Of a stretch of 64,000 nucleotides of DNA, positions 1-64,000 are shown in pieces (position 1 is the stretch's first letter; every line of letters starts with the position of its first letter). Below the pieces are notes generated by a model. That model did no database searches and had not been told where the DNA came from. It was given only the letters and a program-made list of their open reading frames with translations. The translations under genes were made by a program, and so were the position numbers. Source of the DNA: Polymyxa betae A26-41 (lineage: Eukaryota > Protista > Endomyxa: Phytomyxea); contig RBZT01000734.1 of NCBI GenBank assembly GCA_003693705.1, positions 1 to 64,000 of the forward strand, in the 5' to 3' direction.

Positions 1-1264
1 AGGATTTAGGGTTTGTATAAATAATTTTGGGATTGGTCTTGATATTTTTAGAAATTGAAATTGGAAAATGACAGCAGGATTTTTTTTGAAATTAGGGTTT
101 GGAGTTAGGGTTTATTACGTTATTGGGTGTTATAACGTGATATTATTGAAAATGGAAATTGGAAAATGACGAGCGGTGGTTTTTTGGGTGAAATGGTATG
201 GGGGGGAAATCGGGTGTGATTTTGTTATTAACTCCTCGTCTACTTCCATCTAATATAATCATTCTGCATTCATCATTACAACTGTAACATCAATTTAGTA
301 GACTTGCTACACAGGAGAGCCCTGCGCCCTATACCCCGCGATCGGTCGGACCCGATATCGACCCGAACCTGTTTGGAGAAGATCCACGGATGCATGGCTC
401 AACAGTGTCGGCCGTACCATTGAAAAGAACTCTGGGTGGTTCCAAACGGTGTCTATGCAACGGTTTCACTAAACAGGGCGTGTATTGATGATATAAATGG
501 GAATGGATTTCATCTGCGTCGGTAGTTTAATTTTTCTATTTTTCTGTTTTGTTGTTAATTTGTTGGGATGAATGTGTTATTCGGATCGCGGGTTTTGGTC
601 AGTTATTGAGGTCTCCCCTAGCTCATTAGCCTCTTCCGTTTCCGATGTCGATAAGGTCGACATGGACGATGGCGATAATGTCATAATCGGTGCCCCGATG
701 GAGCGGCCCAGTAACAGTAGGAGTTAATCTCGATAGCTTAACCAGTGTGTGACTGGAATCTGCTAATAAAGAAAGCCCTGGAAGGACGAACTGATCTTCA
801 GTTCGTTCAACACACGCTTGAACCGAATCCTGCCTTTCGAATTCGTGACTTTCCCTTGTCCCTGTCCCAAGTCTACTCCAGTCTTTGTTCCCGTTTCTGC
901 GCTCTCTTCTAACCTTATATATTGGCATGGTCGCTCGGTTCTTGACAGATAAGGTCGACATTGACGATGGCGATGGCGGAAGATACATCGGTGTCGGAGA
1001 GAGATATCCCTCCTCGAATCGTGAAGCCAATCGTGTAGCTCCTGCTGAATGAATTGACTGGGAAGATTATGGTAGAGAAAAGCGAGATCCTCAGCGACCA
1101 CGTTGATTGCTTGTTCTGGTGAACTTGTTCAGCGGCGATTAAGTCTGTATAAAGATAAGCCTCAGCTGTGATGTGAGTGATGTCGTTCGTCCATCTCCGA
1201 ATGGGTATCTCTGCACTGCCATCTGCAAAGACAAAAAGACATTGTTTTGACTGTTGTCAACTCT

Positions 1265-1570
1265 TGACAATCTTAGCATGAGGTCGGGCATTGTCTTGTT
1301 GGATTTTTATAGCTTGGCTCTTACTTCCACTTCGCCATTTCGCTTTAATGGCTGGGATGGCATCAAGTCAATGAGGAGCTGGATGTATTTCTCCCTTGTC
1401 ACTTCGTAGGGCTTCGTTACCAGTGTTCCCTTAGCTCTGTTTTTGGAAGCCCGATGTGCCGGCTCTTGAACCACACACGGCCAGAGTCCAATTTTGCCAT
1501 CGAACTCAGCTTTACGATGCTGGTCCCATCGTGGTCTTGCTACAGCAGCCAGAAACATCAGCCACGATGC
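1265..1570 (-). mobile_element. Degenerate Tc1/mariner transposase fragment (plant/oomycete-type mariner, DD39D class), frameshifted and truncated
   Basis: ORF 1307..1672 contains MFLAAVARPRWD..FDGKIGLWP..AHRASKNRAKGTLVTKP..VTREKYIQLLID. After a frameshift near 1362 the adjacent frame reads AIPAIKAKWRSGSKSQAIKIQQDNARPH (second catalytic Asp motif), then stops. No TIRs seen. Confidence 0.85.
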
Positions 1571-2364
1571 ATGAGAAATATTTGCATCGTCAGAAAGATG
1601 AGAATGTGTCCTTCGCAATAAAGCATTCCACTGAAGTGCGCAAATGGGACCATCATTTTTTATCGGAGGCACAGTAGGCGTTGCAGCTGCCGAACTGGGG
1701 TGGACCTAAGTCCTAAAATCTGTCTTCGCTTCGTAGCCTGTTCGCTCTCCGTTTTGTCTTCTCGTTTTAGCTCTGTCCTCTTCAGTCTCGCTCCTGTGGT
1801 CTTCTTCTTAGTTCTCTAGTTCGCCTCACCTTTGGGATTCTTAGGGTTCATAACATTATGCTTCGTATTCCCTCCCGTTACGGGCGCATAAAAAACGCTG
1901 CGTTTGTCTGAGCTGGACAGGAATCTGTTCCAGCGTCTGACTCCGGGTTACTACTTCAAGCCAACCGCCCTTCGGAAGTTGCAGGCCAGAAAGATTCTGG
2001 AGCTGGTCCCGCCCGAGCAGCAACAGGTTGTTGCGTTGGTTGCTGCCAGCAATGCTCAACAACTACGCCGTTATCGATGTGGACAACGTTGACGTGGAGG
2101 CCGTCCTTGAGGGCTCGTTTATTTTCGAAAGGTTCATGGTTGGATCCTTATTTCCTCCTCATCTAAGGCGGGAGCCAGCCGGCGTTCCCTAGCTCGCAAT
2201 CAGGGAACTTACCTAAACCATTTGTCCACAGCCGACTTCCGGTATCTTGAATTGATCTTCAGTCATTATTAATTAATCACACAACTATTCGCAACAATGC
2301 AGATCACATTCAGTTTCTACCCTGCAGGCGTTGGATGGCGAAGATTCCAGGCTAGGTTTTTATG

Positions 2365-3036
2365 TCAGAGCTTGGATATTAGGCGAGGTTGCCGATAGAT
2401 CCAGTTGATGGAGATCCGGTCGGGATCCAGGCCCATGGCGTTGAACTCGGTGACATCTTCGATGGAGTACCCGGCGTCAGCCAGCTTAGCGAAGAACATG
2501 CCGGAGAAAGGTCGGTCGGCAAATGCATGCAAGAAGGGGACGCCTACCGGTAAGATTTGCTGCAGGGTGTAGACGAGATCGTCGTGAAAGCGGTCGTCTC
2601 CGATCAGTTCTGATCCGATTACGAGATCGATCTTGGGCATGATTTTCTCTCGGATCGCTTTGCAGTCATCGCTGCCTTTTTCACCCCAAAGCAAAGGAAC
2701 TGTTTCAACGCCGCTAAGCTCAGTTCTCGCTCGAAGAATGTCGAAGCCCCAGGGACCATCGGAACAGGTTACAAAGGCGCCTTGAGATTGCAATGCGACA
2801 CCCAGATCGCCAAGTCCACTGCCTAACTCCAGAATTCGTCTGCCTCGAAGGAGATCGCCGGGATATTTGTTCTGAATGTAGGATGAGAGGACGTTCGAAA
2901 CGGTCCAGAAGAAGCCATCATCAGTCTCAATGAATTCTCTGGCGAACCCATCTAATGTCTTGGAAAGGTTCGCTGTTTCCATGACTGATACCAATACGGG
3001 GTGTTCGCGCGCCTCTGCAACCTTGTAATCTGCCAT
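2365..3036 (-). CDS. Class I SAM-dependent methyltransferase, Methyltransf_16 (METTL21-like lysine methyltransferase) family
   Basis: Intronless 223-aa ORF: GFFWTVSNVLSSYI, motif I ILELGSGLG, VTCSD, LLWG, DLVIGSELI. Confidence 0.8.
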   Translation of the reverse strand: MADYKVAEAREHPVLVSVMETANLSKTLDGFAREFIETDDGFFWTVSNVLSSYIQNKYPGDLLRGRRILELGSGLGDLGVALQSQGAFVTCSDGPWGFDILRARTELSGVETVPLLWGEKGSDDCKAIREKIMPKIDLVIGSELIGDDRFHDDLVYTLQQILPVGVPFLHAFADRPFSGMFFAKLADAGYSIEDVTEFNAMGLDPDRISINWIYRQPRLISKL

Positions 3037-4587
3037 AATGCTCGAGACAATTAGACGATTCTAACTGACGCTGGAGGGACTCGAAGCAATTGCTCGCACC
3101 TAACAAATCCAGATCTTCTGTCATAGCGATCTTCCGTGATCGTCAACTATCGTCGATCATGCGAGAGTCTTTCAACTTAGAGAAATCGTCTCAGCATCAC
3201 AACTACAGACTGTCATCATCCGTGATTGTCTGCATTATATTCATGTTATTACAATGAGCGACCTGGTTCGGCAGTGATTCATGCCATGCTTCTTATCGAC
3301 TTGACGTATAGTTGAGCAAGGCTCGCTGATTCAAAAAGACCTGCACGTTGGCCTTGACAGAACGCCTCTAAATGTCCCAGAAATTGGCTGGCCTATTCTG
3401 GGCCGCATTCATTGTCTGAAACTGGGAAATGTAATGAACATGTTCAAGAGTCAAATGAGGTCTGTGACAGGCGACCCCATCGCTGTGAACGTTTGAACAG
3501 CATTGTCGCATTCTTGGTTTGGATGAATAACAGATAGAAGGAATCTTTAACATCAGGGTGAATATCACCAAGCGTCATTAAATCTCTCGCTATTTTGCCA
3601 TACATGCAATTGTATCTGCAGACAGCGAAGGGAGAATCTTCAACAGTTCCGGTAGCGTTCACGATTCCGCCTTTGGACAGGTGGCGAGCTCGAAAACTGT
3701 CGATGGTGACCGCAGATCTGGCCGCATATCAACTAGACTTGTACAAATGGGAGAACGATTTGTCCTACAAGAGAACACACGTTGATTGCCTCATCGAACG
3801 GTTGGGGTGGGCTCGAAGGAATAGAGCTGTTCAATTTCTGCCTTTATCGACTTCAAAACGTATACGTAAGCTAAAAATAATCGTCGAGAAAACTTCAATG
3901 AAACTTTCTAAACGAAGGATTAGCTTTGCAACAGATCAGTGAACCCTAACTAGACATTTAATCCAACAGCACAAAGACATAAATTGAGAAGAACACGTAC
4001 AACGATAATATCCTGTTCGGAATCATCGCCTTCTGATGATTGCATCTTTCACCCTCCGAGTTCGAAGTGGAGATAATCACTCTTGCACCCGATGATCCGC
4101 AAATAAACCAGATGAAGCTTATGGAATGACAGATTTCGTGCTCGCGTTGCCAGACCAACTGAACTCGGTTCGAGATGAGATCTGTTTTATTCCTATTCGG
4201 TTTGCAGATGGCTCCGCTTGATATTCTACAAACTCTTCGCCAGCGTTAAGATGCCAATTCCACACCGATTCGCCTACCGAATCAACAGACTAATCAGCAA
4301 TTTTTGAGGTGAAATTCTGTCAGGACTTTATTTCGATTCGTTGTCGTTGCAGAAATCCTAATAAGATGCCATCAGCATTTGCTGACATGAAGGGATCTCA
4401 ATCTGGTTGAAAAAGCCTCTATCTGATTCCAGGCGAGACGGATTGAACGCTTACAGGTCGATTGTTACCTTGTCTCAACAACCAAGAGATGCCATATGGC
4501 TGCTGTCAATTCGGCGAATGCGATTCATAAGCTTTCTTCGTCCGTATTAGGACCGTGTGATAATAGAGTCCCTAATCGACCCCAGCT

Positions 4588-5752
4588 ATGAATTTTCTAA
4601 AAGGTCTCTCTACCCCGATTTCAGCTTGTCTGTCCTGCTGAATGATGCTCTTCAGATGTCGCTGATTACATGACCCCGATCCTGAGCACATCCCATTTCT
4701 TGCAGGTGACCAGAGAGTACATTAATGATATTGGTGGCGCCTAACACGCTTCATAGAAAGGTGTATTGACTCCAGAAGAGTTTGTTGAAGCCGGTGATGA
4801 GCTCGTCTATCGCTGCCCTTCTTGGTCTTGGTAATCATTTGCTGAAATCGTCTAGCCAGATTCGTCAATGTTGATATAGGGCAGCAGGGGATCCGAAATG
4901 CTGCAAAAAGTATCTACCGAAAGATAAACAGTATTTAGTGACAAGAAACGGTAAAGACTGCTGTTAAACAATGTTTGTTCTCTGAAATCGAAGCAAGTTC
5001 CATCATTACGGCGATCGAGCGATTACGAAATGGAGGCGGCTGCTGAACAATTACTGTAATGTTCACTAATGGTCGCTTTCATCTATTAAGGGGGCGTTGT
5101 AGAGAGCAATCGAAGGACGATACCGACGGCTGGATCGCAACTCACACGAATCGAGTCGAAACGGACATCATCGATGTGGTTGAGGTTGGAGACAGAAGTG
5201 AATCTGGTCCAGGTTTAGCAGAATTTGAAGTATTATCTCTCAAAGATGTCAAACGCCTTTTGCTAATAATGCTTTCAGCAAGAAGTAGACGAGTGTGGCA
5301 TTGACGCCGAAGTTTTTGTCGAATCAGTCAATGAATCGATTATTCGAACGCGAACCTACGATTTGACGATAACCTACGATAAATTTTACCAGACGCCTCG
5401 AATTTGGTTGTTCGGCTACGATGAGGTAAAATGCATTTGTCAGCAATTTGCGTTTTTCGTTGACGTTCTGTAGAACCATAGCCCTTTATCGACTAAGGAA
5501 ATCATGGAAGAGATCAGCTCAGATCATGCAAATAAGACGGTGACAGTCGAAGCCCATCCACATCTGTATGGCGTTTCGGTGGCATCTATTCATCCCTGCA
5601 GGCATGCTTCGGTGATCAAGACGATTATTGACCGCCTGATCGAGGCGGGATCTGAACCGAATGTTCGATCATACATGTTCTGGTTTCTGAAGCTGATCTC
5701 AGCTGTCGTTCCCACCATCAATTACGATTTCACTGTTAACGTCCGTAACTAA
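4588..5752 (+). CDS. ATG3: Autophagy E2-like conjugating enzyme ATG3 (multi-exon)
   Basis: Spliced N-terminus [47 protein letters not shown]; [25 protein letters not shown]; catalytic HPCRHA; C-terminal [17 protein letters not shown]. Confidence 0.95.
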
Positions 5753-5997
5753 ACCAAACGAAAAAGCAGTTCCTAACAAACGTGACTTCAACTGAAAAAT
5801 AACGCTTTTTGCAATAATTAAAGCGAGTTTCCGTATTCAATGCAGAAAATCACAGAGTTTTTACTCTTTTTTGCATGCTTTGGTTTGTTGGGTGTCAGAT
5901 TGTGCGAGTGTTGCGCAGTTTTTTGTCTGGCTTCTTCCATCTTGGCGTCCGTATCAGAATCAGCATTCGCTAGGACAAGACCAAGCTTCTGTTAGTT

Positions 5998-6207
5998 ATG
6001 TCGGGAAAAGCGGGTAGAATTCGTCGTCTCTGTTTCGTCTGGGATCTGAAAAATTGCTGCATAGGCGGTAAGAAGAAGCCTTTGAAGCAAGCTAAGGCAC
6101 AGGGCAAGGACTATAGCGAGGAAGACCAGGAGTTCCTGAAGAAGAAGGCTGCCGAAGCTGCCGCCATGAAGAAAGCCAAGACGGATCTTTTGAAGAAGAA
6201 GAAGTAA
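5998..6207 (+). CDS. TMA7: Translation machinery-associated protein 7; one 51-nt intron (6014-6064)
   Basis: Spliced product MSGKAGGKKKPLKQAKAQGKDYSEEDQEFLKKKAAEAAAMKKAK matches the TMA7/CCDC72 pattern MSG..GGKKKPLK. Confidence 0.85.
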   Translation: MSGKAGRIRRLCFVWDLKNCCIGGKKKPLKQAKAQGKDYSEEDQEFLKKKAAEAAAMKKAKTDLLKKKK

Positions 6208-6389
6208 ACCTTCGTTGCTCTCAGAAACGTCTGACTGCCCAATCCCCTCCTATTTTCTAGCAGTAGCATATCCGACGGACGCGTTCCTTCATGAACGAAT
6301 CCGCCATCAGCCGGGACGTGATGAGTCGGAGGTCGGCCCCAGGCAATGGCCGACTCCCACGAGATTGCAAGCCTAACGAATGTGATTGA

Positions 6390-7490
6390 GATCGGCGACA
6401 TGAGCTGCGGCCTCCCCCATACAGTCGCGTCGGCCAAGTTGCTGATCTTCGCTACGTTATTCACACAGATAGTGACCTTGTCCGGTTCGCGTCGTCATTC
6501 ATCATGCTATCTTTCAAGTATATCTACCGGAACTTGGTCAAGCTGGGCCGGCCCGCCGACCAGGTCCTCCTCGGGCAACCCCAGCTAGAGACCTTGTGCC
6601 AAGTTCCCTTCAGCGACCTGGCACCGCTGACGCAGGTTCGGAGATCGCTGATCACGGTTTATAAATCGGGGCGGACGAGCTCGAAGATGATTGACCATAT
6701 CACTCGAGCTGTATATAAAGAATGGCGGTACAGATCGTCGGAGTATCCTAAGATGAAAGCGCCGCTGCAGACGGCGTGCTCGGCGATCGCATCGGGAGTC
6801 AATTCGACGAATTTGGACGAGATGGTGGCTGTCAACAGCCTCATTGAGACAGTCCATGTTCTAATGGTGAAAATGGGGTTTTTGCCAGAGACCGCTTACC
6901 ATCTCATTGCTGTCCTGATTGTGATCGAGGCGAATCCGCACCAGGTTTTCTCGACCGGGCCCGTGTCGTTGCCGAAATCGCTTGGCATCCGCAACCCATT
7001 GTTTCCGAAAGAAAAGGAAATGAAACCATATCAGATCCATATTGTTGACGATGTTCTTCTCTGCAGCCGGTTTATGGAATCGAACAATGACATCAGGTTA
7101 CGAATGCAGCGGGAATGGGATTTGTTTCGAGCAAGCAATGGCGATTGCGCTGCTGAAATTGAACAGCTTTTGCCGAAGCACAAGGCCAATCCTGCTCTGC
7201 TCAAGGATACGCTGGAGTCGGTGATTGGCAGTCGGCATCTTGCCGAGCTCCCGCCGACCTACAGGCCCTACATACTGGCTCTTTTGCTTCAGTCAGACTT
7301 TGATCAGCAGCCTGTAACTGCTGCGATGGAGACAGCAGGCGAGACTTCGACAGAGATGGCTGTAGATGGCAATGTAGCAGGGCATAGGATTTCAGTTCGG
7401 AAGTGCAAAGCTGTAGAGCAAAGCAAATTCGTCGCGAAACAACTCGCCAGGATTCGTCCGATTGCAAGTCCAAAATTGTGTGTCCCTTAA
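6390..7490 (+). CDS. Hypothetical protein (>=328 aa; 5' end uncertain)
   Basis: Frame is open from 6390 to the stop at 7490. A CTAAC...AG acceptor near 6373-6390 suggests a short upstream exon. No family recognised. Confidence 0.6.
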   Translation, partial: DRRHELRPPPYSRVGQVADLRYVIHTDSDLVRFASSFIMLSFKYIYRNLVKLGRPADQVLLGQPQLETLCQVPFSDLAPLTQVRRSLITVYKSGRTSSKMIDHITRAVYKEWRYRSSEYPKMKAPLQTACSAIASGVNSTNLDEMVAVNSLIETVHVLMVKMGFLPETAYHLIAVLIVIEANPHQVFSTGPVSLPKSLGIRNPLFPKEKEMKPYQIHIVDDVLLCSRFMESNNDIRLRMQREWDLFRASNGDCAAEIEQLLPKHKANPALLKDTLESVIGSRHLAELPPTYRPYILALLLQSDFDQQPVTAAMETAGETSTEMAVDGNVAGHRISVRKCKAVEQSKFVAKQLARIRPIASPKLCVP

Positions 7491-7999
7491 AGGTTATCTG
7501 TTTGTGTGCCCAGTGAACATAATATTCTGTATAGGCTGTGCCTCTTTAATATGTCAGTCATAATATTAAATTATAAGTGTTTGCCTGTACTTGAGTCAAG
7601 CATACATCTGTTAGCCAGCTTGCTTCGATCAGAGCAGACTCCTCCACGAAAGCGCCAATGGTATCTTAACTACTACTTATTATTTAAAAGCATTTCGACT
7701 TATGAAAAATTATGTAATAAAGCCAAGAGACAGTTTTTAAAAGGAATTAAATTTGTACTTAGCCCTAATTCAAACGTCGTTAAGAAGTGTTCTCTTCCCT
7801 AATTAAACGGTCAAACAAACAAGTTCTGTCATCCGTTAATGCCTCGACGTTAATCACCTCTGACAATATATGTGAAATTGAAGGCTTTAATTCCAATATG
7901 TATGACATTATATTGATCACCAGCAAGCTGGAAAGATTGCAAAATCTGAAAGAAATTTGCCTGCCAATATAGGGTCCCGCGCTAAGTCCAGGGAGACCA

Positions 8000-8021
8000 G
8001 GAGTCCGCGACGGAGTCCGTA
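8000..8021 (+). promoter_or_regulatory. Candidate promoter element, tandem GGAGTCCG, upstream of RPS14
   Basis: GGAGTCCGCGACGGAGTCCGTA; 9-11 nt pieces of it recur at similar distance upstream of RPL4, REXO and NOP53. Confidence 0.45.
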
Positions 8022-8063
8022 CGAGGTCGTCGTGATTTTGTTGATCTGAATTAACACGAGATC

Positions 8064-8498
8064 ATGTCGAAGGAGCAGGAGCCCACCTACTACGGCCCCA
8101 AGGTTCGTGAAGGCGAGCACGTGTTCGGCGTCGCCCACATCTACGCCTCGTTCAACGACACGTTCGTCCATGTCACCGATCTCAGCGGCAAAGAAACCAT
8201 CTGCCGAGTCACCGGTGGTATGAAGGTCAAGGCCGATCGTGATGAAGCCTCGCCATACGCCGCCATGTTGGCCGCCCAGGATGTCGCTGCCAAGTGCAAG
8301 GAGCGCGGCATCACCGCCATCCACGTCAAGCTCCGCGCTACCGGTGGAACCAGAACCAAGACGCCCGGCCCAGGCGCCCAGAGCGCTCTCCGAGCCCTGG
8401 CTCGTAATGGCTTGAAGATCGGCCGCCTCGAGGATGTCACTCCCATCCCCACCGACAGCACCCGCGCCAAGGGAGGTCGTCGTGGTCGCCGTTTGTAA
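8064..8498 (+). CDS. RPS14: 40S ribosomal protein S14 (uS11)
   Basis: [56 protein letters not shown]; intronless, strong C-ending codon bias. Confidence 0.99.
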
Positions 8499-8634
8499 TT
8501 TCATATTATCGTCTCAATCAATACAATCGTCTTCTAGACCGATCTTTAAATCAATTCTTAAATCGTAGCTTATCAAATTGTCATTTTGAAATTCTGCAGA
8601 TTGTTGTTCATTGCGGAACATTACTTCATAAGAG

Positions 8635-9470
8635 ATGGAGAGTGTTAATGCTGAAGCGAACCCGTATGGAGGAGTCTAGCAGAATTGTATCAGAGCGAGA
8701 TGGCTAATGGTATTGCAGGGCGCTTACACGTGAAGCTTACAGGCGGCTTCGTACAGTAGACAGGCAGCTGCTCGACTATGCCGAGCTCGATCAGGTTCTG
8801 GCTGATCTCCTTCAAAGACCGAAACATGAGATTGTTGTCCCTATCAGCGAAGTGGCTTTTATACCCGGAGGTCATTGTAAACGTTGTGTTTTGCTTTTCT
8901 TGCTGATAGGATCACAGAAATTCGTGATACAAACTGCATTTTGACTCTTCTTGGAGATCAGGTTTGGCAGAATTTCGGCGTATGCGGTATGAGCTGACAG
9001 AATTTTAGACATTCGTGGAGAAAACGAATCAACGTGCTCGCGAGCTGATAGCTCGTCGACAGAAACAGCTTGAACAGCAGCGAGCTGAATTGCTTCCTCT
9101 TTTGGAGGAACAGATCGTTGATATTCGCGAGGAGTATTTCGAAGACGAGAAGCAGTCAGCACCCTGCATTCCCCAGAACCAGGCGAAACCAACAGTACCG
9201 AAAAGGGATAATGCTGTGCCGGAGCAAGAAGAGTCATTCGAGGAGTTCTGGAATCGATTAGGTTGCGATCAACTTGAAGCCGAAGAACAGAAACAAAAGG
9301 AATCGGTCTCGCAACTTCATGGATTCTTTGCTAGCAAGCCAAAACCGCCTTCTGAACCCAGCATCCAGCCTCCTGATAGTGCTGTTGCAGATGAGGTCAC
9401 ATACGAGGGAAATCCTGCACCGAGGAGGGTTTCCAGATTCAAGGCGCAGCGTCAGCAAATGAAGTCCTAA
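8635..9470 (+). CDS. URI1: Unconventional prefoldin RPB5 interactor (URI1/Bud27-like)
   Basis: Spliced exons give a prefoldin-alpha domain (EIVVPISEVAFIPGEIRDTNCILTLLGDQTFVEKTNQRARELIARR) and a C-terminal URI box RVSRFKAQR. Confidence 0.85.
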
Positions 9471-9531
9471 TTGATATATTGGGTTTATAAATATGGTATA
9501 AAATGGATGGATACAATGAGATGCACGAATC

Positions 9532-14052
<4,521 letters not shown>

Positions 14053-14715
14053 GGACTAACCATATACTTTGCCCGGCTGGAAATGGACCTAGCAGGGCAA
14101 GGCACACGACTCAGGCTGTTACGACGCCCAGCGAAGCGCTTGGAGAATGAATGGGAAAAGCTGGAAGATAACCAGAGACAATATCAAAATGGAGGGAGTA
14201 TGATACAGGCTTCCCTTCAATAGATGAGGCGAAACCACGTTACGATCTCGCTTCAACGTGAGAAAATTGCCTGAGAAACCAGGCCGATCTTTAGGGGCCG
14301 GTGACCGATCGAAAAAAGCAATGGAATTGGTGCGACCAGAGCCGAGCGTAACGATCGCAGACGTGGCGGGATGGGATGGGATTCAGGTCCGACCCGGCCA
14401 GGTGTTTATTTCTACAGGCTGGACGACAGCTGGAGCTGGGCGATTCTTAGAGCGACAATCCGCTGTCTGAGCAAGTTGAAGAGCAACCCACGGGCCCGGA
14501 CTTTAAACTGTACTCGAACCTTGATAAACGCTCTATGCTTCGACTCAAATCGGGGATGCTCTTCTGAACTGCAGTCTGGCAGAACTCGGTAGTCAGCAAT
14601 TGCTGTTTCTGCTATCAATCTCCAAATGGCTTCCATAAACGACGGCAGAAAACATACGAGTCAGTTTTCTGATCGTAATAATACTTGCAAATAGTTTATA
14701 ATCAAGCTGCTGCAA

Positions 14716-15171
14716 TCAATCTTTGCAGAGCAGCATGCACCGAACGTAGTCCAAAACAGCCGAGGAATCCCTTGGTATCACAGTATGGAAATATCGATCG
14801 CCGCTGATAAAATAGTGCACCGAATATGACCTGCTTTGATCGTTAGGTCTTTCAACAACCCATCGCTGGGAGGCTAACAGCACAGCTGTCGGTTCTCTCC
14901 AGGCCCAATACCAATGAAAAAGAAGAGAATTTGGCGGTTCAGTTAGTTGTACGGTTTTCAGCCGCGGCTTGATCACGCCCGACGATCTCTCGATTCGGCT
15001 GATCTCGAGTTGCGCTTGACGAATTAGGCAGCGGCGTACTTGATCAAGAACGCCTGAACAAATCGACGGGAACACATCAGATCGCTGGAACGAAACTAGA
15101 TACTCGGGCAGTGCTGATAACGATAACGGGAACCAGGCGTTCCGGCTTAGCGAGGCTGAATCGATGTCCAT
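14716..15171 (-). CDS. Hypothetical protein, 151 aa
   Basis: ATG-initiated intronless ORF with protein-like composition; no recognised motif. Confidence 0.45.
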   Translation of the reverse strand: MDIDSASLSRNAWFPLSLSALPEYLVSFQRSDVFPSICSGVLDQVRRCLIRQAQLEISRIERSSGVIKPRLKTVQLTEPPNSLLFHWYWAWREPTAVLLASQRWVVERPNDQSRSYSVHYFISGDRYFHTVIPRDSSAVLDYVRCMLLCKD

Positions 15172-16044
15172 GCTCGAATCGAAATGCGCGCTTTTAGGTA
15201 AGCGCCCGTGAGTTTAACACTTCACATTACGTAGATGTAATCGCATGATGCGAACACATTCGTTTATCATAGCCAGATGAAGGTGAAAAGCGAGGACGGT
15301 TTAAGAAGCTCGATTATAATCAGTCAAGAAACAGGTCACAACCTATCGAATTTTATTGTTATCTGATTACAACGTTCCTACAATCCTTTTCTTATAAGTA
15401 TGCTTTTTAAACTCGTATAGATATCTAGAAATTGATTAATGAATGTGAAGATGGGGTCAGTGGTTGAAGGCTGATTTTTAAACCTGATAATTCGGATTGC
15501 TGTTTCAAGGTTAGCTTCAGGAACTTATAGACAATTCACTCTTCTTTTGAATCGATTATCGATAAGAATACCAAGGATTAAAGGGAATCTAGGAATAAAG
15601 ATTGGGAAATCGGAAATCACGGGAACATTAAATCAACCTGATGCCGATCGCCAAGGACCCAATTACTAGCGGAGAGAAAGCGTTTTGGTAACGTTCTATT
15701 GTGAATTTGGTAAGGCATATAAGCGAAATAATGGCCTAAACAGAATTTGCAAAACTACGAATAAACCGCAGCGGGCCTTCGAAACGAGAGAGGCAACATC
15801 ATTATTTTTAACCACACGGCGTCCTTTTGACCGGCCGATCACCGCGCCCATCGCCCAGCGAGCTCGTCCTGGCTCTACTGCATCTGTTTGGCGAGTGTTT
15901 AGCCTCGCCCCAGCCACCCCATTCGCCCCATCAGACCTTTGCAATCCCAAGTCCCAACTGTCTCAGTAACGTGTCCTAACCCGTGACCTCCAAGCTCTCA
16001 TTGCTCCCTCATTTGGATTGTGAGTCATCGATTATCATTAGTCG

Positions 16045-19000
16045 ATGGTGTCGATTGAGGCAGAAGTAATACCGGTCGAAGACCCGGCTGCCACGTCCAG
16101 CTGGACCTGTGCCTGTGGCTACGAGAACGAAGCTGATGCTACGAATTGCGAGATCTGCGACCGACTTCAGGAATCTGCGGCTGCTGAGGCAGAAGCCAAG
16201 GCGACTCCTGTTAAAGGCTGGACCTGCTTGTTCTGCGACTACGTCAACCCGTAATTATTTTTTGCAAGTGCTCGGTGTACAATTAATAGAGTCGTAGAAT
16301 TTCTCGTTCGGTCTGTCGTTCATGTTCACTCGGCGACGACGGGGATGAAAATCCATCCAAACGTTTGCGGTAACAGTGTGTTCATCTTGGAGCGATAATC
16401 TTCTGAATTTTGTTAAGCCCTGATACTTCTCGAACTCGCAACATGGTTAATCTCGACTCGGCCACCGATGAAGAGGAGGTATTTGCTGACGCTTATAGAT
16501 TGATGTTTTATCAATGCAATGCAAGCTCGACCATGCCTATCAATCGTATGAGAACAACTTATCCCTTGTCCCAAATGCTACGCCCAAAGGACTTCTTGTC
16601 GATTTGTATCCGCATCAGCAGCTGGGCCTCGATTTCTTGTCGAAATCCGAAAAGAACCCGAAATATCGTGGCTCGATTCTAGCTGACGATATGGTAATCA
16701 CCTCAACTCCTAATCAAAGGCTTTAGATTTGATTTGCGTATAGGGTCTTGGAAAGACAATCCAGACGATTGCGCTAATCTGTGGGCGTCCTGCTACACAA
16801 GATGACTTACAGGTACTGGAGATCATGTTATCCTGCTATGCTGCATCGGTTACTTTGGCGCTTGTTTAGAACTGCGTCAAGACAACGCTTATTGTCTGCC
16901 CTGTCGCTCTTGCGGATCAATGGAAGGAAGAAATTGACCATGCTTGTAAATTTCAGTTCCGCAGCTCCTTTATCATTTGCTTAAAAATAACCCTGTAGGT
17001 CCTCGATTGCGTTGCGTCATCTATCATGGAACGAATCGCCGAGAAAACCTCAAATACACTATCGGCAGTCTTGACTGTGTATGCTTCTTTTTTTTTGTAA
17101 CAAATGGCTCAAATGGCATCCATTTAGGTTATCACAACGTATTCAGTTTTACAGCAAGAAGCCAAAAACCATCCCAGATCATCCATTATGCTGCAATCGC
17201 GCTGGTATCGGATTGTTTTAGATGAGGTACGTCCTTATTTTTCATTTATCGCTTCAGTTTTTCGGGATAGCCCGAGGTATTCTACTAGCATATGGCTCAT
17301 AGGGTTTTTCGTTTTCTTTCTCTTGACTGGGCCTTTTCAATATGTTGTTTCTGCCAACTTTTCGCAGGCCCATACGATAAAAAACCATCTCACCGTGGTC
17401 TCCCAAGCGCTATATGATATGAAGGCTGTCTATCGGCTGTGCCTTACTGGTACGCCCATTCAAAGTGTGTGAGATCTCACCATGTCCATTGCTGTCGCTG
17501 ATATCAACTTTTATAGATTCCATGAAAGATCTCGGGTCTTTATTCCGGTTTCTCGGTGTAAAACCTTGGTGCAAGCCCAAATACTTCAACAAAATTGCTA
17601 AAGTAGATTTTTACCATGTTGGCCCCAATCAGAGTTACTTAGATGACCTCAGGGAATTAACGAGTCGATGAAGGCCAACAATGAGAAAGCAGCCAAAAGA
17701 AAATTCGCATCTGGTAATATTAATATTTATTTTTGTTCAGCGCTAACTGTGTTTTAGTTGCTTCTATACTTCGTTCTCTCTTATTACGACGCCATAAACA
17801 AGAGGTACTACTCAATTTATCATTGCTTAATCTGACATTTGTCCAGATATTAAAAGATTTACCAAAACGATACGTTGAGACAGTTGCAGAAGAATTCGAC
17901 GAGGATGAGCGAGAAATATATCGCTCGATTGAGTCGCATGCTATAGTCAGATTCAACAAATTTTTGAAGGTCCCCAGAATGACTTCTTGAGCGCTGTGTT
18001 CGCTTAGTGTCAGATCAGGAAGGAACAGTCTTGCAGAACCAGTTCTTTATCCTTGTAATGCTTCTTAGACTTCGACAATGCTGCTGCCACCCTGCGCTGT
18101 TGCCAGTCGACGAATCAGAAGCAGAAGATCGTGATCTTGTCAAAGCCGAAACCCTCCCACAGGTACCATATCATAGTTATTGGAAATTTGCTCTTTGATT
18201 TCCCTCCTTTATTCCGCTTCAAAAAACGCATTTTTAAACGTTTTGCTGTCAACCGATTCGCTCAAGTCCTTCCGTTTAGGAGATTTTGCAAAGGCTGGAT
18301 CAGATTCCTAAAGGGCAACTTTCCGCACAAGAATGTGGTATATGCCTGGATGTAGCCGTGCTTCAGCCAATCGTGTCCAGTTGTTGTGGCCAAGTTTGGT
18401 GTAAAGAGTGCTTCCGTAGTGCTTATCAGGCAAATCTTTCAAAACATACGCTTTTTGTTATGACAAACTGCAGGTGTCCGGTTCATGTCCCTACTGCAGA
18501 ACTCCTAGCGATTCTGTTCAAATGGCAGATTTGAAAGATGCTGCAGCCGCCCTTAATCGCTTTGCCGAAGTTGGCGATCCGTTAGCGATCACGGGCGACC
18601 TAATCGAACGTCGAAATCAAATCGTTGCCAGCACCAAAGTGAAAAAGTTTGGATACTTGTCCAACGTCTCATAGGAATTACTGAAGTTGCTGAAATAGAT
18701 TACTGTCCCTACTGCAAGAAATTCGTGAAAAGGACACAACGGAGAAAGTTATTGTTTTTAGCCAGTTCACTTCATTTCTCAACTTGATTCAGCCAGTACT
18801 GCTCGAACACAATTTCAAACTCCTTCGGTTAGTGACACACCTGTCAGATGTCCCTTGGTGCAAATTATTCGAACATAGGTTTGATGGCTCAATGAATCGG
18901 GAACAAAAAACTGAGGTATTGACCTCATTCAAGAAAAACGAATCCTACACAGTTCTGTTAGGCTCATTGAAATGTGCCTCTTTGGGTCTCAATCTTACCT

Positions 19001-19367
19001 GTGCACGACGTGTCATTCTTATGGATTTATGGTATATCAGATTTCCGCAGCGTTTTTGTCCTGATTTGCTTTGCAGGTGGAACCCAGCTGTCGAAGAGCA
19101 AGCTTTCGATCGTTGCCACCGTCTAGGCCAGACGAGGGATGTCTACATCACGAGAATAACAATCGGACATTCAATTGAGGATCGAATTATGGAACTGCAA
19201 GAATCGAAAAGGCAGCTAGCTCAATGCGCTTTGGGAGAGGGTTAGTTACTTTGTAAATCATGTTGAACTATACATTTACATTTTCTTTAGGCGAGTTCAA
19301 GATACCCGCGCAAACGAAGCTGACGGTTGAAGATTTTAAAAAGCTATTCCGATCTTCCTATTGTTGA
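16045..19367 (+). CDS. Rad5/Rad16-group SNF2 helicase-RING E3 ligase with two N-terminal RanBP2-type zinc fingers (multi-exon)
   Basis: WTCACGYEN..CEIC and WTCLFCDYVNP..CRSC fingers; [20 protein letters not shown]; IVLDEAH; CLTGTPIQ; LLRLRQCCCHPALL; RING ECGICLD..CCGQVWCKEC..CPYCR; WNPAVEEQAFDRCHRLGQ. Confidence 0.9.
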
Positions 19368-19689
19368 TTAAGAAGCTGATCACCCTATCGCTGTGTATTT
19401 AAGTATTAATGTTTAAACACCCAATTTCCATGTACGAGACGTCTTATCTCAACATGCGAATCCTTTTTATTGTACTGTGCTCGCTAATTGAGCAGTGAAA
19501 CAGTATGCCATCGTTTTATATTATCGTAAGCAGCTCCTACCGGTACTTAAATATGATCATGTTGGTACCTAAATGAATCAGTTCCAACTTCAACAGAGAA
19601 AAAAAGTCCGCGACGCAATTTGAAGCGAAGTTTTCGTTTTGATTTCTGTTCGGATCTCGATCTCACATCCGACTGGGCCTTTCACATTT

Positions 19690-21705
19690 ATGAGCTCGCG
19701 GGTCCATCGCCGAAAGGCCAGAAAAGCTCGAAATCGCTTGTTAAATGGAGCTCAAACTTTGACTAAGACACAGTTAGAATATCTGAAACTGTTACAGAAT
19801 GCCGGAACTTCGCTTCACCCTGAACTCATCATCAACAGCATCGATTTGATTGGCTTCCAGGTTTGGCGTTTTCACCTATTACAGTTTAAAACTTAGATTC
19901 TGTTAGCATATTCAGGAAATGATATTATGGGTGTTAAGCGATTTCGTTAACCCGAGATGGTTTTGTATTCGTCATAAACCTCTTGTTTCTCGAATGGCCC
20001 TTATTATGGTCAATAATCTTCGCGATCATCATCTCTCATCGTTACCAGATTCGAACCCCTTCTCATCCGCTACTCGCCTACCGATAACGCTTCCCACGTC
20101 CCGATATAACGACAATGCAGTCTTGCAATCGATCTTATACTATCGGGATGCCAGCAAGAAGGCTCTGGCAGCGTATCGGAAAGCTCATGAGAACGACGAA
20201 CAGCCGGAAAAGAAAACGAAACGCGATCTGCCTTCAGCTAGTCATTATATACTGAATCCAAAGCAGCTGATCGAAAATCGTTACCCTTCTGACGCTTTCG
20301 ACAACACATGGCGTATTGGCCCATCTGATCCAGAGTTAGAGAGGTTGGATGAATCTTTAGAAGACTCAAATCTGCCTCTGACTTGATTTCGTGGCAGTGA
20401 ACGCCTGCTGGCAATTGATTGCGAGATGTGCACGACCGAACAGGGCCTGGAACTGGCCCGGGTCTCGGTCGTCGACGAACATGGCGTTGTCCTGTATGAC
20501 AGTTTCGTGATGCCTGGTAATTCTATCGTCAACTATAACACTGAATATAGTGGTATCACTGAAGAGACATTACAAGGTCGAATATTCACATATCATTTTT
20601 ACTCCTTTCAAAACAAGGAAGTTTATTCAAAATTTCTTTATGAAAAGGTCTTTGTCTTTTCGCTGAGTAATTAGATTTAGGCGTAACAACCCGGCTGCGA
20701 GACGTCCAAGAAAAGATTCTTGAGATCATCGGCTCTGATCGGCCCATCTTAGTCGGACATTCGCTGGAAAATGATTTGCATGCGATCAAGCTGGTCTACG
20801 ACCGCATCATTGATACAGCTATCATATACCCACATCGACAACCGCCGTATAAATGCTCTCTTCGCTTTCTGGCCAAAAAGCATCTCGACGAAATCATCCA
20901 ACAGGTATGTCAGCATAGAACAAATTTCAAGTTTAGACATCTCTTTCTATTTAAGCTCTTGTTGATGGATTGCTTGGATTCACGAATGTTTAGGGAAGTC
21001 ATGATAGCTGTGTTGATGCCAGAATCGCCATGTCGTTGGCATTACTCAAGATTCGGAAAGGGCCTTCATTTGGGGTTCCTTGTGGTCCCAGGCCCATGTC
21101 CATGCCTTTGCTATCCATCGTGTCGAAACACGAGCGGAAAATTGCCATGATCGACGAGCCCAGCTATTTAAAAGAAGTTTGTCATATCCTTTCGCTGTCG
21201 TATTCGGAAATCTGATTGTTACAAAGTTTGCAACGGGAAGTGTCTCGGCGATTCATTTGTCTGGCAATGGTGTATCACAGACCATCAATGCTTTGGGAGA
21301 GCACGATCTGGTCTTGGGCCGGTGGCGATTCGATCTGGATGCTGGCCGTCAGGAGCTGATGTCGTCGCTTGAACAGCTACATAACCGCATTCCGCCGTAC
21401 TCACTTGTTGTCGTGACGAGCGGTGGTGGTCTTTCTGCCGAATACCAAAGGTCTGTTAAGGCCTGGGGTTCTGTTGGGTGTTTCCCCGTCTGAATGGAGT
21501 TGTAGGTTGCTGGAATTACGAATAGAGCATATTCGAGCTAAAAAGATTTGGTAACTATGGCTGGTCCAGTTATGTGATTGGTGTTCAATAGCTGTCTAGG
21601 TCGGATGACAACGATTTGCTATTGAGGCAAGCAATGTCTAATTCTGGGAATGGAGTGGCGTTGTTTATGTTGACGTCTCCTGTATCTTCTAGCAATCCCT
21701 CATAA
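19690..21705 (+). CDS. DEDDh RNA exonuclease (REXO1/REXO5/Rex1-like), multi-exon
   Basis: LLAIDCEMCTT..ELARVSVVD..NYNTEYSGIT; ILVGHSLENDL; IIDTAIIY; HDSCVDA; N-terminal EMILWVLSDFVNPRWF segment. Confidence 0.9.
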
Positions 21706-21748
21706 ATTTTACGATCGACTATAATTCTGCTCCAAAAAATGCCATGCC

Positions 21749-22013
21749 ATGTCATTGGGTCATCCTTATGACCGTACGATGCATTTTCTAACCTGAAAGA
21801 TCCTTGCCCAGTTTTGTTTATAGAAAAGATAGCAACTGATGTAGTTCTTGAAACGACAAACCGGCTCCCTTTCGAATGTTCGGGTTGTATCAGGATTCTT
21901 TTGGCCTTGGTCTGAAGAAGGCCGGCAAAAACAACTACCTACCGTGTAGTCTGGCGTTCATGGCATCTATCGTATGGCCACCTACGGTCTACTTGCGTTC
22001 GCTGTATTATTAA
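21749..22013 (+). CDS. Putative 53-aa three-exon microprotein
   Basis: Exons 21749-21773, 21824-21840 and 21894-22013 joined by GT-AG introns of 50 and 53 nt give MSLGHPYDQKIATDDSFGLGLKKAGKNNYLPCSLAFMASIVWPPTVYLRSLYY. Confidence 0.5.
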
Positions 22014-22145
22014 ACGTTGAAGTTAGTAGATTGTCATTTATTGAAGATCTAGTTCACAATCTCAGACTTGCCAGGTTACGCATAATCTTGAAGGAATATG
22101 ACTCTAACAGAAAAGCAAGATTGTTTTATAGACAATGGGTTTTAA

Positions 22146-23508
22146 TCAATGACTAAGGATCAAATCAGCATGTTCTCCGAGCTTATCCCTAAGGATTCCT
22201 GTCCATTTGGCTCTGACATTATCCCTCAATAGATGCAGATTCTTGGCAATCGCAGTGCCCAACTGGATAGTTTGAGGTTTCGTGGAGCATTCTAGCGCTG
22301 TCTGCAGGACGTAATTACCGAATCGGTCTCTGATCAGCAAGTTGACAGCAACAATAAGTTCTTTAATCACTTGGGCACGGTTGGGAGGTGAACCCTAGCA
22401 CTGATAAGCATTCTACACTCTAAACCAGACATGTATTCGTACCCGGCGAAGACACTGTTCGACTACATTAGAGCTAAATTTTTGCTTGGACAATTTTGCA
22501 AATCTTCCGATCATTCGGGAAAAAATCGCGTCGTTTAGTTCATGACTGACGTTTTCAAGACTGAGGACCAACTGAATAACATAGTTTCCATATTGGTTCT
22601 CAACCTAAGAGATTCTTAGATTAATCAATGTAGCCAGGGTCACTACGTACCAGTAAAAGAGTGTTGGCTGCAACTTCTTCCAGCAACCTATCGACACTTG
22701 CATTCCTAGTAGCTTGGACGAGAACTTTCATCACCCGCAGACCATAGTGATCAGTGGAAAATTCGACCACATTTTCAATAGCTGCATCAAAAATGAACTT
22801 CGATGCAGGATAAGGAAACAAATCTAAAATCGTCTGAGTAGTTGTTAGTGCGAGTCCTGTAATCAGTACTGACCTAAGCATCTGAGCAGAACATAATGTC
22901 CACTAGGGTTTGAAACAATATGTCGAACATTGGGACGCAGAGTGTCAATGAACAGGCCTATTTCGTTTTCCGTTTGTAGCGTTTCCATGACAGATTGTAA
23001 AGAAAACGATCCCAGTTTATGGCACGCAACCTGAGCAAATCGAGGCTCTAGAGCTCGTATAAGTTGTAGACGTTGCTCAGCGTTAGCTAGTCGAGCCATT
23101 TTCTCGGCTGTATAGTGTCCAAAACTATCCATAACCAGATCCGCAAACTGAGGAAGAAGAGCATCCAAAGAGCATGCAAACTTTTCAGGAGGGGCAGATG
23201 TCAGTTCGTCTTGAAGAACGCGACTTGCTGCTTGCACTTTTGAGCGTTGACCGATCTCTTTCGTATGCTCGCTGATCGAGCCCGGGTCATTCCAAGATGT
23301 TGTTGACAGCGACGCTGTAATCGGCTGTTCTGGAGTTGAAGGTCGAACTGGCCCGCCTCCGGTTCTACAAAAACAATAGTCTTCATATCCAAAATCGTTC
23401 AAAAGAATATCAACATTGCAGTCTTCAATCCGAAACTAAGAGCTGAAACTCCTACCTGTGAGTTGGAATTGGTCTGTTTTTCTTCCACCTAAACTGGAGA
23501 CCAGACAT
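22146..23508 (-). CDS. Pumilio/PUF-repeat RNA-binding protein (8 repeats, multi-exon)
   Basis: Repeat cores ASRVLQ, DSFGHYTAEK, HKLGSFSLQS, NPSGHYVLLR, DHYGLRVMKV, NQYGNYVIQL, QKFSSNVVEQ, DRFGNYVLQT. Confidence 0.9.
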
Positions 23509-23670
23509 CTCAAACCCGGTTTTTACTCGAAACAGCCCAATAGATAGTTCAGTTTGGCCGACAAAATCGAAATACGTTAAAAGAATTTCGTTCAAATCGG
23601 TTCGGTCGCCAACATCGAAGGAAATATCATAATTCCAGTGCAGGCCTACACGGGATTTAGGACCCTTAAG

Positions 23671-24973
23671 TTACAAAAGGAACGCATTACCAGTGGAGAC
23701 AATCTTGAAATTAAACACAAATCGAGCTCGATTTAAGCAAAAGGCGATTATTTTCGGGGAGATTCCCATCGAAATATGAATACATTCAAAGCCGGCTGCA
23801 GCGTCATAGTAAACTGAGGCCGAAGTATCAACTGTTGATGCCGATCGGTGCCCTAACAGATGACGCAGCTCGATGCGAACAATCATCACTTTAGGTGGAT
23901 CTGTTGCGGACAGTGGCAAAGATTTGCATTCCAATGTTCCTCTATCGACAATAAATCTGAGGACATGTTCAGATTAAGATAATGAACCTGTTTTCTGTCT
24001 TACTGAGAAGGAGCGTGACTTAACCGGTCCAGAGATGGAGCTTCGTCAGCACATGAGCGATGCATCGCATGTAAGCAGTCTCGATCTGGGCAAGTAAATA
24101 CAATAACCTGATCGAATTTCTGTGTCAGCATGCATACAACGCATCCTTCGTCAGGAAAAACGGAGTTCAATGCTGACGAAGGGCGCTTCCCTGATTCATT
24201 CGATTCCGGCAAATCGTCTACACGCACAGCTGAATATGTGAAATAAACCGATCCTAGTTCGTTACCAAGGCAGGCCTCAGCGACTTTGATGAACTCGTTG
24301 TCGGAACTCTGAGGCAGTTCTCCATTCATAACAGGAGTGCTTCCATTCTGAGATTCGCCATCGTCCGCCTGGTATGCCATCCATTTCGTGATAGAGGATG
24401 AACAAAGCCAGGTGGAAACAGTGCTAACGAATGCGGGCTCGTTCACATTTGTTGTCGGGGGTAGAAAAAGCAAACTCCAATCAAATTTTTGTATTTCGGC
24501 AGGTAGTTCTTGAGAAGCCTAATGAGCAAAGGTTAAATTTGTTGGTTGTTACTGAAGATCCAGTTACTTCGGAAAAAGCAAATCTCTTTAAATATTGTCT
24601 ATCATAGGACAAATCCGAAGGGCTACACAGAAATCAGTTTTGATAACCTTCCATTACAATTAAAATAAAACCCGTTCGATAGTTCAGATAGCTCAGACTG
24701 TTCGCTATCTTCCGGCAGTTTCTCTTCAAGTACGCTCCATTTTCTGGAATCACCATTGACTCCGAAACCAAACTCTTTCTACTCGGCACTGAATTCAAAT
24801 CAAGCTTCTGCAGATAATGATATAAAGCTAACCTGGCTTCGGAATTCGATATGGTGATGATCATCCAGGTTTAGAATGGATCGGATTCTGACGACGAAAT
24901 CTCTGCTTGCGGGTGGGTCGGAATAGTTCCAAACCCAGATTTCGTTGGCGCCGTCAAGATTCCAATTTAACAT
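23671..24973 (-). CDS. Hypothetical multi-exon protein with a RING/PHD-like Cys/His cluster (5' end uncertain, may extend further upstream)
   Basis: CVVC..TCPDRDCLHAMHRSC in ORF 24000..24473; splices in phase to ORF 23671..23934. Confidence 0.5.
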
Positions 24974-26298
24974 CAACCCATACTGGGCAATAACATTAGA
25001 GAAGTGAATTTAAAGCAACTGTTACATACAATATGTTCACTTCCATTGCAGATCTCCCCTACGAGAATCATTGCAATTTCGGCAAAGACATGGGCTACCG
25101 ACTCAAAAGGCACCGGAATAATCTAATTTTTCGAAACTGAGTTAGCCTTAGTTTGATAAAATTTAACAGACCCATGCCCCGCCTGGTAGATCGTGCCACC
25201 ACGGTTTAGCATATGATTTGAATAAATCAATGCGACAAGCAGCCGGTATTCTGGACAAAATTTCTTCCAAATTGTTGAAAACCGACCAAAATTCCTAACT
25301 TCTAATTAAATCAAGCCGATTCATTGAAATATCACTACAGACCAAAATGCTCTTAAATTTAACCAGCTCATAAACGCTTGATGCCTGAATTTGCAATGCC
25401 CATTCGTGGGCGAAATCTTGGCCTTTGCGTTTCGTCATGGCGGTGGTCAGTCGCCAACCATGGGCACAACAGGCACTCGACTACAAGAATAGTCACTACG
25501 ACACCCAACCAAATATTTCGTATTAGGAAATAGAAAGGCCGACTCTATGAATTTGTGAATGTCATGAAGAGGTGACTGTGGGGGATGCCTTCCTAGCCAG
25601 TCATTTCCAATTTTCACAGTGCATGTAACGAAGGCTCTGCTACTGGCCATCTCCTCATTGATTACAGTCTCTTCCATTCGCTGCTTTAGAGCCAGACGTC
25701 ATTCGAAGGCCTGTCATCCTTTCGTTGGCCTAACCAGCTTCGTTGGTACTTCTTGGGTTCAGCACAGCTACGTTGAGCAGCAATTTCGTCGTTTGTTTTG
25801 CTCTTGTTGAGATTTGCTATCATATACATTCCCCTATTGAAGCTCATTTGTAAAAGCAAACTATGAACAGAATAAACAGAGATGACTTTCTCATCATTTG
25901 GTCTCTGATCAATATCAAGCCGCCAGCAATTTGTCGGGTTATTCTATGATTTACTCAAATTACAATCACTCAATTTATAATCAATCTACAATACGAAGAC
26001 GAAATAGATAGGATTTATAGGATAATTAGATATTCGATGACGTGTTGTAAATAGATCGTTCAGGTCTATGCTAGGGTTCAGCGAAATGAGAAATTGTCTT
26101 CGTATACTAATACTATAATATCTTGAACTTAACGTGTGATCGTATCGTCCTGGAGACGAAACGAAGGCGGGGCGAACGTTTCGTTCGCTTCAAGAAATTT
26201 TTAACAAAATATTCAATGCCGCGGAACACGGGATTTTCGGAGTCCGTAAAATTTTAGCAGATTCCCTGAAGAGGTCAAGTAAAGAGTTTGTCATCGAA

Positions 26299-27337
26299 AT
26301 GGGTCGTGTTAATAACAAGAAGCGGTCATGGCGCCGATTGGATGCTAGTGAACCTGAGAAAGCGGCCGAAATGTTTGTTCGATCCGTTGATTTGCCTAAG
26401 CTTAATTTTGTTAACTGATTTCTACAGGGAATCGGCTGCTGATAGTTCCTTATTCATGATCGATGGAGCTGTTCAGCGTTCTATTAACAAATCTGTTCCG
26501 TCTAAAAATACTCTTCAGGCCGCCAAAAAGCTCTTGAGGTGGCATGAAATCACTAAGAAAGACGATATTCGTCCCCAAGTTTATGATCTTTGGGCTGAAG
26601 CTGCCAATAAGGCATCGAAAAATCGTCCAACTGTTTTAGCAAACAGCGATCCGTTACGAACTGGCGTTGTTAGGAGAAATCTGGAGCCCGCTCACCCAGG
26701 GACATCATACAACCCTTCGAAAGAGGACCAGCAAAAAGCGATTGAGATTGCTTATGGAATTCATCTAGAGGAGAACAAAGCTGAAATGATCTGGAGTGAA
26801 AAAGTGGAACAGGCCAGAAAAGCAGTTGTCGGGAACGAAGAAGACGACGAGGAGGCTGACGAAGCTGGCGACACCACAATTATTGTGAAAGCACCCATCC
26901 GAGCCGAGGACCGCTTGACGAAGGCGATAAGAAACAAACGTCGACGCCATAAAATTTTGATGGCTAAGGCTTGCGTCCGAAAGCAACACAAAGCAATTCT
27001 TAGGCAGATTGATACAATTCAAGACCTAGCAATAGTGAAGCCTGGATTAAAGAAATCCACAAAGACATCGCGTTCTATTCAGCTGGGAAAGTACAAAGTC
27101 AAGCCTGAATTTCCAGCTGTTTTGCTTTCAGATGAAATTACCAGCAATTTGAGGGGTGTTGCTTTTCAGCCAACTATCCTTCGTGATACGTTCTTGAGCT
27201 TCCAAAGAAAAGGTAATGCGTTGGTAGTAGTCTATTATATTTCTCAAGTTGTTGCAGGTCTGATTGAAGCAAGACACAAGGTCAAACCAACTCCTGTTCG
27301 TGTCAAGCTATATGACCGATACAAGGATCGTGATTAA
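26299..27337 (+). CDS. NOP53: 60S ribosome biogenesis protein NOP53 (GLTSCR2/PICT1 family)
   Basis: [15 protein letters not shown]..; LFMIDG (AIM-like); [11 protein letters not shown]; [29 protein letters not shown]. Confidence 0.9.
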
Positions 27338-27398
27338 CTATATAAATTGTTAACGTTGAAAGATTGTTGTCTCCAATGTGACGCAAGTCTTACTTTAT

Positions 27399-27639
27399 TC
27401 ATAAAAACTGAGTTTCCGACAACATGGCACGTGCCCATGCCAATAACGATCCATCCTGACCCGGATATGTCGCGAATCCTAAGACGCTTTTCAGTATCTG
27501 CATCATCAGTTTCAAACACGACGTAACCTTGACGTTGTTTATGTTTTGGGTTTTCTTTGCAAACGACGAAGACCCTTTTCCGGCGCTTTACGAGCTGACA
27601 TGCCGAACACATCGCTTTCACTGACGATCGCACCTTCAT
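27399..27639 (-). CDS. MRPL36: Bacterial-type (mitochondrial) ribosomal protein bL36
   Basis: [39 protein letters not shown] probable intron after QG gives the tail [25 protein letters not shown]; the unspliced ORF would end at 27334. Confidence 0.85.
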
Positions 27640-27882
27640 CTTGAGAAAACTATTATAATGACGATTGTTTATCACGAATCACGAGGTTTACTCATGTTCC
27701 GCAATTTTGAGTTTTGCAAATGTGATTACTGTCGCACATGGAGAAAAAAGTGCGCAGTTATCTGTAAAGTGTAAACTGAAAAGTGCGAACGCACTACCCC
27801 GGACGCTGTTCCATGGTTGGAAAGTTATCCTCTTTTCTAATAGGGCTCACGATCCGAATCTGCCAACCGACCCGATGGCATA

Positions 27883-29278
27883 ATGGATTATATTGTTTAC
27901 GATGACGCTGATGACGAAGAACGCTCGAAATCCCTGGTAATACTTACTCCAATACAACAACAGTTGAGTGTTGTAATATCTCGGATCATTGAGCTCTCCA
28001 CAGAAGCCTTACACAGCGTAAGTTGTCTGCAGTTTTTAAAAAATAGAATTACCAGCTAATAATTGCAGTCTATCAGGAATTTTTTAGAGCAAACTGGCAT
28101 TTTTGCTGATTTAGGTGTCGTCGAACTTGAAGGATTACGTGGATGGTATTCTGTTATGCTAAATATGACGAATTCATTTTTCATACCATTGTAGCTATTC
28201 GTCTTTCGGTGAATTCATCAAAAGAATGGAAGATCTTTTCCATCAATGGACTAGGTCATGGAAATCTAAAGATGTCGATAACGCTCTATCATTTCTTTGG
28301 GAGCGTTTCAAAACTCTTTTTAGCAATGCCCAATTGCCGTCAAACGGAGTCAGTCCAGAAGATAGCGCTCCTGTATCTGATGTACAAACTGTTGTCGACA
28401 TTAATTTTGGAATGTAACTTTTGGTTGCAGTTTTCTAATGATAACTGGTCAAGGAAAGCGGTTTTATCTCGAAGGAGAAAAGAGGGTAACATACCGCTGC
28501 CTGATCGACCGTCATTGCCAGATTTAAGCAGTGTGATGAGGCCTGATTATCCCATTGGGGATTCCTTCGATTATGATGATTTCCAGCCTCTGATTCCGAA
28601 CCTGAAACAACCCAGGCAATGTTCTTCGATGGGAAACGGCCTTCTTGTCAGCGATATGCTTGCAATGTATAAAGCCAAACTTACTAATATCTGCCAGGTA
28701 TCTTGCGAAGTCATTGCCAAACCAAGCGCTCTGTTAACAACCCCTTGCTCCGAAAGCCTGGAGCGACAAGTATTCTATGAGAGATCATACTATTCTGTTT
28801 GCTGATTCTATTCCAGTCAAAAAGCACTCAGAGCGACGACGTCTGCAGATTAGGTAGCCAAAGGCTGTCGGGTTAGTTTCGAGAGCTCTCTTTATCGCCT
28901 ATCCAATCTTCCTATCAGATAATGTTGCCCGCTCAATGCTTTCAAAGGCGTTTGCTTTGGAGATCGCTAGCGCCGGATTTGTCGGTGTGCAAATGCATGC
29001 AATCGACGTCATTGTCGATGTCGCAATTGAGCACATACAGCAATGGGCGCGCCTTTTAAAAGGTTCTATAATTCCTGCTGTGTCGATTTCGAGCTAATCT
29101 TTGGTCCTTAGAGGACAGCTTGGAGCTAAATCTGGATCGTTTTGAAGATGGGTTGACAAAGAGGATATTGGACTTCATACGAGACAGGAAGGACTCGCTT
29201 GCCAATCCCAATGTCGGCCTCAACATTCAGTCAAACCACAGCAACGAATCGGATGCCAAAAGGCCTCGATTGTACTGA
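27883..29278 (+). CDS. Protein with C-terminal bromodomain-associated histone fold (SPT7/TAF3/TAF8-like), multi-exon
   Basis: Exon ~28919-29062 reads VARSMLSKAFALEIASAGFVGVQMHAIDVIVDVAIEHIQQWARLLK (Bromo_TP-type pattern); basic C-terminus AKRPRLY. Confidence 0.6.
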
Positions 29279-29573
29279 ATATAATTATTCCCTATATATA
29301 TTGTACATACTCTCATAGATTCCAACCATACCTACACCTTAAATATACATCTCGTTAATGCATAACTTTCTCCTACCACAGCCTGCGAATGTAGCTGTAC
29401 AGTATTCTCTCCACATTTGCTTCGATCGATCTAGTTAGAGGTCGATGAGAAATTGCGTTTTTGCGAAAATTTTGAAAGAGAGTCGGGCATGATCTTGTTC
29501 GTGTAGCGTAAACCCGCAGGCAGAGAGGACATTGTCCTTGTAATCTGGGCGAAGGCTCATTAACTGTTTTGAC

Positions 29574-34402
<4,829 letters not shown>

Positions 34403-34520
34403 CTCAGTCTGCATTATTCCTGCTTATTATTCTTTCAACAGCAGCGTTCTGTTGATGATGCATCGATATAATGGTTTAACTGTAAAAACACTATGGATAA
34501 TTAACAGCTCAGTTTTATTC

Positions 34521-35711
34521 CTAAACGAATCCACCAATAAGTGCATTGCTCTTGTAGGCTTGATCTGTTTGTCTTTCGTCGAACGACTTTGTTGTGGTTG
34601 AGGCTGCTTTCTTGGCGGCGCTGTTTACGATCCCGGCTTCGGCTGAACGATCATGGCCCTTGCTGAATTTTGCGGCGGCTTGACCAGAGCTTGCTTCCCC
34701 AGCAAGAGCACCGTTTGCTAGAGCAACATTCTGTTCTTGCGAGCCTGTCGCCCAAGAAGCATCCAGCGCCTTCATGTTCGCTGCATTAACGGCCCTGGTT
34801 TCTTCAGAATCGGCATGCTGTAATCCACCCTGTGCTGATGCCAAATGTCGTGCAGCTACCGCTCGTCCAGCCGATGCCCCAGCAGGTCCCACCAGAATCG
34901 CGTCGTTCGCTCCAGTCTGTGCAGTTAGCTGTTTGTTGAAGCCTTCGTTCACGACGTTGGCATTGCGGTTGGCCATGACATTGTTCTTGGCAGTGGTGAT
35001 ACCCCGATTACGACTCTCGGCAAACTGTGCCGCCTGCATACCATCGGTTCCAATCGTAGCACCATACGGAGCTCCAATGCTTTCTCCCAGCGTCACGGCA
35101 GATGCAGCGTCTCGGGAAGAAACACCTCGATCAAACTGATCAGAGATGAACGACTCTTCGGCCAAATGTTGATCGACGTGGTCGGCATCAGATATCGCCT
35201 GCTCGCGACCTTGCAGCATGTTCTGGTATGATGACCCGGCTCCAACCACAGGGCCACCAATCATCGATTCAGAAGCAGCGATACCTTGAACGACGCCCGT
35301 ATCCAGCGCCGAATTCGCCTGGTGTCCATTCTGCTTGACAAGGCGCGAGTTCGAGTTGATTAACGCCCCGCGATTGAATTCGTTAGTGAGCGCTTTTGTT
35401 TTCACCCCTGAAGTGCCGGCACTTGGACCGAATGGGCTAAACCCAGCGCCGATATTTGCCTGCTCGGTTGCAGCGCCAGCGGTACTGGACTGGTCGAATG
35501 AAGCGATGTTCGTGTTGCTATCAAGCTGGTCCACGTTTTCGTTGTTTACAGTGCTAAACCCTTTTCGGAATCGATCGAATTGCATCTCTTTCATGCGGCC
35601 AGCGCTGCCAGGAATGAACAAGGGATTGGCCAGGATGGCCGGCGCCAGCACCAAGAAGGTGATGACGATTGTGAGCTGCTTGCATCTAACGCTTGTCTGG
35701 ACCGATTTCAT
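34521..35711 (-). CDS. Putative secreted Ala/Gly/Ser/Asn-rich repeat protein, 396 aa, intronless
   Basis: N-terminal hydrophobic signal (LTIVITFLVLAPAILA|NP); mature part has no Cys and no TM segment; degenerate internal repeats. Confidence 0.75.
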   Translation of the reverse strand: MKSVQTSVRCKQLTIVITFLVLAPAILANPLFIPGSAGRMKEMQFDRFRKGFSTVNNENVDQLDSNTNIASFDQSSTAGAATEQANIGAGFSPFGPSAGTSGVKTKALTNEFNRGALINSNSRLVKQNGHQANSALDTGVVQGIAASESMIGGPVVGAGSSYQNMLQGREQAISDADHVDQHLAEESFISDQFDRGVSSRDAASAVTLGESIGAPYGATIGTDGMQAAQFAESRNRGITTAKNNVMANRNANVVNEGFNKQLTAQTGANDAILVGPAGASAGRAVAARHLASAQGGLQHADSEETRAVNAANMKALDASWATGSQEQNVALANGALAGEASSGQAAAKFSKGHDRSAEAGIVNSAAKKAASTTTKSFDERQTDQAYKSNALIGGFV

Positions 35712-35761
35712 GGATACAGTTGATGTTATGATTACAGAGGATCAAAATTGGAATGATTCTC

Positions 35762-36030
35762 TTAGCAGAGGATCTTGTCTTCATATAGCAGACGACATCA
35801 CTCTTTCCACTAGTTTACATGAGGTCTACCTCGTCTGTGATCATTGACCGAACTCCATTAGCAGAGGGTCCCGCCTTATTATGTTACTCATTTCTTGCCA
35901 CTATCTGATAACATGAGGTAGACATCGTCTGTTATCTTTGACCGAACTCCATTAACAGAGGGTCCCGCCTTATTACGTCCCTCACTCTTGTCAGTATATG
36001 ATTATATGAGGTAGACCTCGTTCATTAACA
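35762..36030. repeat. Tandem repeat, ~94-bp unit, about 3 copies
   Basis: A(C/T)ATGAGGT recurs at 35817, 35911 and 36004. TTGACCGAACTCCATTA(G/A)CAGAGGGTCCCGCCTTATTA occurs near 35844 and 35938. Confidence 0.85.
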
Positions 36031-36429
36031 GTCTTCGAGCACCATTTGTCGAGAAGGTCCGATTACTAGACTCCCTCAATCAACCTTCACCTGACGACAT
36101 CGACCACGAAGTCGATTGATGGCCAAACCCGGAGCTCAAATATTTGGCTCAACGCCCTCTCTGTATGATAATGGTTGATCGTCTTCATCACGAATTTCGA
36201 GCACGGCACGGAAGCAAATTGGCAGCATTAAAGTAGTGAAATATATCTTGACCAAACGCAGGCATGGCATAGAGCTGACTCTAGTTTGAAGCTTGCGAAA
36301 CACAAGAACTGACCGAACTATTATTCCCATCGTAGGCTGCTGAAGGCTCATGGGTGATGAGAAAGCTAATCAAGATTCGGTTTTGACGCAGGAAGCAACA
36401 CCGGCCTGACTTTATATAAGGTTTTAATT

Positions 36430-38021
36430 TCAAGGAGCATCAGCAGATTCTGATGCAGATGCCCGGGGTGCGACAATCAAAACAGAATGTTGGGCGCCAG
36501 CACCACAAGCCACAACGTCGTTGCCATCTAGTTGCTGTCCTCCGACCTTCTCGAACGTGTTCCTGTCCTCGGCCTGGCCATTACCCAGCTGCAACATTTC
36601 ACCGAACCCGCACGAATACGCCTCCCCTGATCTGGAGACCGCCAACGAATGTGTGCTGCCGCAGGCGATATCGACAATGTTTTCCAATCCAGGAACCACC
36701 GTTGGCACGTTGCGTCCGTCTAGATCGCCCATACCCAGCTAAAACTTGAAATTAACAAACAAACTGCAAAAACAGAAAAACCAATTCCAAGTTGACAAAA
36801 CACGCTCGATAAACAGATACCTCTCCGTAATTATTTCTTCCAAACGAGAGGACATGACCATCTGCAAGCAGAGCCAATGAATGATGAAGACCACCAGCGA
36901 GCTTCACGACATCTCGTCCGCGAACACCAACAACTTCTTCAGGTTTATGCAGCTGCTCTTTCTTCTTGCCATCAATACCCGACTGGCCGTACTGGTTCAT
37001 ACCGAACGCGTACACCTTGCCGGTCGCTGTCACAGCAAAGCTCTGATAGGCACCGGCGAAGATTTTCACCACCTTCCCGATACTACGAACATTGACGAGA
37101 CGTGGCTGTAGCAGGTTCATGCGATGATGGCGGGCGACGCGCTGCCCGATTCGAATATGTCCCCATTCATAGATGTGACCGTTCTCCAATAACACCAGCG
37201 AATGGTTCACACCGGATGCGATATCGATGACCTTCTTTCCCTGCAGGAAGACGGGGATCGGCGTCTCGCATGGCTCGCCAGTATTCGGATTGAATCCCAT
37301 CATGCCATTCGTATCACGATAAGCACCCCAGGTATAAACACGTCCATCCACACCCAGCGCCATCGAATGCGAATCGCCGGCTGTTGCTTTGATGGCAGGG
37401 ACCGGCATGTCGACCTTCCCAGGGATCCATTCGTCGCCGGAACGCCCCAGCGCTTTCTCGTCGTTACAGCCCCAAGACCAGACGTCGCCGTCAGTGGTGA
37501 CGGCGATATTGTGCAGACCGCCGCAAGCGATCGAGACGATGCGATCGTTGAGGTCGACCGGTGTCGGGAACTTCCTCTCGGTGCGATCTTCGGTGAGCCC
37601 TGGCAAGCATGAATGAAGGAGGAAGGCAGCGATAATGAGACAAACCAAGCTGTGCACATTCGCCGGTCCCGAAAACGAGAACACGACCACAACGAGCTCG
37701 TTTTAACGACGATAGGTCGAGGTCGTGCTCCGCCTTGCGCTTCAATGAAAGCGGCTTCATGGCGGCGACCAGGCCCTTCTCAGCGTCAAGAGTCCCATCA
37801 AGCTGATTATCGTCGGATTCCGACGATGATCCCTTCGATGCGTCTACAATGGATTCGTCGTCCTGCGACTGTCGGAGACGACGAGCTGTTTGGGCGAACC
37901 GACCTCTGCGCTTCGGCAATTCTGGAGATGTTGCCTTGACCGAGCCAGCATCGGCAGAATGATCATCGACGGGCTGGTCGGGCTGCTGTTTGGGAGGTCG
38001 ACCCCGACGTTTTGGTGGCAT
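36430..38021 (-). CDS. RCC1: Regulator of chromosome condensation RCC1 (Ran GEF), multi-exon
   Basis: MPPKRRGRPPK N-terminus; VLVFGTGECAQLG; IACGGLHNIAV..VWSWGCNDEKALGR; TAGDSHSMAL..VYTWGAYRD; AGGLHHSLAL; GAGAQHSVLIV. Confidence 0.9.
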
Positions 38022-38488
38022 CTTGGCGCGACAATCGACTTTTTCAACTAAAATTTGAAAAAATCGCGACCAACATGTTCGCGCAAACAATTTTTCGGAA
38101 AATATTTCGACTTCTGTGGTTTTTGTAAATCTTCGGTTGATTCTGTGAGGTCGTATTAGCAGATTCGAATCGACTGCTAATTTCTTATAAATAGTAAGTT
38201 GTATTAGGTCCCCAGGAAAGATTATATCTGGAGTCGGAAATAAACGCCTAATATTTAAGGCAGCACAAATATACGTTCATAAAGAGCTTGGCACTCTGAC
38301 TCATACAAATCAAAACGATTGAATAAAGGTGCCCTTAGACAGACCGTTACAAGTTTTCGAATGAAGTCGTCGCTGGATCGGGGATATTAAGCGCTGATGA
38401 ATATATTGAGAAATGCGCGACGGACTGCGCCGCGGTCCCCAGCGCGCTTCTCCTTCAGCTCGTCACCCTCTCTCTCCATCCGTTAACA

Positions 38489-39677
38489 ATGTCGGCCGCC
38501 GCTCGCCCGCTCGTCTCTGTCTATGGCTCGTCGACGCCGATCGTGATGCCAGCCGTCCTGCTGGCCCCGATCCGTGCTGATCTGGTCCATTCCGTCCACA
38601 CGAACATGGCCAAGAACCACCGCCAGCCATACGCCGTCTCTGGCAAGGCTGGTATGCAACACAGCGCTGAATCCTGGGGAACCGGTCGTGCCGTCTCCCG
38701 AATTCCTCGTGTTAGCGGCAGCGGTACCCACCGAGCCGGCCAGGGTGCTTTCGGTAACATGTGCCGAAAGGGTCGTATGTTCGCCCCGACCAAGACCTAC
38801 CGCCGCTGGCACCGTAAGATCAGCACCGGCCAGCGCCGCTACGCTGTCGCCTCAGCCCTGGCTGCCAGCGCCATCCCGTCTCTGGTCATTGCCCGTGGTC
38901 ACCGCGTCATGCAGATGAAGGAAATCCCGGCCGTTGTCGCCGGTATTGAGTCGGTCAGCAAGACTGCCAAGGCTGTCGAGCTCCTGAAGTCGATCGGCGC
39001 CTATGTCGATGTTGAGAAGTCGAAAGACTCGAAACAGATTCGAACTGGAAAAGGAAAGATGCGTAACCGTCGTTATACTCTTCGTCGTGGTCCTCTCGTT
39101 GTTTATAACAAGGATGAGGGTGTCACCCGTGCCTTCCGTAACCTGCCTGGTGTCGATATCCAGCAGGTCGACCGCCTCAACCTTCTGGAGCTCGCTCCGG
39201 GTGGTCACCTTGGCCGGTTCATCATCTGGTCGGAGGAGGCGTTCAAGCGCCTGGACGATATCTTCGGCACCCAGAAGAAGATGTCCCAGACTCGCTCGAA
39301 CTGGCGCCTGCCTCGCCCGATGGTAATTTTTCAAACTCAGCCTCCTGCAGAACTCTGAATCCCTTGATCAGGTCACTAACACCGACATCAGCCGTATCAT
39401 CAACAGCAGCGAAGTCCAAGCTGTCGTTCGCCCTGTTCAGCGCCAGAAGCGTGTCTGGACCATGAAGAAGAACCCGCTCAAGAACTTGGGCGCCATGGTC
39501 AAGCTGAACCCTTACGCCCTCACCATGAAGCGTAACGAGATCAAGACCTCGAACGCCAACAAAGAGGCCAAGGCCGCTGGTGTCAAGACCGCCGCCCAGA
39601 AGAAGGTCGCCGCTATCAAGAAGAAGAAGGACTCGATCAAGAAGAAGTTCTACAACAATGTCCTCATTGGTGCCTAA
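38489..39677 (+). CDS. RPL4: 60S ribosomal protein L4 (uL4); one intron ~39323-39371
   Basis: [44 protein letters not shown]; [18 protein letters not shown]; [18 protein letters not shown]. Confidence 0.99.
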
Positions 39678-40002
39678 GTTTCTTCTCTCATAAACTCTCT
39701 AGCTTTGATGAGCATTATTTTTCCTAAATCTTTTTCGATTCTGGCTCGCGTGTTTGTTTCTCAAAATGTGATATCTGTAACCAACCTCCATAACGAGACG
39801 TGACCTATCAGTAATTTTTTAATATTGTTTAAATTGAGATTCCGGATTAATAGTTGAACATTGATTGAATTCCCCATCTTAATCGTTCTTTGCAGATTAA
39901 AGATTTGATCCTTGCTGCAATTTCTGTATTGTTTTGCCAGATGTCATAGAAAGGTTTCTTTATAAATATTGTATATATGCTACTATTACTTGCAGATAAG
40001 GT

Positions 40003-43000
40003 TTAGACGACGGTATCGTCGCCATCATGATTGTCCTTTGATTTGCCGACAGCATCGGAACCTTTTTCTGAGCTGTCCTCCCATAAGGGAACAATTTTGT
40101 TCGACAATGCCTGAAGTAATGATGATTTCCGCTTGGGTCTCGTTCCTATCAATTCCCTATTTATGTTGTTATCTGAGCTTGCGGTAGGCGACGTGAGCGC
40201 ATCTGTCGACCCGTTTAGAGATTTCCTGGGTTTCAGCACATTAGGAAACAGTGGAGCTATTATGGGTTTCTCTTCTGTTTCAAAATCGGAGCTCGTCAGC
40301 TGCGATTCCTTCGGCCCTGCTTCATGTGGATCGTGTTGATTCGAATTACGACTACGTTGGTCGCACTCGTCAACTACATCTAAATTCGAGTGTTGGCCCT
40401 TGAATTTCTGGGCCTGTTTGGTCAGCTTTCGTGCCATTCCCGCCACCATAATCGTTGATTTCAGGCTTTTGGAGTCGCTTGAGTCCTTGTCCTAGATAGA
40501 AGTCATCGATGGAATATAAGGAAATTAGCTTGCTGACATCGCTATATTGCTTAGGGAATGGATCACCCTTAACACGAACAAAGTAAGTTGACTCGTTCGG
40601 TATTAATTGACGGCTCTTAGCGAATGCGAACCGAATCGTAGGCTTGTCTGGTTTTTGTAGCAATCGTTTCACATCGGACGAGCAATGTACAAGTTTCTCA
40701 GGACAGGAGAACGCCAGCTGTGCCGCGAGATCAACCTGAACAGGATTAGATATTCATTGAAAACAACAAATGAATCAACTAAGAATGCAACTATCGAAAA
40801 ATAAAAAAGGAGCACAAAAAGAAATGGAAAACTGGAACTTGTGAAACAGATATTTACTGTGATGCCATAAATGCTATGTCGAAGAGATGATCCAGGAAGA
40901 ACAGCAGACAGGACACCCCCAACCGCTACTCCACAAGCGACCGAAAGAATGCCATTGTCCAAGCCAAGCTCGTTCTCGACTTCGGAGCTAGCACGAGCCA
41001 ACTCCAATGCCGCCTGGAACAAATACTCAGAGCTAGCGTGACGAGCTCTGATGCAAATACCTGAACTGCATGGGTGACTCGTGTAATTGGTCCCTGACCA
41101 GGACCAGCTCCTGTTTCATTATCTGGGTCGGATTCGAACTCTTCTTGAGCATGACGGAAACCACAAACGAAAACGTACGATGATCCACCGCTGATTGCAT
41201 TTAGAAAAAGATATTCACAAAGTCACACAATTAACAGAACGATAGGGCAAACGAAGAAAAAAACAAGAAATGATTGGAAGAATGGTGTGAAGTATGAAAC
41301 TTATTATTTACCTCAATAGATTCATGCATGAATGCTGCTGACAGATAGAATTGAACCTTTCAAACAGCTTAGAGATGACCGTTACTGATTCATGTGGTGA
41401 CGATCGATAGCGATTCAGAAAGTCGGACAGGTGAGAGAACTCGATCTGCCCCACAGCGACATTATTGCAGAGCCAGCCTTGAGGTTCGAATGACATGTCA
41501 AGCTTGGCAGCAACAGGGCGCGGAACCAGGCGTGGTAGCAGTCGATGAACAGTACGACGATGCTGATTGCCGGCCCATTCCAGAAAGAACAAACGCCGAA
41601 CATTGACTTCTCGGTCGTAACAGACGATCAACTGGCCAGCTAGTACCAGAGAGAATAGGAGAGCGGCTATCATGGTCTCGGGGAACAGAATCTCGTTTAG
41701 AGCGAATGTATTGATGATAAAAACGACCATGAAGACCAGCCCTAAACCACCAAATTCAGATTGGCAAGAAATTTTAACTCAAGCTATGGTGTGATGGGTT
41801 ATAACGTTGGGACAAAAGACAAATCGGTTCTTGTAAGCAAATAGCCCATCGCTCAAGATGTCGGTGAGTCAAAAGATTCGTACCAATCAGCAAAGAGTCT
41901 GTGTACGCCAGGGCCTGATTCTGTAATGTTGCGGTCACGAACACGATCGCAAGGCAAGTTGTGGACGGATTCGGGACTAAATCGTGGTTTCGCGATGTCA
42001 GCATTGCCTGGATTCCAAAAGTCTGCGACAGGTGAGTTAAAATGATAAAACAATTCTCTGACTAACATTGATTGCTTGTAAGCCCAGCCGGAACAGTAAC
42101 AAAGCTGCAGTACAGTGATGCTGCTCAAGAAAATGATTGAGCCGGCCACTCCAGATCGGCGACTGTATCAGAAAGCTAAGCGCTGAAGAGATGATTAAGT
42201 ACAAAACCACAACAGCGAATCCAGCAGGGTCAAATTGGATTAGAATGAGGTTAAGCAGCTCCCAGACCCCAGCCATGATTGCCTGTCGCGAAGTCAGCAT
42301 CATTGATTATGCCATGAGCACCGAATTACTGGATCGTAACCACGGGTCAGGTTCTGGAGAAGTTTATGCTCTCGAAAGCGTTGGTAGTCGCGCTCGAGCT
42401 CTTCCCTTAGTCGAGTTCAAAAACTGAAAACGTAGATTGCATCTCTTATCGCTAAACTACAAATTTTCAAAAGACACAACTCCACAGATTAAACAAGCGA
42501 AACCTGCGCTTGATAAACACAAATACGAATTAGCTCAAAAGCAACAAAACTACTGACCATGGCACCGATAACCCAGATGTCGTCTGCAGTTCTGCAATAT
42601 CAAACTTTAAAGTACGCGTAAGCGGAACAAGTAATTCAGCAAGATGAGCCTAACAGCGATTAGCCCCGGCCTGATTTGCATCAACTGTAAAACTAACGTC
42701 TTGCTGCTCAACACGGATTCGCCCGCCCAGATGTCTCACATAACTTTTAGCATTGGTGATACGTTCAAGATCATCTCGTTCTTGTTTGATTGAGTTGGTG
42801 AGGTGGTAGAACTGATTACCGTGAAATGATGAGATCTGCAACAATGAGCGATTAGAAGTATTTTCTAAATCCCTCTCGCCTATTGGATGTCAGGATCAGA
42901 GGGCAGTTTAACAAGGGACATTACTTGTCGTGAGAAGGTAAACGTCATTGGAGTTGAGGAATGGAATGGTCGGATCGGAAACATGACAAAGTTTGTTCTT

Positions 43001-46000
43001 TGCGCGAAGGCAATTGCCGAAGTCGAGCGCCTGCTGTACTGTCATGGCCAATCCGGCATCTAGCATGAACGTGACTGCTTCAGATCCCAAGAAAGTTCCC
43101 GAATACTGCCTTCCTATAGAACGATTAGCGCTATGCTCCGAGGGCAAACAGTAGAAAGGTTCCAATCCGATTCAAAAGATGCAATTTGAGAACTAAACCT
43201 GGATTGATGATAATCCCAAAAAAGATAACACATTAGCGGAATCACTTTCGGCAGACCTCGAAATACTCTCGCTTTCAGATCGAGATTGCGGTGTAACCCC
43301 AGAGCTAGAGCATTTATATCAATGCGGTCGGCGGCGCTGAACCGGTACAGGTCGTTGTTATAGGCAAAATTGCGGCATAGACCGAACTCGTTTTGGAGAG
43401 CTGATTTCAGCACAAGATATTGACCGATCTGGATCGCATATTCACGGCTGTCTGTGACATTTTTGGCTAGCAAACAGTCCACAACGTTGATGGCAGTGAA
43501 CGTTTCCGGGTAAGATCGAAATCGGTGTTGGTTCGTCGTGGGATGGAGATTCTTCTTCAGTATATTTATCACATAAGGGACGTCAACATCACGTGAAATC
43601 CGCCACCGGTACAATTCGTCAGGTTCATCGAGAAACTCACGTCCTGATGTCACTGCATGCACAATAACATTACGCATTATTAGAGCATTCGCGATCTTAA
43701 CGCCATCGAATCGGCTCACTACGGTTTGTGATGACATCAACAGGTCAACCACTTCGCTTCCAGAGAAGCAGTTTGGGATTGTGCGAAATAATTGTTTTCG
43801 ATGTTGAACCTGCAGTTTGGACCGGAGTAAGGCTGTAATCGATGAAAACGAATCTACTTGTTCCTGCTGTAATGCAGTTTTTTCTTTATCGCTTGTCATA
43901 GAAGATTTCGACTGCGAGATGGACGTTTTTCGTTTCAGAGTACCCTCGTTCTTCGTCGAAGACGCAATAGGCTCAGCGTGGTACAAATGTCGAACAAGTT
44001 CATACGTGGCCCTTCCGATACAGACTTGGCCTTGATCTGCCAGAGTTTGTGCAATTCGGGCACCATCAATAGCTTCTCCAACAACAGTTGTATAGATCCG
44101 GGGCGGAACGATGTCATCATCTGCGACATCCCAATATGGAATCGGGCCGTGCACTAGCCGTCCTGTGTCAATTCCAATCGAAAGCGTCAACATAACACCG
44201 AACAGCAGCTGTGAAGTACGCGGGTCGCTGAGTTCAGCCAGCCGAATCGCAATGCGGCACATCTCAAGGGCGGAGTCACATTCTGGAGCGGAACCTGGCC
44301 CAATATAGGCCATGAGCAGGGCGCCATGTCCAGATGCTACACAGGAAATTTGCATGTCAGGGCGCGCTGCTGTCCGCCTCAGCGTTGTGGTGATGGTTTC
44401 ATGAATTTTTGACAGTAGGGAGACTGATTGGGCCGGTGATCGATGCTGGATTAGGTTCCCAAGCGAATCGATACCAACGACCAGGCAGGTTGCAGATGAT
44501 GACGACCGACTCGGAACGGAACCCAGAGCGGTATTAACGTAAGATCGAAACGAGGCAATTGACATGCATTGGTCAATTATGCCCAACTTTTCGCTGCGCG
44601 TATTTGAACTGATTTCCGCATTCGGTAACATGTCATCACAAACGGAGCACGATAGTACGAACAAGACACGATACCGACGACATTGAAGAAAATAGAGCCG
44701 ACGTCGACGCTCATCCAAATAGCACTGATATGCAGAAACTACAGCCAGAGAGATGTAAGCGCTGTTCAGCAGGACAATTTCGAGCGGCTGCGGACGAGCA
44801 AATAACGAGGGTGGCAGAGCGAAACAAACATTCATTAATACCAAGTCCCAAATAACTATGACTATGGCATCAGTAAAGTAGAATCGAATTGACGTCAGAA
44901 TCGCATATGGGAAAGCAACAGCGCCGAGCAATGGCATCAAATCCGGTCGAGACATCAGTTCGTTAGCTCTAATGTCAGCACGTCGTGCAAGATCACCGGG
45001 TGTCGGCCATAAAGTCAGGCATTTCAATGCGCTCAATAAAATGCATAGCAAGAAAATGCACTGGCGGGTGGAATCTGGACGGAATCGATCAAGAACCACG
45101 ATTAACAGCGAAAGCCAGGTAATAACAAAAACAGAGCGTGGAGTGCCCCAGGACTGAGCCAGCTCGACCTGGATTAGCGAGTATGCCAACAGAATAATGC
45201 CAACAATTCCTAATCGGAGACGAAGAGAAACCCAATGATTCTTTTCAGAAATATATCGGAACGAACGTTCACGTTCTTCGCATTCGGAGTAGGCACGGCG
45301 CACCTGACCGCTATCCATGTCGGATGATAACGCCGGTGTAAAGCGTAACGTCACAACAGACATGGTAACGGCATAGGATGACAGTTTTTGGTTGTGCTCT
45401 TGTCGAAAATTTGGAATTTTGATCGAAGAACTAAGACTGTCTTTATGTTCTGATGAATACCTGGATGACGACTTCGACATAGAAGGCATACGAAAAAGCA
45501 TAAATGACACTCGCGGCAACATTTTCTGAGATTCCGTCATCGGTGTTGACGCTGTTGTCTGCTGAGCCGAAAAAGAAGAGCGCGACCGCATCACTGAAAG
45601 ACGGCGAACCGATATTCCATCCGGTGTCTGCTCAACAATTGCCGAAGTGTCCGATGGTAACTTCGGCAAAGATTTCGAAAGCGATACCGATCGCGAGCGC
45701 TGTTTGATAACCTCAGGGTCCGCATTCCCAACCTGAGCGGGTTGTAATGAGGTGAGTTTTTTCCAAACATCGCCATTTAGCAGTGCAAACGTGCCATTGA
45801 AGCGATCAGCTTTGGCGCCTGCAACAATCAGCACCTGCTCGACGAAAGGAATTAGCCGTATCCGCAATGTTGTGTACATATCAGAGAATGTAACAGATGC
45901 TGTAATTGCTTTCGACAACAGAAGTTCTGTGCGTGCCTTCTTAACGTAATGCTCGAGGGCCTGTACATTCTCAGCCAGAGTCGGCGATGACAGATAGCGA

Positions 46001-49000
46001 ACGCGACGCAGAGTCATATCTAATACCACAGCGCTGAATGCGATTAGAGCGATGATAAGCGCAAATCGAAACAGGGAAATGCCGTTGTCGACGTCGGGAG
46101 CTAAGGTTGTGTCAATTGCGGAACCGACTTGCACCCAGAAATATGATGCCAGCAGCGAAACCATTGAGAGAAAAATGACGTTCAAGGACGGTGTAGACAT
46201 AGCAGCGATGATTTTTAACACAGCGGTGGCACAGACGACGAAAAACACTAAAATCCCGGAGCTGTACAAGCTCCCAACGTTGTTGTTGTCAACAGCCGAG
46301 GTTGCAACCGAGCTCGTACCTGAGCGAAACCCGAGACTTGCCCATGCATTGATCGATGCCATAGTAAGAAAGAAAACAGCCACACCGTGTACAATTCCGT
46401 TCAGCATGGCACGAAGCGTATGCCCAAGGCCGAATCCGCCGCGACGAGCCCCATTGTGAAAGTACACACGCGGGTCGTTCTCCGCAATGTCATCGCTAAC
46501 ATCTTTATCGCTGATTCCGGTGACAAGGATCGGCAAGAGAGTCAGACCCAAGTCAAACATATCACTGAGAACGGCAGGAACGAAAACAACGGCTGAAAAT
46601 CCATTGAAACAACCATGTAGAAACTGTATCGTTGGGAGCAACATAGTCTTGTAGATTGAGAGCGAAGCGACCTAAGGAGAGAGTTAGTGCTCAAATTGGA
46701 TCAAAGGATATTACACTCAAGAACGTTTCGTTTCATAACATTGAATTGGAGAAATGCAAGAATAACTATTCTAACACTCAAGAAGAGCATTGCGGAAATA
46801 GAGGAAACGATAAGCATCCAAAAAACAAATTTAATAATTTGCTGAACCTGACATAGACGATGATACTGCCAATGGCCATGGACGAGAATTAAGCGAGCAA
46901 GCGTCACAAATTTGGGCATTGAGTAATCGCTGCAAAGGACTGCTTCATTGGCATGCGTCAACGAAACATTTCCAATAGCCACACCAACATGAGCGGCCGC
47001 CATCTGAACGATGTCGCTGGATCCTCGAGCCACAGCCAGAGTCACGATTTCGTCCCGTAGCCCTTCGATGAGGCTATACCAAATAACACACAATGCCCCA
47101 GCCAATAGCCTTCGCAGGATGCTCCAGTGTCGATCTCCAGCTCGGAGCTCACGCCAAGATTCTTTAACCGTATGTCGAGCCTGATCGAGCGGTAAATGCC
47201 GGCCGCGGGTACGAACGAAACGCACAGCGCGAGCTTTGTCGTCTGGTGAACACTGGGCCAGTACGACTGTGTCGGCGACAGCACAGAGGCGAAACAAAAT
47301 ATCAGACATGACAGCATCGCCTGCAATTAGATTGAAAGCGACGGCGTCCAGAGTCAGGGCCATAGGGTTGTCAAGCGCCTGGTTCAAGTACCGCGCATGG
47401 TAATCAAACAATTCCACGCGAAGACGACAGCATGCGGCTTCAAGTTCGGCGTCGACCTACACAGAGGCAACATCAGCATCGGCACCAATCTTAGATCAAT
47501 AGGAATGAAGAGACAAATAGGGAATGGAGTGAACAGGAAATGTAAAGACCAATGTCATGTGGAACACCCGACCTGTTCGGGGGTTGGCTGCGCCGCTGCC
47601 CGTTCAGCCTGAGCACGCTCATAGATCTGATCGAGGGTTGGTGGGGTGAGCCTGGGGTCAACATCGGGGTCGGGCCCTATGGAATCGCCCATATGGAATT
47701 CATTAATAAGCTTCTTGGTGACCTTGGTCGGTGCCAGAGCAGGCGATGACAATAATTGCACCTGGATCATCGCTGGGGTGATGAGTTTCGAGCGGTAAGC
47801 AGTGGCACGAGCTGCTGCTAGCGATTCCGAAGTTGACATCCAGAATTTGATACCGCTGACTTGCATACGCTCTATCATGGTTGGGACGGCGCTATCAACG
47901 ACATCCTCGAAGGCAATCAGACCAACAAACCGCAGTTTAGTCTCAATTTGGTCGGCTAGGAACTGAAGCGTGGCCGTCTGTGGCGTCAGATCCGGGGCCA
48001 ATAACATTTCTCTGGTGATTGGATCGTGATCGGTCCAGTTTATATGGTTGGGATCAAGATTCCGAGCTCGGTAATAAAGCGGCAACCAGATGTTATGGAA
48101 ATAGGTCAGCGGGATTCGACGTTCGGCAATGATCATGGCGCGAAAGCCAGTACGCCCATACCTACAATGGATGGTTTAAATCAGCGGAATACGGTTCTAA
48201 AGAGATTTAGATCACCGGTCCAGGGCGCCGAATACGTCGAATTTCTGCCGGTGTACATCGATGCAACGGTCAATCATGTCACGAGCCCAGCCTTTGCAGT
48301 ACAAAATCATATCGGAACCAGAACGCTTGACGACCACAGACATGCGTCCTCGGCTTGACATAGGATTGATGGCGACGATGTCGACATCTTCCATTACCTT
48401 CTTATGACGTAAGGCTGGCGGCGGCTTCACTGCAACCCGGAGAATTGGACCCTCCCGCGACTTGAACTCCCAACCGAATGCTTTGGCAGCTTCGACCATG
48501 GCAACCTCAAAAGGTGATGATGAACGATACTCAAACGCCTTGTTGAAGAATTTATCGTCGCGTTTGATTGTCGTCTCCAGATGGCGCTGTTCTTTTGCCA
48601 ATTTGATCCGCGAAGTAATCGAATTGCAGCATGCCATAATGGTTGCAACGAGACGGATACGCTTTTGTCGGTCGGCATCATCCTCATTCCACAGGTCCTG
48701 AATGACAGCAGGGCCCTCAGCATCATATTCAATTCCATCACAGTTGATTGTCGCCACTCGAATTGTGCCGGTGGACAATAGACCAAGCTTCTCAGTGAAC
48801 ACGTACTCGACCTGCCCGAGGTCGGCGTTAACATTGCTGGTCATCATGGCAGGCTTATTAAGTAGATTGCTGGTCTGCTCCCAGAGCTTTTTGTCGGAGG
48901 ATACTGAGACGCCTTGCGAAGTCATACAAAGCTCCAATGTAATCCATATCGATATCGATCCAATGGTGCTATACAGAAAGAAGAAATAGGTCCACGATAT

Positions 49001-50566
49001 CAACAAATCAGACGGGTCGCTCAAATACATGTGCCAAAATTGAGTCAGATCAACGTGTCCGGATAGCCCGAGGTCCTGTACGACGATTTCTGAAGCCACC
49101 AGACTCGTTCCTCGCGCGAATAAGCTGTTGCCGGTGGCGCTGAAAAGAGCAAACAGCAGTCGCACACCGAGAATCAAGGCCATGGCCCAATCCAGCTGTT
49201 TCATGAGATGTGATCGTTTCGGTTGGCGACTGGCGCTGCGCCAATTCTTGACGACTTTGCAATCATGCCCGGCGTAAACGACGACGCCGATGGCAGCGCC
49301 GGTGTATGCCAGCCGGGTCCCTCGCATGGCCAAGTTCGATAACGACAGCCTGGCAACGTGCGAGTAGCCGGTGCTGGCTGAATCGTTGCCGAGTTCCTCT
49401 TGCAAAATGCGCTGGACTTTGGGATGCTGTTCGAGCGGCATACCTTTGCAGCGCTCAATCTCCTCGCGCTGCATTTGCGCAGCTGCCTCTCGGATGTCGA
49501 CGCCGAAAATGCCATCGAATGAGGTCAAAGACCGATTCGGCTTATCACACAACAATGCTCCTATGAAGGACATTTAGATTATTCATCCAGGCAACCCCTA
49601 AGCCCTGAGAAAAAATGGCCATAATTAAACAGCAAATGATGCTGAAACAACCTTTAACTCGGCGAAGACATGTTCCTGTTTTGAAGATAGAGGTGACTTC
49701 GACGGCAGTTTTCAGTGACAGATTGGTATCACCGTCCACATTGGACGAATCGATGAAACATTCGCCGTCACATTGACCCTCCAGTGGATCGGTTGCCAGC
49801 AAGACCATATCGGCCGGAAAGCGCTCGCCATTCTTCACCTGAACGATATCGCCGACGACGATATCGCCCCAGGCCATGGATACGAAACTGCTCTTGGTGG
49901 CAACTGCTCGGAGCTGGTTCGGGTCCAGGACCAGACTACGTTTGACATTTTCTTGGGCGTCAGCTCGGGCTCGTTTTAGATCCTCGCTATATTCTTTCAG
50001 CATTCGGATTGCAATCCATAGTGCGAACTCGTAGCGTAGTGGCATGAAGGAGCTCTCATACGAATTTGTATAGACCTGATGACATGGTAAGAAGCTCTGG
50101 AATTAAAAGAGTTTGAAAAGTGCGGCAAATTTTGCACATGGGAGACATCGGATAGAATAACGCAAATAGCAGAGTGGTTTGATGAGTTAAAAGGGGGAGT
50201 GAAACGTAATGCGGCTTAGTTGTGTGACAGAGAGAGAGAGAGAGAGAGAAATTCAATGCTATTCATATTACATTGACGATGATTAGTGCGAGGAAGACCA
50301 GGTTGATGGGCAGCTGAATCTGCTCCCAGAGGCATCGGGGCACGAACGTTGCCAGCGTGTACTTAGCCGTCTGCATCGTGTTCCGCGCGTACCTAAATCA
50401 GCATCTGTTTCAGCTGCCGCTGATGTAGTTTGATTTCGGAATCCCACCCAGCCGCCCCGTTCCGTAGGCGATCATCCAGCATGACGAGACGCCTCTTTTT
50501 CGGATCGTTCGGTTGGGCCAACACTGACTCGTCGAATTTTGGCTTCCGCCGAGCGTTTAGCACCAT
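40003..50566 (-). CDS. P4-ATPase-like / transmembrane nucleotide (guanylyl)-cyclase-like fusion protein with three DEP domains; catalytic motifs degenerate (multi-exon, ~3000 aa)
   Basis: P4 signatures: NTMQTAKYTLATFVPRCLWEQ, WGDIVVGDIVQV..FPADMVLL, LGQVEYVF, SSSPFEVAMVEAA, RMSVVV..LYCKG, LILVHGHWQY. The single 1176-aa ORF 43114..46644 joins the ATPase C-terminal helices to a TM block, a cyclase-fold domain (LSIGIDTG..GQVCIGRATYELV) and DEP domains. A second TM block and cyclase-fold domain follow (VACGVAVGGVLSAVLPG..IYGITVDLAAQL). Confidence 0.85.
50229..50248. repeat. (AG)10 microsatellite inside a ~196-nt intron of the fusion gene
   Basis: Direct reading of the sequence. Confidence 0.9.
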
Positions 50567-50741
50567 TTTCTGTTAGCTCTATCAGTGAATGTTTGTATTT
50601 GCTGATAAAAGTCGGACCTTTTGATAGGCAGATAATCCCGTTTTATGGTCCGTCTCTAAATCAAGAAAGCTGAAGCTGGCCGAGCCGGCTGAATGCTCCT
50701 CCCTGAACAGTCAGCGAGGCGATTGCATCAGAACGAACGTT

Positions 50742-51065
50742 TTACTCGGGCAATATTGTTGCCGCTACTGCATGCTTGGACATATGCGTATGGCCTGCTC
50801 GACTGTCATTCCTGCTGGCAGCTGGCGCTGTGGCACTTGCTGTCGGCCCAGGGACAGCAGGGTGCCCGCTGGATCGGCTGGGGGCATCGACCGGGCCCGT
50901 TGACGAAGTCAGGACGGTTTTGATTCCCTTCTTTCGGGTGCCAAATTGAACAGCGGCGAGTTGCGCCAGCGAATCGGGTTTCTTCTTGGCATTCGAGACG
51001 GCGCGCCGGGGTGGCGACGCCGACACTCGCCGTGCTGTACCGGCGAGGTGAGCGTCATCGGCCAT
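50742..51065 (-). CDS. Hypothetical small basic, low-complexity protein, 107 aa
   Basis: ATG-initiated GC-rich ORF filling the gap between PRMT3 and the fusion gene; no family recognised. Confidence 0.45.
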   Translation of the reverse strand: MADDAHLAGTARRVSASPPRRAVSNAKKKPDSLAQLAAVQFGTRKKGIKTVLTSSTGPVDAPSRSSGHPAVPGPTASATAPAASRNDSRAGHTHMSKHAVAATILPE

Positions 51066-51150
51066 GATCGTCTGACGAGCGGCTCCGTCACAGCAAAATC
51101 ATTTCAGCGTCCACTTAAACAAAGAGAATGTTAAGGTCGTCAATACAGAT

Positions 51151-53140
51151 TTATATAGATAAGCTGAAGCATTGCGGAGACAGTTTGCGGCTGGCAATTT
51201 CGAGCTCTAATGAGACGTTGTAAGAGCGAGGGGATGATGCGGGTCGAGAAGCGTGCAGTTGGCCAATCACGACCTGGTCGCATTCCAGAGCAATCGGCTG
51301 AGCCAGCATGAAGATTGTCTGCTTCCAATGTGTGTATGGCTGGTCGGGAGCCGTAGTCAGTCGTACTGGTTCACTGCAAGCAGCAGCGAAATCAACATTG
51401 AAATACGACACAATCGCATCAAGTGTCTCGTTACGCATCGCCTAAATCCGCTATTAAACACTTCGAGTCTTTAAGCGGCTCTTGACAGAGCTAGCAACAT
51501 ACGCGAATGGTGAACGTCGACGAGAAATCAAGGTCGGCGTCGGTGGTGCGTCCGATGTCAATCTGCTTGATGAGGGCAGAATCTGTAAAGATAGCGTCCG
51601 AAGGAAGCGTCGCGACCCAGGCCCGGCCTGAATTGCGGCAATTTTCCAACGTCTGGTCGACTTCGCCAATGTCGCTCATATCGAATCTGACCCGGATTGT
51701 TTAGCAACTTGTTGATACGCAGACGAAAGGGCCAAAAAATGAAAGAGATTGGTACCCGTAGAGATCTTTCCAGAAACCAAGATTACGACTTGCGAAGGAC
51801 CTGGTCTGAGCGCCGGCTACGAACAGAGCTGCCTGATCCGGATATACAAAAGCCGGGTCAACCAGAAATTTATCGCGAGCAACCAGGACAGATGACAGCA
51901 TGGATTCGAACCTGTACGGCATGAGAACAGCATTACCGATGACGACGCTACATACAGAAGAAAGTAGCCCATCCATTCCGAGATGATCAGGTCCACTTTG
52001 CAATCCAGCTCGATCGCTTCGACTTTGCCCTGGATGATCTCCACAATATTGCTGTAGCCATTCCGGGCGACAGCCAAGCGAGCCTTGTGCACGATCTCGG
52101 CGTTGTCAATGCCGATCACACGCCGGGCTCCGGCTCGAGCTGCGAACAGGCACAGGATCCCGGATCCGCATCCCACGTCCACTACGACCTAACCGCTCAT
52201 TGACTCAAACCTTGACATCATGACTGAAATCATACTTTGTTCTCGAATAGATGTCGATTGCGGTCGCAAAAGGACTGATATGCCCGGGTTCGGGCTGTAT
52301 CTCTCAGCATTTCTTCATGGATATCAACACAACTGTATCCACTGAAATACGCCTGATCTTTCTCAGCGATTTCGCTAACCTAAACAGGATTCAGCCTTGA
52401 GACGGAAGCAGATTTCTACGAATGAGAAAAAAATACAACTATCTCGAAAATGGGCATGGGTGCATGGGCAGAGAAGTAGAAAGAAACAAAGATAAAACAT
52501 CAAGTAACATTACAATTTGTTGTTGACTAGAAGCGACATTGCCGTCTTTGTTATCGTCATCGTTCAAGCCAAGGGCATTTTTGAAGGTATCCTTCATTTT
52601 CTGAATCTATTCGATGACACTAAATTTCGGTTCGGCGGCTAGCCGGTTATCAGCCCGACCTCTGCCCTCAAAGCCTCGTTTTCCGTTTGCAGATCGGCAA
52701 CGTCATCGTCGCTGTCATCGCCGTCGGACGAATCGTCGTCGAGCGAGAACAGCAACGGATCATTTTCAATAACGGGCTTCAGGTATTGTTCGTGATTCCA
52801 AGGACGAGTATCGCTCGAGATCTGCTCAATTATCGCACTTGCTCTGCAGCCTTGCGCAGCACTGGCCCGGATATAGTTCACTAATTTGACGACATCGTAG
52901 AAATCCAGTTCTGATCATGATGGTTTAACAATCAGCTGAGAAGCGATCTGAAACACACGTACGATGTTGGCGCCGAAACTCTCGCAAATCGAATCGATGC
53001 TGTTCGGCGTCGTACCGAAGGCATTCGTTGACCGACGGCAGCGTCGTCTCCCGGTCAAATAACGATGTGCAAGGGTCGTTGGGCAGCAGCGATTCGGTGT
53101 CGCTCAGGTCGTCGTCGCTGCTTCGATTCCCGCACAACAT
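51151..53140 (-). CDS. PRMT3: Protein arginine methyltransferase 3 (multi-exon; start approximate)
   Basis: N-terminal PRMT3-type region (SLFD..HRFDL..LDFYDVVKLVNYIR; YLKPVIENDPLL); IHEEMLRD..RT; VDVGCGSGIL; ISEWMGYFLLFESML; THWKQT. Confidence 0.9.
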
Positions 53141-53587
53141 GGTCAAATGAGGATGGGGGATCCGCGTGCATTAATCGGGCTCAACAATCGGACTGCGTGA
53201 TTTCAATCGAGGGAGTTCGACCTGCCTGCATTCGCATCTCCATATGTTAGAATAAGCTAAGACAACTTACAGCGGCTGCTCACGAGGATCGTTAGGGCTA
53301 ATGGCTTTCAAAACAATTGTATTGCTAATTAATTCTGGCACATGAACGAAATTTGGAAGTTTCGCTACAGACTGCGACGGCTCTCGATGGTTCAGCGTCA
53401 GTCTAGGGCCTGAAGCCATCTCTGTTTCTAAAAACAGCATAGTTGGCACCTTGCGATCTGTGCTCGGCCCGGGTTGGGCCCAATTAAACAACCATGTTAG
53501 TAGTGAGATGAGTTCATAGGAGAGGGCGCAACCGCCTGCATCTAGTTCTCTCTGCAGTATCACTTTCATCGACACATCGTCGTTATC

Positions 53588-54179
53588 ATGTCGACCAATG
53601 GCCACGATATCGATCTAGGGTATTTCACTCAGACGCGGTCGACCAATATCATCTGGACGTTCGGATGCATATTCCTTTGCATTCAGGTGAGGCGGCAACA
53701 ATCCCCTTAAGTGGCGCTGTTACTCAATATTGCAGAACTTCGCTCTTTGGGCTTCCGTCGGATCCTTTGGAAGAGTGAGTGTTCAGTTTGCTGCTGTATG
53801 GTACACATTGGTGCAGTTTGGTTATATTTTATATGGTATCTTCATATTAAAAAGATTTATGGTAAGTCGATTTTGAGGGGTTAAGTGGTTTTCGACGCTG
53901 AATCGTGGTATTCAGAAACGATTTGGATTTGGTGGAATCGTTACTGGTACAATATTATCTTCTCAGTTTTCGTTTTTGGCAGCAGTTCTGTTCTACGGTC
54001 TGAATGCGATTCAAGCCGTTTCTGTATTCGGTGTCATGGCGGCGATCTTTTTATCAGTGGCTGCCATCATGCAGATCATTTTTAAGAATGATTATCTTCC
54101 CGATAAGAATCACGAGAACGAGCAGGATCACCAAGAGGTCCCTGTCTCCGCATTTGATGTTCGAGAAGATATTAACTAA
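53588..54179 (+). CDS. Small multi-pass (about 4 TM) membrane protein, unknown family
   Basis: Clean GT-AG splicing gives MSTNGHDIDLGYFTQTRSTNIIWTFGCIFLCIQNFALW..FGYILYGIFILKRFMKRFGFGGIVTGTILSSQFSFLAAVLFYG..VFGVMAAIFLSVAAIMQIIFK plus an acidic tail. Confidence 0.7.
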
Positions 54180-54499
54180 CTATGCACTCGAACTAATTGA
54201 GATAAAGACTTGTTATAGCATCGAAACACAGCAGAACTCCTACGACATGCGAAATTTTATTTCGGTAGTGTAGTTATCCCCCTTTTTCTTAGATCTACGA
54301 TTACACATATTATTGTAGATAGAAATAGTGTCAAAGGATAGTCTAGGTACACCATCTGGAATTAGGAATTCAGCAAAACGGTATCAAGCGCGGATCAGGA
54401 AGCTTACAGCGTGCGATTGATGTTCAAAAGCTTCATTAACAGGCGGTATAAGCGGACCTGATTTCCTAATCTCAAATACAGCTCTGAACTTATGTTTAA

Positions 54500-55719
54500 T
54501 CTTGATCAGGCTAAACTTACACCAGCTACCTGTTAGAATGTTCGACTCTCAAAATTAAGATTGGGTCGAGGTAATTGTTGATATGCCCTGACATTACCAA
54601 ACCATCAGACCCGCTCTCTTGCCAATTTAAGTACTGAAAGCGACGTTATTATCATTCCGAAAGTGCTAAAAATTCTCAACCTGGCCAGTCAACTCGACTC
54701 GAACATGATGCTTGCCGGATTTCGAAGTGATAGTGATGATGCTGATCGGCTGTCGTGCCTTTGAGCTAACAATCTGAGGGATCATGAGAAATGCGAGAAA
54801 ACGGTTCAAAAGTTCTCTGACGCATGTCATTCTATTTGCATCGAATGTTTTAACTGTACATTTGCCAGCATATCTCGGGTTTCTTTGCTTGCACATGATC
54901 TTCTCATCAAAACTGAACATAAGTTATTTCTGATCTAAAACTTAAGCAGACAAAGTTCTACCTCATTCTGAACTTCAGTCTTCTTCGTTTCTGCCGAATA
55001 TACAGGAATGGGACTTTCTGGTCTTTCGCTAAGCGGTCAACATAAGCTGCCTGTAATATGTTGTTCAGCAATGATATTAATTGATAACACCAATGAACAA
55101 CTTGCCCTATAGAAAGGTCTTTTGCCATCTACATATTCTATTATTAATGCGGGTGCATGGAGACCTAAATCGGGTTGCTTAAGAGAAGGCAAGACATGAT
55201 GGCTGATGCCGACCCTGACGATGGACCAAATCCACTAATCAGGTCTCAGTCTGCGTCATGCAAAGTGTTCCATCTCGATTGCTTACTGTGACGTATTGAA
55301 GACCATTCGTATATTCGAGGGCCAGACGATTCCATCATTTGTGTGAAAGAGGGAACAGGTGCCTCCTCTCTCTCAGATCTTGAATGACGATCACTAGCAA
55401 TTGTGTTAAAGATCGGCGACGAGCTCTACAAGCACATTTACCGGCTGCGATCGTCTTCTTCCAATTCCTGCTTAGAAATCTGAGAGTCATTCTGGTCGCT
55501 TTCTTTCTGAGGCGAATCCTCTCGGCCATCGAATACCCAAACGTCGGTTGGTTCCGAAACTCCCGCCGCCAGTGACTTACGAATTTCGGATTCCAGGTCG
55601 CTATCGCTTTCCATGGGCTCGTTTGGGCTCTCTTTGGGCAGGCTTCGTAGAAGCGCCTCATAACCTCTGACGCTCCGATATCTTTTGCTATAGTCGCGAT
55701 CAGCAGCAGCAGCATCCAT
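54500..55719 (-). CDS. Hypothetical multi-exon protein with acidic N-terminus (3' end uncertain)
   Basis: MDAAAADRDYSKRYRS.. first exon, followed by a series of ~50-nt GT/GC-AG introns and open exons down to about 54500. Confidence 0.45.
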
Positions 55720-56501
55720 GATTGATGACGCAGTAATGATTGTTTCTATGTTTAAGTTAGTATGAGAGGGTTCCTGCAACCTCTGCTGTCCACTAAACAA
55801 ACCCTAATAATGTCGACTCTCTTAATTTCACTTTCTAGCATGTATGCTGTTCTTGCAATCGTTATAGCTGTTGGCGATGTCTCCAACTATGACTAAGCGA
55901 TCACTCTGCCTGCCGATGTCTAGTTTGGGATCCCATCAAGGTCCTACAGAATACTCTCCATCTGTGATGAGCTGGCCATGGCCGCTGACGCTTCGTGCTG
56001 ATCATCGACGTGGTGTGACGGGGGAAAGAACGCTGGCGTGGACGCCGCGAGCCATATTTGCTGCAACGAATATGAGACCTTTGACTTGTTGTACTGTAGT
56101 TTAAGAGAAGCAACAGAGTTCCATATCATTTGTAGGCAGTTGAGCTATTAGCTAACATGACGAAAATTTTCGTTTTCGTTCTCAAACGACAAGCACGTAA
56201 ACAAGGAGAGCGAGCTTCGACCCTTTTCCAGCTCGTATCAGATTCACCAGATTCCAGAAATATAACATATCATCCAAAGTATTCTGCATATCGAAGCTTT
56301 TGGATTTCATCTTCTGTTTCACTGCCTCTCAGGACCTAAAAATATTCAATCTTGCAATTCGATCCAGCCTATGTTTTATGTCATTTAAGATGCAGAAAAG
56401 CACGTCGGGAATTGCTGCGCTGAGACCCGACAGACCTCGCAAAAACCATCTCTGGATAGTCGTCGTAGCAGCATCGTCGATCTCGGATTGTCTCGTGAAC
56501 G

Positions 56502-56790
56502 ATGGGTGGTGGCAATGCTAATAAGACCATGATGTCCAGACAGAGGAACCAGGACAAGCTGGCCAAGCAGAAAGCAGGCGGGAACAGCCAGCTGAAAGAG
56601 AAGCAGAAGATCATGAATATCATCTGCAAGGTTTTTTATTCGATCGACTTTATTTATTTTTTTGAATTCGGTTTAGGTCTGTAGACAATCTTTCATGTGT
56701 ACTACGACCATGGTCGATATGCAGACCCATCACCAAACTCGACACCCGAAGCTCTCCTTCGAACAATGTTTCGACGCTCCGAAGAATTAA
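56502..56790 (+). CDS. 4F5/SERF-like N-terminus plus C2H2 finger protein (ZNF706 / At2g23090-like)
   Basis: Spliced: MGGGNANKTMMSRQRNQDKLAKQKAGGNSQLKEKQKIMNIICKVCRQSFMCTTTMVDMQTHHQTRHPK. Confidence 0.85.
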
Positions 56791-57951
56791 ACGCCATGTA
56801 ACTGTCCCGATAGTGTAATAGAGAGCTGTACTTCTTACAGACTGCTAGAAGCCGCTCATAGCTGGAAATGCTATCGTCAGCTAGTCCATCGTATCCGTTT
56901 ACAAGACGCGATGCTTGCTGTCAAACTGCTGACGTCTTCACGTCAAACATCATTAAGCGATGTGGATTTCTGCTGGTGCGACACTTTTGGTTATCCAACG
57001 CTCGTATATTGGCAGCGTTAATAACCTGGTTCTCCTCCGAATCGGTGTGCTGCAGGGTGCCTTTCTTTGGTTCGAGATTGTTGCGCTCCATTTGAACCGT
57101 CTTCATCCCGCCTGTTTTCGAACGTCTTCAAAAGGTGAGAGTTCGCTCGCCTATCGATGCGTTCTTGGCATCTCTTTTTAGAGTACTTCAATTGAAATGC
57201 TCGATATGAGAGAATCCTCTCCCAGATGCTAAACGAGATAACCGGAGACAGATTTCACCGGATCGCGTTCTTGTATAGGTTGCGATCGAGTCAGTTTGGG
57301 ACAACAATACGATCAAATAGCTTTGCATGTCGAAACAATGCTAAAGTTAGCCGACAGAATGAAATTGAGTTCGTTGATCGAAATTTACTGGCAAGAAAGG
57401 TTGAGCTTATTCGTAAGATATCTGAGCGGAATCTGTCTATAGAATATGTATCCCTTTTTGGTTAATTATTGTACATAAACCCATTCCTGCTCTGTTTCCG
57501 TCTCAGCTACCCTTCAAAGAGAGCTACTTCCTTGCCCTCATGAGCCGAACGAAGTTTCAGTCTGCCCACGAGCTGTTGTACGGTGAACGTCATGCACATT
57601 GACCCCGTTCAGCAAGCAAGTGACGTCTGTCCGAGCAGATATAGCTGTTTAAAGCTTATCAAACCAAATCCTCATTGAAAATTGCCCTCAATCAAAGCAA
57701 TTATGTACGTCCAATCCCTTATGTCGTAATCCCGTCATAAAGAAGAATTCTTTAAGACATTTGGAGGGCAATTTAACACCGAATCATGGCGAGCATAGTT
57801 TAATGCCATGCCGTCGGGCGGCTGACATCGCAAGCGTCTACTTTTAACTCTAACTACTGGCATCATTCCCCAGTGCCACTGAGTATTCGAATTGGCGAGA
57901 TCCTACGGCACCAGCATGACCACCCTCTTTTTAGAATTATACTGAAAATAG

Positions 57952-58350
57952 CATAAAACCATCAGGAGTGCTAAAAACGGACCTGTTATTGGAGACGCTA
58001 CCAGGGCTGTAAAACGTGGCAAATGGAAGTATGTCCGACAACAGGAGGATGAAGAGATCGTTGATTCTGATGGATGGATTAAGCGCGTCAGACCAACTCC
58101 ATTGCCTAGTCTGTTTACCGAATTCGAATGGGCGAGATTGGATCAGTTCAACGAAGCAACTAATCAAGACGTTCACAGAGCTTTTCTTCCTAAGACCAAA
58201 AGCGGGAAATTTTACATCGTACTTCCAAGTTCTTATTTCAGCGATGAAATGGTCGCTTTCCTTAGATCTATTGGAGTAAAATCTACATTTCTCAGGAGTC
58301 CAGAGGAGTTAGAGGTTAAAGATGAAGCATTTTCTTTCGGAAGGCTCCAG
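57952..58350 (+). CDS. Internal exon of a hypothetical gene
   Basis: About 130-codon open frame (HKTIRSAKNGPVIGDATRAVKRGKWKYVRQQEDEE..) flanked by AG and GT; further short exons follow. Confidence 0.35.
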
Positions 58351-58765
58351 TGAGGCAGACTAACCTCGTCATTGAGAATAACGATATTCATAAATTTAAA
58401 GAATTTTTTAAAGTTGTCTATAAAATCAATAGAAGAGGATGGGATAGTCATACGACCATGGAGAAGCGAAGACGGATACCTCATACCTGTGAGTGTAGTT
58501 ACATAAGAAAGGGCTAAAACGCAATCACTACATCCACAGGTTGCTGATGACGCATCTCGTGCCCAGTTCAGAGCGCGTGAAAGAACTTGATCATATAAAT
58601 CAGGTAAGAACCGACAATAGATTAACCAATTTGCGCTGGTGCTCGAGAGACTAATGATCTGAATCGTGATTTAGGTTAGACGATATGGAGGCGATTATAA
58701 TGGACCCTGGTCGTGGAATGGTCATGACTGAGAAGGCGCTGGGTGTAAGTCGAGAAGGGCGTCGT

Positions 58766-59860
58766 CTATTCGCTCTTATCATACATCAGATAGGTATAAA
58801 CCATTCGTAGCGAATGGTTTACCATTTCATCATGTCCTGTTACCACTTTTAGTTTCTTTCGAAGTTTTGTTAACATCGTATCGCTGTGAATTTCGGGTTT
58901 CATTGATTTCATTTGATTTATCAGTGTTTGGAACTCTTCGAAGTTCATATTCTATGATGGGACTTCTTCATATTTTACCGTCTCTCTCGTTTTTGCTGTT
59001 GGTCGTTCAATAGTTCCTGCTCACGTCGTCCAGACACGAGCAGAAGGACGAGGACAAGCTCATAGAAGTCGTTGGAGGTTCGGTAATTTATTTAATTGAT
59101 TCGCTCTTTACTGATTTCTATGTTTTGTTTCTGTTCATGTTTTTTGCTGTTGTTCACCCATACTTTCTGAGCCATCGTTACTTGGAGCTTGAGGATCGTC
59201 TTTTGATTTTCTTTAATTCGGTTTTGAATGATAATATATCGATTTTGATGTGTATGCCACATTGAGATTGACAAAGTGCTCTATCAGTTTCTTAACATTG
59301 AATTTTTTGCCATTCTGCCAGTTTTTCCCAACTCGCTCTGTGTATAACATTACCATCTTTTATAAACTTCTGTGGTGCGGTCTCGCCTTCATTCGTCGCC
59401 ATCCTTTCTCCTTCCTGCTTTCTATCGTCTGCTAGTTGATGCAGCAGGGAGAACATCCTCGACTCTTTTGTCGCTGAAGGCTGATGTTTTCTTGATGAAG
59501 GCTGAAAAATTTCAACGTGAGATATATTAACAGTGATTGCGATGATCTGCTTCAATGATCTTGGTCTTGACTTTGGTTACGCAGGGAGCTTTCTGAGCTA
59601 TTATCTTTCCATTAAGTTACTCAGGTGAAAGTTCATATCGTAGGCCTGACAACATTCGAAACTGCTTCTTTGGTTATTTTGGAAGTTTGCCTTTTGTCCA
59701 TCGAAACACTTCCATCATCTACTTTTGAATTCTTGCGTCAAAGCACGAGAGGATTCCTGTGCCAAACAAAGCTTGTCTCAACGCTGCATGTAGCGAAGCA
59801 GAGCCATTTTCCTTGTCACTATTGCTAAACAGCGGCTTTGGGAGCATCATATCTCATCAA
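58766..59860 (-). CDS. Hypothetical multi-exon charged/coiled-coil protein
   Basis: Several K/E/Q-rich minus-strand ORF pieces (58766..58948, 59092..59274, 59292..59555) with strong purine bias on the minus strand. Confidence 0.4.
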
Positions 59861-59903
59861 TACATTTCGGCTGATAAATCGATTTAGTAAAATTTAGAAC
59901 GGT

Positions 59904-60187
59904 TTAGATATGAAAAGGATCCTTTGGGCTGGACTGATTAGAACGTAATTCTTTGACCAGCATAGCCAATGCTTCTGGATTTAAACCTGCTTCACATAAA
60001 CTGACCAATATGGCCAATGCTTGCCGATCTAGCCCTGTATTCAAGATTGAAGATATCTCATGCAAAACTGTGACATCGATCAGGGCGAGCATCGATGACG
60101 TAAATTAGACGTACGATCAAGAGCGCGATCGGCCTCAGACTGCTTGGCGTCTTTCCTGTCGGCGCCTCGATTGACGCTTTCTCTCAT
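59904..60187 (-). CDS. MZT1: Mitotic-spindle organizing protein 1 (MOZART1/GIP, gamma-TuRC component)
   Basis: [45 protein letters not shown] after one intron. Confidence 0.92.
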
Positions 60188-60575
60188 CGCCAGGAATGAT
60201 AACGACCACTATCCGCACTATGACAGTTATATAATCGAATATTGCATAATGTGATTTAAACGTTGAGTATATGACAGCTAATACCAAAAGTAATACAAGT
60301 TAATTAGTGAAGCTGCTGAATCTCACCTATTGTACGAAGAATTCCTGGGCTTGCGGTATAAAACAGCAATTTTACTGATAACAACAGACCTTAGTGGGGT
60401 TCTCCAAATTAAATCTGCAGAACGGCAAATGCCAATAAATGTCGTATATCGGATTTACTACAATCACAATAAAAATAAAATTTGGGCCTCTGCTGGTCAG
60501 TCTGCCTTTCGCAGGATAAAACCACTCCAACAGATTTGGTCGCGGACGGCATTTTTGCAGCGACATTTAACTGCG

Positions 60576-61469
60576 ATGTTTAATTGGAGATGGGCGATTT
60601 GTATCGTTCATCTCGTGGCTTTGGCCAGTCCCTTCCCGATGTCATCAGTTAGCTGCTCAAAACCGAAGCCGCAGCTGCTCTCCTACTGCCATCGCTACTC
60701 AGAATCGACCTGCTGTCGCCAGCAGCACGACCAGCAAATTTTACAGAATGTCGCTGGTCTGCACGCCTCATCTGGTGACGAATCATTCTCGGCCGAATGT
60801 ATCGCTTGGACATCCCGCATGGCGTGCTCTGTCTGCGATCCACGAATATCAGGTCCCGACCCAATGTACAGCGACATTTGCCCATCAACATGTCGTTCCT
60901 GGTATGAAGCCTGCCATAAAGATCTATTCACCAATCATATTCGAACTGGACTACTAGCACCATGTAATCCAATGTCGCTGGTTTGTAGCTCACTAAGTGA
61001 TATCTTCAATGACGACCACATCACATTTTGTGCTCGATCCGGGTTTCGCGTCGCCGAAATCGATTCCGATCTGTGTTATCGTGGCGACGAACCGCGATCT
61101 GCTCCAAGATCACCTCGAGCTGAACGTCAACGTCCTCCGCCAACTTTCAATCGATCATGGTTGGGAATCGGCATCGCTCTGGCTTTAATCTTGGTCAAGA
61201 TTCTGGTGACCGGCCAACCTAGGCCTGAGCCAGACCAACCTTTATCTGAAGATGAGATTATAGCCAGGAGGGCGCTCCTTGTTCAGAAATGGGCTGAACG
61301 AAATTCTATCAATTTAACAAATGAGGACGGAACTGAACCAGTGAATCTGGAATCTGAAGTCGTTGCAACGGAACCGGGTTCAGTTTCAGTTGAAAATGAC
61401 CAAGTATCAGATGCTCTGTCCGAACAAAGTATTAATGTACCAAAAGCACCTATTCCATTAAATACATAA
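60576..61469 (+). CDS. Type I membrane protein with folate-receptor-family cysteine-rich domain
   Basis: Signal peptide MFNWRWAICIVHLVALA; YCHRYSESTCC..ECIAWTSRMACSVCDP..ICPSTCRSWYEAC..APC..LVC..FC; TM WLGIGIALALILVKILV; acidic tail. Confidence 0.75.
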   Translation: MFNWRWAICIVHLVALASPFPMSSVSCSKPKPQLLSYCHRYSESTCCRQQHDQQILQNVAGLHASSGDESFSAECIAWTSRMACSVCDPRISGPDPMYSDICPSTCRSWYEACHKDLFTNHIRTGLLAPCNPMSLVCSSLSDIFNDDHITFCARSGFRVAEIDSDLCYRGDEPRSAPRSPRAERQRPPPTFNRSWLGIGIALALILVKILVTGQPRPEPDQPLSEDEIIARRALLVQKWAERNSINLTNEDGTEPVNLESEVVATEPGSVSVENDQVSDALSEQSINVPKAPIPLNT

Positions 61470-61480
61470 TCAGCAGTATT

Positions 61481-64000
61481 TCAAATATTCATTGGGGCCT
61501 CGTTTTCTACGCCGTCGAACTCGCGGCTCAGAGGTCGAGGCCTTTTCAGGCGGCTGATATTGGGCTTGTTTGGGCTGGTTGGGCAAGATGTAGATTTAGA
61601 TGGCCGTTCTGGTTTGGTAGGCGAGCTGTATGGAGGCTGCTTAAGCAAATTCTCCATTCGATTGGAAATCTCGTTCAGAGCGTGGTGGTGAACCTCGCGA
61701 TATCTCAGCTCGGATTCGAACTGCTGCTGGGCATCAATTGCTAACGACACTTGATCTTTGCAGACTTGACTGGTCTCTGAGAAATAATTACAAACGCCCT
61801 GGCGGATAGTTTTCACGTGAGATTCGGTGCTCAGCTGATGAGATTGGGTGCTTTCGAATATAGTCTGAACAGGTGACGACATGGCGGCGGAGCTTGACCT
61901 GATCTCATCGTATCCTGGGCCCAGATAGTTCGTGAATTCGTCTGCAACATCAGCAACCGGTTGGCACGAGGTCGGAATTGTGTTCAGCGATTTCACAAGC
62001 GATGTTAGCGAGGCCTGCGATTCCGTGATGTTCTGCGAGAGGAGTTGCTGTTCTGACCGACGAATGTCGGCATCGGCTGTAGAAGCAGCGCCGACTTTAT
62101 CGCGAATGCCGCTGAACGATTGTATGAGGTTGGAGCTCATAGAATCGATACGAGAATCAATACTGGTGGCATGGGCACCAATCTCTTCAACAAGTTCGGC
62201 AGATCGCGTCTGAACCATTTCGACCAGCTGCTGAACCAGCGAATCGCATTTCTGGCGAACTGATTTTTCTTGCTCGATGAATGACTGAATGAGCGACGTT
62301 CGGAGCTGGCCGACCTGTTGCTCGTGATGGTCCTGCTGAGACTTCATTGTGGCATCCAGCACGCTCCATTGCTGTTCAAGATCAATCGTCTTCTCTTGCA
62401 TCTGAGTCAGCAAAGCCGACGAATTGGTCAAACCACCCTGCAGCGCGTTCTCCATCTCGTTTTGAAACGAATTCAACGAGGTCTGGAATCTCGTCTCCTG
62501 ATCTTCGCAAAAGCGTTTGATGTCAACTTGGAACGAGGACGTCTTTTGTTGGAGATCATCAAGTTTGGCACGAATTCGTTCTAGGTTCTGTGGAAGACCG
62601 TCCTCTTTCGTCACCGACGTCAAGAACGCGAACAGAATCGATAAATCGTTGTTCAAGGTGGAAGCCACGCGGACCATATTGTCCTGCAGACTCTTCGCCG
62701 ACTGGCTGACCGTGCTGGCCCAAGTGCGGGCGTTGTCGACAGCGATTTTGGTCCGGTTCGAGTGCAGTGCCAGAAAATCGTCCAGTGATTTACGGACGTC
62801 AATTATATGGGCGCCGCACGACGAATGGCAGGCGGCGATGGCCTGAGCCTGCTCATGCATGGATTTGTCACGGCGTGAAATGGCCTCTTTGGCCTGGTCG
62901 CGCTCTTGTGTCATAGAGCAAAGCATCTGCGACAGTTGATCACATTTTGTCTGCCAATGATCCTGCTGTCGTGCCATCTCTTCCTGAAGACCATCCACTT
63001 CTTTAGCGTGGTTGTCTTTCATCTGCAGAGCTTCATCGCGTAACCGCTGATTTTTCTCGCTGATTTGATGCAGCTCCTGACGCAGAGATTCCATTTGTTC
63101 GCCCTGGCGTTCCAATGCAGTTTTGCCTTCAGCGAGTTCCCTCTCCATCTGTTCAAACTGCTCCGGAGGCAGAAAGACTCCAGATTTAGTTCGTTGAGCC
63201 TCCAGCTGCTTCTTAATGAGGCTCATATTCACCTGAAGGTCTCGAACGAAGGCTTTTTGAGTGACCCTGCAGTAGCTGTAAGACATGAGACCTCCCGTCG
63301 TTCTGTTCTTACTTTTGATTAACTTCGGGTCGATTGAGAATGTTCTTGGCCGTGTGAGCATATTCGAGCGTTTTCAGTGTTTCTTCGAGGCCTCGTTGCG
63401 ATGGAGAGATAGTCGCGATTAGAATGGTTTTTGCCTTTCCTCCAAGTGACTCTTGCAGCAATCGTGTCAGTTTACTTTCACGATATGGGATATGGCGTTG
63501 GCCTTGAACGAGGGAATTGATCACACGACCCAACGTTAGCAGTGACCGATTGATGTTTCCAGCTTCTTTGGCGCGCTGTCCAACAGCTTCGGATTTGCCG
63601 ACACATTCGGATCCAGCCAGATCGACCAGATTTAGCTTTCCGATCTTGATGATACTTTCGCCATCAACTGTCGTCTCTTTCGTGTGAACTTTGACAGTAA
63701 AAATTGTATGAGATCGAGACGACGCCGCATCTACCAGACATTCAGACGAGGGTAATGAAAGTGCAGGAATACTGAACTCATTTTGGTTTCAGCAGTTTTA
63801 CGCCGATCCCAGCAACGGGTCAGTACGGTAAAAATATCAGTTGGGTCGACAACCAGAACCTTGAAAAGACAAATTCAGGGCAGCATTCAAGAGAAAAAAT
63901 CTTCGTATCACCTCCTCTAAATTTGACACGAAAACGCCTTTCACGAGATCGTCAAAGATGCGGAGGTCGCCCTCATTAGAATCGGTCAACAGATCCAAAA
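61481..64000 (-). CDS. KIF11: Kinesin-5 (BimC/Eg5 family), 5' part outside the window
   Basis: SSRSHTIF; [11 protein letters not shown]; [12 protein letters not shown]; [23 protein letters not shown]; NRPEVNQK neck; RTKSGVFL; long coiled-coil stalk. Confidence 0.93.

What the first reader, a model, noticed from the sequence alone, without database searches (positions are those of the whole stretch)
40003..50566. Flippase-cyclase chimera with DEP domains: a probable non-catalytic, roughly 22-TM signalling scaffold
Seen: the domain order is P4-ATPase-like module, TM block, cyclase fold 1 (~44495-43980), three DEP domains, TM block, cyclase fold 2 (~41460-40670), disordered tail. The ATPase-to-cyclase-to-DEP junctions lie inside one uninterrupted 1176-codon ORF, so the fusion is not a gene-model artefact. 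Known: P4-ATPase/guanylyl-cyclase chimeras control egress and motility in alveolates (Plasmodium GCalpha/GCbeta, Toxoplasma GC, ciliate GCs) and work with CDC50 subunits; I know no characterised member with DEP domains. Inference: this is a derived member, in a lineage that does not look alveolate, that kept the architecture, lost both chemistries and gained receptor/membrane-targeting modules. It could be a lipid- or GPCR-coupled sensor or scaffold.
Basis: partly seen in the sequence, partly recalled or inferred. Interest (0 to 1): 0.92.

Follow-up and report, generated by a model that had tools for sequence, protein, structure and literature searches.

The report
Doubly dead flippase-cyclase with DEP domains
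A plant-root parasite keeps a giant membrane protein descended from the flippase/cGMP-cyclase fusion that drives malaria-parasite motility, but with both enzyme halves lacking their catalytic residues and three membrane-targeting domains inserted, in a lineage reported to lack this fusion.

Summary
Real. The genome matches Polymyxa betae (Rhizaria) by assembly size. Ten introns, including the one joining the ATPase core to the 1176-codon ORF, are spliced in cDNA contigs. A full-length orthologue (47% identity) and partial ones keep the architecture under purifying selection. Flippase, C1 and C2 each group with the alveolate/oomycete P4-guanylyl cyclase (P4GC). DKTGT, DGET, PISL, TGD, GDGAND, both cyclase metal aspartates and the Asn/Arg pair are replaced. 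None of 33 other chimeras retrieved has DEP. A 2026 survey reports no P4GC in rhizarians and an always-conserved cyclase; this contradicts both. Best reading: a non-catalytic membrane scaffold; its partners are inferred, not shown. By-catch: P4GC-type chimeras in Diphylleia, Rhodelphis and a haptophyte, and a separate adenylyl-type chimera in Euglenozoa. The scan had noted this only on the same stretch.

The parts
40003..51065 (-). Whole gene: 20 exons, 3115 aa, pseudo-flippase / pseudo-cyclase / 3x DEP chimera
   Evidence: Spliced model has no internal stop and all introns are GT-AG; 10 introns supported by cDNA contigs; full-length orthologue L003 at 47% identity
50618..51065 (-).
   Evidence: In-frame splicing; two segments conserved in L003; not covered by reads
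49214..50449 (-). P4 N-terminal segment, TM1-2 and actuator domain; DGET replaced by DGDT (aa 337, position 49736)
   Evidence: E1-E2_ATPase hit; motif table; 67% identical to L003, among the most conserved parts
48854..49213 (-). TM3-4; the PISL kink is replaced by SISI (EVSV in L003)
46854..48853 (-). P and N domains; phosphorylation motif DKTGT replaced by EKLGL (48793; EKNGL in L003); KGA, TGD and GDGAND also replaced; two insertions, one hydrophobic (aa about 1121-1139)
46672..46847 (-). 176-nt intron joining the ATPase core to the large exon
   Evidence: Joint seen in contigs of runs X1, X3, X5 with 155 nt on the short side
45973..46853 (-). Flippase TM5-10 (PhoLip_ATPase_C)
   Evidence: PF16212, E 5.7e-23
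45388..45972 (-). Ser/Arg-rich linker between flippase and cyclase modules
   Evidence: Sequence; 40% identity to L003
44503..45387 (-). Cyclase membrane block M1 (6 TM, preceded by a TLRF motif), helical domain and CTE1
   Evidence: Six hydropathy peaks; alignment to P4GC first modules
43972..44502 (-). Pseudo-cyclase C1, P4GC-C1 type: Asp1 to Gly, guanine-specifying Glu lost, Asn/Arg to Asp/Ile
43588..43845 (-). DEP domain 1
   Evidence: PF00610, 63.2 bits; PDB hits DEPTOR and P-Rex1
43330..43587 (-). DEP domain 2
   Evidence: 31.1 bits, just under cut-off; similar to DEP1, E 1e-8
42929..43329 (-). DEP domain 3, split by intron 43256-43114
   Evidence: 34.6 bits; intron spliced in four runs
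41473..42571 (-). Cyclase membrane block M2 (6 TM by homology; a TLKF motif lies just upstream at 42613), helical domain and CTE2
40652..41472 (-). Pseudo-cyclase C2, P4GC-C2 type: metal Asp1 to Glu, Asp2 to Ser (Gly in L003), phosphate-binding Arg lost
40003..40651 (-). Low-complexity C-terminal tail
   Evidence: Aligns to the stop in L004 at 40% identity; last two introns inferred

Best explanation
A catalytically dead descendant of the P4-ATPase/guanylyl-cyclase chimera (pseudo-P4GC), kept by plasmodiophorids as a membrane signalling scaffold. Shown: one conserved reading frame; homology of all three modules to P4GC; replacement of every canonical catalytic residue; three DEP domains in the C1b loop; strong purifying selection. 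Inferred: (1) the flippase-shaped half binds a CDC50 subunit, which gets the protein out of the ER and fixes it in a particular membrane patch, as for Plasmodium GC-beta and Toxoplasma GC; (2) C1 and C2 still dimerise on their helical stalk and serve as a docking surface rather than an active site; (3) the cytosolic DEP triplet binds anionic lipid or partner proteins and clusters G-protein and cyclic-nucleotide components, most plausibly in the flagellate zoospore. Lipid flipping is left to seven intact P4-ATPases (two from the same P4GC clade, without a cyclase), and nucleotide cyclisation to other cyclases.
For: Splicing and single frame. Orthologues L003 (47% over about 3000 aa), L004 (69%, syntenic with RPL4), P0004, and distant L005/L006 carrying the C1-DEP and flippase-M1 junctions. 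Synonymous sites near saturation while C1, C2 and helical/CTE regions are 80-85% identical to L004. Motif loss shared by two to three species. C1 scores 61 bits on the P4GC-C1 profile and at most 8 on other groups; C2 scores 81 on P4GC-C2. Flippase tree: inside a 96-99 SH-aLRT clade holding all sampled P4GCs; union with the euglenozoan type rejected, p-AU 0.023. Cyclase tree: C1 among P4GC C1s and C2 among P4GC C2s, split from adenylyl types at 95. The genome has four CDC50 loci, at least eight G-alpha loci, seven intact P4-ATPases, and no intact P4GC-type cyclase was found. CDC50-dependent localisation and a non-transport role of the flippase half are described in PMC13466520.
Against: No biochemical, localisation or interaction data. 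Partners (CDC50, G-alpha, GPCR, lipid) are inferred from families only. The branches are very long (2.2-3.0 changes per site), only quick trees finished, and the position inside the P4GC clade is unresolved: sisterhood with the P. betae intact paralogues plus P0244 is rejected (p-AU 0.025) and sisterhood with an oomycete is not (0.19). Structure prediction was low-confidence and gave no significant fold match. No single contig spans the whole mRNA, and the 3' half has 1.2-3 times higher contig depth. Only 16 of 22 TM helices stand out by hydropathy.
Confidence: 0.6

Rival explanations
1. Allosteric sensor rather than static scaffold: the C1/C2 cleft still binds a nucleotide or small ligand, or has low non-canonical cyclase activity, and transmits this through the helical domain to the DEP domains or the flippase half.
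For: C2 keeps an acidic residue (Glu) at the first metal position in both full-length orthologues. The helical domain, CTE, C1 and C2 are among the most conserved parts.
Against: The second metal Asp, the phosphate-binding Arg, the Asn/Arg pair and the base-specifying Glu are all missing, with different replacements in different orthologues.
Confidence: 0.15
2. Trans-regulator of active cyclases: the dead cyclase domains pair with, or act as a G-alpha decoy for, active or half-site cyclases encoded elsewhere in the genome.
For: The genome holds several intact soluble-type and fungal-type adenylyl cyclases and many G-alpha genes. Unchecked scan notes mention half-site cyclases (s1-673921).
Against: Neither C1 nor C2 supplies a complete catalytic half, so complementation is unlikely. 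Both helical/CTE stalks are conserved, which favours intramolecular pairing.
Confidence: 0.13
3. The main function lies in the membrane part: an ATP-independent lipid scramblase, channel or lipid sensor built from the uncoupled flippase, with the cyclase and DEP parts as regulators.
For: The actuator domain is highly conserved (67% to L003). Lipid sensing by the flippase half has been proposed for P4GC (PMC13466520).
Against: The TM4 PISL kink and TM1/TM5/TM6 polar motifs are altered, and the TM segments are among the less conserved parts (44-45%).
Confidence: 0.08
4. Origin rival: the gene came by horizontal transfer from an oomycete, or by re-fusion of P4GC-derived parts, rather than by vertical inheritance.
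For: Sisterhood with Aphanomyces is not rejected (p-AU 0.19). The 2026 survey found no P4GC in two rhizarian genomes.
Against: No free tree groups it with oomycetes. P. betae has two intact flippases from the P4GC clade. Their sister P0244 is an intact P4GC on a contig whose neighbour best matches Paulinella. P4GC-type chimeras also occur in Diphylleia, Rhodelphis and Diacronema, so the family predates SAR.
Confidence: 0.15
5. Gene-model artefact or decaying pseudogene.
Against: Spliced contigs tile 47000-41000 in frame, the architecture is the same in L003, and dN is far below dS in all domains.
Confidence: 0.02

Closest known systems
P4GC: P4-ATPase/guanylyl cyclase chimera of alveolates, oomycetes and bicosoecids (Plasmodium GC-alpha/GC-beta, Toxoplasma GC, ciliate GCs; PMC13466520)
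   Same: Flippase module, then 6TM-C1-C1b-6TM-C2; C1 and C2 match the P4GC positions; all three modules fall in P4GC clades.
   Different: Cyclase catalytic residues are absent (the survey finds them conserved in all lineages); all ATPase motifs are lost together; three DEP domains sit in C1b; the host is a rhizarian.
Plasmodium GC-beta, Cryptosporidium, gregarine and Tetrahymena P4GCs (degenerate flippase half)
   Same: Altered DKTGT, DGET and PISL motifs; flippase half probably acts in targeting or structure.
   Different: Those keep a conserved cyclase module; here the cyclase is degenerate too.
P4-ATPase/adenylyl-type cyclase chimeras of Euglenozoa and Colponema (retrieved here: P0170-P0173, P0237, P0238, P0243)
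   Same: Same overall domain order.
   Different: Mammalian C1/C2 order with adenylyl-type residues; separate flippase clade; grouping with this gene rejected; no DEP.
Mammalian class IIIa adenylyl cyclases (C1b as regulatory loop; own knowledge)
   Same: 12-TM pseudo-heterodimer with helical domain and CTE; regulatory input placed in C1b.
   Different: No flippase, no DEP, catalytically active.
Tandem-DEP proteins (DEPTOR, P-Rex1/2)
   Same: Best solved-structure sequence matches for DEP1-DEP2.
   Different: Soluble proteins; here the DEPs lie in a loop of a roughly 22-TM protein.

Membership tests
P4GC chimera | P4-ATPase module and two-cyclase module in one polypeptide | tested here: met
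P4GC chimera | C1 and C2 of the inverted (P4GC) type, position by position | tested here: met
   Group HMMs and hhalign; cyclase tree
P4GC chimera | Flippase module belongs to the P4GC flippase clade | tested here: met
   SH-aLRT 96-99 in three quick trees; long branch, inner position unresolved
P4GC chimera | 10+6+6 transmembrane helices | tested here: inconclusive
   16 of 22 by hydropathy, the rest by alignment; no topology predictor available
P4GC chimera | Conserved cyclase active site (two metal Asp in C2; Glu, Asn, Arg in C1) | tested here: not met
   therefore filed as a dead descendant, not as a functional P4GC
P4GC chimera | Guanylyl cyclase activity | not testable with these tools
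   Needs an enzyme assay
P4GC chimera | Association with a CDC50 subunit (and UGO in apicomplexans) | not testable with these tools
   Four CDC50 loci exist; binding untested; UGO not searched
P4-ATPase (active flippase) | DKTGT phospho-Asp, DGET, PISL, TGD, GDGAND | tested here: not met
   All replaced in P. betae and L003; P-domain motifs also in P0004
Euglenozoan/Colponema P4-adenylyl cyclase chimera | Shared flippase clade and mammalian C1/C2 order | tested here: not met
   p-AU 0.023; HMM scores
DEP domain (PF00610) | Profile match at curated cut-off | tested here: met
   DEP1 and DEP3 over cut-off; DEP2 at 31.1 against 32.7 bits but homologous to DEP1
DEP domain (PF00610) | Binding of anionic lipid or receptor tails | not testable with these tools
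   All three are mildly basic; binding untested

The most novel reading that the evidence does not exclude
The flippase-cyclase fusion is an ancient eukaryotic module (P4GC type in SAR including Rhizaria, haptophytes, Rhodelphis and Diphylleia; a second, adenylyl-type fusion in Euglenozoa) whose core role is structural: relaying membrane-lipid state across the bilayer-embedded chain. Plasmodiophorids dropped both chemistries and rewired the output from cGMP synthesis to DEP-mediated recruitment of G-protein and cyclic-nucleotide effectors, giving an enzyme-free lipid-sensing receptor.
Probability: 0.2. Interest if true: 0.9.

Novelty: new variant of a known kind. Interest (0 to 1): 0.78.

Why it matters
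It contradicts two conclusions of a dedicated 2026 survey of this family (PMC13466520): that rhizarians lack the fusion, which dated it after their divergence, and that the cyclase half is always conserved. The survey's requirement for recognisable cyclase domains would miss this gene. It is a natural experiment on the open question of why a flippase is fused to a cyclase: the whole architecture is kept under selection without either active site, so the fusion has a non-enzymatic job that can be isolated. It also gives a candidate signalling hub for zoospores of plasmodiophorid crop parasites and virus vectors. The by-catch pushes the origin of such chimeras far deeper than SAR and suggests two separate fusions.

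Tried and rejected
The joined spliced protein was not sent to any database search; searches went exon by exon by reference, and the joined model was used only in local scripts. By eye the cyclase domains looked closer to the euglenozoan adenylyl type; profile scores, trees and an AU test rejected this. AlphaFold models of C1 (pLDDT 41.6) and of the DEP region (36.1) were too poor; Foldseek and VIA gave only weak GGDEF/cyclase-like rows, not used as support. Two metagenome scans found no further orthologues. Rfam found nothing in the window. Careful (bootstrap) trees did not finish. No cyclase was found 4-5 kb downstream of the two closest intact flippases. Literature searches found no description of this architecture; most subscription journals are not covered. 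The species of L003, L004 and P0004 are not given by the tools; L003 is guessed to be Plasmodiophora from its 64% GC only.
Full report
Organism. The window lies on a eukaryotic assembly of 27,085,814 bp in 1001 contigs. The published Polymyxa betae draft has 1,001 contigs, 27,085,946 bp and 45.1% GC (PMC6328671). I take the source to be P. betae (Plasmodiophorida, Phytomyxea, Rhizaria) on that match; no marker gene was classified.

Gene structure. Open frames on the minus strand join through 19 GT-AG introns of 43-176 nt into a 3115-codon frame from 51065 to 40003 without an internal stop. Contigs from four public runs (three samples, two studies) laid on 41001-47000 skip nine of these introns exactly, and their loose end at 41060 matches the next exon, supporting a tenth. 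These include the 176-nt intron that links the ATPase core to the large exon, and all the small exons at 42300-42900. One contig runs from the first cyclase TM block through C1, the three DEPs, the second TM block and into C2; others cross from the ATPase core into the large exon. No contig spans everything, but the breaks fall inside the uninterrupted 1176-codon ORF. Contig depth is higher in the 3' half, which may be 3' bias or a shorter transcript. The joined protein was used only in local scripts; database searches went exon by exon.

Domains. Pfam gives PhoLip_ATPase_C, E1-E2_ATPase, Cation_ATPase and DEP; the cyclase hits are sub-threshold exon by exon. A profile built from retrieved cyclases finds C2 at 69 bits. 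P4GC-specific profiles find the first module at 61 bits and the second at 81, against 7.2 for the best of 400 shuffles. ESM Atlas features independently return PF00211 for both halves. Each TM block is preceded by the TLxF motif seen in other chimeras. The three DEPs lie in the C1b loop. Sixteen of the expected 22 TM helices show by hydropathy; the rest follow from alignment. Structure prediction was uninformative.

Both active sites lack their catalytic residues. In the flippase half, DGET reads DGDT, PISL reads SISI, DKTGT reads EKLGL, and the KGA, TGD and GDGAND motifs are replaced; L003 and P0004 show equivalent losses. In intact P4GCs, C2 carries the two metal aspartates and C1 the base-specifying Glu and the Asn/Arg pair. 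Here C2 has Glu and Ser at the metal positions and lacks the phosphate-binding Arg. C1 has lost the Glu and has Asp and Ile for Asn and Arg. Loss of activity is an inference from established P-type ATPase and class III cyclase chemistry; it was not assayed.

Conservation. A profile search of 1.84 billion representatives found only fragments as close relatives. Their contigs give a full-length orthologue (L003, 64% GC, 47% identity over about 3000 aa, many shared intron positions) and a C-terminal half (L004, 69%, syntenic with RPL4). Two short distant contigs from one sample carry the C1-DEP and flippase-M1 junctions. Synonymous sites are near saturation while C1, C2 and the helical/CTE segments are 80-85% identical to L004 and the actuator domain 67% to L003. 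This is a maintained pseudoenzyme, not a decaying gene.

Ancestry. Two searches retrieved 33 flippase-cyclase chimeras. They split into an inverted, guanylyl type (Blepharisma, Chromera, Pythium, Aphanomyces, but also Diphylleia, Rhodelphis and Diacronema) and an adenylyl type with mammalian order (Entosiphon, Euglena, Neobodo, Apiculatamorpha, Colponema). The plasmodiophorid C1 matches guanylyl-type C1 and its C2 matches guanylyl-type C2, and both fall there in a tree. The flippase falls in a 96-99 SH-aLRT clade holding all guanylyl-type chimeras plus a few cyclase-less flippases. Grouping with the adenylyl type is rejected (p-AU 0.023). The branch is long and only quick trees finished, so the position inside the clade is open: union with the other P. 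betae members is rejected (0.025) and union with an oomycete is not (0.19). Two intact, cyclase-less P. betae flippases (contigs C482, C990) also nest in this clade, sister to an intact environmental P4GC (P0244). A neighbouring gene of P0244 has Paulinella as best named match. That favours vertical inheritance with duplication and division of labour over transfer, without proving it. None of the 33 chimeras has a DEP domain.

Genomic context. The genome has seven other P4-ATPases, all with DKTGT, four CDC50 loci, at least eight G-alpha loci, and three soluble-type and two fungal-type adenylyl cyclase loci (lower bounds). No intact P4GC-type cyclase was found with three queries. A kinase with three cyclic-nucleotide-binding domains has Ala, not Thr, after the pocket Arg in the two canonical pockets, which by my own knowledge favours cAMP. 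The only other DEP locus found lies beside cyclic-nucleotide-binding domains on C818. GPCR signalling has been reported to matter in the relative P. brassicae (PMC9180986).

Mechanism. Most likely (0.6 overall; about 0.85 for ancestry and dead state, about 0.5 for the role) the protein is a non-catalytic scaffold. The flippase-shaped half with a CDC50 subunit places it in a membrane patch, C1/C2 form a docking surface, and the DEP triplet recruits lipid or protein partners of G-protein and cyclic-nucleotide signalling, plausibly in zoospores. Every step after the anatomy is inferred. Rivals are an allosteric nucleotide sensor, a trans-regulator of other cyclases, and an ATP-independent lipid transporter or sensor.

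Comparison and novelty. A 2026 survey (PMC13466520) found P4GC only in alveolates, oomycetes and bicosoecids. It found none in rhizarians after searching P. brassicae and Reticulomyxa, and describes the cyclase half as highly conserved in all lineages. Degenerate flippase halves are known; I found no described member with a degenerate cyclase, with both halves degenerate, or with DEP domains in the papers I could search. The gene fails the active-site criterion, so I file it as a dead descendant of P4GC: a new variant of a known kind. Interest 0.78.

Noticed in passing
P0171, P0172, P0173, P0237, P0238, P0243, P0170 and environmental P0147, P0169, P0236, P0239-P0242: A second family of P4-ATPase/cyclase chimeras with adenylyl-type residues and mammalian C1/C2 order in euglenids, kinetoplastids and Colponema; own flippase clade (96-98 support). 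Not in the 2026 survey. The Colponema transcript could be prey contamination.
   Followed up: partly
P0245 (Diphylleia), P0246 and P0257 (Rhodelphis), P0270 (Diacronema): P4GC-type chimeras outside SAR; P0257 has an intact flippase but a degenerate cyclase pair.
   Followed up: partly
L065:1945-8946 (P0244): Fully intact, intronless P4GC on an environmental contig whose Pol-epsilon-B neighbour best matches Paulinella among named hits (330 vs 293 bits); probably a rhizarian with an active P4GC.
   Followed up: partly
L067:62-6418 (P0282): Permuted chimera: the two-cyclase module lies N-terminal to the flippase.
   Followed up: no
L046 (C482) and L050 (C990): Two intact P. betae flippases nested in the P4GC clade with no cyclase downstream; possible fission products.
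   Followed up: partly
L053/L063 (C505:10368-14512): PKG-like kinase with three cNMP domains and an N-terminal MG-x-x-C acylation-type start, but Ala instead of Thr in the pockets (cAMP-type).
   Followed up: partly
L043:2061-5609 and 1-1953 (C941): Soluble-type adenylyl cyclase with a P-loop domain directly upstream of a PH-PH-phosphodiesterase frame on the same strand; possible fusion.
   Followed up: no
P0286; P0172; P0275: P0286 is a P4-ATPase carrying a CDC50 domain in the same chain; P0172 has C-terminal MORN repeats; P0275 carries an extra PF00884 domain.
   Followed up: no
window:47070-47190: Conserved roughly 50-aa insertion with a hydrophobic helix inside the P domain, present in L003 and P0004.
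   Followed up: no
window:41443: G>A difference in runs X3 and X5 (one sample), a probable strain variant in C2.
   Followed up: no
window:51154-52188, 38339-39581, 36755-37690, 26288-27334, 10576-12588, 60333-61469: Ordinary neighbours: protein arginine methyltransferase (ends about 85 bp before the proposed start), RPL4, RCC1-like, Nop53, SNF2 helicase and a folate-receptor-like protein.
   Followed up: partly
window:34524-35711, 61484-63361, 6504-7487: Long ORFs (396, 626, 328 aa) with no Pfam match.
   Followed up: no

What the first reader, a model, noticed from the sequence alone, without database searches (positions are those of the whole stretch)
42930..43815. Three tandem DEP domains inserted in the linker between the cyclase halves
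Three ~70-aa repeats fit the DEP pattern. (1) RKQLFRTIPNCFSGSEVVDLL..SRFDGVKIANALIMRNVIVHAV..FLDEPDELYRW at ~43815-43600. (2) HRFRSYPETFTAINVVDCLL..SREYAIQIGQYLV..FAYNNDLYRF at ~43550-43340. (3) RVFRG|RQYSGTFLGSEAVTFML..TVQQALDFGNCLRAKNKLCHV..FLNSNDVYLL, split by an intron at ~43255-43114. DEP domains are established GPCR- and acidic-lipid-binding modules (Dishevelled, Sst2/RGS, Epac). This position corresponds to the regulatory C1b region of transmembrane cyclases, suggesting direct receptor or lipid coupling.
Basis: partly seen in the sequence, partly recalled or inferred. Interest (0 to 1): 0.8.

Follow-up and report, generated by a model that had tools for sequence, protein, structure and literature searches.

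The report
Three DEP domains inside a pseudo-cyclase
A large membrane protein of a root-parasitic protist (most likely Polymyxa betae) joins a lipid-flippase-like half to a two-part cyclase-like half, both apparently without catalytic residues, and has three conserved, folded DEP docking domains where related enzymes have only a floppy linker.

Summary
Three DEP domains (PF00610) lie at 43815-43603, 43536-43339 and 43317-43257 + 43113-42938 on the minus strand. Spliced transcript contigs from three studies remove the 143-nt GT..AG intron (43256-43114) in frame.

AlphaFold models (pLDDT 89-91) show the canonical DEP fold. The best structural matches are the tandem DEP domains of DEPTOR and P-Rex1.

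The array fills the C1b position. Upstream is a diverged cyclase-homology domain (only cyclases hit in the PDB, E=2e-4). Downstream are a conserved segment, a TM block and a second cyclase-like domain.

Order and copy number are kept in two relatives (about 70-84% and 37-53% identity), with dN/dS about 0.1.

The flippase motifs and the cyclase metal, Asn and Arg positions are substituted, and the substitutions are conserved. The protein therefore looks like an old pseudo-enzyme scaffold with the DEP array as its likely docking or output module.

Assembly statistics match the Polymyxa betae draft genome. That places the gene in Rhizaria, where a 2026 survey found no flippase-cyclase chimeras and describes C1b as disordered.

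Lipid or receptor coupling is untested. The scan noted this same stretch in an overlapping window of the same genome, not on other DNA.

The parts
45985..50045 (-). P4-ATPase (flippase)-like module in several exons. Its C-terminal TM part lies in the same uninterrupted exon as C1 and DEP1-2.
   Evidence: Pfam: PhoLip_ATPase_C 73.5 bits, E1-E2_ATPase 26.5 bits (below its cut-off of 28.1), Cation_ATPase 25.7 bits. Motifs are substituted: EKLGL for DKTGT at 48793-48776, DGDT for DGET at 49736-49725, ARGSSD for GDGxND near 46988. The substitutions are the same or similar in L001/L003.
44848..45213 (-). First TM block of the cyclase-like part
   Evidence: Hydropathy analysis finds four segments above threshold at residues 478-599 of the 1129-aa exon. 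The block is collinear in L002 and L003.
43963..44511 (-). C1, a diverged class III cyclase-homology domain
   Evidence: Pfam Guanylate_cyc 18.1 bits, E=0.0022, below the cut-off of 21.9. A profile of four orthologues hits only nucleotide cyclase catalytic domains in the PDB, best 6ao9 at E=2e-4. The ESM feature search returns Guanylate_cyc clusters only, at scores of 0.84-0.88, which is a lead only.
43816..43962 (-). Ser/Thr/Lys-rich linker between C1 and DEP1
   Evidence: Read from the translation. It is poorly conserved in the relatives.
43603..43815 (-). DEP1
   Evidence: PF00610 64.3 bits, E=9.5e-18. AF2 model pLDDT above 90 with DEP topology. Best PDB sequence match is DEPTOR DEP1, E=1.9e-8.
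43339..43536 (-). DEP2
   Evidence: PF00610 31.7 bits, E=1.4e-7. AF2 shows DEP topology. PDB sequence match to DEPTOR, E=5.7e-4.
43257..43317 (-). DEP3, first helix, at the end of the large exon
   Evidence: Helix 182-199 of the AF2 model. It aligns with helix 1 of DEP3 in the contiguous orthologue P0006.
43114..43256 (-). Intron inside DEP3 (143 nt, GT..AG, phase 1, splits a Gly codon)
   Evidence: Skipped in contigs of runs X3, X4 and X8, which come from three studies. Same position and phase in L002, absent in L001/L003.
42938..43113 (-). DEP3, remainder (hairpin strand 2 to the last strand)
   Evidence: PF00610 33.2 bits, E=5e-8 on the exon alone. Identity is 84% to L002 and 50% to L001/L003. 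The orthologue's DEP3 folds as DEP at pLDDT 91.
42880..42924 (-). 45-nt intron after the DEP3 exon
   Evidence: This corrects my first guess of a longer intron ending at 42836.
42330..42879 (-). Conserved post-DEP segment in three short exons (42879-42698, 42649-42558, 42405-42330)
   Evidence: Exon borders, frames. Conserved in L002 and, for the first exon, in L001/L003. No Pfam family.
41620..42282 (-). Second TM block
   Evidence: Hydrophobic segments in exons 42282-42067 and 41741-41312. Conserved in L002 and L003.
40538..41500 (-). C2, the second cyclase-like domain, in four exons
   Evidence: Sub-threshold Pfam Guanylate_cyc hits at consistent profile positions (11-52 and 79-132). Collinear with the orthologues. 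Motif-level alignment with the genome's own cyclases.
40003..40491 (-). Last exon: low-complexity C-terminal tail and the stop codon

Best explanation
Shown:
- The gene at about 40003-50045 (minus strand) encodes one polytopic protein. Its order is a P4-ATPase-like module, a TM block, cyclase-homology domain C1, three DEP domains, a conserved segment, a second TM block and cyclase-like domain C2.
- The three DEP domains are real and folded.
- They are expressed as part of one spliced mRNA.
- They are conserved in order and number in related species, under purifying selection as strong as on the cyclase-like domains.
- They replace what is a disordered C1b linker in described flippase-cyclase chimeras (P4GC) and in animal membrane cyclases.

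Inferred:
- The phospho-Asp of the flippase, and the metal-binding Asp pair and the Asn of the Asn/Arg pair of the cyclase halves (Arg survives in C1 here and in C2 of the distant orthologue), are substituted, and the substitutions are themselves conserved. The protein is therefore most likely a non-catalytic scaffold or sensor.
- In that scaffold the cytosolic tri-DEP array would be the membrane-proximal docking module. It would bind either a membrane partner or the inner leaflet, or dock back on the pseudo-cyclase dimer. Signal output would then go through protein contacts, not through cGMP or cAMP.
- The organism is most likely Polymyxa betae (Plasmodiophorida, Rhizaria).
For: DEP identity:
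- Pfam scores.
- AF2 pLDDT 89.2 with the topology helix, beta-hairpin, helix, helix, two strands, seen twice.
- Foldseek top hits are the DEPTOR tandem DEP (E=1.7e-12), P-Rex1, RGS7/9, pleckstrin, Dvl2-Fzd4, Epac2 and LYCHOS.
- The orthologue's DEP2-DEP3 give the same result.

One mRNA:
- Contigs of 4.5-4.9 kb in three studies run from upstream of C1 through all the DEP exons to the 3' end, with 11 GT..AG introns removed.
- Exon phases are consistent down to the stop codon.

Conservation:
- Matches are collinear in L002 and L001/L003. Identities are DEP1 63-70% / 42-53%, DEP2 68-70% / 37.5%, DEP3 84% / 50%, C1 79% / 44-49%.
- dN/dS is about 0.09-0.12 for the DEP units and for C1.
- A fourth lineage (L005) has a DEP1-like start directly after C1.

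Cyclase fold of C1.

Degenerate catalysis:
- Alignment with the genome's own cyclases, which keep FADVSGFT, AGDALL and GDVVNLSARLM.
- Flippase motifs.

DEP is rare in this genome: 4 detectable domains, 3 of them in this gene.

Organism: 1001 contigs and 27,085,814 bases, against 1,001 contigs, 27,085,946 bp and 45.1% GC for P. betae (PMC6328671).

C1b is described as an intrinsically disordered, variable loop in 121 aligned P4GCs (PMC13466520).
Against: - No binding, lipid or activity data exist.
- The 'dead enzyme' call rests on alignments of very diverged domains. The first Asp position of C1 is ambiguous by two residues, and C2 could only be examined exon by exon.
- The DEP units are not markedly basic, which does not favour strong non-specific binding to acidic lipids.
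- The transcript contigs I laid cover only 40000-45900. Continuity with the upstream ATPase exons rests on the single open exon 46644-43257, on the collinear orthologues, and on the cDNA-like fragment P0004.
- The naming of the organism rests on assembly statistics only.
Confidence: 0.6

Rival explanations
1. Lipid coupling. The DEP array binds acidic inner-leaflet lipids such as phosphatidic acid, PS or phosphoinositides. It would report the lipid state sensed or set by the flippase-like module to the cyclase-like dimer.
For: The DEP domains of Dishevelled, Epac, DEPTOR and P-Rex1 bind acidic lipids or membranes (established knowledge). Their structures are the top fold matches. The array sits next to the membrane, between two TM blocks, in a protein with a lipid-transporter-like half.
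Against: Net charge of the units is only +2, +3 and -1. The flippase motifs needed for transport are substituted. No lipid assay exists.
Confidence: 0.3
2. Receptor or partner coupling. The DEP array docks a separate membrane protein (a 7TM receptor tail or a SNARE-like anchor) or a G-protein regulator, as in Dishevelled-Frizzled, Sst2-Ste2 and RGS7-GPR158/R7BP.
For: Fold matches include the Fzd4/DEP and GPR158/RGS7 complexes. Among the nearest DEP relatives in other protists, DEP arrays are fused to a 7tm_3 receptor (P0027), a ROCO kinase (P0038) and a RapGAP (P0150).
Against: No partner is identified. DEP is otherwise nearly absent from this genome, so there is no obvious DEP-based network. 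By sequence, Dvl2 is a weaker match than DEPTOR or P-Rex.
Confidence: 0.3
3. Intramolecular regulation or clustering. The DEP units pack on the pseudo-cyclase dimer, in the way P-Rex1 DEP1 autoinhibits its DH domain. Alternatively they self-associate by domain swapping, as the Dishevelled DEP does, and cluster the protein.
For: P-Rex1 autoinhibited structures and domain-swapped Dvl2 DEP dimers are among the matches. A pTM of 0.65-0.67 suggests a partly defined packing of neighbouring units.
Against: The tandem arrangement superposes poorly on DEPTOR and P-Rex (rmsd 9-15 A over the pair). No full-length model was made, because the spliced protein was not joined.
Confidence: 0.2
4. Artefact. The DEP exons belong to a neighbouring gene, to a mis-assembly of the binned draft genome, or to a decaying pseudogene.
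For: The assembly is a binned draft from infected roots. L002 shows frame shifts within DEP1.
Against: Spliced contigs from three independent studies join C1, the DEP exons and C2. The same order is found in three other assemblies. dN/dS is about 0.1. DEP1 and DEP2 lie in the same uninterrupted exon as C1 and the ATPase C-terminus.
Confidence: 0.02

Closest known systems
P4-ATPase-guanylate cyclase chimeras (P4GC: Toxoplasma GC, Plasmodium GC alpha/beta, ciliate and oomycete homologues)
   Same: Same overall order in one polypeptide: an N-terminal P4-ATPase-like module, then two (TM block + class III cyclase-homology domain) units joined by a C1b segment (PMC13466520).
   Different: [quoted passage not shown] Here C1b is three folded DEP domains.
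- The cyclase domains here score below Pfam's cut-off and lack the catalytic Asp pair and the catalytic Asn.
- DKTGT reads EKLGL.
- The host is apparently a rhizarian, a group where that survey found none.
Tandem DEP domains of DEPTOR and P-Rex1/2
   Same: They are the best structural matches (E=1.7e-12 and 1.6e-11) and the best sequence matches (E=1.9e-8 for DEP1). Both DEP units align across the pair.
   Different: - There are three units here, not two.
- The relative orientation of neighbouring units does not superpose (rmsd 9-15 A).
- The array is embedded between TM blocks of a polytopic protein, not in a soluble mTOR inhibitor or a Rac-GEF.
- Identity is only 15-22%.
LYCHOS/GPR155 and GPCR-DEP fusions of protists (for example P0027, 7tm_3 + 4 DEP)
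   Same: DEP domains are covalently attached to a polytopic, transporter-like or receptor-like membrane protein.
   Different: In those proteins DEP is C-terminal and single, or forms a C-terminal array. Here the array is internal, between two membrane-anchored halves.
C1b region of animal transmembrane adenylyl cyclases
   Same: Same position between C1a and the second TM block. It is a known regulatory site in those enzymes (established knowledge).
   Different: The animal C1b is short and mostly unstructured, and it regulates an active enzyme. Here it is about 300 residues of folded domains in a protein without the canonical catalytic residues.
Epac and other cNMP-binding + DEP proteins
   Same: DEP is associated with cyclic-nucleotide signalling. 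The only other DEP detected in this genome lies beside cNMP-binding domains on contig C818.
   Different: No cNMP-binding domain was found in this gene. DEP lies next to the would-be synthase, not the sensor.

Membership tests
DEP domain (Pfam PF00610) | Profile match at or above the gathering score (32.7 bits) | tested here: met
   DEP1 scores 64.3 bits. The DEP3 exon scores 33.2 bits (34.2 in the genome scan). DEP2 scores 31.7 bits alone (E=1.4e-7), just under the cut-off, but counts as the second stretch of a 90.3-bit hit.
DEP domain (Pfam PF00610) | Fold: helix 1, beta-hairpin arm, helices 2-3, two short C-terminal strands (winged-helix type) | tested here: met
   AF2 models at pLDDT 89.2 (window DEP1-2) and 91.1 (orthologue DEP2-3) show this topology in every unit. 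Foldseek hits with E<=1e-3 are DEP proteins. The window's own DEP3 was not folded, because the two exons were not joined. It is 50% identical to the folded orthologue unit.
DEP domain (Pfam PF00610) | Binding to membranes, 7TM receptors or membrane anchors | not testable with these tools
   Needs lipid-binding and pull-down assays.
P4-ATPase-guanylate cyclase chimera (P4GC) | P4-ATPase module and cyclase module in one polypeptide | tested here: met
   PhoLip_ATPase_C (73.5 bits), C1 and DEP1-2 lie in one open exon, 46644-43257. The orthologue loci have PhoLip_ATPase_N, PhoLip_ATPase_C, C1, DEP and C2 in the same order.
P4-ATPase-guanylate cyclase chimera (P4GC) | Two class III cyclase-homology domains, each after a TM block | tested here: inconclusive
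   C1 hits only cyclases in the PDB with a family profile (E=2e-4), but its Pfam score is 18.1 against a cut-off of 21.9. The C2 exons give only 13-14 bits and no PDB hit, although their order and motifs fit.
P4-ATPase-guanylate cyclase chimera (P4GC) | Conserved catalytic residues of the cyclase (two metal-binding Asp in one half, Asn/Arg in the other) | tested here: not met
   No Asp at the 'GD' position of either half. The first Asp is ambiguous in C1 and absent in C2. Asn is replaced by Asp in both halves. Arg is kept in C1 and is Gln in C2. The same genome's other cyclases keep all of these.
P4-ATPase-guanylate cyclase chimera (P4GC) | Disordered, variable C1b linker | tested here: not met
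   Three folded, conserved DEP domains occupy C1b, in contrast to PMC13466520.
P4 ATPase (flippase) | DKTGT phosphorylation motif, DGET and GDGxND | tested here: not met
   EKLGL, DGDT and ARGSSD in the window. EKNGL, DGDC and ARSAND in L001/L003.
Tandem-DEP module of the DEPTOR / P-Rex type | Two DEP units packed in the same relative orientation | tested here: inconclusive
   Both units align, but rmsd is 9-15 A and TM is about 0.4 over the pair. The inter-domain geometry of the models is of uncertain reliability.

The most novel reading that the evidence does not exclude
The flippase-cyclase fusion is older than currently thought. It would be present in Rhizaria as well as in alveolates and stramenopiles. 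In plasmodiophorids it would have been converted into a non-catalytic membrane receptor or scaffold that signals through a tri-DEP array instead of through cGMP. That would be a pseudo-enzyme version of the P4GC architecture, with a new output module.
Probability: 0.35. Interest if true: 0.75.

Novelty: new variant of a known kind. Interest (0 to 1): 0.62.

Why it matters
How the flippase half and the cyclase half of P4GC proteins communicate is unresolved. These proteins are essential in Toxoplasma and Plasmodium.

This natural variant keeps the whole architecture under purifying selection, but it has apparently lost both catalytic centres and gained a folded DEP array. That argues the architecture has a function beyond catalysis, and it offers a defined, soluble handle (3xDEP) with which to look for partners or lipids.

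If the organism is Polymyxa betae, as the assembly statistics indicate, the gene also bears on a 2026 conclusion. That survey reported that rhizarians have no such chimera and no membrane-type cyclase, and that the fusion arose after rhizarians diverged.

The protein belongs to plasmodiophorids, obligate root parasites and virus vectors of crops whose signalling is poorly known.

Tried and rejected
- My first guess for the intron after DEP3 (42924..42836) was wrong. Transcript contigs show a 45-nt intron, 42924..42880.
- I considered Blastocystis because of the very short introns. I rejected it because the genome is 27 Mb and has at least 5 cyclase loci, 38 cNMP-binding matches and about 8 PDE loci.
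- The 18S rRNA scan of the genome gave only a 44-bit fragment, useless for naming the organism.
- A search of papers for the run and assembly accessions of the orthologue contigs found nothing.
- The RNA run X24 had no reads on the stretch, so it was no test.
- The search for homologous proteins on the DEP region (candidates of 620-1975 aa) returned nothing. That is a blank of no weight. It means I could not sample DEP + cyclase architectures elsewhere.
- A PDB profile search with the first C2 exon found nothing.
- Supplementary tables of the P4GC survey are not held, so I could not check its sequences for DEP.
- I computed an identity figure for the DEP3 intron between the window and L002, but I do not regard it as informative.
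- The spliced protein was never joined. Exons were searched one by one by reference, and DEP3 was assessed from its exon and from the naturally contiguous orthologue fragment P0006.


Full report
**Observation**

On the minus strand, the stretch 43860-43258 translates without a stop. It lies in a 1176-codon ORF (46644-43114) whose coding part, 46644-43257, is a single exon.

Pfam finds DEP (PF00610) twice in this stretch (90.3 bits together, E=7.5e-26) and once more in the next exon, 43111-42926 (33.2 bits, E=5e-8, profile 13-70 of 72).

Scored singly:
- DEP1 (43815-43603): 64.3 bits.
- DEP2 (43536-43339): 31.7 bits, a hair under the gathering score of 32.7, at E=1.4e-7.

A six-frame scan of the whole genome recovers the same three places.

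**Splice**

Contigs of runs X3, X4 and X8 come from three different studies. They are not labelled RNA, but they lack 11 intervals that all have GT..AG ends on the minus strand. All three skip 143 nt, 43256..43114, which splits a Gly codon (G|GA).

The same contigs show that the next intron is only 45 nt (42924..42880), not the longer one I first assumed. They define all exons down to the stop at 40005-40003. Exon lengths and phases are mutually consistent.

Every exon was searched by reference. DEP3 was judged from its exon and from a naturally contiguous orthologue.

**Fold**

An AlphaFold2 model of 43860-43258, built with 37 aligned tandem-DEP sequences, has mean pLDDT 89.2. It shows the DEP topology twice: helix, beta-hairpin arm, two helices, two short strands. 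It then shows the first helix of DEP3.

Foldseek against the PDB gives the DEPTOR tandem DEP (E=1.7e-12) and P-Rex1 (E=1.6e-11). These are followed by RGS7/9, pleckstrin, Dishevelled (including the Frizzled-4 complex), Epac2 and LYCHOS/GPR155.

The orthologue fragment P0006 reads through DEP2 and DEP3 without an intron. Its model has pLDDT 91.1 and gives the same matches.

By sequence, DEP1 and DEP2 are nearest to DEPTOR and P-Rex DEP domains. The DEP3 exon is weak in pairwise search.

**Surroundings**

Upstream in the same exon lie:
- the C-terminal TM part of a P4-ATPase (PhoLip_ATPase_C, 73.5 bits);
- a TM block;
- a domain that Pfam scores as Guanylate_cyc at only 18.1 bits.

A profile of this domain from four orthologues hits nothing but class III nucleotide cyclase catalytic domains in the PDB, best E=2e-4. 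C1 is therefore a real but diverged cyclase-homology domain.

Downstream of DEP3 come three short conserved exons, a second TM block, and four exons with sub-threshold Guanylate_cyc matches at consistent profile positions.

Further upstream, other exons carry the E1-E2 and Cation_ATPase signatures.

**Relatives**

An exhaustive phmmer search of 1.84 billion representative proteins found only a handful of orthologue fragments. Their contigs show the same order of parts:
- L002: 48% GC, 63-84% identity.
- L001/L003: about 65% GC, 37-53% identity. The order there is PhoLip_ATPase_N, PhoLip_ATPase_C, C1, DEP x3, conserved segment, TM block, C2.

DEP3 is the best conserved unit (84% and 50%).

The DEP3 intron is at the same position and phase in L002 and is absent in L001/L003. 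In L001/L003 the two halves of DEP1 lie in different frames about 44 nt apart, which suggests a short intron inside DEP1.

A fourth, more distant contig (L005) has a DEP1-like start directly after C1.

dN/dS against L002 is about 0.09-0.12 for the DEP units and 0.10 for C1. dS is near saturation, so these values are approximate.

**Catalytic residues**

The genome's other cyclases (soluble-AC type, on contigs C941, C467 and C355) keep the textbook motifs.

Aligned with them, this gene differs as follows:
- C1 has no Asp at the 'GD' position.
- C1 reads GEAIDGAR where the controls read GDVVNLSAR, so Asn is replaced by Asp and Arg is kept.
- The position of the first Asp in C1 is ambiguous by two residues.
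- The C2 exons have Gln or Gly and Ser at the two Asp positions.
- C2 has Asp and Gln in place of Asn and Arg.

The flippase motifs read EKLGL, DGDT and ARGSSD. The distant orthologue has EKNGL, DGDC and ARSAND.

The losses are therefore old and stably kept. This is the signature of a pseudo-enzyme, not of decay. It agrees with notes by other first-stage readers, which I checked in part.

**Genome context**

The genome has a full cyclic-nucleotide toolkit: at least 5 other cyclase loci, 38 cNMP-binding matches and about 8 PDE loci.

None of the other cyclase loci shares a contig with a P4-ATPase locus. This gene therefore appears to be the only flippase-cyclase fusion in the genome.

DEP is rare: four detectable domains, three of them here.

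**Organism**

G000 has 1001 contigs and 27,085,814 bases. The Polymyxa betae draft genome is described as 1,001 contigs, 27,085,946 bp and 45.1% GC (PMC6328671).

I take the organism to be P. betae, a plasmodiophorid in Rhizaria. The GC contents quoted in that paper for Plasmodiophora brassicae (58.5%) and Spongospora (45.7%) fit L001/L003 and L002. I did not verify those two assignments.

**Comparison with what is known**

A 2026 survey of 177 P4GC genes reports the following (PMC13466520):
- The family occurs in alveolates, oomycetes and bicosoecids only.
- tblastn of P. brassicae found no P4GC and no membrane-type cyclase in rhizarians.
- C1b is a variable, intrinsically disordered loop.

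No paper in the library links DEP to a P4-ATPase-cyclase, or to plasmodiophorid cyclases.

The gene has the P4GC architecture but fails the catalytic and C1b features. I file it as a new variant, not as a plain member.

**Mechanism**

Identity, placement, expression and conservation of the three DEP domains are shown. Their ligand is not.

The most economical reading is a non-catalytic membrane scaffold whose DEP array is the docking or output module. Lipid binding, partner or receptor binding, and intramolecular docking remain open rivals. The modest net charge of the units (+2, +3, -1) slightly disfavours non-specific binding to acidic lipids.

Noticed in passing
G000 contig C818:136500-141500 (locus L009): The only other DEP match in the genome lies just downstream of cNMP-binding matches and a block of channel-like TM helices on the same strand. 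This may be a cyclic-nucleotide-gated-channel-like gene with C-terminal DEP, possibly two DEP units.
   Followed up: partly
G000 contig C132:6500-13500 (locus L011): A P4-ATPase (LTGDK motif, PhoLip_ATPase_C at 7570-8377) lies about 2 kb upstream of a PDEase_I domain (10455-11132) on the same strand. This could be a flippase-phosphodiesterase fusion, or just two neighbouring genes.
   Followed up: partly
G000 contig C941:190412-196416 (part in locus L006): A soluble-type adenylyl cyclase with two intact catalytic domains and a long STAND-like tail lies about 4 kb from a strong PDE match (272 bits) on the same strand.
   Followed up: no
window 51151-52182 (minus strand): The upstream neighbour looks like a protein arginine methyltransferase (SAM-binding motif VLDVGCGSGIL-like). 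It marks the 5' limit of the flippase-cyclase gene.
   Followed up: no
window 40000-45900: Intron lengths in this gene fall into two classes, 44-48 nt (six introns) and 121-152 nt (five introns), with nothing in between.
   Followed up: no
L002:1379-1575: The closer relative's contig shows two compensating frame changes inside DEP1/DEP2, and stop codons in the C2 exon region. These are probably assembly errors of a metagenome contig and not gene decay.
   Followed up: no
proteins P0027, P0038, P0150: In other protists, arrays of 3-7 DEP domains are fused to a family-C 7TM receptor, a ROCO (LRR-COR-kinase) protein and a RapGAP. DEP arrays seem to be a common add-on to signalling proteins there.
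   Followed up: partly
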